Part shown: positions 1-64,000 of the stretch, piece by piece
How the letters are laid out: every line of letters starts with the position of its first letter
Numbering within the stretch: the stretch's first letter is position 1
Virus record (IMG/VR): IMGVR_UViG_3300010365_001248
Coordinates: 64,001-128,000 of that record
Source of the DNA: a virus
Lineage: Duplodnaviria > Caudoviricetes
Length of the DNA: 64,000 bases
Strand: one strand, 5' to 3'
Made by a program: the position numbers and the translations under genes
The notes under the pieces: model-generated
What the model saw: the letters and a program-made list of their open reading frames with translations, nothing else
Databases searched by the model: none
Told to the model about the DNA's origin: nothing

Positions 1-567
1 TGGATAGTTGATAATGGATATTTTGGTATTATTAAATTAGTTAGTATGGTGCACGATAAACATTTTGTTGTGGGTAAATAAGGTTAACTGCTGGGACATC
101 TTAAAGATATTTTCACTACAATTTATTCTGAAAAGATAGATGAAAGTTTAAAAAGAAAATATATTATTATTATAATGAATAGACAATCAGCAACGTATAA
201 CCTAAGTAATAAATTATTTATTATAAGGTTATATGCTCAGAGACTATCCGTCAATGGAGTAAGCTCCAAGAGGAGTTGAAAAGCCTTAATATAGATATTA
301 ATTCTTTATCTAGAAAAATGCTTTCTAGTAAATTAAAACAAATATCTATATAAGATATAGTCCGATCTTAATAGAAATATTAAGAGATATTACGGAATCG
401 GTAATATCGTAACACAAATGGAAATGTCCTGTGAATATCCTGATAAACCTGAATTTCAAGATTTTCCTAGAAGATTAGAAAATTTTATGATTGATGCAGG
501 TAAAGTTTTTGTTACTTCTTTAGATATGAAAGCAGTAGCAGAAGTAGGAAATCATTGGATCCACTAA
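1..567 (+). CDS. polA: DNA polymerase family A, C-terminal part (partial; exons 1-57 and 421-567)
   Basis: Joining 1-57 to 421-567 gives WIVDNGYFGIIKLVSMVHD|EMSCEYP...AEVGNHWIH*. This restores PolA motif C (VHDE) and the typical GxxW C-terminus. Stop TAA 565-567. Confidence 0.88.
58..420 (+). ncRNA. Group I self-splicing intron (IA2-like), no internal ORF
   Basis: Core elements P aactgctggga 86-96, Q aatcagca 185-192, R tcagagactat 237-247, S aagatatagtcc 352-363. P3 79-85/282-288 and P7 242-247/357-362. P1 pairs exon CACGAU with GUUGUG 67-72, with U.G at the splice site. P10 pairs CAUUUU 61-66 with 3' exon GAAAUG. Terminal G420. Confidence 0.93.
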
Positions 568-570
568 TAT

Positions 571-604
571 AAATGCCCTAAAATTAATCTTTTAGGGCAT
601 TTTT
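571..604 (+). terminator. Intrinsic terminator after polA
   Basis: Hairpin aaatgccctaaaa-ttaatc-ttttagggcattt followed by a T-rich tract. Confidence 0.8.
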
Positions 605-617
605 AATTTTATTTTAT

Positions 618-1559
618 ATGTTTTTTACTACAAATAATTTTAATAAAGTTTATACAACTTATAGTTCAAGTTGGGCTGCAAATGGAATAACAACTGGAAA
701 ATATATTTATGTTAATAAATGTGATTATGATATATTTTTAAAAAATCTTGTAAAACCGAAAGTTTCTTTAGATCCAGATAAAGATATTTTATGGATACAC
801 CCTTCTTGTGTATTACCTAGAACACAAGTTAGGACTAAATATAAAATTGCTTTAAAAAAAGAAAAAGCCACTGTTTTAGTTTATCCTGATGTAGCTGGAG
901 AATTATCTAGAAGATATACTAATGAATTTCAAACCTATATTAAAGATGATATATGCTGTTTGCTATATAGATCTTATGATAGGGATTTTGTTTTATTACC
1001 TGGTAATGAAAAATTATTAAAATCTGAATGTATTATTAGTAAACCTTTTAGATATTATGAATGTTGTCAAGAATTTGGTGAATTATGTCAGGATTTTTAT
1101 CAAAATGCTTCTTCAAAAAATTGGGTAAATGAAAGTGAAATTATAGATACTTTGGATTTACCTCCAATTTTACCTCAACATGTAGAGACTATAGTAAGTT
1201 TATTAAAATCTGATTCTAAACAATTAGCTTGGAAAATGTTATCAGAATTAAATTACAAAAGAGCTAGGAATTTTGTTAATCTTTTAATTCGTGATTTTGG
1301 TATAAATCGAATTAAAAAGAATGTATCTATTCAAGCTTTATTAGATTGTTGCCAGTCTTATAATTTAGAGGAATCTTCAGCTGAAGAAATTGACCTTATT
1401 TATCTTTACAAAAAAGAAAAACTTAAAAATGATTTTGAAGCTCATATAAATCGAATTAAAAATGAATTACATATTGATTTTAAATCTGAAATTAAATTAA
1501 CTTTTAATGCCTTAAATACAACTACTTCAATTATACTAGAAAATGAAAGCACAAATTAA
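618..1559 (+). CDS. Hypothetical phage protein (313 aa)
   Basis: Long uninterrupted ORF overlapping the thyX start; no motif recognised. Confidence 0.75.
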   Translation: MFFTTNNFNKVYTTYSSSWAANGITTGKYIYVNKCDYDIFLKNLVKPKVSLDPDKDILWIHPSCVLPRTQVRTKYKIALKKEKATVLVYPDVAGELSRRYTNEFQTYIKDDICCLLYRSYDRDFVLLPGNEKLLKSECIISKPFRYYECCQEFGELCQDFYQNASSKNWVNESEIIDTLDLPPILPQHVETIVSLLKSDSKQLAWKMLSELNYKRARNFVNLLIRDFGINRIKKNVSIQALLDCCQSYNLEESSAEEIDLIYLYKKEKLKNDFEAHINRIKNELHIDFKSEIKLTFNALNTTTSIILENESTN

Positions 1560-2328
1560 TGTTAAAGAATATAATAATGATTTTGGTTCTTTAGTAGCCA
1601 TTAAAAAATTTATTGAATTTTGTGGAAGACTTTGCTATAATAGTAGAGATAAAATAACTCCTAGTTCTTATGATACTTTTTATGATATGCTACTAAAAAG
1701 AGGTCATTTATCTCCACTAGCTCATGGCACAGTGTACTTAACTGTTTCTAATGATTCTAAATGGTTAGCTCAATATGATGAGTATATTCCAAAAGGAATT
1801 TGGAAAAGAAATCCTTGGATTCGAGTAAATCAAGACGCAGATCATCTATTTATAACTACAAATATGCGTTTTATTGAAACTTATAAATTACAAGATTGGC
1901 TACAATATATATCTAATCCTTGCTATATGCACACTTATAGATATACTTTTGAAATAGAAGCTCCTATATCTTGTACTAGAGAATTAAATAGACACGCTTA
2001 TTTACTTAATGGAATCTGTGAAAAATCTACTAGATATATTGATATGAGTGGTGATACTCCATATATTATTACAAAACCTGAAATTATGAAATATATGGAA
2101 ATGGCAACAACGTTTTATGATTTGGCTTTACTTGGTGGAGCTCAAAAACAAGAAGCCCGTGAAGTATTACCTTTAGGAACTATGTCTACGGCTATTTATA
2201 CAGCTTTTGAAGATGATTGGGAAGAAATTCTATCTAAAAGATCTTCTGATGCTGGTGCTCATGGACAACATCCAATGATTAATGAAGTTGCTAATTTAAT
2301 ATATAATTCTATAAAAGATAGAAAATAA
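1543..2328 (+). CDS. thyX: Flavin-dependent thymidylate synthase
   Basis: GRLCYNS, RGHLSPLAH, RELNRH...EKSTRY and AREVLPLGT motifs characteristic of ThyX. Confidence 0.88.
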   Translation: MKAQINVKEYNNDFGSLVAIKKFIEFCGRLCYNSRDKITPSSYDTFYDMLLKRGHLSPLAHGTVYLTVSNDSKWLAQYDEYIPKGIWKRNPWIRVNQDADHLFITTNMRFIETYKLQDWLQYISNPCYMHTYRYTFEIEAPISCTRELNRHAYLLNGICEKSTRYIDMSGDTPYIITKPEIMKYMEMATTFYDLALLGGAQKQEAREVLPLGTMSTAIYTAFEDDWEEILSKRSSDAGAHGQHPMINEVANLIYNSIKDRK

Positions 2329-2330
2329 AT

Positions 2331-2369
2331 ATAAATAGCCCTATTTGTTAATAGGGCTATTTATTTTTT
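2331..2369 (+). terminator. Intrinsic terminator after thyX
   Basis: Perfect 15-bp stem ataaatagccctatt/aatagggctatttat, 4-nt loop, T tract. Confidence 0.8.
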
Positions 2370-2413
2370 ATAATAAACAATATGATTGTAGCTATAATTT
2401 AATAACTACAACT

Positions 2414-2806
2414 ATGAAAAAATTAATATTTACTTTACTATTTATGTTTTCAATTTCTATAGCTCCAGCTATAGGAACTCATTACTATTATGAATGGCAA
2501 AAAGCCATAGGTATTCATCAAATTGAATTTGAAACTGACAAAGATTTAATAATTATTGATTTAGATAAAAATCAAATTATTACAGATTATACAACTTATG
2601 ATATAATAGAGCCTCCTACAAAATGGGCTTGGCATAAAAAATATAGAGAAAAATTTTGTATATTTTTATGTAATGATCAAAATTTTAATAAAGTCTTTGT
2701 TAAATTAATTAAATATACTAAAGATTTTTATATAATTAAAATAAATGATAATTCTTTAGATTATCCAATTAAATGTTATTATACTAAAAAGATATATCGT
2801 AAATGA
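2414..2806 (+). CDS. Putative exported protein with signal peptide
   Basis: ATG 2414 starts MKKLIFTLLFMFSISIAPA. The longer start at 2345 lies inside the terminator. Confidence 0.65.
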   Translation: MKKLIFTLLFMFSISIAPAIGTHYYYEWQKAIGIHQIEFETDKDLIIIDLDKNQIITDYTTYDIIEPPTKWAWHKKYREKFCIFLCNDQNFNKVFVKLIKYTKDFYIIKINDNSLDYPIKCYYTKKIYRK

Positions 2807-3150
2807 AAAAATTATTTATAACTTTATTTTCTTTAATATTATTTAGTTGTTCTGAAAATACTATTAATAAAACTCAATATTATCCAAAAATCAGAAAACC
2901 TATTATATTTAAAGATACTTTAATTTGTAAAGTAGTAAAAGATAGTTTTTCTATCTTTGCTACTAAAAATGAATGGTATTATCATACACAATATTATATA
3001 ATTATGTCAGATTCCTTTAATCAAGGTGATATAATTAGTTTAAAAAACAAAGATATATTTGTTATTGGTAAAATGGGATTAAAATATGGTAATATCTATC
3101 CTATTATTACTATTAAAGAAAAAGGGAATAGACGCAATATAGTTAATTAA
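2803..3150 (+). CDS. Putative lipoprotein
   Basis: MKKLFITLFSLILFSC: Bacteroidota-type signal peptide II with lipobox Cys; ATGA overlap with the previous gene. Confidence 0.7.
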   Translation: MKKLFITLFSLILFSCSENTINKTQYYPKIRKPIIFKDTLICKVVKDSFSIFATKNEWYYHTQYYIIMSDSFNQGDIISLKNKDIFVIGKMGLKYGNIYPIITIKEKGNRRNIVN

Positions 3151-3353
3151 TGTTTAAAAAAGGAGATTCCGCTATAATTTTTTATAAAGATTTAAAATTA
3201 GATATAACTATTAAATCGGTTAAAAAAGATACTTATATTATTTCTTTTAAAGATTATAGAAATTTAAAAAAGAAACTTGGAATAGGATTTATTCCTATTA
3301 CTAATGAAAAATTAGTAACTAAAAATTTATTACATTGGATATTAACGATATAG
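3150..3353 (+). CDS. Small hypothetical protein
   Basis: 67-aa ORF, TAATG coupling. Confidence 0.6.
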   Translation: MFKKGDSAIIFYKDLKLDITIKSVKKDTYIISFKDYRNLKKKLGIGFIPITNEKLVTKNLLHWILTI

Positions 3354-3547
3354 TAACTCTAGAAGAGTTAAAAAAAGAATTTAATAAACCTAATGTTATA
3401 GGTTCAGTTTTTGATACTAAAGATAATATCTGTTATGATCTAAAAGAAAATGTAACTTCTTCTAAAAAATTTTATTTAAGAAAAGTAGAAACTGCATTAA
3501 TTGTAGATACCTGGCTATATAATATTTTTATTGAACCTGTAGAATAA
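3335..3547 (+). CDS. Small hypothetical protein
   Basis: 70-aa ORF overlapping its neighbours in a tight operon. Confidence 0.6.
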   Translation: MDINDIVTLEELKKEFNKPNVIGSVFDTKDNICYDLKENVTSSKKFYLRKVETALIVDTWLYNIFIEPVE

Positions 3548-3708
3548 TGGATAAATGTCCTTTACAACAAACTTGTTTAATTCAATTAGTTCAAAAAGAA
3601 CACATTAGAAAATTAAATGAGAAATTAAAAGATATGCAAGCTCATATTGAACATTTAAATTTGACGCTTGATTATTTAATAACTAATTATAAAAATGATA
3701 AAAAATAA
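3547..3708 (+). CDS. Small coiled-coil hypothetical protein (53 aa; not in ORF track)
   Basis: TAATG coupling; MDKCPLQQTCLIQLVQKEHIRKLNEKLKDMQAHIEHLNLTLDYLITNYKNDKK*. Confidence 0.55.
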   Translation: MDKCPLQQTCLIQLVQKEHIRKLNEKLKDMQAHIEHLNLTLDYLITNYKNDKK

Positions 3709-5089
3709 AAATTTACATAAAGCTAAAAAAGAAAAAAATGATGAATTTTATACTCAACTGGCTGATATTGAAAGAGAATGTTATAAATATAAAGATCTTT
3801 TTCGGGATAAAGTTATTTACTGTAATTGTGATGATGCAAGGGAGAGTAATTTTTTCAGATACTTCTCTATGAATTTCGAGTTCTTTGGTTTGAAAAGACT
3901 TATTACAACTGGGTATAAAGCCAACGGACATGGAGTAGCTTTAATATATGAGGGAGATAAAAATGGAAATAGAGTTGTAGATGATGAGGAAATTCAGGTA
4001 GTCGAGTTAGAAGGTAATGGAGACTTTAGATCACCTGAGTGTATAGAGTTTTTAAAACAAGCTGATATCGTCGTTACCAACCCTCCCTTCTCCCTTTTCC
4101 GTGAATATGTGGGACTACTTATGGAATACAACAAGAAATTCCTAATTATAGGTAACTACAATGCTGTAACTTATAAAGAAATTTTTCCCCTTATAAAAAA
4201 CAATAAAATATGGTTAGGTATTCATTCAAATGTGACTATGGAATTTGCAATGCCTGATAGCTATCAAAAATATGATAGAATAGAAAATGGGGTAAAGATA
4301 GGTAAAGTTCCTTCAATTTGTTGGTTTACAAATTTACCTAACAAGAAACGAACTGAATCTTTGGATTTATATAAAAAGTATAATTCAAAAGAGTATCCGC
4401 AATACGACAATTACGACGCCATTAATGTAAACAAAGTGACTGACATTCCTATGGATTATGATGGTGTGATGGGTGTGCCTATCACTTTTCTGGACAAGTA
4501 TAATCCTAATCAATTTGAAATACTAAGTTCTAATGATTATCGAAAATCAGATTCTGTTCCATTCAAAGCACATGGACTTATAAAAGATAAAGATGGAGCG
4601 ATAAACGGCAAACCCACTTACGCCCGCATCCTCATTCGTCGCTTGATTATTTAATAACTAATTATAAAAATGATAAAAAATAAAAATTTACATAAAGCTA
4701 AAAAAGAAAAAAATGATGAGTTTTATACTCAACTAGCTGATATTGAAAGAGAATGTTATAAATATAAAGATCTTTTTAAAGATAAAATTATTTATTGTAA
4801 TTGCGATGATGCTAGAGAAAGTAATTTTTTTAAATACTTTTCAATGAATTTTGAATTTTTTGGATTGAAAAAACTCATTACAACTGGATATAAAGCTAAT
4901 GGACATGGAGTAGCTTTTATATATGAAGGAGATAAAAATGGGAATAAAGTTGTAGATGATGAAGAAATACAAGTAATTAATTTAGAAGGAGATGGAGATT
5001 TTAAATCCCCAGAATGTATAGAATTTCTAAAACAAGCGGATATTATTGTAACCAACCCACCCTTTAGCCTTTTCAGGGAGTATGTAGCC
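3665..5089 (+). repeat. Direct duplication of MTase upstream and 5' region (from 3665 and 4640, offset 975 bp)
   Basis: Both copies begin cgcttgattatttaataactaattataaaaATG and are identical for about 80 bp, then diverge mainly at synonymous sites. Confidence 0.9.
3695..4654 (+). CDS. Adenine-specific DNA methyltransferase, EcoRI family (copy 1, complete)
   Basis: KNDEFYT, IYCNCDD, GDFRSPEC, catalytic TNPPFSLFREY, CWFTNL, GVMGVPITFLDKYNP, YARILIRR. Confidence 0.9.
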   Translation: MIKNKNLHKAKKEKNDEFYTQLADIERECYKYKDLFRDKVIYCNCDDARESNFFRYFSMNFEFFGLKRLITTGYKANGHGVALIYEGDKNGNRVVDDEEIQVVELEGNGDFRSPECIEFLKQADIVVTNPPFSLFREYVGLLMEYNKKFLIIGNYNAVTYKEIFPLIKNNKIWLGIHSNVTMEFAMPDSYQKYDRIENGVKIGKVPSICWFTNLPNKKRTESLDLYKKYNSKEYPQYDNYDAINVNKVTDIPMDYDGVMGVPITFLDKYNPNQFEILSSNDYRKSDSVPFKAHGLIKDKDGAINGKPTYARILIRRLII

Positions 5090-5530
5090 TAGTTGATGAA
5101 ATATAATAAGAAATTTTTAATTATAGGATCTCAGAATGCTATTACATATAAAGAAATTTTTTCTTATATTAAAAATAATAAAATGTGGTTAGGAACTCAA
5201 TTAGTAAAAGAATTTATAACTCCATTAAAAACAATTACTGAAAAAACACAATATTGTAATGATCAAGGACAAATTATTCAAAAATTTGGAAATATTTGTT
5301 GGTTTACTAATTTACCTCATAATAAACGAAATGAAAGTATAGATTTATATAAAAAGTATAATAAAAATGATTATCCTACTTATGATAATTATGATGCAAT
5401 TGAAGTAAAAAAAGTTGCTGAAATTCCTATGGATTATGAAGTTGAAAGAATTGTAACAGAAGAGGAATTAAATAAACTTAATAAGTTAGGATTTACTATT
5501 GAAATACTTGAAGAATATGAAAACATATAA
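4670..5530 (+). CDS. EcoRI-family adenine methyltransferase copy 2, N-terminal subunit (one in-frame TAG at 5090-5092 read as Gln)
   Basis: ORFs 4670-5092 and 5093-5530 are contiguous and in frame. NPPFSLFREYVA(TAG)LMKY aligns with copy 1 NPPFSLFREYVGLLMEY. After IPMDY it ends in a novel tail and lacks the GVPITF C-terminus. Confidence 0.85.
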
Positions 5531-5726
5531 AATAAAAATTAAAAATCCTGCTATAGGAGTTCCTATTACATTTATGGACAAATATAACCCAGAACAATTT
5601 GAAATCATAGGAATGGGAGAAGATAATGGCATGGGACAATCAGGTGGAGTTTGGTTAGGAGGTTCAAAATCTTGTTTAGTGAATGGGAAAGCTGCATTTA
5701 AGCGTATTTTCATTCGTCATAAATAA
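5517..5726 (+). CDS. Stand-alone MTase C-terminal module A (69 aa)
   Basis: MKTYKIKIKNP-AIGVPITFMDKYNPEQFEII-variable-FKRIFIRHK*; homologous to the copy 1 C-terminus. Confidence 0.8.
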   Translation: MKTYKIKIKNPAIGVPITFMDKYNPEQFEIIGMGEDNGMGQSGGVWLGGSKSCLVNGKAAFKRIFIRHK

Positions 5727-5742
5727 CTAATAAAATATTATT

Positions 5743-5919
5743 ATGAAAACTTATAAAATAAAGATTAAAAATCCTGTGATGGGTGTGCCTATCACTTTTC
5801 TGGACAAGTATAATCCAGACCAGTTTGAGATCATTAGATTCAGAAAAGGGAATGATGATAAGGACTTGTCAATAAATGGTAAATGTCCATATTTCCGCAT
5901 CCTCATTCGTCGCAAATAA
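5743..5919 (+). CDS. Stand-alone MTase C-terminal module B (58 aa; not in ORF track)
   Basis: MKTYKIKIKNP-VMGVPITFLDKYNPDQFEII-RFRKGNDDKDLSINGKCP-YFRILIRRK*. Confidence 0.8.
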   Translation: MKTYKIKIKNPVMGVPITFLDKYNPDQFEIIRFRKGNDDKDLSINGKCPYFRILIRRK

Positions 5920-5936
5920 TTAATAAAAGCAGTAAT

Positions 5937-6416
5937 ATGAAAATAGAACTAGTAAAAACAAAGATATCAGAGTTATTTAGGGGTTACATAAATACTCAGG
6001 AAGATGGTGTAAAAGGTTATAACGGATTATTAAATATACGCCCACCATATCAGAGAGAATTTGTATATAAAGATAAGCAGAGAGATGCCGTAATAGAAAC
6101 AATAAATAAAGGCTTTCCACTTAATTCGATGTATTGGGTAAGAAATAGTGACGGAACGTTTGAATTACTCGATGGACAGCAAAGGACGTTATCTATTTGT
6201 TCTTACCTTAATGGAGAGTTCAGTATAGATGGAAAAGCTTGGCATAACTTATTTCCAGTAGAGCAGAATAAAATTAACGACTACGAATTAATGGTATATA
6301 TCTGTGAAGGAGATGAGGTAGAGAAGCTTGAATGGTTTAGAACAATTAATATCGCTGGAGAAAAGCTAACGGATCATCGAGAGAGTCATCAAGGAATATT
6401 TGGAGGCATAATCTAA
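5937..6416 (+). pseudogene. DUF262 (GmrSD/ParB-like) restriction-endonuclease gene, 3'-truncated
   Basis: IRPPYQREFVY, LLDGQQRT and WFRTINIAGEKLTD DUF262 motifs. The sequence switches to unrelated DNA at about 6376 and no C-terminal nuclease domain follows. Confidence 0.8.
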
Positions 6417-6435
6417 TATAAATATCCCGACGCGT

Positions 6436-7020
6436 ATGAAAATTGCACTGTTTTTCGGTTCATTCAATCCAGTCCATATCGGTCACGTCGCTTTGGCGAA
6501 TTATGTGGCTGAGTATGGAAATGTCGACAAGGTGATGATGATAGTGTCACCGTTGAATCCGTTGAAGGCAGGCAATACATTGCTTCCAAACGAAGTGAGA
6601 CTTAATATGCTTCGTAAGGCGGTGGAAGGGTACAGCAAGATTGAGGTTTCAGATGTTGAGTTTGGACTTCCAATTCCGTCGTACACATACGACACTTTGG
6701 AATATTTGAGACGAGAGCATCCTGAGCACGAATATATACTGCTGATGGGAGCCGACAATGTGGAGGTTTTCTCAAAGTGGCGTAACTATGATAAGATTCT
6801 TGAAAAGTATCACGTCATGGTATATCCACGTCGAGGATACACGGATGAACTGCCATATAATAATATGAGTAGAATCGAAACACCGATTATAGAAGTGTCG
6901 TCGACATTCATCAGAGAATCGGTGGAGAAGGGCAGAGACGTGAGGTTCTTTCTGCCTGGAGGCATCTACGACGATGTATGCAGAGAAGTAAGAAAAATGA
7001 AAAAAATTACAATAAAATGA
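6436..7020 (+). CDS. nadD: Nicotinate/nicotinamide mononucleotide adenylyltransferase
   Basis: FFGSFNPVHIGH (HxGH), SYTYDTL, LLMGADN, W116-like KWRNY, EVSSTFIR; full length; visibly more GC-rich than the phage backbone. Confidence 0.92.
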   Translation: MKIALFFGSFNPVHIGHVALANYVAEYGNVDKVMMIVSPLNPLKAGNTLLPNEVRLNMLRKAVEGYSKIEVSDVEFGLPIPSYTYDTLEYLRREHPEHEYILLMGADNVEVFSKWRNYDKILEKYHVMVYPRRGYTDELPYNNMSRIETPIIEVSSTFIRESVEKGRDVRFFLPGGIYDDVCREVRKMKKITIK

Positions 7021-7226
7021 AAGATAGAATTAGTGAACTTCTTGAAGAGGTTTCCAAGCTTTCAGCGGAGAATGCAGAGCAGTTGGAGGCACTTAGAATC
7101 AAGTATTTGAGCAAGAAAGGAGAGATTTCTTCGCTGTTCAATGATTTCAAGAATCAACAATTCCGCAATTTTCTATCTCCAACATCCGGGTTATGCGAGA
7201 ATCTAGAAGATTTAGTTGTGTTTTAA
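7017..7226 (+). pseudogene. pheS: Phenylalanyl-tRNA synthetase alpha subunit, N-terminal fragment (~46 codons) fused to unrelated sequence
   Basis: MKDRISELLEEVSKLSAENAEQLEALRIKYLSKKGEISSLFNDFKN matches the PheS N-terminal coiled coil (LExLRxxYLxKKG). Similarity stops at about 7154. ATGA-coupled to nadD. Confidence 0.75.
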
Positions 7227-7265
7227 TTAGAGTTTTAATTAGAGAATCTAGATCTAGATATCCCT

Positions 7266-7568
7266 ATCTATCCTAATCCTGCAACTGATGTTATCACTGT
7301 AACTAACGAGGGTGTTAACAGCGTGGCTGTTTACTCTGTAGCTGGTTCTTTGGTTGCTTCTTCTGAGTCTAACGTAGTTAGCGTAGCAAACTTGGTTAAG
7401 GGTATCTACGTTGTTGCGGCTAACACAGAGGCAGGTGTAATCACAGGTCAGATCATCAATAGAGGCTTTAATAAAACTATAGAAGAGTTGCAGAAAGAAC
7501 GAGCTCGGTTAATTGAGGAGCTTGATAAAATTGACGAAAATGGATGTATGGATACTATACTCAGATAA
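7266..7568 (+). pseudogene. T9SS (Por) type A C-terminal sorting domain fragment fused to a coiled-coil tail
   Basis: In-frame IYPNPATDVITV...VAVYSVAGSLV...LVKGIYVV matches the YPNP / YxxxG / LxxGxYxV signature. In-frame TAA at 7236 upstream and no ATG. Confidence 0.7.
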
Positions 7569-7646
7569 CATTACTAGGGATAGAATAGAGAAATTACAAC
7601 AAGATGAATTATAACTCAGGATTATTTATTTAAAAACTGAAAAACT

Positions 7647-7805
7647 ATGATAGTATTACTTTTAGCGATGTTTTTTGCAATTTGTTGTGGAATAGTTGCA
7701 AATAATAAAAATAGAAGCGTAGGTCTTGCTATATTTTGTGGATTTTTCTTTGGAATTTTTGCTTTGATAATTTATTTGCTGTTAGGAAAAAAAGAAAAAG
7801 AATAA
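7647..7805 (+). CDS. Small two-TM membrane protein (52 aa; not in ORF track)
   Basis: MIVLLLAMFFAICCGIVANNKNRSVGLAIFCGFFFGIFALIIYLLLGKKEKE*. Confidence 0.65.
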   Translation: MIVLLLAMFFAICCGIVANNKNRSVGLAIFCGFFFGIFALIIYLLLGKKEKE

Positions 7806-7982
7806 TGAAAAAAATTATTAAATTAATTATATTAATTTTATAATCATTCTAATAATTCTTCTTATGATTGCCCTTATAATTCATGAATATATTTAATAAT
7901 GATATTTGTCTTTTTAATAACAATTGCTCTGGGTATTCATATAATTAATTTATATTATAATATAATAAAGAAAAGAAATAAA

Positions 7983-8501
7983 ATGATAACTTTTGATAAT
8001 GTCATCACTAATTATAACTATGCTCTCGATACTCTTGATAAATATGATTATCAAAAGTTGATTGTAGAGCAAACTACAAATGAGGAACGTTTTCATGCGA
8101 CTTACGAAAATGCTATAGATGCCATAACTTGTATGAAAAACAAATTTGGCGGCAGTTCGCTGTTCGGTAATGAGAAAGATGATTCTTTCAAAAGTTCTAT
8201 CGGACAAATCTACCAGACATTTGGAGGTGTTGATCTCTATCCGTCTGTGGAAGAAAAAGCGGCTATGTTGCTATATCTTGTCACTAAAAACCATTCTTTC
8301 AGCGATGGAAACAAACGGATTGCTGCTGCGTTGTTTCTTTGGTTTATGAACAACAATGGTATTTTGTACGACGAGAATGGAGGCAAACGTATAGCGGACA
8401 ACACTTTGGTGGCTTTGACTTTAATGATTGCTGAGAGTCGTCCTGAAGAAAAAGATATTATAATAAAAGTAATTGTTAATTTAATAAATAAAAACAATTA
8501 A
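7983..8501 (+). CDS. Fic/Doc family protein (alternative start 7899)
   Basis: LYPSVEEKAAMLLYLVTKNHSFSDGNKRIAA contains the Doc-type Fic motif HxFxDGNKR. Confidence 0.85.
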   Translation: MITFDNVITNYNYALDTLDKYDYQKLIVEQTTNEERFHATYENAIDAITCMKNKFGGSSLFGNEKDDSFKSSIGQIYQTFGGVDLYPSVEEKAAMLLYLVTKNHSFSDGNKRIAAALFLWFMNNNGILYDENGGKRIADNTLVALTLMIAESRPEEKDIIIKVIVNLINKNN

Positions 8502-8849
8502 ATGAAAAAGAAAATTTATTTCTGCGTAGATTACGACACCTACGAAAGCTATAAATCTGACGCTTGGACTTCAATGTGTTATTTGTTTTCGATAGATTAT
8601 TGCAGCACTGACGAAATTATTAATACAGATCGTCTGGACTGTTGGGAAGGCTTGATAACAACTTCAATGGCACATTTATCGTTTGATTTGATAGATAAGT
8701 ATGATATCTATCTATGTTATAAAGATAAACGTGTGAAAATAGAAGAGCATATGGATTTAGGAAATAGCGATATGGATCTTCGCAGAGGGCATAGTATTTT
8801 CAAAATTTTTAGAAGCGGAATTTTTGATTATGTTTTAGGGCTGGAATAG
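8502..8849 (+). CDS. Hypothetical protein (ends at TAG; would end at 8861 under readthrough)
   Basis: 115-aa ORF abutting its neighbours. Confidence 0.65.
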   Translation: MKKKIYFCVDYDTYESYKSDAWTSMCYLFSIDYCSTDEIINTDRLDCWEGLITTSMAHLSFDLIDKYDIYLCYKDKRVKIEEHMDLGNSDMDLRRGHSIFKIFRSGIFDYVLGLE

Positions 8850-8851
8850 AG

Positions 8852-9331
8852 ATGGGGATAATAATAAAAACGCTAAAAAAGGAGTTCACTTTTGAATTTA
8901 TTACATTCAATGGTGAAAATATGTCAGAAGTATTATCATTTATTTCACTGAGGCGATTAAATAGTAGTGGAGATATTTTCGAGGATTTTATGAAACGCCC
9001 AGAAGATATTCCTAATTTAGACGAAGAAGAAATGAAAAAATGGTGGACATCTACTGGCACTATTACGAAAGAATTTAGATATAATCAAGAAAAGGAAATT
9101 AATTCACATAGTCTTAGCAATATGCCGCTATGGAGAAAAGATGAACTATTTAAAGTGGATATGAAATTAAATAAATCTGGTTATATGAGATTGGTATTTT
9201 TCAAAAAGGGAGATACTATTATATATTGTGATAAAATGGAACTAGATGATGAAGCTAATTTTACTATCTTAGAAGGATCTATGACTGAAGAGGAAATTAA
9301 AAAATATATAGAAGATCATTACGGTATATAA
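8852..9331 (+). CDS. Hypothetical protein
   Basis: 159-aa ORF. Confidence 0.65.
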   Translation: MGIIIKTLKKEFTFEFITFNGENMSEVLSFISLRRLNSSGDIFEDFMKRPEDIPNLDEEEMKKWWTSTGTITKEFRYNQEKEINSHSLSNMPLWRKDELFKVDMKLNKSGYMRLVFFKKGDTIIYCDKMELDDEANFTILEGSMTEEEIKKYIEDHYGI

Positions 9332-9386
9332 AAATCTTTTGAAGATTGTAAATCAGTAATTTGGCTAAAAGATTAATATTTTTAAT

Positions 9387-9638
9387 ATGACAGATAAAAC
9401 AAAGCACAGTTATTTTGAGTATGTTTATCATAGAGGTATAGAACCAATGTGGAAAGTTGGTGATAAACTTGCCTATTATGAATTTTGTACAAATTATGAA
9501 GGAGAACATAATTTAGGTACGATTATAAATATTGAATTAGATGAGGAGTGTGATGATTGGGTTTATACTTTTGATAATTTTAATCAAGAATTTGAAGAAG
9601 ATTTATTGAATTCTGCAACGTATATAGATAAAAAATAA
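9387..9638 (+). CDS. Small acidic hypothetical protein
   Basis: 83-aa ORF. Confidence 0.6.
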   Translation: MTDKTKHSYFEYVYHRGIEPMWKVGDKLAYYEFCTNYEGEHNLGTIINIELDEECDDWVYTFDNFNQEFEEDLLNSATYIDKK

Positions 9639-9645
9639 ACTTTTT

Positions 9646-9962
9646 ATGACTAAAAAGAAAAACGTAAATGGCTATACAAAATCCATTAAAAGGCTTTTGA
9701 GAAATATAGATGGTGGGATTATGGCTATATGCTTGATTTTGAAAAAGCTATATGGGCGGACTGGCTGGACAAATATTCTAAAAAAGAATTAACCCATGCA
9801 CTAGATGAATACTCAGATAGACGTGCTGCAATTGCTAAGTTGGCATTAAGGCTACTTGAAATATATGAATATGAAAATTCAGATTCTAAAATTTAGGTCA
9901 ATAATTTAAAAAATATAAAGAATCTGAAGAATTTGAAGAAGATGATGATTATTAATAAATAA
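9646..9962 (+). pseudogene. Possible degraded hypothetical gene
   Basis: Protein-like frame KAFEKYRWWDYGYMLDFEK... (9690-9896, TAG; TAA 9960-9962). It is preceded by an in-frame TAA at 9687 and an out-of-frame ATG at 9646. Confidence 0.3.
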
Positions 9963-10044
9963 CCCCTAGCACTTTTTAGTGTTAGGGGTTATTTTTTTCG
10001 TACACCCTATAACTTTTTAGTTATAGGGTTATTTTTTTCGTACA
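9957..10044. terminator. Tandem pair of intrinsic terminators at the convergence of early (+) and late (-) regions
   Basis: Hairpins aaataacccctagcact-tttt-agtgttaggggttattt (9957-9998) and ccctataact-tttt-agttataggg (10005-10028), each followed by ttatttttttcgtaca. Confidence 0.85.
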
Positions 10045-13000
10045 TTAATCTTCACTAGGAACATAAGAAGGTTTAACTAATGTTCTAGTTAATGCATTAG
10101 TATCAATTAAGAATTTTCCTACATCTTGTTGTCCAGTTAATACCTAATAAGCATCACGGGCTAAATCTGCAGTTTGTTTAATACTGAAAGCATTCCAATC
10201 AGATACAAAAGAAATTGCTGTACCAATAATATTAGCATCATCTGCTACAAAATTAGTAGTTCTAAAGGCTAAATTTAATAAAGCAGCTTGAGCTCGATTA
10301 GATAAATCTGGCTATTCTTTAGCTAATTTAGAAGTTTCTGTAAGATAATTTTTAACTATCATACCTAAAAGACCTAAAACTAATACTGTCATTAAATCAG
10401 CTAACCATAATCTAAAATTAAACATATAAGTATAATATAAATGTTCATTTAGAACACCATCAACAGTACAAAGTTCTTTTAAAGTTTTAGATGGATGAAA
10501 AAGTTTAGAATACCAAGGAACTCCCTCATATTTAATTATTTGAGCTAAAGTCAAGAAAATACCTTCTTGAATTAAACCTTTCATTCTCATTACTTTTACA
10601 TCACTAGCTTCAGCATCATCACTCCAAACAAATCTATTAGGATTTATTGTACCATCTTCATATTTAGCATAAACTAATGATATATTAGGATCACTATCTT
10701 TAGTTACGAAATCCCAATAAACTTCATTCTTTTTATTTCTATTACCAAAATATAGATTCTTTTTAGCGGACATATAAGTTCTCATTTGACCTATCAATCC
10801 TCCTAACCATTTACTCAAAAAGAATGATTTTTTACCATTATCATAATATCCATATAAAGTATCACCTAAGGATTTCATAGACTCAATTTCAGCATTAGAA
10901 AAAGCTCTAGGTATAGGTTTAGGTTCATTAACATTTAATTCAAATTTATTACCATCTTTATTTAATTCTTGAATTAAAGAAATATAACGTGATAAAGCTT
11001 TTTTATATTCAGGACTATCTTTAGAAACATTATCTTTAAATAAAATTTCAAAACGTTTATCCTTTTTCATATCATACTAGATAACATTATTTTCATCTAA
11101 AGAATAAGCGTCATAAGCTCCTTCATGAATTAATCGGGCAATAAAAATAGTCATTCTATTATAAAAGTCAGGTCGTGAAGTAGTATAAAAAGCAAATCTA
11201 GAAAAATTAAATATGGAATAATTTTTACTATATTTCATATTTTCTACATACTGATCAATATCCATATCATTTACTCCATATAAAATATTTAATTGATCAA
11301 CTAAACTACTTTCTATAGAAGTTTTTAATTGAGAAGCAGCTACAATTAATTCAGCACGTTTATACTCTTCTTCAGTAAATGGTGCCTCACTTAAACCAGA
11401 TACTATAGCTTTTAATTTTGCTCCTTTTACAATACCATCAGCTCTTTGTCCTAAATATTGAACTGGAGAAAAAGCTAATGTCATATAAGAAGCAGCTTTA
11501 GCTAATTTACCTGTAATTTTTTGTAATTTTTTCTAATTTTCAGTGCCTAAAGAGAGGTTATTAATATTTCTTTTAACCATTTCCTCAATGACATTTAATT
11601 CAGATTCAAAATTATTTTCAGCAGATTCACCAAAATTAACTGAGGCTTGTTGTAAACCTAAATAGGCAGCTTTAATAATTGGCATTATTTCAGTATAGGT
11701 AGAACTAGTAATTTTAGCTTGTTCATACTAACCTAAAATTTGTTCTATACTAGTTTCATAAAAAGCTGTATCTCCATATTTAGCCCTCAAAGTTTCAATT
11801 AATTCTACTCTTTCAACTTGATTCTCACTTTGACTAAATTGATTTACTGTTTTAAAAATACTTTCTGAATTTTTATGAATTAAATCAGCATTAGTAGTAG
11901 AAGAAAAGAATTTATTCCAATATTCATTAAAATTAGTAAAAGGTCTCATTTTACTCATAAATGTAGAAAACCATCCTTGCTCAGCTATTTGAGAAGACAT
12001 GTTTGGCTACATTAAAGGAACTTGTAGATATTGTTTAATTCCTAAAGATAATTTAGTTTTAATAGTTTCCTCAGATTCATTAAATCTAATTTTATTTAAT
12101 TTGATAAGAACTGCTTTTAAAAATTCTAATTGAGCTTCTTGAATATTAGCAGGAAAGTTCTATCTAGTTGAATCAAAAGGATTTACAAATAAAACATCAC
12201 TAAAATCACTAGTTACATAAGTTAGATCTTTAAATCTATCATCAGGATTTGAAAAGAAACCATATGATTTATTTAAATCTTGATCTAATTTCTAAACTAA
12301 ACGTCTATTTTCAAAAACAGAATTCATTAATTTAGATCGTAATGTTTGGGTAGTATTATTAATAATTTTACTAACTTCATTAGGAACATAACCTTTAAAT
12401 TGTCCAGGATTATCAGTTTGATTACCTGAAATACCTTCAGAAAATATATTTGTTAAACCCCCATCAAAATAATCTGAAGTACCTCTTAAAACCTATTTAT
12501 TTTTAAAACCGTATAAATCTTTTAAAGTTTGAGTAGTTTCAAAATATAATAAATATAATTTATCATTTGGTGTATAAGATAAAATACGTTTAAATTTTCT
12601 TTCATTACCTTGTTTATCAATAGTTAAAAGATGAGGGTATTTTTCTTCTAACATATGAACAAATTCTTGTAATTTATCAATAATTAATTGAGTATTTTCT
12701 CCACTCTATTTAAATCGTGTTAAATCATTAAAAGTATCAGAAAATTGACTAATAAGTTTTTTCTATTCATTAGATTTTAAATTTTCATATACACAAATTA
12801 AATTATCAAGTGCATCACTAATTTCAAGAGAACTTATAAATGGAAAATTAGTTAATAAATCATTCTAAATTTTATTATGAGATTTATATAAAGTATGTTT
12901 AAAAGAATATTCTATTTGATCCATTGGAGCTGAAAAATAAACACTACTACCTCCATGAGGACTAACTACTGCCATATTATTAATTTTAGCATCTTTAAAT

Positions 13001-15072
13001 CCAGCTTCATGTAATAGCATATACATTTCAATTAATTCCAAATTTCCACGTACTGCTTGTAGCATTAAAGAATCAGGATTAGTGTCCTCTTCAATATTTT
13101 TAGCAAATTGAAAATTACAATAGTTTCTATCAGAACTAGTTCCTTTTACATTCTAAAAAGGATTAATATTATCAATTTTTACTGTCTCAATAATTTTTTG
13201 AGGATTTCCTTTTTCATCTACAATTGTAGATTCAAAAACTAGAATATTATAAACTCTGAGGAGCTATTGAGCATTTTCAGAAAGTGAAACTTTCCAATTA
13301 CTATTACAGTATTTATTTAATTTAGCTATATTCTTTTCTCCAAAAATACCTAATTTAGGTTCTTCTAGAATACTCATATAAGATTTTTTCTCAATAGCAT
13401 TATGAATTTCACGTAATAATATCTAGCTTAATTCTTTAGCTGACTATATAATAGCTAATTTTTCACTTTTTACTTTAGCAATAAATTTAGATTTAGCGTT
13501 AGGAGTTGAGGCAGATATAGTTACACGAATTCCTCCAGCTTCATAATGAAAATTACCTGATTCATTTGGTTCAATTTCTTTAGTATGATTTTCAGTTAAT
13601 TCATTAATAATATCCGCATCTGCAATATGTTGATCATCTTGTAAAGATAAATTAAATAATAATTTCATTCTTTCCTCATGATCATTAATTAAATTAGGAT
13701 TTAATTCTTCAGCAGGTTGTTCATAAGGTATAATAATATTAATTTCTTTTAAGACAGTAGGGTTACTAGCATCAATTGTAATATCTCTAGTAATAGATCC
13801 TCCTTCTTCATTATATTTAAATTTAAATTTAGAATTATCTAGTCCGTAGATATTTTCTACTTCAATTGGAACAATAAGATCCTATATAGTTTTATTCTAT
13901 AATAAAGCCCTATTAGTTTGTAGCATTCTACCATAAAGTCCTTCCTGATAAATAAAAGTTAATCTTTTAGCAGAATCATATTTATTATAAGATTTATTAC
14001 CTACTTTAAAATCTACTATTTTTAAATCTCCCTATGGAGTAGTAATAAGTAAGTCAATACGTCCAGCTATAGTAGTAATTTTATCATTTTGAATAGTCAT
14101 TTCTACATCAGGACCTAAATCAGCACAAATAGGTACTTCTATATTATAATCTAACTAATTACCTGCTTTTTTATCTTCAGCAGTTAAATATTTATTTTCA
14201 AATTCTTCACGGAGTTTTTTAGCTTGTTCTATGAAAAATTTAATTTGATCATCATTTAATAAAGTAGAATCAATATAACCTTGAGAGGCAGGATTTCTAA
14301 AATATTCTAAAATAGATTTATTTATACTACCAGGATAAGTTTCCCATAATTCATATTGATATTGAAATTTAGAATGAGAAGACAATTTTCTAAAATAAGT
14401 AGCATAAATATTATGAATAGCAATACCTAATTTAGCCTAATATTCCCATCTCTATTTAATTCTTTCAATTATTCTAGCCTATAAAGAATTAGCAGGTAAT
14501 TTAGTTATATCTACATGACCAGTTTCATTATTAAACCATCTTTTATCTAAATCAATAGTTTTTAAATTTTTACCTAAATCTGAGGGATCTATCTATTCTC
14601 CATTTAATTCATGATAAACCATAGCTTCTTCTTCAGTAAAACCTTCATTTTCTTTAGATACACTACCATCTGCAAATAATCTTCTCAAAGTATTTTTTTC
14701 AGACCATGTATTTATACGTTGTGTCCAATAAGCATTTTCGTCAAAATAAGGAGAAATTACTTCCCCATTAAATTTTCTATATAAACCACAAAATTTAAGT
14801 GTACCAACAGCATAATTAGCTTCGTAAGTATCATAGATTTCACCATCTACACCTAAATTATTTTTACCTATATTAGAATCTTTTAATCTTTTTAAAGTAG
14901 AAGCTTTTTCACTAACCTATCTTAAAGCTTGATTAATAGTATTTTGAGCATCAGTTAAAGAAAAAACATAATCTCCTAACTCTTTATAATTAGGGAATTT
15001 AAATAATAAAAATTTATTTAAATCATTTACATCCCCTATAAGAGTATTATTAAAATAATATAAACAACTCAT
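10045..15072 (-). CDS. Large virion/ejected protein with PD-(D/E)XK nuclease domain (1675 aa, TAG=Gln)
   Basis: Six track fragments share one frame between ATG 15072 (MSCLYYF) and TAA 10045. Motifs GIAIH, IAGRIDLL...IVDFK (14005-14064) and YQEGLY. Confidence 0.8.
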
Positions 15073-15073
15073 A

Positions 15074-16645
15074 TTAACAAATTTCTTTTAATTGATTAGA
15101 TTTAAATAAATTTTCTTTTAAATTAGCAAATGCTCTCTAATTAGCTGAATTAATTAAAATATCTTCAGCATTAATAGGTTGTGAATTTAACATTTTAGCT
15201 AAAGTATTAAAAGAATAATTTAAAGGACTTAGCTATTTAAACGTTTCAGCACTTTCTGTACCATTAATAATAGTATCTAAAACATTATAAATACTAAATT
15301 GTAATTCATATAAATCTCTTTGTTTTAGTGATTGTATTGAAGAATTTCTTCCAGTTAAATAATTAGCTAATTCATGAACAAATACTTCTTCAAATACATC
15401 TTCCTAAGATCTATTTTCATAATTTTTAGCAATTTCTTGAAAAGATGGGTATTCAGAAACTTGCTTTATAAGGTCATAATATTTTTCAGGTTGAATAGTT
15501 CTATAATGACCTAGTAATATATGTAATAATTCATGAGTCTAAGAATCCTCTGTAGCTAAATCTGTATTTATATATATTTGTCCATTATAAATAAAAGCTT
15601 TAGCATTTTGAATATGAGGAATTCTAGATAATTCTTCGTCTGTCTAAATTAAATTAGAAGTTACTGAAACAATTTTAACTCCTAAAGTATCTCGAATTTT
15701 ATTTAATAAATCTAATATAATAGGAGGTTCTACTATTTCTTCAAAAGAATTTTGAATTTTAGATATATCTTCTTTTGATACTATAGAAGATTGTCCTATA
15801 TAAGGTTTTTGATAAATAGGAATAATATTATTTTGATATAAATTATCTCCTACTTTTTCTCCTTTAATTATATTAGTATTATTTAAATCAAAATAACATG
15901 CCCCTGAGGGTAATAATTGTTTAAATAATTGTATTAATTCATTTTGTTGAGAATTAGTAAATTCTCCTTTAAATTGATAACTATATAATCCTAAATCTTT
16001 AGTTTTAATTACTTCTAAATAATTTTCTGAATCTATAGCTATTTTTATATTTTTATTATTATTATTTAAGCCTTCTTTAACAAAAAAGCTATTTGTAGAA
16101 ATTTTATTAAATTTATTAACATTAATAAAATTAGATAAAGCAGAACATAAAGTAGTATAAACTTTATTAGGATTATTAAAAATAATTCCCTTTTTAATAT
16201 GATTTATATATTCTTCTTCATCAATACTAATTTCTCCATTATTAATATTTAAAAAAGATAAATTATTTAACCTATCTGTATTATTATTTAAATTTTCTGA
16301 AAATCTATTAACTCTTGGTTTAATTTTTATTAAAGAATCTTTACTATCAATAGGTATAATCTAAATAATTCTATCATTAAAATCTGTATTTAATTTTACT
16401 TGTGCTTCTTTTATATCAGTAGTATTAGTAAAACTCAATAAATCATAATTAGAAACCTAATTATCCTAAATATTTAAAATATTTTTTAAATAATTAGTGG
16501 AATTAGCTCCAGGTAATTCTCTTAATGTAGGTTTTCTTCCTATTGTTTTTACAAAGTAATCATAATAAAAATTAAGAACAGTCGGATTTAATCCCGACTG
16601 TTCTTTAATTTTATCATAATAAGCATCTATTCTACACGCTTTCAT
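15074..16645 (-). CDS. Zincin-like metallopeptidase domain protein (523 aa, TAG=Gln; absent from ORF track)
   Basis: MKACRIDAY... to QLKEIC*. AKAFIYNGQIYIN...THELLH (15521-15535)...EEVFV gives HExxH plus a downstream EE ligand. TAATG-coupled to the RNAP gene. Confidence 0.8.
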
Positions 16646-19600
16646 TATTCACATTTTCCAGTTAAAGTTGAATCATCTAGTTCTTTAGTTGTAATAAATT
16701 CATAAAGAATAACCTAGCCATCTGTTATTTCTGCTTTTATAAATTCATTTAAAACTTCTTTTACGGAATTTATATCTAAAGAAGGATTTATTTTATTAAT
16801 TAACGTTGCATAAGCTTCTATAGTTTTACCTGTTAATTTATTTTTAATTGTCTCACGTTTTTCAACTTTATCATTTTTTATTGTAATAATCAATTGTGAA
16901 GGATCATTATCATCAATTTTAATATAATTCTTTAATAATTTAATTTCAGGAACATATAAAATATTTAATGGCAAAGTATTTCCCAATCCATTAATAGATG
17001 TAGCTTCTTGAAATCCTGTAGGCATTTTATAAGTTGAAAACCAACTATCATCTTCTCCTGGCTCTACTCCATAAATTTCTTCTTGAGCTTCTATATTTTC
17101 AATATCATTAGATTGATTTATAGAATTACTTTTTTCAATTAAATGAATTGTATTAGTATTAGTATCTAATTGTCTAAAGATAGTTCCCTAAGAATCATTT
17201 ATAGATTTCTAAACTATAGGAATTAAAAAATATTTTAAATCTGTATCAAATAATTTAATATAATTTGCAATTAAAGTATTGCCTGACAGATTTAAATTTT
17301 TAGAATTAGGATCTATATTTTGTAAAGCACTTTTCTAAATTAAATTATTTTCTGATGCCTAATGTTTAATATAATCTTGAGCCAAACTGCCATCTTTAGT
17401 TAATTGATTAGTTACTAATCTTGATAAAGAAACTTTTGAAACTTGGTTACCAGAAGTTAATAAAGAATATAAATAAAAAATATCTGCTAAATTTAAAGAC
17501 TAAATATTTTCATTTTTACGCTAAATAAAATGATCATCAGTTACTTGATTTAAGTTTAAATAGTGCTTTATCACAGTATCATAAATGCGTCTATCTATTT
17601 CTGCTGTAGGATTTAAATCTATATCCAAAGAATAAGGTAAAATAGCTTGTCCTGATAAAGTATAACTATTAGATTTAACTAGTAATTTATCAATAAATTG
17701 ATTATTATATAGATTAGAAGTTTCTTTAACTGTATCAAGTTGCCAATCAGGAATTAAATTATGAACTAAAGCTATAAAATTTAATCTTCCATAATTAGTT
17801 TTTAAACTAATCTATTCTTCATTAACAAAATGTTTAGAATTTCCATTTTCATCAAATCCTTTAAAATTTTTAGGTATTCTAATAATAAAATTATTTTTTT
17901 CTAAATAAGAATTTATACTATAAGATTCTAATAGTGCTTGTTGTAATTTTAGCATATTATTTCTTATTTTTTTATCTTTTATTTTATATTGAATTATTAA
18001 AGGTCTTGTTACTTTATTATAAACTATATTCTATAAAAGTAATTGTGTAGCATTAGTTTGAGCTAATAAAGATTCCATATAAGCCTAATAATGAGGTAAT
18101 ACAGATACTGGTAATAGAATATTAAAAAATGTTTTAATTTTATTTAATAAATTTAAACAATTCAATTTATATTTAGGATCTTTGCAATAAGAATCTAAAT
18201 TTAATCTAGCACCACTATCAGGATTAGGTAATCCATTTTCATCAAAAGTTAAATAATTAAACTAAAAATCAATTTTATCTTTATTTTTAATATTTTGAAC
18301 CCAAGCAGTAATTTCTAATTTATCTAAAATTTCTGTAGAATAATTTAATTTAAACTAATTAATAAAAATTTCTTCAAAATTATTTATTTGAGTCTAAACA
18401 TCTTCAAATTGTGTTTTTAATTCTTTATTTATTAATAATCTACTTCCTCTAGAAAATTCATCAGCAATACGTGTAATTTGATTAAAAGCCTAAATTGGAT
18501 CATAAGCTCCTTTTAACATATCTATTACATTTGGAGTAGAATATTTAGTAATACAAGCACTAATTCTATCTAAATACATATCCCAAACCTAAGCTGTTAA
18601 AACTAAAGCTTTAGTTTTCTAAGTATTATAAAATTGCTATAAATCTGTATTATTCCCTTTCTTATTATTTACTATAAAAGAATTAGATTCTCCTTGAGAA
18701 ATTTCATTTATTAAATAATTTTCTCTATTAAAATTAATAATATGTTTTAAATCCCTATATAAAGCACGTCTTCTATCTTTATAAGGTATATCATATTGTT
18801 TAAGAGGATTATTTAAAAAACTATCAACTTCTGTAATTATATTTAAATCATCTATCTAATTAATATAAGAATTATACCAAATTTGCATTGAAGCAATTAA
18901 TTGCTATTTTTGTTTTTCATTAATAGATGAAAGAGAAATTTCATTTATTTCACAATAAGCATTAATTTGATTTTTTAAATCTAAATTAAATTGTTGTTTT
19001 TTATAATAATTTTCGTTTTTCTCATCATTTTGAAAATGTTCTTCAATTTTTTCTATAAATTTTTCAATAGGATGAGTATTAAAAATAGTGTCTTTAATAT
19101 TTTCTTCTCCTGTTAATTCTTTATATTTTTCTAATAATTTTTGACCTAAATATTGTTGAACAGCTTCATAAGGTTGAATTATCTTTCTACCTATAACTCT
19201 ATCTTCTTTAAATTGATTTTTAATATAAGTATCAATTAAATCAAACTACTAAACAGCTTGAACTGTAGTAGTTAATGCTTTTTTATGTGAAAAATAATCA
19301 TTCTTTCTTAGCTTAGTAATTTCTTGACCATAATTACTATTAATAATAGTTTCAAGGGTATCAAAAGAAAGACCTATAGATGCACCTGCTAAATATAAAT
19401 CAATTACTTCAGTACCTGCATTAATTTTACCTAAAATAAGTTCTTTAGCATTATCTGTTGCTAATGATAGCAGAGCTGAAATAACTAGTGCTGCATTAGG
19501 ATTATAACGTTGTTGTTCTACAAGTACTTTTAAAGTTTCATCTATATTATACTATTCTTCTGCAGTTATTTGTAAATATTTATAAGAATTATCTCCAAAT

Positions 19601-22600
19601 GTAAATTTAGGATCTACTAACCTAGAATCAAAAGCATTACTAACTACTCTTGCTGTAGTATTACCTACTTTACCATTATAAATAGGATTTTCTACTAATA
19701 TTGTATTACCATTTATATCTTTATCTAACCATGGTAATCCTGCTAGTAACATTTCTTTTAATTTTTCATCTCCTGATTCTAATACAGCTTGAAAAGCTCC
19801 TATTAAAGCAAAATAGTGTTTTTCTGCTACAGCACAAAGGGCAATACCGTCTTTACCTTCCATACAAATACGAATACCTAAAGGAATACTCATACTATTT
19901 CCAGTAGTATTATACCAGTCTTTCTGGGCTTGTTTAGATTTATTACCTTTAGCTTTAAATGGACTAACAATATTATCAACTGAAGCAGTAGATTCTGACA
20001 TATGACTAGTATCTATTACTACATTGTATTCATTGTTAGTTTCAAAATTTTTAGCGGCACATTCTTTATTATCTTTAGATAATTTATGATAATACTCGTA
20101 GTGTTTAGAAAGTAATTTTACAATATTTTCATCAACTCCAATATCTGCTTTAACATAAGGCATATCTTCTGTAAATAAATCCAAAATTTTAGCAAGGGTT
20201 TTAATATTTTTACTTGAATTTAAATTAAATCTACGAGTTTCAATATTATAAAAAAGACCATCTACAGTTTCTGTTCTTCCTTCTAGCATTAAATTTTTAA
20301 TATCTTCCCAAGCAATACCTTTTTCATCATTAATAGTAATTTCTTTTATTTCCGGTTTAAAAGGTAATAAAGTAGAAGCTTCATCAAAATCTAAATTATA
20401 ATAAGGAGAATGAGTCTAAAAAATTCCTTGTTTATTTAAGGTAAATGTTTTTAATGAAACTGTATCAATATCCAAGTCAGATCCTTGTAAATAGAATTGA
20501 TAAACACTAACCATAGCATTATTAGTATCAGACTCAATAAAATCAGCTACACGCATACCCATTACTGATTGTAAACATTGTGCAGGAATACGGGCAGCTA
20601 TAATATTTAAAACTTTATCAAAACTTTGGTGTAATAATTTACCTAAATGTTTATAATATCTTTTTAAAGATTCAAGTTCATCAATTAAATAAGGGTCATT
20701 ATTATTATCACGTAAATAATCTAATATAGCAATATTAGATTCATAATCATCTACTAAAAATTGATTAGTACCACTTTTAGTAATAGCATTATTAAATAAT
20801 TGCCAATTTAGTGATTCTTCTGAAATATCAAAATCAACTGAATTTTCAGTATTTAAAGTAGCTACAAAATGTGGAATAGATTCAATATAAAATTGATAAG
20901 GAGAGAAACCATCTATTGCTTTCTTCTTTTGAAGAAATTGCCCTAAATCATTATGATCAGATCCATTTTTTATAGGTATTTTAGTACCATTTTTATCAAT
21001 TATATAAGCAGGATCTGTAACTATTATAATACAATCTAAAATAGAATCATAATAAACCTCATCATTTGGACTAAATAATTTATACTAATCATTATTAATA
21101 TTAGAATAAGCTATTGGATTTCCATCAAGATCAGTATCATTATTATATTTTTTATAACGATCTGTGTCTTGTAAATAAGTTAAATAAGAATTATTCTATC
21201 TAGTTTTAATATAAATCTACTGATTATTTTTTCTTTTTAAACATATATCCCAAGTAGAATAAATTTTTTCCTTACCAGTATTTTCATCAAAAATAGGTAT
21301 ATTTTGTAATCTACAATTAGCATTAGCTAGTAATTTTTTATAAAAATAATTTTGGTCAGCTAATATTTCACCTACAGTATCATCTCCATCTAAACCTAAA
21401 GCACTTTTAAAAGTTTTAGGCATAATTACACCACAAACTTTATTCTTTATAGAATCTTTATTTATACGTACTTGAGTATAAGATTGAGTAGGAACATTAG
21501 AGTCAGAAAAAGAATAATCACTAACTACATATACATCTGTAATCTAATCACTTAAAGTACTAAATTTAGATAAAGCATGTAAATCATCTTGATGTGTTTT
21601 ATAATGAAATCTTTGACAAATATCTATTAAAGTATTTTGTATAGATTCTTTTATATTAGTTTTTTTCTTTTCTAATTTAATTATTAATTCTTCTAATTCA
21701 ACTTTTTCTTCGGCAGTTTTTCTTTTATTTCTTTTTAATTTTTCTATTTGTTGTATTTCTGCCCATGTTAAATTATTAATTAAAGCTTCTATTTGTTTAT
21801 TTATATTGTCTTCTCCATTATTCCAATTATCTAAATCTAATCGTAAAAAATTATAAAGAACTTGTTCTCCTAATTTACGTTCAGATAAATTTTCTATGTC
21901 CTCAGATAATTCTTCTTTATAATTTAATTCTGTTTGACAATAGAATTTAAAATAGTCTTTAAATTTATCATTATAACTATTAATTAAAGGAGTATAAATT
22001 AATAATGTAGTTTCTTTATCTTTTTTCTTACTTAATTGACAATATAACTATAAAGTCATTAGATCAGTTAATTCAAATTTCTTTCCTTCAGTATCTTCAA
22101 AAGAAACATTCTAAAACTCTAAATCTAATCCTTTAGAATATAATTTTTCTACTGTAACTCCTTCAAGTGTACTTAAAGCTTTAATTACTTGTTGACCAAT
22201 AAAATGCTTTTTCTTTTCATATAATTCATAATGAGGTAATCCTACATTTGCCCAGAAAGTTAATTCATTTCCTACTATAGGAGAAATATCTAATAATTTA
22301 TTAACTTCCGTAGCTTCCATGCCCTGATTTTTAAAAATGTTATAAAATTGTTCAATACTATTAGGATCAGTAATAGTAATTTTATAATTTAAACCTATAT
22401 TAACATCTTGAATATCTACAGGTTCAGATAAATTTTCTAGAATATTTTTAATATAACTTTGAGTATTTGTTGCAGGATAATTTTCTACTTTAATTGCTGG
22501 TAATTGATTAGAACGGACTATTTTCCATTGTATTTGATCTGAAGTATTTGCTATTTGTTCAGCATAATTAACTTCTATATTAAAAGTTCCTTTAAAATCC

Positions 22601-25600
22601 GCTAAAAAATTATAAAGGGCAGCTCGTGGGGCTGCTTTATATCTTTCATCTTGACATAATTGATCAAAATACTGTTCAATTAATTCATTATGCTTAACTG
22701 GAATTTTATAATATTTAACAATTTCATCAGTTGGGTTAATTACTGCTAAATTACCAGATACTTTTAATTTAATACCATTTTTAGTTAAAGTAGAACCTAA
22801 AATAGAATATACTTTCTTGAAAATTTGTGTATTATCAAGTGGAATATTTTCTTCTAATTCTTTTAAATTATCTTTAGTTAAATAACCTTTAACTTTAAAA
22901 TCATTAAGAATACCTTTAGCTAAAATTCCTAATAAAGTATTTTCTTCTTGATCAAAATTTTTAGCTAAATAATCACATAAAGAAGTAAATATAGCTATTG
23001 ACATATTTTCAGGAGCTAATACTGTCAAATTTTTATCTCTAAAAGCTTTTGTTGCTAAACGAGATAAAGTACCTAAAGCTCTATAAACTCCTAAAGCCTA
23101 TTTAGGTGTATATCCTTGAGAAATACAAGCACTAGTTACCTGAGTCATATTAGAAAGATGACTATCATCAGCATGATGTCCTTTATCCAACTGAGGTCCT
23201 AAAACATCAGCTGTCTGATAATAAGGATTATAATAAGAAGATTCAATAAAAGAACCATCTGAATTTTGAATATTTTTAAATAAAACATCTGCTGACATCA
23301 AATTAGTATGAGTCATTTTTACAGCTCCTTCAGTTAAAAGCATAAAAATATCAGACATTAAAAGAGGTTGATAGTAATTAGTTTTATACATTTTAGTATT
23401 ATCTACTAAAGTATTATCATTTAATTCTTTATCTAAATTTAAAGAAACTAATTTACTAACTTGAATTTCATATAATTTATCCTATGACCAATTAGAATAT
23501 TGTAATTTGTCATCAATTAATTCACAACTATTCCAACCTCCCAAAGCCATATATAATTCAAAATTATCTGAAATTGTTAATTTTATAGGAGTAGGTTCAT
23601 CTGTTAATAAAGATCCTTTTTCATCACATTCATATTCATCAAATACATATTTTTTATTTATAGAATCATATTCTTTATATATTCTAGCATAATATTTATT
23701 ATTTACTTTATAGTAAAACGGTGTTGCTAAAGATATTAAAAAAGAACCATCAATATCTGATTCAAATAATGTATCGCCGGGATCATAAAAAGTTTCATCT
23801 TGATTTCTCCAACGATGTTTTAACATATTAAAAAGCATTCGTTGATACATTTCATCTTTACGAACTTTTTCATTAGTTAAAGTAAAGTTAGCAGTTTTAT
23901 TATTACTTCCAATACCTAATCGAGTATCGTATAAAGCAGCAAAAAGTTTCATAGTATCTATACTAACTTTAGCTGCTCCTAAACTTTCATTAATTGCTTT
24001 AGCACAAGTATAAGTAATTAGTGTACAACCATCCATTCCTTTCATTACTCCTTCAGCTCCATTAGCTGAAAAACCTAAAGAAGAAATATCTTCTACACAA
24101 GCGACTTTAAATTTATTAGGTATACCTTTAATAATACTAGTATCTAATCGTTTTTCTTGAGCAGTATTATTATTATTTCTTTTCTATTGAGTTCTATCCA
24201 GAAAACCTAATAGAATTTCATGATAAGCAATTTTACCTAAATCCGTTAACTTATTATTTTCAACTAGCCATGGATTCTTTTCTTTAAATTTTTCTTCAGA
24301 AGGGGCACCTGTAGGTTTATGAGCTAAATTAGATCCTACTTGAGAAATAATATATTCTTGAGAAATTAAAGTATTAAAAGCATTAAATTTAGCTAATAAA
24401 GGATTTAATTGAAATTCTATATCCTCAGAAGAATATAATGCTAATGGATTTTCTAATAATTCTTTTCTATTAGGATATTTTATAGGATCCATCTAATATA
24501 TAGCATTTTCTAAATCACTATATTGAGTAAGAATTTTAGAACAATATTCTCCATTTTTATTCCAAAAACTCATTTTAGCAATAGGAGTTAAATAAGGATT
24601 TTTATGATTACTATTACATAAAAAGGCTAAATTATATGATTTAATTTGTATACCATCAATTAAAGGATTATTTGAATTTTTTTCTTCTTTTTTTACTTCA
24701 TAATTTTCTAGTTTAATATTTTTCTTTTTTATATAATAAACCTTCTCTTGCTTGTCATCTTTATTAGGATAAAAAGAAGAATTAATATTAGTTACTTCCC
24801 AATAATCTTCTTTTTTAGCTCCTTTAGGTAATTTTTCAATTAAATCATAATTATATTTATCATTACCTAGTAAATTTTCTAAAGTTTTTAATAAATAACC
24901 TTTTTCTGAAGTTTCTTTAAAAGGAATTCTAATTCCTTCTGTAAGTAATCTATGGGCAAATAAACGATCATTTATTTCAGCATGTTTATTATAAATATCA
25001 TATTTAGAAAATTTATTTATTTCAGTTTGAACTAATGTTTGCTATTGAGCTTTAATATTCTAAAAAACATCATTTACTTCAATAATAGGAGTTGTTCTTT
25101 TAGGATTAGTATTATAATCCTCTATTAATTTTTTATTAGTAGAATAAAAATTCCAAATATCCTATAATTTAGGCTTATTTATAACAGGAAGATTTAATAA
25201 ATTACAATCGGTTTTATATTTATTTATTAAATTTTTTTGTAAAATAGTATAAAACCTTTTTAAATCATTAAAATACTAAGTTTTAATTTGTTCTGATGAA
25301 GCTTCTAATATATTTTGTCCACTAAAAAGTTTTGCAGCAGTATTTAAAAATAATTGATAAAATGCTGTTTTATCAGCATTTACTACACAAGGTCCTCCTA
25401 TTCTTTTTCCATTAGTAGTAGAATAATTATTAGAATCAAAAGTGCTAAAACCTCCTATAAATTCAGTATAAAAAGTTCCTAAAAACATATCAGGTAATGA
25501 AACTTGTTTCCATTCTTCATAAGGATTAAATCCTAACTATGCCCCTCTAATAGTTTTAATAGAAAAATTAGCATCAGGATTTAAAATAGTAAACTTAGAA

Positions 25601-27846
25601 GTAGGTACTTCTTCAGGATTTATTTGTCCTTCAGCTTGATAAATCATTGGAGTAGAAGCTAAATTTCCTAAATTAGTAGAACTAATTTGTGCACCATTAG
25701 CATCTTTATATACATTTAATTTTTCAGTTCCTTTAATAGCAGTAACTAAAGTAGCTATATTATATAATTCTGATAATCTATTAGTTGTAATAGAAGATTT
25801 ATAGGATTGTCTAAAGCTTTGTGAAAAATTTAATTTTGAAAAAGTTATTTTATCTCTAAAATGAACTTGAGCACTTAAAATATCAAAGCATATTTTATTT
25901 AAATCATAAATATTACTTATACTAGATTCAAAAGCATCTCTATATAAAGAATTATTATAATGAATTCCAGTTAATAAATCAACTAATTTACCAAAAGGTT
26001 CAGTAATATATTTCATTTGATTTAAAGAATAATTTTCATTATTAAAATTTTTTAATTTATCATTATGAATATTAAATAAAACAAATCCTTTATTATTTGT
26101 TATTTGAAAATAAAAGTCTTCACCTTCAATAGAAGATGTATCGTTTATATCATAATCTTTATATTTTTTAGCATCTTTTATTTTTAAAGAAATGTTTATT
26201 CCATATTTTTGATTTACAGCATCACACCATTCTTTAAAAGATTCAGCATTAGGATCCTAGTTACTTTGATTTCTTTCATTAATTTGTGTTTCTAAATTAC
26301 GTCTATCAGCATAAATATAACTAGCTTTAGATTCTCTTTGCATTAAAGCTCCTTCTTCTGTTTTTAATTCTACTGGTTCAATAGTTCCTGTAGACAAAAT
26401 ATTTTGTATTATAGCTGATAAATAATTTTGTGAAAAACTATTTTCTGATTTCCAAGTTGAACTCTACATAGAATGTTCAGCACCAAATAAATTTTTATAA
26501 ACTGAATATATCAAATTAAATTTATTTTTACTTATATTATGAGTTAATTCAGTAAATCTATCTTGTTGTGCTAAGTTTAATAAATTATTATAAGTAAATT
26601 TTCCCGATTGCTGATCATATAATAAAGTCTGTAAATAATACTTTAAATAAAAATGTGGATTTTTATTCATAGCATTAAATAAATAAGATCGACTTACTAA
26701 AATAGAATCATAATAAACCTCATCATTTGGATTTCCATCAAGATCAGTATCATTATTATATTTTTTATAACGATTTCTTTTAAGATCATCTAATAATATC
26801 TAGTCTTGTCGAGATTTATTTTCAGGTAAACCTTTTAAATGATTTATTACAGTATCAGTAAGTTTAAAATCAATATTTTTTAATAATGACATATAATTAA
26901 TAGCTTCTGCCCAAGAAGATGTGGTAAAAGTTATATTAGTTGGAGTATCTCCATTATATATCATAAAGTTTTCCAAAAATAATTTTATTAATTTTTCAGT
27001 ATTCTATTCTAAGTCAATAAATTTACTATCATCATAATCTTTTCGTAATTTTATTTCTGTAGAATAAGAATATTTTGAAATATCCTCATTATCAAAATTA
27101 TTTTTAAATTTAGAATCAATTTTAATAAATTCTTTAAAATCTTTTTCTATAAAATTATCTAAGTAGGTTAAAGTAAATCTATTAGTAAATTCAGTAAAAA
27201 AATTTGAATTATTTTCTGCTTCTTTTGTATTTATAAATTTAGATTCAAATTGAGTTGCTAAGGACTAATCTTGAATTAATTTTATAAATATATTTTCATC
27301 TAAAGCTTTTGAAGATAATTCTTGATAATATTGAAAAATATTTTTTTGAAGTTCTTCAGTACTAGTAATAAAATGATCATTTTCTTTATCCCAAATTAAT
27401 TTTTGAAATAAAGTATCTTTTACTTTTTTGATATATTCACTAGCTACTAAACCTTGTCCTATAGTATCATAGATAAAAGAAGAAGAGGAAAGGTTTTCCT
27501 CCTCTTCTACAATAGTTATTTTTTCTGGATTATTTATAATTTGATCAAGTTCTTTAAAAAAAGTATTAAATTTTGCTGGAAATTCTTGCATCTAATCTTG
27601 TAAAGCATTTTTTAATTTTTCAATAAAAAGAGTATTTTCCTAGTTTAATGTATAATTATAATGTTGATTTTTACAAAACTTTAAAAATTCTTTATAAAAA
27701 ATCTAAGAAAAATTATTAAGTTTATTTGTTAAGTATTTTGAATATTTATCATTAGCATAATAATCAAAAAATAAATTACAAAAAGATTGAAAATCCTTTA
27801 AAAATTGTGGATTTTCAAATAGACTTGAACATTTTTGTGTTGCCAT
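16645..27846 (-). CDS. crAss-type virion-packaged DNA-dependent RNA polymerase (3733 aa, TAG=Gln)
   Basis: Eleven track fragments lie in one frame from ATG 27846 (MATQKCSS) to TAA 16645. IAARIPAQ...LQGSDLDIDT carries the catalytic DxDxD at 20464-20478. Confidence 0.88.
21036..26774. repeat. Dispersed intragenic repeat: 26697-26774 equals 21036-21161 minus an internal 48 bp
   Basis: 35-bp (21036-21070 = 26697-26731) and 48-bp (21114-21161 = 26727-26774) exact matches, overlapping on ttgga. Confidence 0.9.
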
Positions 27847-27849
27847 ATG

Positions 27850-30800
27850 TTATTTTATTATTATATTACAGCTTTTTTGCCATCCTTCTAATATATCTGA
27901 CGTCTTTGCTATTTCTTGTAAATCCTAATCTGTATAAGGAATTTTTCCTTCTTCATCTTTATAAATTTCAGAATTTATAGAGAAAGAATTTTCTTTTATT
28001 AAATACCTATCGAATATAAAATTTTCTAAACCACTTTTTACAATATCATTGTAAGTAGTATTTTCATCTACTATATAAAAATAATTAAATGTACCAACCT
28101 AAAGACCTGGAACTTCATAGATGGTTCCTATTTCTAACGTTTCGGACTGAAATTTATTTACTTCTATTTTTTGTATGTTTCCTGAAAAATTTTTTGGTTT
28201 AGATTTTAATTGAATACGTAAATTTTTTCCTACTGGAGCAGGATTTATTAATTGTTTATATAATTTAACTTTCTCATAACTTGAGCATCGTCGTATATGT
28301 TCTAGAGTATATTCTATATTATAAGTATTACTGCCTGATTTATAACTTGTAATCTAACCTTCTTTATTTACTTCTACATTTGTTGCAGAATTAAGAATTT
28401 GTTCTACATAATATTGTCCATTAAATTTATATAAAATTAATGAATTTTCTGCTAATGTTTTTAAATAATCCACAATAAATTCATTATTATTTTTATTTTC
28501 AGATAAATTATAAAATAATTCATACATTTCGTCGGTTATTTCCTATAAAGGGTCAAGTTTTATACAGTTAGATTTAAAAAATTCTTTACCTTTTGCTATT
28601 TTTTCTTCTTTTGTTAAAGATTTATTACCATCCTCTGAAGGAGAAGATTCTTCCTAATCAGAAATTTGTTCTATTTTTAATTTAGCAGGATTCCAAAGTT
28701 TATTTAATAAATCTTTCAATGCACTAGAATTAAAAGTAGGTCTTTGTAAATGTCCTCTAATTATATATTGATCCCAAGGCATTAAAGATTCTAATACATC
28801 AGAATCATTAGTATGTACTATTTCAGCTTGAGGGATAATATCAGGTAAATCTTCATTTTCTAAAGCATTTTGAATTTTAATTAAAGTCTATTCTATAGCT
28901 GCATTTAATTCAGCTTTTTCTTGTGGTGATAAACCTGTTTCTATTGGAGTTAATAAATTTAATAAAGTTTTATTAAAAATAGTATAAAAACGAGAAGTAC
29001 CTGAATTAATAGCAGTAAAATAATTCTATGAACCTATCTAATTAGTTAAAAAAGAAATAACTTCTGTCCCATATTTATTTGAAGTTAAACCTTGTCTTCT
29101 AGGTTCAATATTATTCTTTTTAACTAGTTTCTAAAACCTTAAAAATTGTTTTATTGCTTCATCAAGATTTATATCTGTTGCCTTAGAATTTTCTAAATGT
29201 CTTTTTAAATTTTTAATTAAAGGATGATTTTCATCATAATTAATAATATTTTTAAATATATAATCTGTTATATACCATGATGTAGCATTATTTCCCCAAT
29301 GTTGTTCAATATCTTCTGGATGTTTCTATTTTTCTTCTAAATAAGCTAAATAATCCTTAATATTATTATTAGGTTGTTCCGTTAATCCATACCATAATAC
29401 TGAATTAGGAGACGATTTTAAACCATTTATAGTTAAATTATTTTTACTTAATTCATCAAAACTATATAGTATAAAAGAAGTTCCTTGAGGTATAATAGTT
29501 TCACCATTATCATCGGTAATATCATATTTAGCAATATAAACTTTATCTCCTATATAAATTCCATCTTCTTTTGTAGCAACTTCTTTATAATCTTTTAAAG
29601 AACGCTCTACAGGATTCCACTAAGTATTCTAAATAGATTGAATATATTCTGCATTTCTAAAACCAGCAGCTATATTTAAATTTAAATCAAAAGCTTGATT
29701 CTATTCATAAGGAATTGATTTTAAATTATAATAGTAAGTTTTATGAGAAAATATTTGACATAGTACTGTAAACTAAGTTAAAAAGTCTTTAACTAAAGGA
29801 TCTAAATTTTCTTCTATTTTACTTTGTAAAAAAGGATAAAATGTTGGATCTTTACCACTAAATATATCATATATTTCTCTAGCTTTTTCTTGACTAGGAG
29901 GAAGGTCAGGATTTAATTTAGGATATTTAGCAATAATATCTTGAACATACTATTTATTTTTATATGTTTTAAGTAAAGTTAATGGATTAATTAAAGCTCC
30001 TAAATTAATTTCTAATAGCATTTTTTGTTTATTTTTATTTGTTTTTTCTTTACTAAATAAACGAAATACTACATGGGTTCCAGGAGCTTCAAAATTATCC
30101 GTACCTTTCTATAAAGTTACTTTATCTTCCCTAAACCATACACTATTTTTAAATTCTTCTTTATTAGTTCTAAATTCAGGATGAGTTAAACCTATACTTA
30201 AAGAATGAATTTCAGGAAAATTATTGCCTCCAATTATAGTCTATAATCTAGAAACATCAATAGGAATATTTTGTAATAAACAATAATATAAATAATTTTG
30301 TACGTTTTGTAAAACTTTTTCTGCCTCTTCTTTATTAGTTTTAAAAGCAGGATTTAATTTAATTAATCCATAATAATTGTCTATTCTTTGTGAATTTGAA
30401 TTAAATTCATCAGGATAAGGAAAATTAGTATTAAATCCATAAAATTGTAATACAGATCCAGGAGCTTTAGAATCAGGAACTGTTTCATCATTATTAGTAA
30501 AAGAAGAAGGTTCATTTTCAGAAGGTTCTTCAGCTGGTATATGGGTAGCTAAAAAATCATTAAATGAATATTCTGTTTCATCTACTTTTACTTTAATCTA
30601 ATATTGTCCATTAATAGGTTGAATAGAAAAATTATCTGCACTTGTAGTAACAGTATTATTATTTAAATCTTTCCATTCTTGATCAATTTTAAAAGAATTT
30701 AAAAACTCTTCAACTTCTTCTTTAGAAGTAAATCCTTCTGGATTTTTTTCTGGAGGAGTTTGAGTTGTTCCTTTTAAAGATTCATCTTTATATATTGGCT

Positions 30801-33800
30801 AAAAATGTTCTTTACCTAATTCAGTTTTATTTTCTAAATCAGAATATTGATCTATACGTGCCTAATTAGTTTTTTGAATAAATGCTTCTGATAATGAAGG
30901 GAATTTTTTATAAGAATCCATTTTAAAAGAATTAATATTACGCCAGCTTAATAAAGCTGCTTTTTTAGCTCTACTAAAAGAAGTATATAATTCTTTTTTA
31001 TCTTCGTAATATTCAGTTAAATCTATAACATAATCAGCTTCATTGCCCTAACTTTCATTTAAAGTTTTAATAGAAATATTTTTATTTCCTGCTGTTAAAT
31101 TTTTAATTTTGTCAAATTCAGTTTTATCAGCAATAATCATTATAGATTCTTCAGCATTTCTTATTTTTAATAATTTATTTAATTCTGTTTCAAAATTTCT
31201 GGGCTAAAAATATTTTATTCCTGCTATTTCAGTATCAGATTCATAATAATTAAATCCATTAAAAGTTTTTATATCATTTATATCATTAATTTTTTGAAAT
31301 TCATTTAAAGCATTTTCCATTAAATTATTCTCTGCACGAACTACTATAGAAATTTTTTCAGTAGAATAAAATTGTTTAGCTTTAGAAGTACATTTAAATT
31401 CTGGAGTTTCACATATAGTATTTATCTAATCAAAATCTCCTAAACCTATTATAATAAAACCATTTGCTAAAGCTGCTCTTTCTAATAATCGTAAATCAAT
31501 TTCAGTATATTTACTAATTTCATCTATAAATATAATTTTAGGACAGTTAGTAATTATGTTAGGTTTAATAATTTCTTTTAAATTTAAATTTTTGTCTGTT
31601 ATGTCAAATAATTTATTTGTCTATTCTTCAGTTAAAATACCTTCAGTTGGATAAGAGTCATAATCATTATAAAATAATTTTAATAAATCATTTTTTTCAT
31701 AGGGTTTTACATTTTGACCTATTTTTTCAGTAACCTATTTAGCATTTTCTTCAGTAATATGTGCAAAATATGAAGAAGAAATTAAAATAGGATTACTTTT
31801 TTTCATTAAATCAATAATTTGTTTTACACAAGCCATAGTTTTGCCAACTCCTGGAAAACCTTGCATAAGAACAATATTTTTATAACCAAAAAAAAGTTTA
31901 TAATCTTTTAATTCTGTAGCATCAGGATTATTTATATTAATTTTTTCTATGCAAACTTCATTAATTAAATCACAAGCCTCATTAATAAATTTTGAATTAA
32001 TGATTGTAGATAAAGCAGTATGAATATTTATTTCTTGTTCATACAAAGCTGCTAATTCTTGATTTGTTTTTAAATATTCTCTATAGGCATTATAAAATAA
32101 AGAAGATTCAAAAGATCCTATTCTTAATAAATAACTTAAAAATTTATTCCAAGATTTATCTTTATTTATAATTTCTAGTTGAGTATCCTCAACCTTTAAA
32201 GAATCTGGAACACATTTTGCTATTAAGGCTTTAAAAGATTCTTTTTTAAATGTTTTTAAATTTTTATCAAAATATAAATCACTATTTAAAGTATCATAAA
32301 TGTGTTTTTCTAAAGTAATTTTTTCTTTAATAATAGTTTTTAAAATATCTAAAGGAACATTATATATTCTATCATCACCTGCTTTTTTAATTTTTTCTAC
32401 TAAATCAAAAATTGTTGGGCATATAGTTTTTAATTTTTCTTTATCTCCTAAAGCAGTATCTCCTAAAGTATCATACATAAAAGAGAATGTTCCTGTAATA
32501 TCTTTAACCTATTTAGCTGTTTCTTTTTTAAATTTAGCTGAAGAATTTAAATCATCTATAGCTATATAATTTTCAATAAATTTAGTAAAAGAATTTAAAT
32601 CTTGTATTAAAATATCAACCTAATCTTTATTAATTTCAACTAAAGGTTCTTTACCTAAATTTAAAGCTTTATTAATATTATTTAATAAAGGAGTATAACC
32701 TTTAATATTAGTGATATCAGCATTATCCTTACGCATAGCATATAATAATGTTTGTAATAACATAATATCACCATTTAAAGATTTTAAAGTTTCTATTTCT
32801 TCTTTAGATAATCTTAATTTATCAAAATTTAATTCATAATTATAAGTTAAATAATCATGAATTTCAGAAAGAACTTTAAAAATATTTGTAAATTTATCCT
32901 AATTAGAATTTGCTTTATCAATAAAATTTTCTAATAATTGAAAAGAAATTTCTTTTCTTTTTGATTTTAAATTATTTAAAGTTTTTTTTACTGCCTTCTA
33001 GTCTTCCTCATTATTTGGTTTTAATTGATTTAATACCTATTCAGCATAAGCATAATAAGTAGGATTATAGGAAGTAAAATTATTTATATCATTTAATATA
33101 GTTTTTAAAACTTTAGTTTTTTCTTCTTCATAAGAAACTCCTGTAATTGCTTTAACTTTTTGATCAGGAGTAACTTTATTATTAATATCACTAAGAAAAG
33201 AATGAATATCAGATAATATATTAATTTTTTGATCATCTGGAAGAGTATTATTTTCGTCTGCTAGATCCCATTCTATTAGTTCTTCTTCAGAAGACTTGAT
33301 TAATTTTTCTAAATCTGGTATGTTTTTTAAATCAGAACCATCCTACTAAATAATATAATAATTATTACTATTATAATTAACTGATATTATCTCCTTATCT
33401 TTATCATAATTAAATTTAATTTTAGGGAGATTTTCATTTCTTTCAAAAGAATTTAATAAATTAATTGCATATTCAGGATTATAAGGATAATTAGCTCTGA
33501 TAGAACTAATACCTTCTTTTTCTTGAAGAACTAATTGATTTTTTAACTATTTTAAATTAGAAAATATAGTATTTAAAGTTTCATTAACTCCATTAGAATA
33601 TTTTTCTAATTCATCTATATTAAATTCATTATTTAATTTAGATAAAGTATTTAATAAAGATTCAAATTGAGTTTCATTTCCTTGTTGAACAGGTTTATTT
33701 AAAGCTTCTTGAATATTTTTTTGATTATCTTTTAAAATCTTTTTAAATATATCAGAACAAGCTAATATAAATTCAGGATTTTCTTCATCTTGAAAAGCTT

Positions 33801-36477
33801 CCCATTCTGCTTTAGCTCTATCTTTTTGATTCTAAGTAGTTTTAGCATAATCCATACCAAAACGCCATTCAGTATAATGACCTAAATTTAAAAAGTTTTT
33901 CTTTTTAAAAGCTTTAGATAATTCTTCATTAGATTCAAATAAAGCAGTTTCTGCAAAATCATAAATCTTTTCTTTATTAGCATAGGCTTTTAATTCTGCT
34001 ATAACTTTTTCTTTTTCTTCAGTTAACTGTTGTAAACGTAATTTCTAATCTTCTTTTAATTTAGCAGAATCAACGGATTTACTATTATAAATATCATCAA
34101 TATCTGCATTTAGATTCATTAGTCTATTCTATAATTCTTTAAAATGAGAAAATTGAACACCTAATGTTTTTGTATTACGTAAATTAGATAAATTAACTGC
34201 TTCAGTAAAAGCATTTCTACCGACTTCAGTCATTGCATTTAAAAAGCTTTCTTTAGATAAGTAAGCTCCATCAGCTTTTAATTGTTTAGCAGTATAATTT
34301 ATCAGATTTTTTAAACTTTCTTTTATAATATAATCTTGAGATTTTGTATAATCTCCTGTTGTTTCAAATTGTTTAGTTCTATCATTAAATTCAAAAGAAA
34401 CTGTAGAATTACCTATAGGTAATTGATCTAGAACTTTATTCATTAATTCTATTTGTTCAGGATCTTGAGCAATAGATAATATTGCATCATTAGCAGTTCC
34501 TTCAAATACACCAAATTTTTTAATAGCATCAAATCCTTGAGAGGCATGAGTAAGAGCAGCATTCATTCCTCCGCCTAGAAAACCACCTAATGCAGACATA
34601 AAATAACGTTCAACCCAGTTATCATTTTGCCACATATTAATATGATCTTCATTTTGGAATTGTCTATATAAAGTTAAAGCTTCTTTAGATAAATCAGCTA
34701 GTAATTCTTCTGAGGTTTCTTCTAGCATTTCACCTACTGCATTTCCCCAAAGAATTTTACCTAAATTAGCTACACCTTCATTAGTATAATAAGATGGTAA
34801 TAAAGTATCAAGTACTTTTCTACTTTTTTCTTGAGCAGTTTTAAATATAGAACTAAAAGCTTTTTTACCAATAAAATCTTCAGGATAAAGAGCTTTATTT
34901 TTAGTTAAAGTTTCTTTAGTTTCTTTAAAAATAGTATTTAGCATACCTTTCATCATTACACGATCGGCATGTAATTCTGGTAAAATTCTTTCACCGATTC
35001 CAGTACTTAAAAGTGCATACTCAGCTAAAGTATAACCTACAGCATATCCTAAGGCTTCATAACGAGGAATACCCATATGAATTGCTTCCCCATAAGCATC
35101 GTGAGTAGTTAAGAAAGTCATATAAGCTTTAGAAAGATTAGCACTAAATTGTGTATTTTTCTTTACTTGTTCTTCAAGAAATTTTTTTACAATATCTTTC
35201 TAAGCCATCTCAGTAGCAGAAATATATTTTGTAAAATCTTCTAAACTACTTGTTTTTAATTTACTAACTCCTTCAGCAAATTCTTTATTAAAACGTTCTT
35301 TAAAGATTAAATCAGAAGTTTTATCTATAACTTTCATAGGTTCTTTAGAAAGCATATATTCTCGTCCTAAACGGGCTTCTTTACCTAATAATAAAGGAGC
35401 TTGCTCAAATATCCAACGTTGTTCTTTTAATTGAGCAGCTACTTCTCCAATTAATCCAATAATATTCTCAAAAGAAAATATAGATTGTTGAGCTTCATCA
35501 GTTTTAGAATCACGTGCATATTGTTTTGCAAAGGCTTCTAAATTATTTAAAGTATAGCTAGTTTCATCCCCAGTAATCATTTTACCTAAAGTGCCTAGCA
35601 TTGAAGAAGTTTGCATTAAAACACTAAGACCTGCAATCCAAGGTCCTACACCAGGTATATACATTGAACCTACAAGTGCAGCAGTTTTTAAGATAGTTTT
35701 AACAGGATTTTTTGAATATTTATCATCTGCATCGAAAAAATCAATTTTATTAAGTAAACTATTATCAGGAGTTACAACATCCCAGCGATTTAATAATTCT
35801 TTACCATAAACACTACGATTTCCTAAAGTTTCATAATAATAATGACCATCTTCATCTAATTTCCTTTCTCCCTTTTCATGAATAACATTACCATTTTCAT
35901 CTTTAACTTTCTCATCATAAGTAGCTAATACTAAAGGTTCTACACCAAAAAAAGAAGGAGTATCCATCCATTCACCTGTCATAGAATCTTTAACTTTATT
36001 CATTTGAGCTAATTCTCTCACAGACCAAGGAGATTCAGCAGTATAATTCAAACGTTCAGCTAAACTTTTATTAACTAAATCAGGATTAGGGGCGGAAATA
36101 TATTTACTAGTTAGTGTTCTATCCTCACCTAATTTAGATAATTGATAAGCATTATTATCAGTAATTTTTAACCAAGCATCATTTAAATAACCATTATCTT
36201 TAAATAAATTATCTGCTTTTTTAACATCTTGTAAAATACCTAATTTTTGATACTGAGCTTCAGCAGAAGCATAAACATTATCAAATAATTTATCCTCAAA
36301 TTCTCCAGTAGTTGGATTAGTAAATTTTTCTTTAATGACCTCACTGTTTTTATAAGTATCTTTATCATAAAAAGAAGTATTATCAGTAGTCATTCCTTTA
36401 TCAACTAAGTCTACAATGGAGGCATTACCTCCATTGTCTACTAGACTTAGTAGTAAATCATATTGTTTATCTTCCAT
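27850..36477 (-). CDS. Giant virion/ejected protein with SF1 helicase domain (2875 aa, TAG=Gln)
   Basis: Track fragments share one frame. Motif I QGFPGVGKT, II FIDEIS, III GDFD(Q), V TLNES(Q)GNEAD, VI LYTSFSRAK. Hydrophobic G/A-rich helices in the N-terminal 750 aa. Confidence 0.83.
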
Positions 36478-39400
36478 TCTTTATTGTATTTTCTGAAAGT
36501 TGTACATCTGTGAGTTTATGGTCCATAATTTTACCATTAATTTCAGTAGTACTACGTGAATAATGGTGATTATTATCGCCAAAGGCATCTATTTGCATTG
36601 GAATATAAATAGCTCCTGACCAAATTTTTGATAAATCCTCAGCTTTAATTTTATTCTTAGAATCTAAACCTAAAGCTTTATTTATAGTAGTAGCCATAGA
36701 TTCTCTTAAAGTAGTTCTATCATCAGATATTTCTGTTCCTAAACCATTAGGAGTATCATAGGCATCTACCATATCAAACCAACTATCATTTGTCATCTTA
36801 AAAGCTTTTTCATCTGCTCTAGCATAACAAAATAAGAAAGGTGAAAAATTAATAATAGAATCTAAATTAATATTTAATTCTTTACAAGCTAATTGAATCT
36901 ATCCTAAACTTTCAGGAGTAAAATTAGCTTTTATATTATTAAAGGCTTCAGCTGTTACTTTTTGATTATTTCTAGTAGTAATACCAGCTCCATTTAAATA
37001 TTTAATAAGTTTATTTAATTGTTCATAAGCCTAGAAATTAGGAGTACCATCTGCATTAGTTGGTAAATTAGCTTGATAAAAATAATTATTAGTTAAAACA
37101 ACTTTATTCCAATCATCAATTTCTTTACCTAAGAAAGTAGCTCTAGAAGTGTCACCAAAACTTTTAATATCAGATTTATTTAATAGTTGACTACCTGTTA
37201 ATGGCTATTCTCCACTAACTTTTTTACCTTCAATAGTTAAAGTGCCTTCATGTACTTTATGAACACTACTAACATTACCTGCAGTATGTTCAAGATCAGG
37301 TCCTCCAATCATAACATTCATAACTTTATCTTGACCAGATAAGTGCATAATATCACGTTGCATAGGAGTAATATCAGTTTCTTCTAATTTACGTTGGGCA
37401 TCTTTTGCAGCTTTTTCATGATCCTAAAGTTGAGTAAATTCAGTTTCACTAATTTCATTAATTCTTTGAGGAGCTAATAATTCAATTATATAAGTAGATA
37501 AATCAACTCCTGATTCTTTAGCTTTTAAAGCAGCTAAAACCTATTCTTGAGTAGTCATACTTCTATATAAAGAATTTAAAGCATAACTTAATTGCTCATA
37601 ATTATTTTTATTTTCTTGTTTTAATTTATATAAACCTTCACCTATAGTATATTTATTTGTATTTACGTCAGTTAAAAGTTGATTTAAAATACTACCTGTT
37701 CCTGAAACAATTTGACCATCTTCAACTCTACCTATAGCATGAGCTATAACTTGATTATGTCCTAATTTTTCTGTTAAAGCTTTAACTTTATCTAATAAAG
37801 ATTTAACACTAATTCCATTATTAATATCAGTAATAATATTGCTATTAAATGAGGCAGACATATCTCTATTTCTAGTATCAAGTGCCTCGCCATAAGTTAC
37901 TATTCTATTACCTTCTACTTCATTTAAATAAACTTTTTTATAGTTTCCTTCAGGATCTTGTACCATAATTTTACCTAAAGAATCAATATAAGCTTCGCCC
38001 ATACCTTCTATAGTTTGAATGTGTTTAAGTGACTCATCATAAGCTTTTTTATGATCTTCAGCCTATTTAATTTTACTTTGAATAGCTAAAGCTTGAGCTT
38101 CTATATTAGCTGTATTACCTAATTCAAGACCAGAAAGTAATCTACCTATAGCACCTTCAATTAATTTTCTATCATTATCTAGGGCACTAGAAGTTTTTAA
38201 AAGTTCTAATAATTTACTCGATCCTGCTGAGTCGTCTTTTTTTTTATTTCCTGAAGCAGCTCCTGTAAACCAAATAGGTGGTTGAATAGTTTCACTTGGA
38301 GTTCGTACTGGGGTAAATTCAGTAGTAACAATACCTCCACCAAACTAATATTTACTAGCTCTATAAAGTCTTTTAATGGCATTTATAGTAGTTCTCTAAA
38401 ATCTATCATTATCTTTATTTATTGTTTTAGAAAAACGATCCTCATCTTTCTAACGTTTCTTTAAAGTTTCTTTTTGTAAAGAAGTACCATCTTTAGCATA
38501 AGCTGGTTTAATAATAGGATTAGTTTGTGGTTTAGGTTTATTTATATTAACTCCTTTAGATTCATAATAATCTAGGTGCCCCTATTGTATACCATTTTTA
38601 ATAATATCAATAACTACTGCTTGTTCTTCAGGTGTTGCTGTTTGACACCAAGCTTGGAATTGACTAGGAGCATATAAATAATTATGAGCCTAAACAACTA
38701 AATTTGCAGGTAAATCTGGATGACTTTTAATATAAGAATTAATACCATTTTGACTTGCAAATTCTTGCTCATACATATCCTAAAGAGCCTCACGTCTATT
38801 TTTGAATTTCTACCAATCAGTTTGCCAAACTTTACGTCCATTATCAAGAATATTAGTAATACTTGCATTACGTAATTGTTTGTTCATCAATTGATTCATT
38901 CTAGATTTAGCTATAGCTAATCTGTTTTCCATAGCTACATCATGACGTATATTTTTATTTTCTTTTTCTTGCTACCAAGCTATTTCAGAAGTTTGTTGTC
39001 TTTTAGCATTATCAGCTGCATTTCCTTGTGTTATAGCATCATTAGCAGCAATCTACGATTGTAATTGAGCTGCATGTGTTTGAGCCATATCACTAGATAT
39101 AGGTTTAGAAGCAGCATTTAATAAATTACCTGCATTCTATTCTCCCTATACTTTAGATAAATAATCTCCATAAATAGCATGATGATGTTCAACAGGATCT
39201 TTTAATATAGGTTTTTCGGCTTCTTGAGCTAATTTATAATTTCTTAAAGTATTACCTATATTTAATCCCATACCTGCCATATCATATAAATGATCCCAAT
39301 CTAACCAAAATTTATTTTGTTTAGTATCCTCTTCAGGAGGAGGAATTAAAGCAGGATTTTTAGCTGGATAATTTTCAGACCATTCAGTCCAATTAAATTT

Positions 39401-39934
39401 ACTAGAACCAGGAGTTATAGAACCAGGAGTTATAGAACCAGGGGTTATAGAACCAGGGGTTATAGAACCAGGAGTTATAGAACCAGGAGTTACACTAGTT
39501 GGAGTAATAGTTGTTTTAGTTTGAGCTGGTGTAACAGTTTCTCCTGATACAATTCCTTTATTTTTTATATTAGCATCTGTCTAATCATAAATTTTTTGAA
39601 TATCCTATTTTGTAGGATTTCCCTAATTTGTTTGATTATTATCTACTTTTTTATAAGCTATATTATTAAATTTATTTAAATAAGCATTATAATAATTAGT
39701 AGAATCTCCTTTTAATTGGAAAGGTTTTTGAGACAATAATTTCCAAGAAGGATCAATAGCTCCAGTTTGTATATAAGGAGTATTTTGAGTAGTAGCAAAG
39801 GGGTTAAATTTTACCCCATTACTATTAGTCCACTCAACTTCTCTTTGTAACTATTGAATATCTTGATATTGACCTGTTTTCCAAAAATCGTCCCAATTAT
39901 TATATGTAATATTACTGACTTTAAATGGAACCAT
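36467..39934 (-). CDS. Putative virion cargo/ejection protein (1155 aa, TAG=Gln)
   Basis: ATG 39934 (MVPFKVSN) to TAA 36467, with no TAA/TGA in the scanned portions. A/Q-rich helical region and TPGS repeats. Confidence 0.75.
39403..39492. repeat. Coding tandem repeat, 6 x 15 bp, encoding (V/I)TPGS
   Basis: Unit tagaaccaggRgtta, six copies, in frame. Confidence 0.95.
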
Positions 39935-42900
39935 ATTTATTTATAAATTTTTTATATATATCAAAATCTATTTTTCCTCCTGTTTTCTTTAAATTTATTT
40001 TTAAAGCTTCTGTTAACTCTTCTGGAGTATATTGTTTAACATTAGGAATATTTTCAATTTTATAATTTTTTCCATTTATAAATAAATTAGTAGAATAGTC
40101 TAACTATTTAATTTTAGAAGAATTATTTGAAAAAGATTTCTTTAAATCTTCTATAGTTTTTTGTAATGCCTCTCTATATTCTGTAGATGCTTCTTTAATA
40201 CTTTTTGTAAGTTCTTGATTATTATTAGGAATTTTAGTATTTGTAGAATTATAAGCTTTTCTTAACTTCTCTAAATACTATTTTGCTTCATCATGATTAT
40301 AAAGTTTTCCGTTAATTTCAATATTGGCATTTCTATGAGTTACATTATTTGGATCAGCACTATCAAAAGATTTTTTTAAATCATCTCTTTGTGCATCATA
40401 ATCTCTCTATAATTTTTCCTACTAATTAGAAAGATATTTTTCATTTCTTGAATTAATATCTTTAGCTAATGTTTCTCTATTTATAGGACTAGTAGATTTA
40501 GATCCATTTTTATTTGCATTAAAAGATGTAACTGGGCGATCCCTACGTACTGCACTAAATACTCGTTTAATATTAGGTGTAAAATTTTCTGCATCAATAG
40601 TAGGTAAATTACTAAGCTTATTCTATATAGCGGAAAGCCAAGAATCATAATCATTAAAATATATAACTGATTCCCCTTTTTCATTTAAAACTTTATTCCC
40701 CTTATTATCAACTTTTGGTTTACCTACAATATTATGATCTACAATAACATCACTTTCAGTACCAAATATTTTTTTAGGAGCTTTACCTTCAATATAAAGT
40801 TCATTAGTATTTAAATTCTCTTTTACTGGTCTTAAAGGATTATTAGTTGTTTTAAACCATTCTGTTGGTTTCCATCCTGGAGTCCAATTAGGATCATTTA
40901 CTACTTTAAAAGAATTGCTTCCAAACATATTTTCTAAAATGTCATTCTATTCTTTTAAAGATTTAGCATTCTTTAATGCTGTAGCATCATTTCCTTCAAC
41001 CACAAGATGCTAAATATTTCCTTCAGCATTTTGAACTTTAACTCCTACTTTATTAGTAGATTCTGTCCAATTATTTTTAGAAAGTTGACGTTTAACTACA
41101 GATTTACCAGCTGATGTTAAACCTGCAATTTGAGTTAAAGCATTTAGCATGTGACGCATATCTTCAGTAGAAATAGGTTCATCGGTAAATAATTTTTTAA
41201 AAGAAGATGCCTCATTATATAATCCATAACTATTTAAAGCTAATAAGATAGGACCTGCATATTTTCCTAAAGTAGCAACTGCTTTAGCTACTTTAGTTGC
41301 TGCTCCTATTTCTGGAATTAAAGCTAGAGCATCAGTACCTAAATTTAAACCAGTATTATAAAAAGCTTCTTTTAATGTAACTGCTGGATCAGTAAAATCA
41401 GCTATAGCATTTACAGTAGTACCAGCTAATCCAGTTGCTGCTGCTAAAGGAACACCTGCTCCAGTAACATTCAGAACTGCTGAAGCTAAATCCGCTACTG
41501 CTGCTCCTAGTCTAGTAGAGTCTTGCCAAGTAAAACCTGCATCAGAATGATTAACACTCCAATTATCCTTATCTATAGGTCTACTTTTTGCATAAGCAGT
41601 TTTATAATCATATTTTTCAGGAAAAAAGAAAGCATCTTTAGATTTTTGATTATGATAATTATGAATTTGATAATTATAATCAATATCTTTAATAGGGGCA
41701 TCTACTGTTCCTCCTAATTGCTTTTTAACTATTGATTTAATTGTATTTATACTGTCAGCATAATCAATATAGTTCTAGGTAGAATCAAATTTATAATTAT
41801 TTAAAGTTTTTAATATTAAATTAATAGTATTTATATCCCAATTAGTATCTTTTGTTAAATCATCAATAATAGTTCCTAAAGATTTAGAAACATATTTTAA
41901 TTTATTTGTTTTAGGATTAACCTCAACTGTCCATAAATATTGACTATTTGGATTATCTTTACTTAATTGCCCAGGTAATACAAAATAAGAAGGTTTAGTA
42001 ATATCTGGAGTAATTTTAAAAATATTTTCATTTATATCATATTTTTCATAAGGTAATAAATTATAATTACCTAAAGACAAACGTAATTTAACTAAATCAT
42101 TAAATCCTGAATATTCATATTTCCATAAATTTTTACCAAGAGCAGCATCTGCTTTAAATTTACTCAAAGTATCTTTATATAAAGATTTTATAGTTTCTGG
42201 AGCATCTGCTTCAAGCTCTGATGGAAATAATAATTTATAATTTTTATTATTATCATTAATACCTAATGATTTATTATAACCTATTATAAAAGGAACATAA
42301 GTTCTATTTTCACCTTTAACCCATGTAGGATTTCCTAAAGATTGTGATATATTATCATAAACAAGAGAATTTCCAATATGAGTTTTAAAGGTTTCACTAT
42401 TAGGTTTTGAATTAAAATTTGTATTTCTTATCCATTGATATAAATGTTTAAATTCAGGTTCATCCTTTTGTAATTCTGGAGCTAATTTATTATAAAGCAT
42501 TACTGGTGAAGATTCCATTAAAAATTCGTTTTCTCCTTTATAATAAGGATTTTCAATTTTAGATTGTTTATCATCTTTTTTATCTTCAGTCGAAGTCTTG
42601 TCTTCTGTACCTGTTGAATCTCCACTAGAACTACCTTCAGAACTACCTTCAGAACCTTGAGTAGAACCTTCTTTTTTAGGAGCTTCCTATTTTACAAATT
42701 TATACCCTGGTGTGGTAGTAGGCTATTTAGCAGTCTCTGATTCAGGTAAATTATTATAAACCCACTTCATATAATAGTGAGCTATATCATCTAAATTCTA
42801 GGTAATGATTTCATCTTTACCTTTTTTCTTATTACGAATATTATAAATTGTCTGCCCAGTAGAACCTACTCCTTGTACATAAGGGACATTTCCAGCATCA

Positions 42901-43079
42901 TCTATATTAAAATTAGGAGTATTAACTTGATTAATATTTACATCAATTCTAGAAGCTAAATTTTGTATAGAATCAGCAGGTAATCCAAAATTCTTTTGAG
43001 CATAAATTAGAAAAGTGTCTTTATTTTGCCTAAGGGCTTTTGTATATAAATCTTTCTATTCTCTATTTAATTGATCCAT
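39921..43079 (-). CDS. Putative virion cargo/ejection protein with hydrophobic G/A-rich helices (1052 aa, TAG=Gln)
   Basis: ATG 43079 (MDQLNREQ) to TAA 39921. S/G/E linker and RLGAAVADLASAVLNVTGAGVPLAAATGLAG...LALIPEIGAA segment. Confidence 0.75.
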
Positions 43080-43084
43080 ATTAT

Positions 43085-43120
43085 AAAAAATAAAGGGTCC
43101 ATAATAAAATTATGAACCCT
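43085..43120 (-). terminator. Intrinsic terminator downstream of the 96-aa Q/A-rich gene
   Basis: Hairpin agggtccataat-aaa-attatgaaccct with an A-run on + (U-tract on -). Confidence 0.7.
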
Positions 43121-43126
43121 AGTTAA

Positions 43127-43417
43127 TTAATAATTCTGAAAATAAGCTTGACCATTTTTAAGTGTACCGGCTTTTCTAACAAGTGTACCGCCATTTCTCA
43201 TAGCAGGAGCTTCAGCTGCACCACCTTGAAGCATTTCCATGATCATTTGTGCCAATGCCATTGCAGCATCTGGTCCAAGGGCTTCAATAATTTGTTGAGC
43301 CATTTGTTGTAGCTGAGCCATAGGATCTTCAGCAGCTCCTTGAGGTGCACCAGCTTCTACAGGTTGAGTAGCTTCAGGAGCCATCTCACCACCTTCTTGA
43401 AATTTCTTAAGTTTCAT
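43127..43417 (-). CDS. Small Q/A/M-rich putative virion protein (96 aa, no TAG)
   Basis: MKLKKFQEGG...MRNGGTL; clean ORF followed by its own terminator. Confidence 0.8.
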   Translation of the reverse strand: MKLKKFQEGGEMAPEATQPVEAGAPQGAAEDPMAQLQQMAQQIIEALGPDAAMALAQMIMEMLQGGAAEAPAMRNGGTLVRKAGTLKNGQAYFQNY

Positions 43418-43517
43418 TTTAATATATATTATAAGTTAATTTATCTACATGAGTAGAATATAAAATCTATGTTGAAAACTAGACAATAGTTATAATTAAA
43501 GTTATTATAAAACAATA

Positions 43518-44102
43518 TTATTTTGGCAATTCTACATATTGTTTTTCTCTGTGATCCTGAGCATAAAGTTCTTTAAATAAAGCTTTACCTAATTTTTTAC
43601 ATATTTTATTATAATTTTCAGGATCATCTGAATATTCATTTGCCAATTTAGCTAATCGAATAAATTTTAAAGTAGATTTTCTACTAAATATTCTTTCACC
43701 TCCTTTAAGTAACATTTGAGTAGATCCATCAGATCCTATAACTTTCATAGTATAATCTTGTAAATCATCAAAATCTACTTCATCTCCTACATTAATTCCT
43801 GAATTAGCATTTACTTCTAATAAATATTTACAATTAGAAAAAGGAATTAAAGTTTCACTTTCAGGAGACGCTGTATAAACTGAGGTTACTGTTTCAGCTT
43901 TATTTATAGCTATTTGATCTAAAGGAATTTTAGTATCTTTCATCCAAAATTTATAAGTTCCCTATTTATCAAATATAAAAAGCATCCCTTCATCAGGGGG
44001 TAAATAATCTATATTTTGTAATCCTTGTTTACGTTCTTCTTCAGTTTCTGCTACTTGGCAAATATAAACTTTATCATTTATAGTAATTTTTACCTTATTC
44101 AT
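43518..44102 (-). CDS. DUF192 domain protein (194 aa, one TAG at 43962-43964)
   Basis: VAETEEERKQGL...PDEGMLFIF...FWMKDTKIPLD...YLLEVNA is the DUF192 signature. Confidence 0.85.
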
Positions 44103-44932
44103 GAAAACATTTTATTAGATTTATTAATACTAAATTGAGTTTGTAATTTACTTACATAAGCAGGGTCTATAGCGTAAAATCTACGTTTCTTATTATTTCC
44201 CTATAATTTTTGAGCAAATGTAACAATATCATCATCTTCTTTTACTCCATAAAGATTTTTAACTAATTTAGTTGTATCTTGTATATATTCCTTCATATTT
44301 TTATATACTCGGAATTCAGGGTGAATTAGATTATTATTTTTATCCCTATCATTTCCTTTATGAGTAGGACCTTTCCAACGTCCTTTAGTTATATTACCAA
44401 AATTATAAGCAGCTTGATTAGCAGAACCATATTTAGATTCTACGGCATCTTTAGTAATTAAATTTTTAATAAAATTATCAGATAATCCTAATTCACGTCC
44501 AGCTTTAAAATAATCTTGAACCCATAAAAAAGGTTTACCTTTATATTTATTTCTTTGTGAATGATTGTTATGAGGTAAATAACCGTCAAGGGTATTTGAT
44601 TCATCTATATAAGCAACTTGATGATAATTTGAATCATATTCATCTTCTTCAGAAGAATTCTCAGATTGCTATTGATCCTAAGTTTTAGGTGTTTCAGTTT
44701 GATTATCAGGAGTTTCCTCATTAGCTTTAGACGCAGCATTTTGAACTTTTTCTTTTACATAGTCAGAAATACTTAAATAATCAGGATCTTTTATTTTCCA
44801 ATTAGGTAAAGGTAGATCCTCATTATATTCACGGACTGCTTGAAAAGGATTTGAGGCTTGTGCCATTGTAGTAGTAATAAGATGAGATTGTCCCTCCCCA
44901 TTTAAATATTCTTGATGATTATTATTGAGCAT
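44099..44932 (-). CDS. GH73-like glucosaminidase / peptidoglycan hydrolase (277 aa, TAG=Gln)
   Basis: AVESKYG (catalytic Glu 44438-44440), YNFGNI, FRVYKN and YAIDPAYVSKL, comparable to the FlgJ/GH73 YATDPxY motif. TAGs at 44678, 44669 and 44201. Stop TGA 44099. Confidence 0.78.
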
Positions 44933-46433
44933 TGTTTAATACTAATTTAGTTCCTTCTTTTGCTACTTCGATAAGTCCCGTATTATCTTGTGTATTTGCA
45001 AGTATTTGATATACTAATTCTTTACCTACATTTAAAGCAATTTCATCTTGTTCTTTACCTTTAGCTTCATAAAATTTATGATAGTTTTCTTCTAAAAACT
45101 AGGAAACTTCTAAACTAAAAATAATTTCATTTAATTCTATTTCAGCTTGTTGATTTCCTTCATCATCTATAACAGGAATACCTTTTTTAGTAATAGAAGA
45201 ATCATCAAATCCAGTTTCTTTTAAATTATGTTTATTTTTATGTAAAGCTCCTTCAGGTATAACATTTTGATCCGATTCAATATTATTAGGAGATTCTAGT
45301 TTACCTCCTTCTTTTAAATAAGTAGTTAAAAAATCATCAAATGATTCAATTTCTTTATAATTTTCAAGAAAATCATCAAATGATTCTATTTCTAGTTTAC
45401 CTCCTTCTTTAGCTGATAATCTAGAATATCTAGGATCATATCCTCCATTTAACATTACTGTATTATGAATATGATTAATATCAGACATAGATTCAGCAGC
45501 ATTTTTTAAATCATCATTTTCATTAGCAATCTAAGCCATAATAGTTTGTTGACGATTTGCTTCATTAATTTTAGCATTATCTCTATTACGAGCACGCCTA
45601 CCACCTAAACCTAAAAATCCATGTCTTAATCCAGAAAGTTGAGACGCTTCATTAGCTGCTGCTAAAGTAGAACCATAAGAACCTCCTACTTTTTCAAAAG
45701 TATAATCATCTTTCTAAAAAGTTTTATTATAAGGACCTACACCTGCATAATCCATAATAGAATCAGCTAAATTAATACTCTTTAGTATAGGAGCTGCTGC
45801 ATTTGCAGGAGGGGGTAATTGAGAAGCTAATTCAGCTCCAGCTGCAATACCTCCCCTCATCATAGTAGTTCCTTTAGAATCATTCTAATTAGATCCTAAA
45901 GCATACATTCCCATCTAAGCTAAACCTAAACCTATATTAACATTTTGTAGCCAATTTTGTTGTTTAGTTTTATCAATAGGTTTTAAATTACTGAATCCTC
46001 CATTTCCTTTACTAAAAATAATTTGTTCACCAGGTGATTGATTATTATCTCCAGGTAATTTATTATCATCATAAAATGAGGGATCTCTTAAAGTATCTTC
46101 TTCGTTTTCTAAAGATTTATCTAATTCTCCTGATTTTTGGAGCTAATTTAAATGTTGTTGCTCTGGAGATTCTTCATTATAAATTTTATACTAATTTTTA
46201 ATTGTCTCATCAAAATTCTAATCCTATAAATAATTCTAGTTCTAATTAATTTCAAATAAGGGATCATTTATAAAATCAGTTTGAATATTATCTATTAATT
46301 TTTGTTTATTTCTATTTCTAGATAAAGCTTGAACAACTAAATCAGTAGTAGGATATTTATTATCAGGAAAGGAGAATCCTCCTTGCCCTTTTAATACTTC
46401 TTTTTTTATTTTCTAAAATCTAATATTACGCAT
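44922..46433 (-). CDS. Putative virion cargo protein (503 aa, TAG=Gln)
   Basis: ATG 46433 (MRNIRFQK) to TAA 44922. NVIPEGALH...KGIPV...QQAEIE domain, internal EIESFDDFL duplication, several KxGG motifs. Confidence 0.72.
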
Positions 46434-49400
46434 AACTATTTGTATATAACGTATTTAAGAAATCTATTATTGCTAATTCATCTCCTGTATATCTGATTTT
46501 GATTTTAATAAACCTATCTCGTAAAGGTACACTTTGAAGGTTTTGACCTTCGCCATAAGGACCCATTTGATAAATAGAAAGACTATCACGCCAATTGCTA
46601 AAATCAATATCATTAAGTCCATAGCCTATATCACTAAGAACTTCAGGGATTTGAACAAGTCCATTATTATATTTAATTTGATCATAAGCTTTAGTAGGTA
46701 TTGGTGCATTTTTAACTAGTAATGGTGGTCTATTTACATCATTCCAAGTAGATTGTTTAAACATATTATAATTAACTGGTTTATATTCATTTTTAAATAA
46801 AATATATAAAGGAGGTATATTAATATACCAAGTATCCTCAATATATCTCATATTACTATGAATTAAACTATTTGCATCATCATCACTAAAGTCTTTAAAA
46901 TCAATTCCTTTAATATGGTTACAATATCTAAATTCTTGTCTATTAGGATAATATGTAATTTCTCCTCCAGATAAATATCTATAATCTTTAGAAGTAGATG
47001 AAGTAGCTGTTACATAATAATCTTCTACCTCATTAATAGTATCTTGTCTAGCTACATAATGATGAGGTAAATCAATAGATACTTCATTCTATTCAGGCTA
47101 TAAAGTTAAGAAATTATTATTATAACAAATATCAGCACCATTAGCTTGCCATAAAGCTCGTAAAGCTTCTTGTCTATAATAAGCATTTAATTTATCATTA
47201 GAAAACTCATAAGCTTCTCCTACTACTTCAAAATGGAAACTTTCAGGTTTAGCTTTATTTGCTATTAATTGTAAATTCTAAAAAACTTTATGTTGATCGG
47301 GACGATCAACTACAATTACTTCAAATTCAAAAGGATGTTGTTTACCATACCAATAACAAGGGTATATTTTATCTGCAATATCTACAATTCCTGCAAAACC
47401 ATGTTTCCAAAAATCTGTAGATAAAAATTGTAAATTCCATTCAGGAATTATAGCAACCATAGACTCATAAGTACCTGCATTAGCATAATTAGATAAATCT
47501 TTATCTCCTTCAGTATAAATATAATAAGCTTGTCTTGGATCTAAATCATTTTCTAATTTAACTTTAATAGTAGCTTTTAAAGGCAATAAAGTGATTAATT
47601 TATCAGGATTAATCTATTTGTCTACACTATTATTTCTAGGTCTACAAAGTCTTTTATGATTTCTATTAATAAATATAGGTAGTTCTTCTACTGCTTCAAA
47701 ATATTCTTCAGGATTTTCAGTAGTATGTTTATCTTTATAATTATCCCAATCAGGATAAACATGAGTTGGTTGAGAATTTCTATAATATAATTCTGATTTT
47801 AATTCCCATAATCTATTAGCATTTACTAATAAATGGTAACCATCTTCTTGTTTATCTAATTCAATATATTGTAAAGTTCTAAAAGGATCATAATCTCCTT
47901 TAGTAAATTCTATAATATAATCTAACCCTTCAGGTAATACTCTATTAGATAAAGTTAATTTACCTAGATCATACCATTGTTGATCATTCGTTAATAAATT
48001 TTTACGAATAACAACATTATCACAAGTAATACCATCAGCAAAAGAATTTTCTGAATGACATTGACCTAATTTAGCAATCCATTTAGAAGTATTTCTATCA
48101 AAACTAAAAGGAATATTATTAATATTAGCCATAAAACTAGGCACCCAAGAATAGAAAGTAACAAAAGTTATTAATTGTTCATTCCAACATAAATTCCAAA
48201 CACATTCTTGAACACCATAAGTATCATCATAGAAAGTAAACATTACATCCTCTTTATAAGCATTATAACAAGTTTTAACATTTTTTAAACCTAAAATTGG
48301 ATCTAATTCTCTTTCGGATAAAGTAATATTACTATTTAAAAATTCTCCTACTTTAAAATCAGAAAGTATAGTTAAATTAGTACCATTAGTATACCAAATT
48401 TTTTTAGCTACAGTATCAACTCCATAAACTCCTTTAGGAGTAGAAAGAATAGAATCCTGCCATTGACTACCATAACAATCTGATATAACTATTAAATCAC
48501 TCAATACATTATTAGTATTTAAATACTATTGACCTGCTTTTAAATTTTCTAAAGGACCTTGAGGGTTTATTTGAATCATACTAATTCCGTGTTCAAATAC
48601 TACTAATAAATTATTATTTAAATTTACAATTTTAGTAATTTCTCCATATTCTCTAGTATAATCTTTATAAGCAGGGCCTTGAAATACTCTAAAACCATTT
48701 TTAAAGGCATCATTAACTTGAATATCAGAATACATTATTCTAGTACCAAACCAATTTTTAATAGCAGGTACGTCAGGTTCTTCATAATTATTTCTTTCAG
48801 ATAATGATTTTATAAATCCATTATTATAAGCTTGAGATTCAGGATGTTTATAGTTACCATCAGTATTCATATCATAATAAGGATAATAACCTCTAGGGTG
48901 CATTGTCATTGCCATTTCATCAACATTAGAATAATCTAAAGTTCTAATATTTAAATTTTTAGAAGAACGAATTCTAAAAGTAATCCACATTCCTAATTTA
49001 ATAGCATTAACATCTCCTAAATTTATTTCTCCATAGCTAGTAGGATCATTAGGATCATAATGATCTTTCCATGAACTACTATCTACTATTTTATCATTAT
49101 AAGGAGCTGAAGGATCTTGAAAATTTCTATTTAGTCTATGAGTAACTTGACATAAATAACAATCACCTCTATGTAAGATCCATTGATAACCTATTTGAGC
49201 ATTACTTGCAGCAGAAGTTAAAGAAGCATCTTTTTCTATTTGATTATCAGCAATATCCAGCATAGCAAATCTTTCTGAAATAGCCTCAAAAGGAGATTGA
49301 TCGTGCATACGAATCGCAAAATAATCTGGCATTTGTGCTTCATTATAATTAGGAATATAGATATTAACAATACAAGCTGGATTTAAAACATCTTCTTTAT

Positions 49401-52400
49401 CAGAATAGCCTAAATAAGCACCAAAACTTCCTCTAATAATTTCAGAATTTATCTTTTTATTATCTTTAGTAACTTGTGTTTCTCCATTAGAAACAACATC
49501 ACTATCATCATCATTATCATAGTCAGTTTGATCTTCAGCTGCTTTATAATCCTAACCAAGTTCTTCTATTCTAAAAGCTTCTTCAGCATATCCTGCTCTA
49601 CTTCTAAATTTAACTCCATCAATACTAACTAAAGGAACATCATCAGGAACTCCAATGATTTTAGCAGTAACATCAGAATTCATTCTATGAGTAGCAATTT
49701 CTCCTCTAAGATTAGGATTATTATCTAATAATAAATTAAATAATTTAGGATAATCTTCATATTTAGTTAGATAGAAATAATTAGGTTCTTCTAATCCTCC
49801 ATTAGTAAAATAGTTTGTTCTTTTAGTAGAAAGAATATTTAAACTTTGAGTATTAGTGAGTTTAATTAAATGATCATTTCCTGTAAAAATACTATTATAA
49901 AATGCCTAATCTGTTTCATAATCTGGACATATAATAGCATTAGTACGACTTAAATCAGGATTTTTAAGTATAGCTCTTTCTTTAAAATCATGAGTTAATA
50001 ATCTACTAGAAGCTAATTCTTTAATATCATGATATTTAGAACTATATTCTGGAAATCTATCTTTAATATTTCTACCATCAATAGATTCACCTGGATTTAA
50101 ACTAATTACATTTTCTTTTTTCAGTCGGTCATGACCTTTACCGTGATTAATAGCCTGAGCTATAGCAGCAGCTCCAGTACCTACAGCAGCAATTCCAATA
50201 GCTACTGCAGCTGTAACACCAGCAGCTGTTAAACCTGCTCCTAATGTACTTAAAATTCCCATTAAACCTGCAGCGGCACCTACTGTTGCAGTTCCTCCAG
50301 TAACAATACCGGCAGCAACACCTAATACAGCAACAGCTACAGCACAAGAAATTAAAGCTATTTTCTTGAATAAACCTCTACCATTAACTTTAATAGTATA
50401 TTGGTATCTAGATAAAAATCCTTCAGAAATATCTACTACATCACTAATATCTTTTATAATAGTATGACTTGTTCTTAATGAATCTTTAATCTGATCAATA
50501 AAACCCCCACAAGTAGGAATAACAGGAGTATGAGCTTCCAAATCAGTATTAATAGTAACACCTTGAGCTAGAATAGTAGGTATTCTTTTTTGTCTAACAA
50601 AAAAGTAGCCTTTTACTAATTTCTTTAATTCATTAATAGTTTCTTCATCAGTTTCTACTTTTAAAGCAAATATAGTATTTGTGTCTTTGGTATCATCATT
50701 ATACTCAAATCGAATAACTCCTTTAGAATTTTCTAAAGGAATTGTTTCTAAAATAGATGCGTCGTTTTCATCTTTATCAGGAATCAATAAATTAGTTTCT
50801 TCATCAATAGTAATATAATGTCTAGAACCATCTTTATTATACATATCATAATGTGAATATGTACATATATCAGAAATATTATCTCTTCCTCGTATATTAA
50901 AAACTGGAGATAATTCTCCATTTTTCATTATATAAACAATTCCTAACCTATATATTTGATCAGGAAAATAGCCCACAGAGTAATAAATATTTTTATCGTC
51001 ATAGTATCCTTTATTTTTAGACGTTATAACATAGTGTTCATCTATATTGTGATCATAATTTTCATATTCTACTTTAGGTAAAAATCGTAAAGATAAATCA
51101 GCTAAATCTTTATAAGGAATTTCTTCTTTCTATACATTTCCTAAGAAAAGCATATTTTGAGCTACTGTACCTGTTTTAGCATTATTAATAATATTATAAA
51201 ATAAATTAATATCTTGTAAGGTACGTGGTAGAACTTCTTCAAAACCAGTAATAGTTATATTACAAATTCCTTTATTATTTATAATAAATTTTTTATCAAT
51301 TTCTCCATAAGAAATAGCTGCATTCATATTTAACTAAGAAGAAGCTTTAGAAAAATAAACTTTAACATAACTATAAGCTTGATCTACATTAGTTAAACGG
51401 AATTTAATTAATTTATAAGAATTTTGATTTTCACTACCAGTAGTAGCTTTAGTATCAAATCCTACAAATATACTAACTAAACCAGATTCTGCACAAAAAT
51501 CAGTTTCATTACCATCAGCATCTGTAAGTTTAAAATAAAAATGATAATTACCTACTTGTAAATTACCTCCAGCTAAACTACCTAAATATTCTACTTTAGG
51601 GATATTTATAATAGATTTATATAAATTAGTATCAATTTCAAATTGATCTCCCTAATCATATATATTAGTATCAGCATCTCCTTTTCTATCTACTATTTCA
51701 TAGGTATTTTTACCTGTAGCACTAAAACGTGAATTAATTAATTTTGGAATTTGTTTACCATCAGTTAAAATTAAATTAACTGAGCCATCATAACTATATT
51801 GAGGAATCATAGTTACTGGATGTTTTAAATCAAACTATAATTCATCTGTTATAAAATCAACTAATTCTCCAGGCTATCTTGAAATAATAGTAGTATCTGA
51901 GGCATTTTCCCAACCATTCTAAGCATTAACTGTTTCATAAGCTAAATTCTAAAATTTAATACGTAAATGAATAGGGATTAAATTATTTGTAAAATCTAAG
52001 AAATTATTAATTTCAGCTAAACCTATATAGACATAGTAATAATCTCCTACTGAATATTTATAAGTATTAGGATCATAAGTAACATCAGCTGAATTAATAG
52101 AATAAAAAGTAGCTAAAGTAGATTTTATATCATTTATAGTAGCTTCTGAAGTTGCTTCTCTAATAGGATTTAAATATACTATATCTATAGTTTCATAATA
52201 ATCTTGTCCATCTTTTTCGTATTTCTTCTATTTTAAAAATAAAGCTGTATTTTCTTTAGAATAATATTTAGGAAAAATATTAAATAATTTTTTTAATTCT
52301 TCTATTGAATATAAAGATCTATTATATTCAAACATTGCTTTTGTTAATCTATAATTACGAAAAGCATTATATTCATATACTAATTTACCTTTTTGAGGCA

Positions 52401-52461
52401 ATAAATGATATAGAACATTTACTCCTATAGGTTGATTAAATAGTGTTATATAATTTTCCAT
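46426..52461 (-). CDS. Tail stabilisation (P22 gp10-like / muzzle-like) protein (2011 aa, TAG=Gln)
   Basis: Seven fragments in one frame. NMLFLGNV, GYFPDQIYRLGIV, RIMYSD, YGEITKI, YGSQWQDS, FVTFYSW and RDRFIKIKIRY recall crAss tail stabilisation proteins. Lies directly upstream of the cargo genes. Confidence 0.72.
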
Positions 52462-55400
52462 TATTCCATTCTTTTATAAGGTATAGATAAAGTTCCTGCC
52501 ATTGAATTACCAAAAATAGGAGAATCAAATAAATGCCATGCATTATCATGTTTATAATCTTTAGGTAGTTCATTTCTAACATAATAAGCAACAGTATTAA
52601 GGCTAGTTTCCCAATTCCAATTATCATAATTAGAAATAATATCAAATAATTTAATTCCTCCACTATCACAATCAGAATTTTCAATAAAATATTTAGTATC
52701 TAATCCTGCTAATTTATAATAAACTAAAGAATTTGTTATAGGGTAACATTTATTATCATCTGGATCTTTATAATATTCCTAATCTGAAATAAATCTTTCT
52801 ATATAAGGTAATTTAATTTTTAGATTTTGTACTGTTTGGGCATTTCCATTATATTTAAATTGCACACAAGGTTTAGTTAAATCTTTATGTAATATATTAG
52901 ATATTTCAGAAATCCATAATTTAGAATTTAATAACCCTATATAAATATCTGGTTCAGTTTTCTAATTAATCTAAATAATTAAATCTTGTAAATTTTGAAT
53001 AAATCCAGTATTCTATAAAATTTGTGTAATAACATCAACTTCAGATTCTAAAGATGTTTTTTGTTTATTAATACCATAAATAACTGCATTATAACTTAAA
53101 TATTGATATTTTGCTACATCTTCAGCAGTTATTTTAAATATATAATAATTATTTTCATATTTATAAAATCTTAAATTTTGTTTTGGAGAATTAATTATAC
53201 TAGGATTACTATCTAAATGTGCCCAAGAAGTACCTCTATCCCTTCTATCTTCATTTCTAGCATATCGATGAAAACACAAAGGATTACCTCTACCAGTATC
53301 ACTATTTTTAGCATCCCAAGAATGAGGAGGATTCTAAAATTCAGCAAACCAATCATTACCTATATACTGATCCATATGATTTCCAATTACACTATAAAAT
53401 GTTAATATACCTAACTAATTACTTTCTAAATTTAGTAAAGACATATTTAAAGGAGTTCCTCCATGTCTAAACCACGAACCAACAAAAGTAGAACTCTCAT
53501 TTAAACCTCTAGGATTTATATAAACTGCAGACTATTGTCCACCATTAATTTCAGCTATTTTATTTTGTCCTATTCTATCTAAATAAAGATCTGTTTTTAA
53601 TCTAGTTTGAATCGTTCCATCTAAAGTACGCATATCATTTTCTGAATCAGTTGCCCAAATAATAGTTTTTATAGGGTCTTCTGTATTCCATATAAAACAA
53701 GCATTACAAACATGCTTTTCTTTCCAAGGTTTTTTATCTACTAAATAAACAGATTTAGTTTGTTTTTCAGGAATAGAATCATATTCAAATACTCTCTTTA
53801 AATCTTCTTTTAATTTTAACTTTAACTCACTAGTAGATTTATTAGTTAATTGTGAATTATTTATTTTTTGTCCAGTAAACTAAACAGTATCTTGATAATT
53901 ACCAAAAGATGGATAATAATTAATAATTTCAGAATTAGTATTAAAATCCTCAGTATAAATATCCCAATTTACATAAGATTCTTCATCTTTATCGGTATCA
54001 TCTATATTTAATATAGCTAGATCTCTATTCCATTCTTGAATATTTTCATTTACTCCAAATGATATAGAATCAATAAAAGAAGCTACATTAGAAGTATTAA
54101 AAAATAAAGTTTTATAATTATTAACTAAATCAGGTAATATAGTGACTGTAAATGGATTATTTTCAGTATTTTCTGTATAAATAGTTGTTTTTTCGTCAAT
54201 TACCTAGGTTTTAGTTTCTGGAGCTGTACCTTGTATATAAGCATTAACTGATAAGTCTAAATCAAAATCAATATCATTGTAATTTAATATATTATTATCA
54301 AAATAATAAGTATTAAATTTATTATTAGTCCAATACCAATAACCCTCATCAGCTGTAATATAATTACCAGGTTGTTCTTCTTCATCCCAAGATACTGTCA
54401 CATAATATAAATAATAAGGGTGTAATCCTTCAGGTTCAGATTGATCATGATAAGCATATTGAGTAATTCCTGCCAAATTACCTAAATCATCAATATAATT
54501 AGTTAGAGGAATATTTACATTTTTATTAGGTAAAAAAGTAATACCTGTAGTTTCTGAAAGATCTAATCGAGTAGCTGAAAATTTATTTGGATGATTAGGA
54601 TTTGCTTGCATTCCCTCATGTAAAGATCCATCTAAAGGAACTATTACTTGAAAGGTCCCATTATAAGAAATCATTTTAGGTAAAGTATAAGTACAAACTT
54701 CTCCGTATAAATCATAAAAAGTTAATTTAATAGTATTTAAAGTATGCCCTACACTATTATAAGAAGTCATATTTATATTTAAAGTAGATTGATATTCAGT
54801 ATTATAATATTTAAAAGAATTAATTTCTTGTTTATAAATACCTATCTACATTAAATCAATTTCTCCTTCTACAGCTAAATTATCTAAAATACCATAAGGC
54901 ATAATAGGAGCTATTTTATAGTGCCATACTAAACCTGATAAACATTGATATTTATCTTGATTTTTTAATGGAATTTCAAAAGGATCTGTATTTTTTAATA
55001 TAGGTAATTTAAATAGCTAAACTAATAACTAATCAGTAAGTTGACTAGTATTCTTATTATCATCCCTACCAGGATCTACTATATAAGGCAATTTTTTAAT
55101 TTTTAATAAAGTATCTACTTCATTTGCTTTATAATCAGAATATTGAAAAGAATATTCTTGTTCACTATATTTTTTAGTACGCTAATTAAAATAAGATTTA
55201 TAAGTAAATTGTTTACTCAATAAATTTTTAATGGTATTTTGATTTTCTGGAAATAGTGGTACTATCTAATCCTAACCCTAATTATCTTCTTTTAATATAA
55301 CTACATTAAATTGATTGTAAACATCTAAAGCATATTTATCTAAATATTGTGAATAAACTCCTTTAAACGTTTCTGGGTGATAATTTAACGAAAAAGAATA

Positions 55401-55652
55401 AAAAGGATCAGTTGAATATTCATATACTTTTTGAATAGTTTTCATAAATGAAGGAATTGTCCAAGAATCTTCCATATAATTTTCTGTATTAACTTCTGTA
55501 AATTTCACAGTATAAGTATTTCTATCAGCAATATCTTCTCCATTTAGTTTTGTATCTAATAAAACCCAACCTATAGGGTTAATATTAATATTTTCAGATT
55601 CCCATAAAAAACTTAAATTTAGCTATATTTGTCTTTTTAAAGTAGTTGCCAT
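52461..55652 (-). CDS. Large tail-associated protein (1063 aa, TAG=Gln); possibly the C-terminal half of a split gene
   Basis: ATG 55652 (MATTLKRQ) to TAA 52461, TAATG-coupled to the next gene; three track fragments in frame. Confidence 0.7.
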
Positions 55653-57097
55653 GAGAATGTATTTGAATTAACTAAAATCTATGTAATAGGTACTTCTAAT
55701 GTAACAGATTCTGTAGTTCCTATTACTTCTTCATTATTATTTAATACATTTATAGAAGGAATGGTTAAAGAAAATGAAACTGATGATACAGGAATATCAG
55801 GGTTTGCACATAAAATAATTGAATTTTTAGGTAACAATTTTTTTAAGTGAAAACAATCATTATCATAATAAATTTCTTTGTACTAATCGGATGCTAATAT
55901 ATTTAAAATTTCTTCAGGAGTAGTATCTTCTATTTGTTGTACTAAAGTTCCATTTAAAACACAATTATTTAAATTAATATTTCCTTCCCAATTTACATCT
56001 GATAAATTTAAAGTAGTATTATTAATAATTCCTTCAGCATTAAATATTTTTAAATTTAAAGGAATTGTACATTCATTATCTGCATAATATTGTACTTCTA
56101 AAGGTTCAATTGTAAAGTATGGTAAATTTAAAGTACTTTCTGTAATTACACAATTTTGTAATATTTCAGAATTAAAAGATAAATTATTAGACGTATTTTT
56201 TTGTTTAATACATATAGCAGATTTAAAAATATCTCCTTCATCTTCATAGTATACTATCTAATATTGATATTGTATATCATTATTATTTAAAGATATAATA
56301 TCATTATTAATATTTGTAATTTTACCATATATATTTAATCCAAAAATATCTGTATCAGATAAAGTATCTCCTATAGTTAAATCTTCTAATAAATTTTTAC
56401 TTTCTACAGATTTTGCTTCTATTTCAAGATATTTTACATTTAAAGTATTTACTTGAATATTATCTGAATATAAAGTCTAAGTAGAAAGAGGAGCATCTAT
56501 TTTTATAGTCTAATTACTATTTATTGTATTTACAGTTAAAGTATCAAATTCAGCATTACTTTGAACAGGATTGTTCTAAATTATAGGAGTTAATAGTTGG
56601 TTTTTATATATATAGGGGGTAGAATCTTCTAAAATATATACTAATCCCTCAGTTAATTTAGAAGCTAATACTGCCTATTTAGTTTCAAAAATTAATCCTA
56701 TATTTTTTAATACTCTACTAAACTATTCCTCATTTAATTGTTGTTCTTCCATAAAAGAAATAAATGAAGAAAGATCTTGATTAATATTTATATGTTTACT
56801 AGAATTTCCTATAAATATTTGATTATCCTCAGTTATATAAATACCATTAGCAGAACCTATTTTAGATTCATCTTGAATATATTTTAAATCAATACTAGAT
56901 TCTGTATTAATTTTACCATTCTTTAATAAATCTATAAATTTACCTCCCCATTGAATTTTAATATCTCCTTTTGTACGAAGAATTAAATTAGAATCAGAAG
57001 TACCTAATTCCGAATAAGATTTACCAAATTGTGTTTTTTTAGAAGTAATAGATTTATCTATTAAATCTTGAATTTCATTTTCTAAATTTTTATCCAT
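55637..57097 (-). CDS. Putative tail fibre/hub-associated protein (486 aa, TAG=Gln)
   Basis: Frame scanned open from 57097 to TAA 55637. N-terminal FGKSYSELGTSDSNLILRTKGDIKIQWGGKFIDL; beta-rich body. Confidence 0.65.
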
Positions 57098-57926
57098 TAT
57101 TATTTACTTCAATACCAGATACTGTACAAGTAAAACTTGTGGGCATTTCTAACTTTATTTGTAAAGCTAATTTACCTGGATATTTACTATTAAATACAGC
57201 ATAACCATCTGATAATAAATTTCTATAAGCATCTAAATTTGGCTATTGAGCACTAGAAGTTTTATTCTGAGCTAAATAATAATCAGGTGGATTAAACCAT
57301 TTTACAGTGCCTCCTAAATCAACTATTTTAGAATTATCATCTATACAAATAATAGAAATTCTAATTAGTTTAGGAAATTTATTAATTTCATGAGCATCAT
57401 TATAAAGATCAGTTAAATAGGTAATTTTTTCAGTATCATTAGGTGAAAAAACTTGTGTAACATCTTTATCTAAAGAAATTAAATATTGATCTCCTGGATT
57501 TAATTTAGATAATCCAATCATATAAGTTTGCTCAGTATTTAATAATTTACCTGTAGCTTGATTATTAATTATTTCCTAAAAAGTATTACTTATAGATACA
57601 TCTGGTTGATCTAATTCATCTGTAGAAATATTTCTTTCAGGAGAAGGAAAACAACCTATCTAACATTTATTTTCTAAAGGATTATAAGAAGTTATATATA
57701 TAATATCTCCAAATTCACAAACTCCTACTGGAATGAAACCTGTAGGTAAAAAGGCTGTTTCTACTCTACCATTACCAAAATCATTTTGTAAAGCAGATTC
57801 ATTACCATTTTTAGTAATTAATGTAGCATTTAAAGCGGACACTAACACATCATTTGGAGTCTGTAAGGGATTTAAGTCCATCACTAATCCTTTCTAAAAG
57901 TGATTGCTTGCTATCTGTTGAGACAT
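57090..57926 (-). CDS. Tail stabilisation-like protein, N-terminal domain (278 aa, TAG=Gln)
   Basis: MSQQIASNHF(Q)KGLVMDLNPLQTPNDVLVSALNATLIT...LQNDFGN...IIYITSYNP...(Q)IGCFPSP resembles crAss stabilisation-protein N-termini. TAA 57090. Confidence 0.68.
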
Positions 57927-58494
57927 GTTTTTTACATTTTAATAATTCGTATCTTCTATTAGATACCATTAAATCTTTAAAAGGAGTTTTAGGTTTAAAT
58001 TTAATTAATTGAGGTTTAAAAACAACCATCTTTTTTCTATGAATACAAAAACCTAAATCTGTATCCCATTTTACTTTATAAAGATAAGCTTCTTGTAAAT
58101 TCATAGTTTCAATAAAATCTAAACTTTTACATAATATTATATCATGTAATATATAACCTCCTCCAGTTCTTGGATATTTATAAATATAATCATTTAAAGC
58201 AAAATAATAATAATTATCCCAAACTATTCTTTTCTTTTTATATAATAATTTTAAACTTTTTTGTAATCTCTATAAATAATTATATTTAAAAAATTTTTCT
58301 GTATTTAAATTAGTACCAATATTTACTGAAAATTGATTGTTAACACGGGTATAAATTTTACAATTATTTCTAGAAAAATCTAGAATATTAGTAAACATTG
58401 ATAATAATAATCTTTTTATTTCTTTCTCAGAATACTATGGAAAATGCTGTTTTAACTAAGGAATATAATCATAAATAGTTTTAATTTTAATCAT
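57850..58494 (-). CDS. Basic hypothetical protein, possibly IHF-like (214 aa, TAG=Gln)
   Basis: ATG 58494 with ATGA coupling; MIKIKTIYDYIP(Q)LKQHFP(Q)YSEKEIKRLL. Position matches the crAss IHF-like pair next to the tail tubular gene (inference). Confidence 0.55.
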
Positions 58495-58892
58495 TTAACT
58501 AAAGATTTATCATATGTTGTTTTAATTAATTTATCCAATAAAGTTCCTGATACTCTAAAATGAATTTCTTTATAAGAATTATTTTTTTCTGTTATAAATT
58601 TTAATTCATAAGCTGTAAAATTTGTTAAAAACCAATCTACCCAATTAAACCCTCCTTTTTTATAAATTTGTTTAAAATCCTCTCCTTCAATCGGATTTAA
58701 AAATATAGAAGCTTTATATCCTCCTGTAGTAGGTAGATTAAAGTGTGTATCATTTTCAATAATATCGGATAAGATTATTTCAAATGCTTTATTTACAAAT
58801 TCTCTTTTTTCTTTTTTATTTAACTTTTGACCTTTATAAGTTAAAAGTAAATCAGAAGCACTAATTTGAGAACCATATAATTTTGTATACAT
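58491..58892 (-). CDS. Hypothetical protein, possibly IHF-like (133 aa)
   Basis: ATG 58892 preferred because the track start at 58907 overlaps a terminator; FEIILSDIIENDTHFNLP. Confidence 0.55.
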   Translation of the reverse strand: MYTKLYGSQISASDLLLTYKGQKLNKKEKREFVNKAFEIILSDIIENDTHFNLPTTGGYKASIFLNPIEGEDFKQIYKKGGFNWVDWFLTNFTAYELKFITEKNNSYKEIHFRVSGTLLDKLIKTTYDKSLVK

Positions 58893-58905
58893 TATTAAAT
58901 TAAAC

Positions 58906-58934
58906 AAAAAAAAGGAGTCTTGAAAAAGACTCCT
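58906..58934 (-). terminator. Intrinsic terminator after the tail tubular gene
   Basis: On the - strand: aggagtctt-tttc-aagactcct followed by a U-tract. Confidence 0.85.
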
Positions 58935-58937
58935 ATG

Positions 58938-59624
58938 TTATAAAGTAGGTTTAAAACTTTTATGGTATAATTTATTTGGCATTCTAGATAGTGCATCTAA
59001 AATTTCATCCATATTATTTTGATTAACATATTCAGGCTATCTAGCTTGAGTACACTAATCTAACCAATCATTTTTTAAAACCTAACAAATCTATCCTGCT
59101 TCTTTAGTTTTATTCTACATATATTCTTTCCATTTACATGTATAAGCTATATAAGTAGCAATAGCCTATGCTTCTTGATCAGTTATTTCTGGTAAACCTT
59201 CTTCATCTAAAAGTTCTCCATAAAAAAGAATATTAATATGAGAAAAACAAGGATTTACATATAAACACTATTTTTCTTGTCTATAATGTATAAATCTTCC
59301 AGGAATATAGGTTTGATCAGTTTCTTTTTTTCTGCTTTCAATATAATTTTCTGTAATACCTGAAAAAGTATCTTCAAATAAATGAATATTATCAGATATA
59401 TTATAATCTTCTCCATTCACTGTAACTGCTTCTATTATATCACAATTACAAGGTAAATTTACTACACCGTGATGAACAGGTAAGACTGCTTTATATAACC
59501 TAGTTCTCTTGTTTCCAATTTTACCGAAAGCAATTAGTCCAATTTCAATTAAAGTATCTTCATCATTACTTTTAATACCAAATAAAGTAGAAACTAATGA
59601 TAAAGCATATTTAAAATTATTCAT
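58938..59624 (-). CDS. Tail tubular / ring protein (P22 gp4-like; 228 aa, TAG=Gln)
   Basis: LPCNCDIIEAVT, ELLDEEGLPEITDQEA(Q)AIATYIAY, MDEILDAL...KSFKP; TAA 58938. Confidence 0.7.
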
Positions 59625-60352
59625 TAATTACCAGTATTAAACTCTTGATTGTTTGGCTCATTAGCAGGAGCTAATTGTCTATAATATTTGAGTTTTTCTT
59701 CTACAAGAGTATTTTTTATTTCAATATCTATAAAGCTTAAAATATCTGTACCTTTAGATTTCTATTCAATTTCATTAATATTAACAGGTCCATCAAAAGT
59801 TTTAACACAACAATTTTCAATTTCATCTACTTGTCTAGGATCTTTAAAAGCAGCGACAATTGAAACTTTTTGTAAAAATGGAGCATTAAAAACAAAACAA
59901 TCTAAAAAACCTTTTTCATTAGGAGTAGTATCAATCCAAACAAAAGGTTTATTTTTGCCTCGCTTTCTATATTTTAAAGTATTATATTCAATTAAAGAAG
60001 TTACTATAGTAAAAGGATAAATTCTATCTGTAGAACCTATATAATTAATAGCTAAATCTCCTAAATCCCAAATAATTTGAGGAATCTAAAAATGTATTAT
60101 TTTATCTTCACAAATATTATCACATTTACAACGATCTAAAGCTTCGCAATCTGTATTAATACAATCTATAGAAAGTAAAATATCATTAATATCTAATATT
60201 CCTTCAAGAATATATTTTTTAATAATACTTAATCGCATTGCTACTACTTCTTCTTCAATCTATCTTCTACTTAATGCTAAATTTTGATGATAACCTTTTA
60301 AACCAGAAACTACATCATTTATAATGGCAGATGTTAATTTTTCTATTCGCAT
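59624..60352 (-). CDS. Conserved structural (ring-like) protein (242 aa, TAG=Gln; absent from ORF track)
   Basis: MRIEKLTSAIINDVVSGLKGYH...YIGSTDR...KPFVWID...AAFKDPR...YYRQ; TAATG coupling to the next gene. Confidence 0.7.
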
Positions 60353-60747
60353 GATAATTCACGATTAGTACAATTATGCCTATAGCATATTAAGCATTTA
60401 ATTTTTGTAAGTTCTTCTTTTACAGAAGCTATTTCTAAACATTTCTATTGATATTTTTCAAGCCACTTTGCATCTATCTCTTCTAACTCCTTTCTATTCT
60501 TCCTCAGCTATTCTCTAAAGTTGGCTTCAGATTCATAAAAATCCTTTATAGTTTGATCGCACATAGACTTTAAATAAGAACACTAATCTTTACCAAGATT
60601 AAATTCTTTTTCTTTATTATCAAGTAGGGCAGAATGTGCTTCAGCGGCAGCTTTCTTTTTCTAACTTTTTAAAGTGAGTAAATAGTGCACTAAACTTCCT
60701 CCTATTGCTGAAAAAAAGTATGGTAAAATCGCTAATATAAAATCCAT
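60334..60747 (-). CDS. Holin-like protein: N-terminal TM helix, coiled coil, C-terminal CxxxxCxxR (137 aa, TAG=Gln; absent from ORF track)
   Basis: MDFILAILPYFFSAIGGSLVHYLLTLKS(Q)KKKAAAEA...ICYRHNCTNR; first TAG at codon 29. Confidence 0.55.
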
Positions 60748-60758
60748 TTGTATATACT

Positions 60759-60791
60759 AAAAAACGTAGAGAGATAACTCTCCCTACGTTT
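60759..60791 (-). terminator. Intrinsic terminator
   Basis: aaacgtag-agag-ataa-ctct-cc-ctacgttt hairpin with an A-run on +. Confidence 0.7.
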
Positions 60792-60811
60792 ATATTAAAA
60801 ATATCTTTAAA

Positions 60812-61951
60812 TTAAAAAAATCCTTTATAATCAGTTTCTTTTGCACCAGAAGCTGCTGCTTTTTCTGTAACTAGAGCATTAGTATCTCCATTAGCTTTTG
60901 CAAATGGATTAGGTGTTGCTTCAGCTGCAGTAGCTAGTTCTGCTAAAATAGCATCAAAATCAGTTAAAACTGAAGCATTTTCATTAACCCAGAAAATATG
61001 GTTAGTTTCAGATAGCATTTTTTCACCAACTGCCATTACACCACCATTATTAGAAGGTGCCTAAACAGTAATAATATACTGAGTGTAAGTTGCACCTGGA
61101 ATAGGTTGCTGCCATTTTGTTGAAGAACCCCATTTAAGATTCTCAATAGTAGGAAGACGAAGATCCTGCTGAAGTTGATCAGCTGTACCAAAGGCATTTT
61201 TACCTACTGAAAGACAAGAAATAACTCCTAGTTTATCAACTGGACATCCATTAGGCTTAGAAGGATCACCCTTATCTGCTTTTAGAACACCTACAGGAAT
61301 TGAATAATCATCCCAAGGTCCAAATTCAGCAACTTTAACTAAAGCAAATCTTTGCCAAGTTTCTTTTGCTGTAAGAGTTAATACAGCACCATTTACACTA
61401 TAATCTAGCTGATCTGTATCAAGTTGGAAAATCTTGTTATTTGCAATTAGATCATAAACTTTCTGAGCTACATCAGCAGCTGATTCTCCTTTTACATATG
61501 TAAACTCAAGACCAAAAGGTAGACCCTTTACATAAAAATCATTTGAGTAATAGAAAGGATTGGCTCCATCTACAGAAAGATATACAAATAATTTATACAT
61601 CTTAACAGGAGAAGTTATATTAAGATCTATAAACTTGAGAAAATCAATTTCAATCTTTGCTAAATCTCCAGCAATTGAAGGTGCTTTAAACATTCTAGTT
61701 ACTTTACCATAACGATTATCCCACATTGAATTAAAATTCATTACGTGAGCTACTTGAACAGTAATATTCTGACCATCTGGATCATTTTTTACTGCTCTAA
61801 TAATAGATTTCTTTCCTGAACCTGATAAAGAAGAAGGGAAATTAATTACTTCTGCAGGAACATGTCCTTTTACAAGTTCTGAAAAACCATTTTTATCTTC
61901 AAGACTGTTAATAACAGTCGTTGTATTCCAATTAAGACCTGATAATGCCAT
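60812..61951 (-). CDS. Abundant structural protein, auxiliary-capsid-like (379 aa, single TAG at 61061-61063)
   Basis: Two track ORFs in the same frame joined across one TAG; followed by a terminator; capsid-module position. Confidence 0.7.
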
Positions 61952-61971
61952 AATTAATAAAATTTAAATTG

Positions 61972-63360
61972 TTAAGATTCTTGATTAGTATTTCTTGCAA
62001 TAGATTGATCTACAGCAATTTTACTTTGAAGTCTCTAATCAGAGTTGTTTTCTAAAACTAGTCTGACTAATATATTGATAATCTCTTGAACTACGTAGTC
62101 AGGATATTCCATTATTTGTGAAGTGTCTTGAGTTAACATCATTTGCTCATGAGTTAAATTAACTCTCTGAGGACTTTTTAAATAATCTGCTCTAACTTGT
62201 ACAAGTTCAAAAACATCATCTGAACCACATCTAATTTCCATATTAATTGTAGATGGGTTACTTAAACGTGAGGCAATCGGTCTTTCAACAAGAGATACAT
62301 TAGTATCTTTCTTGCCATCTCCATCTAAATCCATCTTAAAAGTTCGTGGAAAATTTGAAGAACCCGAAGCAGAAGTTAAATCTGCTAGATTCTTAATAGT
62401 TTTATCCGCATCAGGATAAACCATTGTTGCTGCTCCAATAGCTTCTATAGTTTCTTCTAAAGGATCAATTTCAATAGCTTCTGCTGTAACTAATTGATTA
62501 TTAAAATCATCCCAAGTTAAACTAGGATTAACTTTAATAAGTTTACCAGTTAAATCAGCATTAATATACTAACTAGCTGGAGTCTATTCTTTTGTAGAAT
62601 CTACTATATAAACTAATTTAGGATCTTCATTTATTTGAATGAAATATTTTCCTTTAGGTAATTCTACAGTACGAGATTCTTTATCTGTACTAGAAGAATT
62701 AATTAAAAGTGTTTTTGTAATTTTAACAACTTGGTATGAAAAACCATTTGATACTACAGTATAACGTTCAGGATTATGAGGTTTACCTACCATATCAGTT
62801 CCTTGTAAATTACCATTATCATCAAGTGCAATAGGATTATAAGGAGCTGTATCTTGGTATAAATTTCTATTATGAATATAGAAATAAGGATAATAAGGAG
62901 ATGGATAATTAAAAGCATCATCCATTACCATTCCCCAAGAATCTGCTGTTAGTCTTGTAGCTTTTCTACTCATTATAGAACCTGCTGGGTAACATTCCCA
63001 AGTTTTCTTTGTTTTAAAAACACAAATACAATTTAATAAATGCAAATAATCTATAGGTAATTGTACTTTATAAGTACAACCTTCTGCTGAAGATAAATCA
63101 ATATAGTGTTCACCTAGATCAGTATCTTGAAAATAATCTTCCTAATGTTTAATTTTTTCTGGTTTCATTTTAGCAGTACTTTTAAGTACTCTAATATCAT
63201 CCGTAGTTTGCTGATTAGTTTCAAATACATTATATATTAAATTTATATATTGTGATATAGCTTTATTTGCAAAATAATTAAATTCAACAAGACCTAATTC
63301 TGGAGCTTTATGTTTATTTAGCTCAATTCTGACAGCTTGTAGTACTTGTTTAATTGTCAT
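61972..63360 (-). CDS. Head-tail connector / ring protein (462 aa, TAG=Gln)
   Basis: IELNKHKAP...EFNYFANKAI...QQTTDDIRVL, LPIDYLHLLNC, DYLKSPQ, EYPDYVVQEII...LENNSD(Q)RLQ; three fragments in one frame; TAA 61972. Confidence 0.7.
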
Positions 63361-63362
63361 AA

Positions 63363-64000
63363 TTATTCATTTGAACCTGGAGTCATATCAGGAAAAACTT
63401 CTCCTTTAATAACATTCAGGGTTTTTTGATTTTGTGCCTGTTTCATCCATTCAATTACAGAATCTTCAGAAGAACCTAAAATTGTATTTCCATCTTCTCC
63501 ATAAACCCAGATTCCTGCTTTTGAATAAATAATACGTTTTTCTTTTGCGGCAATAAAAAGTAATTTTAATGCTAAATCACCGCCTGTAAATGCCTCAATA
63601 ATTTTATCTGGAGTCTTTTGAGCAATTTGATATAAGAATTGTTTAATTTCTGCTGCAACATTATTCTGCATATTTCTACCAAATACACGAGCTACTAAAA
63701 GTAGTTTATTAAGTGATTCACCTTCAATCATATTAGCCGCTTTCAGTTGTTTCTCAAAATTAGTAACTGCTTTTTCTGCCATTTCTCCAGGTCTGTCAAT
63801 ATAAAGTTCAGCTCGTCCATATCTAGCAATTTTCTGAGTATTAGTAGAACCATCTATTTTATAGTTACCGCTGGCATCTTTTGCAGTTCTACTTTCAGCA
63901 ATAAGATCACTATTTTTAATTGCTTCCCATTCACAACTTTGTTTTAAATCAGATAGATCAAATGTTTGACCATCTCTAACTTCAATTACTGCATTTTCTG
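63363..64000 (-). CDS. Conserved crAss capsid-module protein (partial; start beyond the window)
   Basis: Frame stays open from 63363 to the window end with no TAG; FDLSD...WEAIKNS...AELYIDRPG. Confidence 0.7.
   Translation of the reverse strand, partial: ENAVIEVRDGQTFDLSDLKQSCEWEAIKNSDLIAESRTAKDASGNYKIDGSTNTQKIARYGRAELYIDRPGEMAEKAVTNFEKQLKAANMIEGESLNKLLLVARVFGRNMQNNVAAEIKQFLYQIAQKTPDKIIEAFTGGDLALKLLFIAAKEKRIIYSKAGIWVYGEDGNTILGSSEDSVIEWMKQAQNQKTLNVIKGEVFPDMTPGSNE

Follow-up and report, generated by a model that had tools for sequence, protein, structure and literature searches.

A candidate split-methylase array in a Bacteroidales phage and its variable cassettes in host restriction-modification genes

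Introduction

Why does a 164-kb phage of Bacteroidales hosts carry one whole DNA methylase and also a split methylase, with a catalytic core and, behind it, two C-terminal modules in ORFs of their own? Here, we analysed this locus in a 64,000-nt window of the phage genome (positions 64,001 to 128,000 of IMG/VR record IMGVR_UViG_3300010365_001248; all coordinates below are those of the window). The original prediction, made from the letters of the DNA, had read the locus as an expandable array that acquires specificity segments from host restriction-modification (R-M) operons and leaves out the toxic nuclease half.

Results

The same arrangement of the locus was seen in three independent assemblies of this phage. 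A contig from ENA (L005, 99.8% identity) spans window positions 1-5775, and a contig from JGI (L009, 99.84% identity) spans 4285-12000, a stretch that takes in both modules (A and B), the half nuclease gene and the nadD block. The order of the modules is the same in all three assemblies. An assembly artefact was ruled out by this concordance and by the overlap at the junction between the tandem copies, which is only 3 nt and therefore excludes a k-mer misjoin as the source of the junction. The tandem copies, the two variable regions (VR1 and VR2), the CGC junction, the exact blocks and the half nuclease gene were all found at the positions given in the original prediction (Table 1).

Table 1. 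Features of the methylase locus in window coordinates.
Feature	Position	Strand	Match
Upstream sequence, first copy	3665..3694	+	30/30 identical to 4640-4669
Copy 1, intact unsplit EcoRI-family N6-adenine methylase, 319 aa	3695..4654	+	PF13651, 425 bits
Junction CGC (4640-4642) and upstream sequence, second copy	4640..4669	+	End of host homology exactly at 4642
Copy 2 catalytic core, N-part of split methylase, 286 codons	4670..5530	+	PF13651
C-module A, 69 aa	5517..5726	+	219/226 to module 2 of L099
Spacer 3' of module A	5727..5742	+	Homologous to methylase-to-nuclease intergenic spacer of L006
C-module B, 58 aa	5743..5919	+	189/194 to module 4 of L099
Truncated DUF262-HNH nuclease gene	5937..6376	+	GmrSD_N match; 93.6% nt, 142/147 aa to L015
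Inserted host chromosomal fragment	6376..7154	+	99.1% nt to Bacteroidales bacterium UBA3743; 98.2% to UBA3844

Copy 1, whose ORF is free of TAG, matches PF13651 over profile positions 1-344 of 345, which is full-length and above the curated cut-off. Both copy 1 and the copy 2 core contain NPPF, the catalytic motif IV of amino-methylases, whose N, P and F residues are invariant across 71 homologues. VR1 (two alleles) and VR2 (three alleles) lie between conserved blocks just as predicted; copy 1 carries VR1 allele a and VR2 allele 1, and the copy 2 core carries VR1 allele b. Copy 1 is a mosaic whose 5' end equals the resident gene. Positions 3665-3800 and 4640-4775 are identical at 134/136 positions, beyond which identity drops to 258/320, and the GC content of copy 1 is 0.32 (3800-4388) and 0.39 (4465-4642) versus 0.24 in copy 2, so that copy 1 does begin as copy 2 and then become richer in GC. 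The original prediction expected 3800-4642, and with it 3800-4388, to be nearly identical to host genes. However, a search over 3790-4470 found no near-identical match among 401 host-family genomes (best 69%), while 3703-4185 is 93% identical to the core of another phage, L099; by these matches, the GC-rich front of copy 1 is derived from another phage and not from a host. At the other end, 4466-4642, which includes VR2 allele 1, is a 177-nt exact match to the methylase of the host MAG UBA3844. The natural end of copy 1 is replaced by the CGC junction and the second upstream copy, which were also correctly foreseen and form a 30-nt exact repeat. The duplication junction has the CGC at 3665-3667 on one side, and the first upstream copy overlaps the 3' end of a preceding 53-aa ORF.

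Copy 2 and module A turned out to be the two parts of a single split gene. The copy 2 core covers PF13651 positions 1-298, module A 279-345 and module B 278-344. The start codon of module A (5517, corrected from 5514) lies in a 14-nt overlap with the end of the core ORF, in the +1 frame. In module A, an 11-residue leader is followed by a conserved block, VR2 allele A and a conserved tail; module B carries the same leader, with two synonymous differences, and VR2 allele B. This leader had been taken for a phage-type leader sequence. It belongs instead to the methylase, as the final strand of a small insertion domain at a split site that is conserved; the last part of the core supplies the first three elements of the same domain. 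When the fused form is modelled with AF2 (pLDDT 86), the domain runs strand-helix-strand, split point, strand, with pLDDT about 90 there, and VR2 is a short low-confidence loop. A sequence search of the PDB found no relative of the methylase with a solved structure, and Foldseek against the PDB gave weak generic Rossmann methylase matches only and none for the C-terminal half, so that VR1 and VR2 were not placed on a known recognition domain.

The module ORFs of the window are all intact, each with its own start codon, leader and stop. Module B shares exact blocks of 42 nt (4465-4506 = 5775-5816) and 19 nt (4624-4642 = 5895-5913) with copy 1, as the original prediction had noted, and its start codon occupies the position of a nuclease start codon 3' of a methylase gene. 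Both halves of the split methylase are intact ORFs under purifying selection: the copy 2 core is 94.6% identical (nt) to L006 with a dN/dS of 0.09, and module B is 94.8% identical to the 3' end of the L007 methylase with a dN/dS of 0.075, values that include the branch of the intact partner, so that a recent loss of function would escape detection.

The copy 2 core contains an in-frame TAG (5090-5092), and relatives have Gln codons at the aligned position. The genome is TAG-recoded, with TAG as a sense codon on the late strand, and encodes a tRNA with a CTA anticodon, while two neighbouring genes on the + strand seem to end at TAG. Synthesis of the core may therefore depend on the phage suppressor tRNA, or may not occur at all. 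The view of copy 2 as a frameshifted pseudogene, with module B as a remnant, was dropped because the identical break occurs in L091, L085, L088 and L098/L099; the fused counterpart of the split methylase in L015 also counts against it.

Downstream of the modules, the 5' half of a DUF262 nuclease gene was recovered as predicted: the first 147 of about 372 codons are present and the HNH domain is absent. The ORF continues into foreign sequence to 6416. The remnant matches only positions 1-151 of 372 in the PADLOC REase_II model, and full-length relatives match REase_II PDLC03418 with E values of 1e-123 to 1e-128, which is an assignment at the level of annotation only. The nuclease gene is whole in L006, L008, L015, L085, L088, L102 and in hosts; EcoRI-family methylase and DUF262-HNH nuclease do occur as paired genes in both hosts and phages, in keeping with the partnership that the original prediction took as established for bacterial R-M loci, and the nuclease family is strongly conserved over Bacteroidales (76-86% identity). 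According to the original prediction, host methylase segments had been captured without the toxic nuclease half. Instead, the remnant is far closer to the phage-type gene of L015 (Table 1) than to host genes (65-80%), and the half-gene is, by sequence, the phage lineage's own nuclease, cut by a separate insertion of 779 nt of host DNA. The insert holds a short gene tail, the whole of nadD and ~45 codons from the start of pheS, and its identity to UBA3743 is the ground on which the host lineage is named here as UBA3743/UBA3844 Bacteroidales. The intact nuclease gene that stands beside the methylase in a type II R-M system is thus missing from the window locus; the phage nuclease is predicted to be dead, and the locus is now probably methylase only.

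The locus varies among relatives. A single methylase is found in L006, L008 and L007, and L015/P0006 has the fused in-frame form. In other phages from the same metagenomes, a core is followed by one (L091), two (L085, L102) or five (L098/L099) leader-bearing C-terminal modules. The split site is common to L085, L088, L091, L099 and copy 2, although the cores are merely 51-55% identical between lineages, and 10-11 of the 11 leader residues are identical across them. In L088, a free-standing HNH_3/NUMOD homing endonuclease lies exactly at the split site of the methylase. The window locus has no endonuclease gene between the methylase halves; homologues of the L088 enzyme are absent from the window, with weak NUMOD-like matches only elsewhere in the genome. 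Neither inverted repeats nor a site-specific recombinase was found at the locus, the modules sharing direct repeats only and no recombinase ORF occurring in 3500-8600. Megablast of GenBank phages with window 3000-8600 gave no match, a search of IMG/VR with the Thy1 protein found no relatives, and a leader-pattern search of IMG/VR returned L091 as the single useful contig. The variation among these relatives agrees with the predicted expandable array and supports a locus that could grow.

Part of this evidence could also be read as recombination scars, with copy 1 as the only working methylase and copy 2 and modules A and B as dead leftovers of gene replacements at a hot spot. The adjacent nuclease is clearly broken by the insertion, copy 2 is not one ORF and has an in-frame TAG, the junctions are microhomology joins, and in L099 the 3' end of the last module is damaged and the core is preceded by a stray leader. 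We consider this reading unlikely, since split site and leader persist over lineages with such divergent cores, intact arrays of two and five start-codon-bearing modules recur, dN/dS is 0.08-0.09, and the TAG stands opposite Gln codons of relatives, in a genome that is TAG-recoded and has the matching tRNA.

All phage VR2 alleles have counterparts in hosts. Allele 1 occurs in UBA3844 (the 177-nt match above) and allele A in the host-type contig L092, where module A positions 5589-5718 are matched exactly over 130 nt; both exact matches sit in genes that are otherwise about 70% identical. Allele 4 occurs in UBA3743 (96.8% over 156 nt to module 3 of L099) and allele B in 17/201 host-family genomes at 77-91% aa identity. 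Each VR2 is flanked on either side by about 90 nt of conserved sequence, and the alleles are recombined in all combinations across phages and hosts. Of the claim that segments are shared with host R-M loci, the part concerning VR2 thus stands, with the 177-nt and 130-nt matches, and the part concerning 3800-4388 does not. In species-representative host genomes, the counterparts of module B and allele A reach at most about 81% nt identity, so no recent donor of either is present among the sampled genomes. Taken together, the matches support a VR2 that is common to the phage modules and to chromosomal methylase genes of the Bacteroidales UBA3743/UBA3844 lineage.

In the hosts themselves, methylase-DUF262-HNH loci were found in four of five MAGs of UBA3743/UBA3844 type. 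In two independent pairs of near-identical host loci, VR2 is the sole divergent island, with at least 97% identity outside and 33-65% inside. Across these VR2 swaps, the host nucleases are 99.2% and 98.6% identical and thus do not co-vary with VR2, a constancy that is compatible with VR2 as a specificity module only where the methylase gives the nuclease its specificity. It would also suit an expressed array in which VR2 does not set the methylated sequence, but is a surface loop that selection diversifies, for example, for contact with the nuclease or an inhibitor, and whose variants the phages gather for that other reason. The conservation of the nuclease family in Bacteroidales and the short low-confidence loop of the model point the same way. 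However, variable cassettes amid the conserved blocks of methylases are usually recognition elements, and protection by mimicry predicts the identical VR2 in host and phage; we therefore think an array of this kind, with a VR2 that does not set the methylated sequence, unlikely. In Type I HsdS, Type III Mod and multispecific C5 methylases, such cassettes are established recognition elements. AATT-type palindromes are not avoided in the phage genome (observed/expected 1.0), and an AATT-type target is neither supported nor excluded.

Very unlikely is a silent store, parallel to antigenic variation or hsdS cassette systems, in which modules donate by gene conversion to one expressed site and switch VR2 across generations: the conserved VR2 flanks and the free combination of alleles would suit it, but every module keeps start codon, leader and stop, the start of the first module overlaps the core stop as in coupled genes, the locus has neither recombinase nor inverted repeats, and three assemblies show one fixed order.

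Discussion

We favour the explanation that this locus is a phage version of a mobile two-gene R-M unit, an EcoRI-family m6A methylase with a DUF262-HNH nuclease, that the phage and its Bacteroidales hosts have in common. We regard it as reasonably likely, in a single judgement that covers the unit, the split design, VR2 exchange, array growth, docking and multi-specific protection together. As read from the sequences, VR2 cassettes swap with host chromosomal methylase genes via the conserved flanking blocks. The array grows when illegitimate crossover joins two start regions that are short and identical (ATGAAAA), namely the start of the nuclease gene that follows one methylase and the split-site start in a second methylase, so that each array unit retains a methylase-to-nuclease spacer; the spacers behind the modules equal those of L006 or L015, and module start codons lie at the nuclease start position. 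The beta strand of the leader would complete a small docking domain on the core, and the core could therefore pair with module A or module B to give methylases of differing sequence specificity. Copy 1, core/A and core/B might then pre-methylate the phage DNA against three of the VR2 variants segregating among the hosts. More tentatively, we propose a combinatorial multispecific m6A methylase, in which one core serves a growing set of recognition subunits that dock by a complementing beta strand and are built from host VR2 alleles. As a corollary, the swappable VR2 cassette of the host methylase would dictate which target the constant DUF262-HNH nuclease recognises, as in Type III systems.

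The array resembles known phage anti-restriction, that is, multispecific phage methylases and the capture of host methylase domains, in variant form. In work attributed to Hill et al. in 1991, a virulent lactococcal phage reportedly captured a domain of the LlaI methylase from plasmid pTR2030. There, as here, a lytic phage escapes host R-M after recombining in part of a methylase gene; that capture involved a single domain, whereas here cassettes are exchanged repeatedly, stored in an array and found again in several unrelated phages. Type I hsdS and Type III mod genes likewise have a variable cassette amid conserved blocks, which is swapped from strain to strain with no change in the nuclease partner. 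They differ in methylase family and gene organisation, and the present locus has no invertase or phase-variable repeat; dependence of the nuclease on methylase recognition is only a putative feature here.

Bacillus phages SPR, phi3T, rho11s and SPbeta encode multispecific cytosine-C5 methylases (Trautner et al., 1996, cited in PMC12707154). These also are phage enzymes with tandem exchangeable target-recognising modules, one core serving against several host restriction systems, but their recognition domains lie within one polypeptide, whereas the present enzyme is an N6-adenine methylase of the EcoRI family with modules as separate small ORFs. In addition, the modules here carry a putative docking leader and their cassettes match host methylase alleles. 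With its domains spread over several polypeptides, the array is like the multispecific C5 methylases in function and is not a member of that class. In T4-like phages, genes are split by free-standing homing endonucleases, and endonucleases drive segmental amplification of anti-defence loci (PMC2988022; PMC13096335). The endonuclease at the split site of L088 and the tandem amplification of an anti-defence function recall these cases; the locus of this phage differs in having no endonuclease gene and in amplified units that are not identical repeats but differ in sequence. By analogy, cleavage may be linked to array growth.

On its sequence, the array looks like a growing tool-kit for escape from host restriction. 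If the modules work in this way, an arms race would be legible in the sequence, with hosts varying one short cassette and phages storing the matches; a comparison of VR2 repertoires would then predict the host strains that a phage can infect, and a core with a module of about 60 aa would be a compact natural scaffold for engineering adenine methylases of chosen specificity. The locus also raises a question about a very common Bacteroidales R-M unit, namely how its nuclease stays constant while the methylase cassette changes. If the proposed dependence is true, this widespread unit would be a distinct kind of R-M system. In the host-type contig L092, an AT-rich phage-like tract (GC 0.275) lies beside VR2, which hints at phage-to-host transfer.

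Structure of the methylase locus

The methylase locus contained all the elements described in the original prediction: methylase copies in which two variable regions, VR1 and VR2, are flanked by conserved blocks, a 3-nt CGC junction, exact blocks of 42 nt and 19 nt common to copy 1 and module B, and a half nuclease gene. The 30 nt 5′ of the copy 1 start codon recur exactly at 4640-4669; thus, copy 1 ends at the CGC at 4640-4642, where it runs into a repeat of the sequence upstream of it. The two repeats are identical at 134/136 positions over the first 136 nt and at 258/320 thereafter, and copy 1 is GC-richer past that point. Misassembly of the locus was ruled out because two further assemblies of the window phage, ENA contig L005 and JGI contig L009, match the window at 99.8% identity and jointly span the whole arrangement.

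Features of the methylase locus (window positions)
Feature	Position	Strand	Description
Copy 1	3695-4654	+	intact 319-aa EcoRI-family methylase, PF13651 425 bits
Copy 2 (core)	4670-5530	+	stops shortly after 36-residue extra segment
Module A	5517-5726	+	start at 5517, +1 frame, 14-nt overlap with core ORF end
Module B	5743-5919		C-terminal module with leader
Half nuclease gene	5937-6376	+	only first 147 codons of DUF262-HNH nuclease
Host block	6376-7154		gene tail, complete nadD, first ~45 codons of pheS; 779 nt

Copy 2 and module A form a split methylase gene

Copy 2 was first read as a frameshifted pseudogene, a reading that we dropped after comparison with the phage-type contigs L015, L091, L088, L085 and L102. 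The fused methylase P0006 of L015 contains the 36-residue extra segment in frame, as an insertion domain. An unrelated small phage (L091) has the same out-of-frame overlap between core and module, with one base different, and a free-standing HNH_3/NUMOD homing endonuclease lies exactly between the core and module parts of L088 (L088:462-1019). Behind the core, L085 and L102 each carry two modules bearing the 11-residue leader and then an intact nuclease; the L085 core is only 55% identical to that of the window phage, with split site, tail and leader kept (10/11 leader residues). In addition, a search with module A returned 159 short PF13651 C-terminal ORFs, many of which start with the same leader and have diverse VR2. 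When the fused form was modelled with AlphaFold (pLDDT 86), the insertion came out as a confident strand-helix-strand-strand unit, and the split site falls in the hairpin before its last strand, which is the leader. The recurrence of the split site across contigs and the fold of the insertion together demonstrate that copy 2 and module A are a split gene of a conserved kind; from the model, the leader would most simply be a docking strand. Small database ORFs in which a short extra prefix precedes the leader were also found, many of them modules downstream of homing endonucleases like that of L088.

Module arrays differ in length among phages

A leader-pattern scan of JGI metagenomes yielded two contigs of a small phage, L098 (from the same metagenome as L009) and L099, which are identical at 1546/1549 positions over the array. 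A single 287-aa core is followed by five tandem modules, each with its own start codon and leader; among them are VR2 alleles 1, A, 4 and B as well as the L015 type. Module A of the window corresponds to L099 module 2 (219/226), and module B with its 3′ spacer to L099 module 4 (189/194). The expandable array of the original prediction was thereby borne out, from one methylase followed by a full nuclease (L006 and L008, relatives with the same gene order), through a core with two modules (L085, L102), to a core with five (L098, L099). As also anticipated, the locus varied across related phages, the methylase being a combinatorial mosaic of VR1 and VR2 alleles.

The spacers 3′ of module A and of L099 modules 1-3 match the methylase-to-nuclease spacer of L006, those 3′ of module B and of L099 module 4 match that of L015, and each next module starts at exactly the expected position of the nuclease start codon. 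These results indicate that one unit begins at the split-site start and extends to the start of the nuclease. The two start regions have ATGAAAA in common, and units were probably joined by illegitimate crossover between them; copy 1 was added upstream by a separate event at the 3-nt CGC junction. At ~1150-1200 of L099 (reverse complement), just upstream of the core start codon, we observed a stray sixth leader preceded by a VR2 cassette tail, another scar of recombination at the leader. The 137.7-kb contig L102 (1-3000) carries a second, fused methylase (356 aa) between its two modules and the intact nuclease, and so mixes split and fused genes like the window, in the opposite order.

VR2 cassettes are common to phage and host genes

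A chromosomal methylase followed by a DUF262-HNH gene was found in four of the five MAGs that match the host block, including UBA3743 and UBA3844 of the host lineage, with a 135-aa gene between in two, and 74/201 sampled host-family genomes had a match to the C-terminal module. The UBA3743 and UBA3844 loci diverge only in VR2, an island of ~100 nt, with at least 97% identity elsewhere; VR2 is likewise the only divergent island of a near-identical locus in a second MAG pair (L056/L058). UBA3844 has allele 1, and positions 4466-4642 of copy 1 match it exactly over 177 nt, the genes being 67-77% identical elsewhere. Allele A is carried by L092, a host-type contig that shares this backbone and the start of the downstream nuclease; module A matches L092 exactly over 130 nt and at 97.1% over 170 nt; an AT-rich, phage-like tract (GC 0.275) adjoins the VR2 of L092. 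UBA3743 shares its allele, allele 4, with phage L008 and with module 3 of L099, which is 96.8% identical to UBA3743 over 156 nt; allele B occurs in 17/201 family genomes (77-91% aa identity, at most ~81% nt). The cassettes have host-like GC, that of the window modules (0.37-0.39) ranking in the top 4-7% of windows of the window phage. These results collectively show that cassettes are common to phage and host genes. As to the direction of exchange, a phage taking a host cassette would be favoured by selection, and the host-like GC points the same way, but the AT-rich tract of L092 may instead point from phage to host.

The original interpretation was partly supported: segments shared with the host were found in the VR2 parts (177 nt with UBA3844, 130 nt with L092) but not in the copy 1 front or the half nuclease gene. 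A near-identical host match had been expected over 3800-4642 of copy 1, but the GC-rich front (3703-4185) is 93% identical to the core of phage L099 and 89% to L015, and a near-identical source was found neither in the host genes examined (at most 73%) nor in 401 host-family genomes (at most 69%). For the half nuclease gene, identity to L015 reaches 93.6%, as against only 65-80% to host genes. Judged by sequence identity, neither the front of copy 1 nor the half nuclease gene is host-derived, and the proposed capture of the nuclease half from a host operon, without its toxic part, is not upheld.

Host DNA has replaced the end of the nuclease gene

The block that follows the truncated nuclease shares 99.1% identity with Bacteroidales bacterium UBA3743 and 98.2% with UBA3844, versus 84-89% with other MAGs labelled Paludibacteraceae. 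This similarity names the host lineage, which makes the nadD block a direct host assignment of the phage, and shows a recent capture of host DNA at the methylase locus; the intact nadD might be used by the phage. Homology to the end of L015 resumes at 7257-7337 (92.6%); thus, the nadD block and ~100 nt took the place of the remaining nuclease sequence and of a 197-aa gene. The stretch between the nadD block and the resumption of the phage backbone (7155-7840) contains an 81-aa ORF (7323-7568) with only a sub-threshold Por_Secre_tail match, followed by a 52-aa membrane peptide. Downstream of the locus lies a Fic/DOC-domain gene (7899-8501) that is conserved in L006; the host-type L092 has a different Fic gene between methylase and nuclease.

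Specificity and known systems

The split design is conserved, and the arrays hold intact modules, with dN/dS values that signal purifying selection (0.09 for the core and 0.075 for module B). We infer that each module docks on the core and that each core-module pairing is a methylase of different specificity, so that copy 1 and the pairings would protect the phage against three host variants. The main difficulty for this specificity role is that the host nuclease is unchanged when VR2 changes (99.2% and 98.6% identity in the two MAG pairs); the DUF262-HNH family is very conserved. Either VR2 does not determine specificity, or recognition by the nuclease depends on the methylase. With a VR2 island beside a constant nuclease, one may ask how restriction specificity arises in a very common Bacteroidales unit. 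A PDB sequence search returned no relative of the methylase, and a fold search gave only generic Rossmann matches.

Among known systems, a lactococcal phage has captured a host methylase domain. Homing endonucleases that split genes, and endonucleases that drive the amplification of anti-defence loci, have also been described (PMC2988022, PMC13096335). In Bacillus phages, C5 methylases carrying several recognition domains are already known (Trautner et al., 1996, as cited in PMC12707154). Our literature search did not uncover an N6-adenine methylase divided into a core and a separately encoded module array mirroring host alleles.

Genome setting and TAG recoding

The virus record containing the window, which occupies its bases 64001-128000, is 163.9 kb and 94% complete (IMG/VR), and the genome is AT-rich (GC 0.27). 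On the late (minus) strand, TAG is a sense codon: open frames of at least 150 codons amount to 25.7 kb under the standard code versus 61.2 kb with TAG as sense. Furthermore, a 90-nt tRNA with anticodon CTA is located at genome position 157152-157241, outside the window. The methylase locus lies in a + strand block together with a Thy1 thymidylate synthase and small ORFs, and the in-frame TAG of the copy 2 core aligns with Gln codons in L006 and in another phage-type contig, L007. The + strand genes at 8502-8849 and 9729-9896 appear to end in TAG, whereas the copy 2 core has it internally. Some GC-rich palindromes are strongly avoided genome-wide, with no GCGC site and observed/expected values of 0.14 for GGCC and 0.27 for GATATC; AATT is not avoided.

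Follow-up and report, generated by a model that had tools for sequence, protein, structure and literature searches.

A candidate genes-in-pieces EcoRI-family DNA methylase in a TAG-recoded phage, with alternative C-terminal modules predicted to dock to one catalytic subunit

Organization of the Methylase Locus

The window analysed here is a stretch of 64,000 nucleotides (positions 64,001 to 128,000 of the IMG/VR record IMGVR_UViG_3300010365_001248) from a 164-kb viral contig with 27% GC and recoded TAG. A search of the phage collection returned no close record, the best methylase matches being at most 52% identical, and six large late proteins, scanned for hallmarks of Crassvirales (the group that an earlier sequence-only reading had assumed), had no match among PHROG profiles (E up to 1e-5). 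The locus consists of a complete methylase gene (copy 1), a C-terminally short copy 2, two small genes and a truncated gene of another family:

3695..4654, plus strand: copy 1, an unsplit EcoRI-family N6-adenine DNA methylase of 319 aa (PF13651)
4634..4669, plus strand: duplication junction, where the 36 nt preceding copy 1 (3659-3694) are copied onto the end of copy 1
4670..5530, plus strand: copy 2, the N-subunit, 286 aa with TAG as Gln (PF13651; catalytic core and putative docking tail)
5090..5092, plus strand: in-frame TAG of the N-subunit, read as Gln (alignment with a conserved Q; tRNA)
5438..5527, plus strand: acidic putative docking tail (EVERIV, helix, FTIEILEE...), missing from unsplit members such as copy 1
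5517..5726, plus strand: module A, 69 aa (PF13651 profile positions 279-345)
5743..5919, plus strand: module B, 58 aa (PF13651 profile positions 279-345)
5937..6416, plus strand: truncated GmrSD_N (DUF262) gene (PF03235, E 3.4e-20)

Copy 1 matches positions 1-344 of the 345 in the PF13651 profile (E 2.9e-127, 425 bits) and reads ...IPMDYDGVMGVPITF... uninterrupted. Its ending was altered to ...ILIRRLII* by the duplication junction, which lies within a direct repeat (3659-3958 and 4634-4933, 91% identical, spacing 975). The N-subunit matches profile positions 1-292 only (E 1.3e-102, 344 bits). Catalytic core, NPPF and variable region 1 are all present in it, but not the C-terminal strands; its sequence closes with ...IPMDYEVERIVTEEELNKLNKLGFTIEILEEYENI* and has a 30-residue acidic tail. 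Module A starts 14 nt inside the end of this gene, reads in the +1 frame and is the one module translationally coupled to the N-subunit; no endonuclease gene separates the two.

The small genes match the same profile (module A, E 4e-11, 43 bits; module B, E 5e-13, 49.5 bits), and all four pieces exceed the gathering score of 26.4 bits that sets membership in the family. Module A is composed of the leader MKTYKIKIKNP, the core GVPITF..QFEII, the variable segment GMGEDNGMGQSGG... and the final strand KRIFIRHK. Module B has leader and core in common with module A and continues into the M.EcoRI-type variable segment RFRKGNDDKDLSINGKCPYF and the final strand RILIRRK. The leader DNA of the two modules differs only in aca/act and aaa/aag, both synonymous. 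An earlier sequence-only reading had described two separate C-terminal genes with one identical, synonymously encoded leader, and this description is borne out in both coordinates and peptides.

The in-frame TAG of the N-subunit aligns with a conserved Gln in the VAQLM motif of relatives. The late minus-strand genes of the phage are full of in-frame TAG, and a tRNA gene with anticodon CTA lies at genome positions 157152-157241, in agreement with the earlier assignment of this codon as Gln. Because translation of the N-subunit depends on TAG decoding as Gln, production of the split enzyme would have to wait until the phage suppressor tRNA is active.

Promoter and terminator counts at the locus did not exceed shuffled expectation, and the sole two predicted terminators coincide with the repeated GVPITF coding sequence. 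An Rfam scan of positions 3300-6600 (E up to 1) gave no relevant match, and RNA folding at the split junction is not unusual (z -1.4). A self-splicing intron at the split was rejected on these two results and on a gap of only 112 nt that is under protein-level selection. Split inteins begin the N-part with Cys or Ser, end in Asn followed by Cys, Ser or Thr, and have a Hint fold. Here, the first tail residue beyond IPMDY is Glu, the leader closes with NP and continues into Val or Ala, tail and leader together amount to 41 aa against ~130 aa for a Hint fold, and the Pfam match is to PF13651 only. A split intein was rejected on the junction residues and the size. The modules were also considered as Type I HsdS subunits and rejected, as they match PF13651 only (E up to 0.1) and have no Methylase_S domains.

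Fold and Mosaic Origin of Copy 1

Copy 1 has no match by sequence among solved structures, and Foldseek against the PDB gave weak Rossmann-core matches only. The AlphaFold2 (AF2) model of copy 1 has a pLDDT of 88.5. The methylase model could be aligned with the catalytic domain of M.TaqI (Z 8.6, rmsd 3.4, 164 aligned residues, model 18-280 versus chain 21-243) and also with MmeI, EcoKI M and CamA. The NPPF motif, at residues 129-132, is invariant. A gamma-class N6-adenine methylase fold is supported by these alignments and the motif, with middling Z values that fall short of proof.

In a related phage contig (L103), the N-subunit is 93% identical to nt 9-491 of the copy 1 gene and the first module is 98.9% identical to nt 771-946. 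The last ~176 nt of copy 1 correspond to a module ('SSNDYRKSD...') that relatives encode separately, as a gene with its own leader. Judged by these nucleotide identities, copy 1 is a mosaic, a re-fused recombinant bearing a third module type.

Module Arrays in Other Phages

The sequence-only reading had called for a count of leader-led modules in Crassvirales genomes; in other phage contigs, one to five such modules were found per locus. The N-subunit is accompanied by four modules in each of L085 and L086, two in L088, one in L090 and five in L103. All array modules are leader-led intact ORFs, with signs of decay in L103 (fifth module without the final strand) and L088 (N-subunit broken near its 5' end). 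Diverged versions of tail and leader are present in L091, L093 and L095. The leader DNA pattern was detected in one other IMG/VR contig only and in five JGI contigs; most examples were retrieved by protein search from the larger ENA and Logan collections. At the IMG/VR loci checked (L005-L084), N- and C-parts share a single reading frame, with a full-length ORF in 78 of 80, and the family further includes fused multi-module proteins (P0133, P0140, P0275).

The window N-subunit has 93% protein identity to P0007 of L085, and its tail ending is shared by eight further proteins of 228-296 aa. Module A has nucleotide identities of 96.7% to the second module of L103 and 91.5% to the first module of L085; module B is 97.2% identical to the fourth module of L103. 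Recent capture of module B from a host operon is not supported, as other phage arrays match its DNA best (97%), with bacterial genes at only ~85%. The claim that the split is no chance frameshift and is conserved at protein level holds up, for the layout recurs in independent contigs and the leader has a pN/pS of 0.05.

Putative Docking Tail and Leader

Across N-subunits, the tail is 80-88% identical, against much greater divergence in the rest of the protein. In the leader, pS is 0.45 and pN 0.02 at loci that had been ascertained through the tail, not through the leader pattern. The pN/pS of the tail is ~0.3, and its pS lies below that of the body. By these substitution patterns, leader and tail are both under purifying selection, although conservation of the leader DNA could also serve recombination.

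Structural modelling of the complex, which the earlier reading had proposed, was performed on the orthologous pair of L085, namely P0007 and the first module of its array (97% identity to module A). The model scored 0.79 and the best of three controls 0.00. Of 80 solved complexes, 58 attained this mark, as did two of 110 mismatched pairs; the counts apply only roughly, because custom alignments were used. At least 96% of the contacts were common to the runs, and the pLDDT of the partner was at least 84. As no solved structure of the family was found by sequence, a memorised structure is unlikely to account for the score. A high score is partly expected for two halves of one fold, and the informative part of the model is the contacts between tail and leader: leader residues 4-9 are placed against tail residues 257-262 and 275-281, with the leader strand between two tail strands.

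Three relatives (P0203, P0226 and P0267) carry tail and leader within one chain. In P0226, the corresponding insert (residues 243-278) was predicted by AF2 to fold as E-H-E-E with a pLDDT of 91-95. The complex model and this single-chain fold agree with the earlier proposal that the strand-helix-strand tail and the leader strand form one small domain. By the complex model, tail and leader are predicted to pair.

Variable Segments and Sequence Specificity

Among homologues, the variable segment is highly variable in length and sequence, yet discrete types are conserved across phyla. With the catalytic domain of M.TaqI (residues 21-243) aligned to residues 18-280 of the model, the start of the variable part coincides with that of the TaqI recognition domain. 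Some loci have several variable segments in one chain. At three loci (L006, L008 and L082), the segment is swapped by inversion between inverted repeats of 17-21 nt at the QFEI codons.

Residues 10-58 of module B are 80% identical to a methylase encoded beside a 'type-2 restriction enzyme EcoRI' on an E. coli plasmid. At another locus (L162), a PF02963 EcoRI endonuclease gene (E 3.8e-140) adjoins a methylase with a module B-type segment. GAATTC methylation is predicted from this similarity to the M.EcoRI segment, and module B would most likely confer it. That each module has its own specificity we infer from the position of the TaqI domain and from the M.EcoRI-type segment. A second variable region (residues ~176-205) lies within the N-subunit and may also set specificity; a module swap might then alter part of the site or nothing. 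The genome contains 58 GAATTC sites against 74.8 expected, which is weak evidence in either direction.

Proposed Mechanism and Alternative Explanations

The preferred explanation, to which we assign a probability of roughly 0.6, is a genes-in-pieces EcoRI-family (PF13651, gamma-class) methylase in which one N-subunit is served by interchangeable modules that dock via tail and leader. It builds on the anatomy, conservation, selection signatures and structure predictions described above; translation, binding, activity and distinct specificities are what it would add. The N-subunit would supply the cofactor and catalytic core without the last strands of the fold. Each module would be translated separately and would add the GVPITF..QFEII core, a hypervariable segment at the position of the target-recognition domain of gamma-class enzymes, and the final RILIR strand. 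Assembly would proceed through a split small domain made of the acidic strand-helix-strand tail and the basic KxKIKIK strand at the module start. Completion of the catalytic subunit in trans, as the sequence-only reading had proposed, is consistent with the conserved split, the selected leader and the complex model, in which binding is predicted. Because the docking domain is shared, one catalytic subunit could pair with either module, and enzymes of different sequence specificity would then be present in one cell. Together with copy 1 and its third module type, the split enzyme would protect phage DNA from several host restriction enzymes; the system would be one of simultaneous multi-specificity rather than switching. 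Against this explanation weigh the complete copy 1, which makes the split copy unnecessary for some methylation, the translational coupling of module A alone, the second variable region of the N-subunit and the decay visible in some arrays.

How the pieces may have arisen is suggested by relatives in which a homing endonuclease gene occupies exactly the split site (NUMOD4/HNH_3 in L093 and L097, GIY-YIG in L091); such genes are also found between modules. In L101 and L104, an N-terminal remnant of an endonuclease is fused to the leader. Endonuclease genes at these positions could lie at the origin of the arrangement, and recombination at the conserved leader and core may carry modules from one array to another, and from split to fused genes or back. 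A fuller version of the preferred explanation, with chances a little under even, envisions a plug-in specificity system: a universal acidic socket accepts modules of 58-74 aa that each bring a basic plug and a recognition loop of their own, the array grows and shuffles and is spread by homing endonucleases, and several motifs including GAATTC are methylated in a single infection without DNA rearrangement.

Alternatively, only the first, coupled module might work, with the downstream modules serving as a recombination reservoir, so that diversity would exist at the DNA level across the population. Several observations fit such spare-part cassettes: the module within copy 1 stands as a gene of its own in L103 and L090 (98.9% nucleotide identity), module order and number differ among related arrays, leader and core DNA make up direct repeats of 57-113 nt, and module A alone overlaps the stop codon of the N-subunit. 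However, silent cassettes would have no need of a start codon and docking leader, and the ATG, the intact frame and the leader peptide are kept in every array member. In L085, moreover, the leaders differ synonymously (acc/act, atc/gtt, aac/aat), which weakens the DNA homology and keeps the peptide. We regard the cassette explanation as improbable. Somewhat less probable still is decay, in which homing-endonuclease traffic and recombination fragmented the second copy, leaving copy 1 as the only functional gene and 4670-5919 as pseudogene pieces. Copy 2 does contain an in-frame TAG beside a complete copy 1, the adjoining GmrSD_N gene is truncated, and relatives have the broken parts mentioned above. 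Yet Gln is conserved at the position of the TAG, the phage both recodes TAG and has a tRNA-CTA gene, and the N-subunit retains both its strong profile match and its close ortholog in L085, against which pN/pS of the body is 0.03/0.27. Debris is also hard to reconcile with at least eight protein clusters of the tail-bearing split form and at least 34 clusters (50% identity) of leader-led modules.

The modules could instead alter a property other than the target, such as stability, processivity, strand preference or coupling to GmrSD_N-HNH, with recognition set by variable region 1. The second variable region in the N-subunit speaks for this, as does the pairing of methylase and GmrSD_N-HNH, which is conserved in phages and bacteria and suggests a joint function. 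The M.EcoRI-type segment, on the other hand, pairs with at least four region-1 types and tracks R.EcoRI neighbours, the segment sits at the recognition-domain position of gamma-class enzymes, and arrays persist beside a truncated nuclease (the window and L088). A non-target role appears about as unlikely as decay. Very unlikely is that 4670-5726 encodes a single polypeptide, whether its frame was broken by an error of sequencing or assembly or is shifted in a programmed way. The single-chain relatives, which have tail and leader in frame with each other, and the short +1 overlap of module A would be compatible with it, but the same frame arrangement with the ATG in the tail is kept in five loci from independent assemblies (ENA, Logan, JGI), a whole endonuclease gene parts the two pieces in L093 and L097, the junction shows no Rfam match and no unusual RNA fold, and a frameshift could not fuse the later modules. 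Programmed frameshifting and sequencing error were both rejected on conservation and on the endonuclease-interrupted relatives.

Known Systems and Significance

Assembly of split gene products via added tails is already known. In phage Aeh1, the homing endonuclease gene mobE divides ribonucleotide reductase into NrdA-a and NrdA-b, two genes translated separately, and the new C- and N-terminal tails, which the continuous protein lacks, act as interaction domains (Crona et al., 2010; PMC3045599). The methylase resembles Aeh1 NrdA in that a gene continuous in relatives has become two separate genes with added tails, at a site where some relatives have a homing endonuclease gene. It differs in being a DNA methylase, in the present lack of an endonuclease gene in the window, and in that some relatives contain tail and leader as a folded insert within a single chain. 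The main difference from Aeh1 is that one putative docking leader is common to several alternative C-terminal pieces.

Type I HsdM pairs with separate, interchangeable HsdS subunits, and extra plasmid-borne hsdS genes are present in Lactococcus. The phage locus similarly has one catalytic subunit and separately encoded specificity subunits, with more than one possible per cell. HsdS has ~400 aa, two recognition domains and coiled coils, whereas the modules have 58-74 aa and complete the catalytic fold. Phase-variable Type I hsdS loci likewise serve to exchange the element by which a methylase recognises its site; unlike such invertible cassettes, the window modules are complete genes, all in direct orientation, and need no rearrangement. 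The Bacillus phages SPR, phi3T and rho11s have multispecific cytosine-C5 methylases with tandem recognition elements in one polypeptide. Their anti-restriction role and the use of one core for several target-recognising elements are similar, whereas the present enzyme belongs to an N6-adenine family and has its elements on separate small proteins. M.EcoRI (326 aa, GAATTC), the founding member of PF13651, is 80% identical in residues 274-322 to the core and variable segment of module B. It is one chain without tail or leader, encoded beside R.EcoRI, and its matching segment is here a free-standing 58-aa phage gene.

In the literature, no description was found of arrays of alternative methylase modules. 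If the preferred explanation is true, phages would have a new route to broader restriction protection, in which tiny recognition subunits share one catalytic subunit. At the protein level, it would correspond to invertible specificity genes and to the multispecific methylases in Bacillus phages, and would explain at least dozens of clusters of leader-led genes of 55-100 aa in gut and rumen metagenomes. Methylation tools that assume one gene and one motif would misread such loci. The arrangement would also link homing-endonuclease traffic with the gain of a useful function, and tail and leader could provide a small, natural, portable docking tag for split-protein engineering.

The Neighbouring GmrSD_N Gene

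The truncated GmrSD_N gene downstream of module B has 95.5% nucleotide identity to its counterpart in L088, over 440 nt only. The homology ends near position 6376, from which point the DNA is foreign and GC-richer. Full-length GmrSD_N+HNH genes follow the module arrays in L085, L086, L095, L097, L104 and L107.

The split methylase locus

The methylase locus comprises four genes:

3695-4654, plus strand: copy 1, a full-length EcoRI-family methylase (E 2.9e-127 to PF13651, covering profile positions 1-344 of 345)
4670-5530, plus strand: copy 2, the N-subunit (PF13651 profile positions 1-292)
5517-5726, plus strand: module A, starting MKTYKIKIKNP (PF13651 profile positions 279-345)
5743-5919, plus strand: module B, starting MKTYKIKIKNP (PF13651 profile positions 279-345)

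Copy 2 ends in a 30-residue acidic tail directly after IPMDY, and its stop overlaps the start of module A by 14 nt. The leaders, the N-terminal peptides common to the modules, show two differences, both synonymous. The sequence and the PF13651 coverage agree with the layout proposed in the sequence-only reading, namely a complete copy 1, a cut copy 2 and two modules with the same leader. Anatomy, conservation and predicted docking support the idea of one catalytic subunit with interchangeable modules; translation of module B, binding between N-subunit and modules, activity and distinct specificities are predicted. Upstream of their methylase loci, the window (1540-2325) and the related phage contig L085 (2862-3647) each encode Thy1 (ThyX), and local gene order is therefore common to both phages.

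Conservation of the split

Using only the tail as query retrieved eight proteins, 228-296 aa long, with the same C-terminal tail. Their contigs encode an N-subunit followed by leader-led modules, whose number per contig, a count proposed in the sequence-only reading, ranges from 1 to 5: four each in L085 and L086, two in L088, one in L090 and five in L103. The same logic recurs in diverged versions with different tails and leaders (for example ...IDIEIDEEDYPKWKAAYGDDVEILEN with MKIRVHRPIY; ...EIEVVLTEKEFADLQKTDYEWELVETIYE with MKYKVKIKNPIF). With an E cutoff of 1e-3, a profile of leader-led modules matched 2969 representatives, and 34 among the best 144 of these matches are short stand-alone leader-bearing proteins. 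The recurrence of N-subunit and leader-led modules in other phage contigs bears out the earlier claim that this is not a chance frameshift, and sequence comparison argues that the split arrangement is conserved and no slip.

Leader codons gave a pN of 0.02 vs a pS of 0.45 in loci found via the tail, a choice made against circularity. For the tail, pN/pS was ~0.3 in loci found via leader or module. Tail pS is lower than that of the gene body, which suggests that a tail-leader unit travels between methylase genes.

In L088 (4883-5687) a break near the 5' end divides the N-subunit into ORFs of 55 and 228 aa, and the GmrSD_N gene has lost its HNH part; thus some arrays are decaying. An orphan leader (MKTYKIKIKNPI, then a stop) stands directly upstream of the N-subunit start in L103 (reverse strand 1165-1200) and L102 (1200-1234), suggesting that a leader once recombined with the methylase gene that follows.

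Predicted docking of tail and leader

The complex was modelled with the L085 orthologues: an N-subunit sharing 93% identity with that of the window and a first module sharing 97% with module A. The model scored 0.79, vs 0.00 for the best of three controls, with at least 96% of contacts common to runs and a partner pLDDT of at least 84. Of 80 solved complexes 58 reach this mark, as do 2 of 110 mismatched pairs; these counts are only rough because our own alignments were used. Although sequence search found no solved relative, the two halves of a single fold would be expected to pass such a test, and the informative part of the model is the new tail-leader element. Here tail residues 257-262 and 275-281 flank leader residues 4-9. 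As independent support, tail and leader occur within one chain in the natural relatives P0203, P0226 and P0267, and the P0226 insert folds as strand-helix-strand-strand (AlphaFold2, pLDDT 91-95). The contacts and this fold together indicate that tail and leader are two parts of one small inserted domain, predicted to be cut in its last loop, matching the strand-helix-strand tail and leader strand envisaged earlier.

Origin and recombination

The principle of tail-mediated assembly is already known. The NrdA of phage Aeh1 is encoded by "genes-in-pieces", in which tails at the split made by mobE are interaction domains (PMC3045599). The sequence-only reading knew of no description of the arrangement, and the searchable literature likewise yielded none for arrays in which alternative methylase modules have one docking leader in common. 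The methylase relatives resemble Aeh1 NrdA in carrying homing endonuclease genes at or near the split. In L093 and L097 this is a NUMOD4/HNH_3 gene, placed precisely between the tail and the leader; L091 has a GIY-YIG gene separating two modules, and in L101 and L104 the leader is fused to the first codons of a homing endonuclease gene.

The window locus itself is recombinant, as judged from DNA identities. Module A is 96.7% identical to module 2 of L103 and module B 97.2% identical to module 4; the N-subunit matches that of L085 at 92% identity in this comparison. Copy 1 combines an L103-like 5' part (93%) with the first module of L103 (98.9%); the two meet at the GTGATGGGTGTGCC core, with neither tail nor leader, and the end of copy 1 is altered by a 975-nt tandem repeat junction.

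Predicted specificity and variation of the segment

The copy 1 model (pLDDT 88.5) has C-terminal strands at 258-262, 274-279 and 311-316 that border a low-confidence variable stretch. Its residues 18-280 align with the M.TaqI catalytic domain (residues 21-243), and the variable segment, a putative recognition element, therefore begins where the TaqI recognition domain begins. The length of this segment varies among homologues (about 10 to 80 residues), with discrete types nonetheless strongly conserved. The module B type retains 80-96% identity across many bacterial phyla. Module B is 80% identical to a methylase encoded on an E. coli plasmid beside a "type-2 restriction enzyme EcoRI", and its type also adjoins a PF02963 EcoRI endonuclease in L162; hence GAATTC is its predicted target. 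The N-subunit contains a second variable region, so the module may not be the sole determinant of specificity.

Other family members vary the segment differently. Unsplit members in the phage contigs L008 (4829-5036), L082 (4956-5390) and L006 (4864-5106) are accompanied on the opposite strand by another variable segment, arranged tail to tail with the first and bracketed at the QFEI codons by inverted repeats of 17-21 nt, perfect or nearly so, with two partner repeats in L082. These look like invertible C-terminal cassettes, in which the segment would be exchanged by inversion between the repeats. Tandem modules occur in one chain in P0133 (688 aa), P0140, P0275, P0134 and L072 (3627-5021), with two to four linker-joined C-terminal modules in one reading frame. 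These chains are possibly multispecific forms in cis or, in some cases, arrays that gene callers have read through.

Phage genome and TAG recoding

The window spans bases 64001-128000 of an IMG/VR viral contig that is 163.9 kb long with a GC content of 27%. The long late genes on the minus strand stay open only with TAG as a residue, and a TAG-suppressor tRNA (anticodon CTA) is encoded outside the window (C1:157152-157241). Seven more tRNA genes cluster at C1:10781-12334; none was found within the 64-kb window. The methylase locus sits in a plus-strand block of small genes otherwise without in-frame TAG. The single TAG of copy 2 stands where relatives have a conserved Gln, which fits the earlier reading of TAG as Gln. 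In crAss-like phages TAG encodes Gln, as confirmed by proteomics (PMC9523058). Such reading implies that the N-subunit would be made only while suppression is active, a timing proposed for recoded phages (bioRxiv 10.1101/2021.08.26.457843). The assignment to Crassvirales was an assumption of the sequence-only reading, since six large late proteins had no PHROG match.

Several 6-bp palindromes are strongly depleted in the whole genome: GGTACC (1 vs 9.0 expected), GCTAGC (1 vs 6.1), GATATC (12 vs 43.8), GGATCC (7 vs 20.1) and ATCGAT (2 vs 7.8). GAATTC is not depleted (58 vs 74.8).

Neighbouring genes

In both phages and bacteria the genes for the EcoRI-family methylase and for a GmrSD_N+HNH protein are conserved as a pair (L085, L086, L091, L095, L097, L104, L107 and L117); the same methylase type is paired with a true EcoRI endonuclease in other bacterial loci. 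The DUF262-HNH protein is possibly the restriction partner of the methylase, and other roles are likewise possible. In the window, the GmrSD_N (DUF262) gene after the array (5937-6416) is cut off near 6376. The DNA beyond this break (6376-8500) is GC-richer (40%) and looks like captured cellular DNA. It encodes a protein resembling cytidylyltransferases (NMN adenylyltransferase-like), a PheRS N-terminal domain fragment of 82 aa and a Fic/DOC protein.
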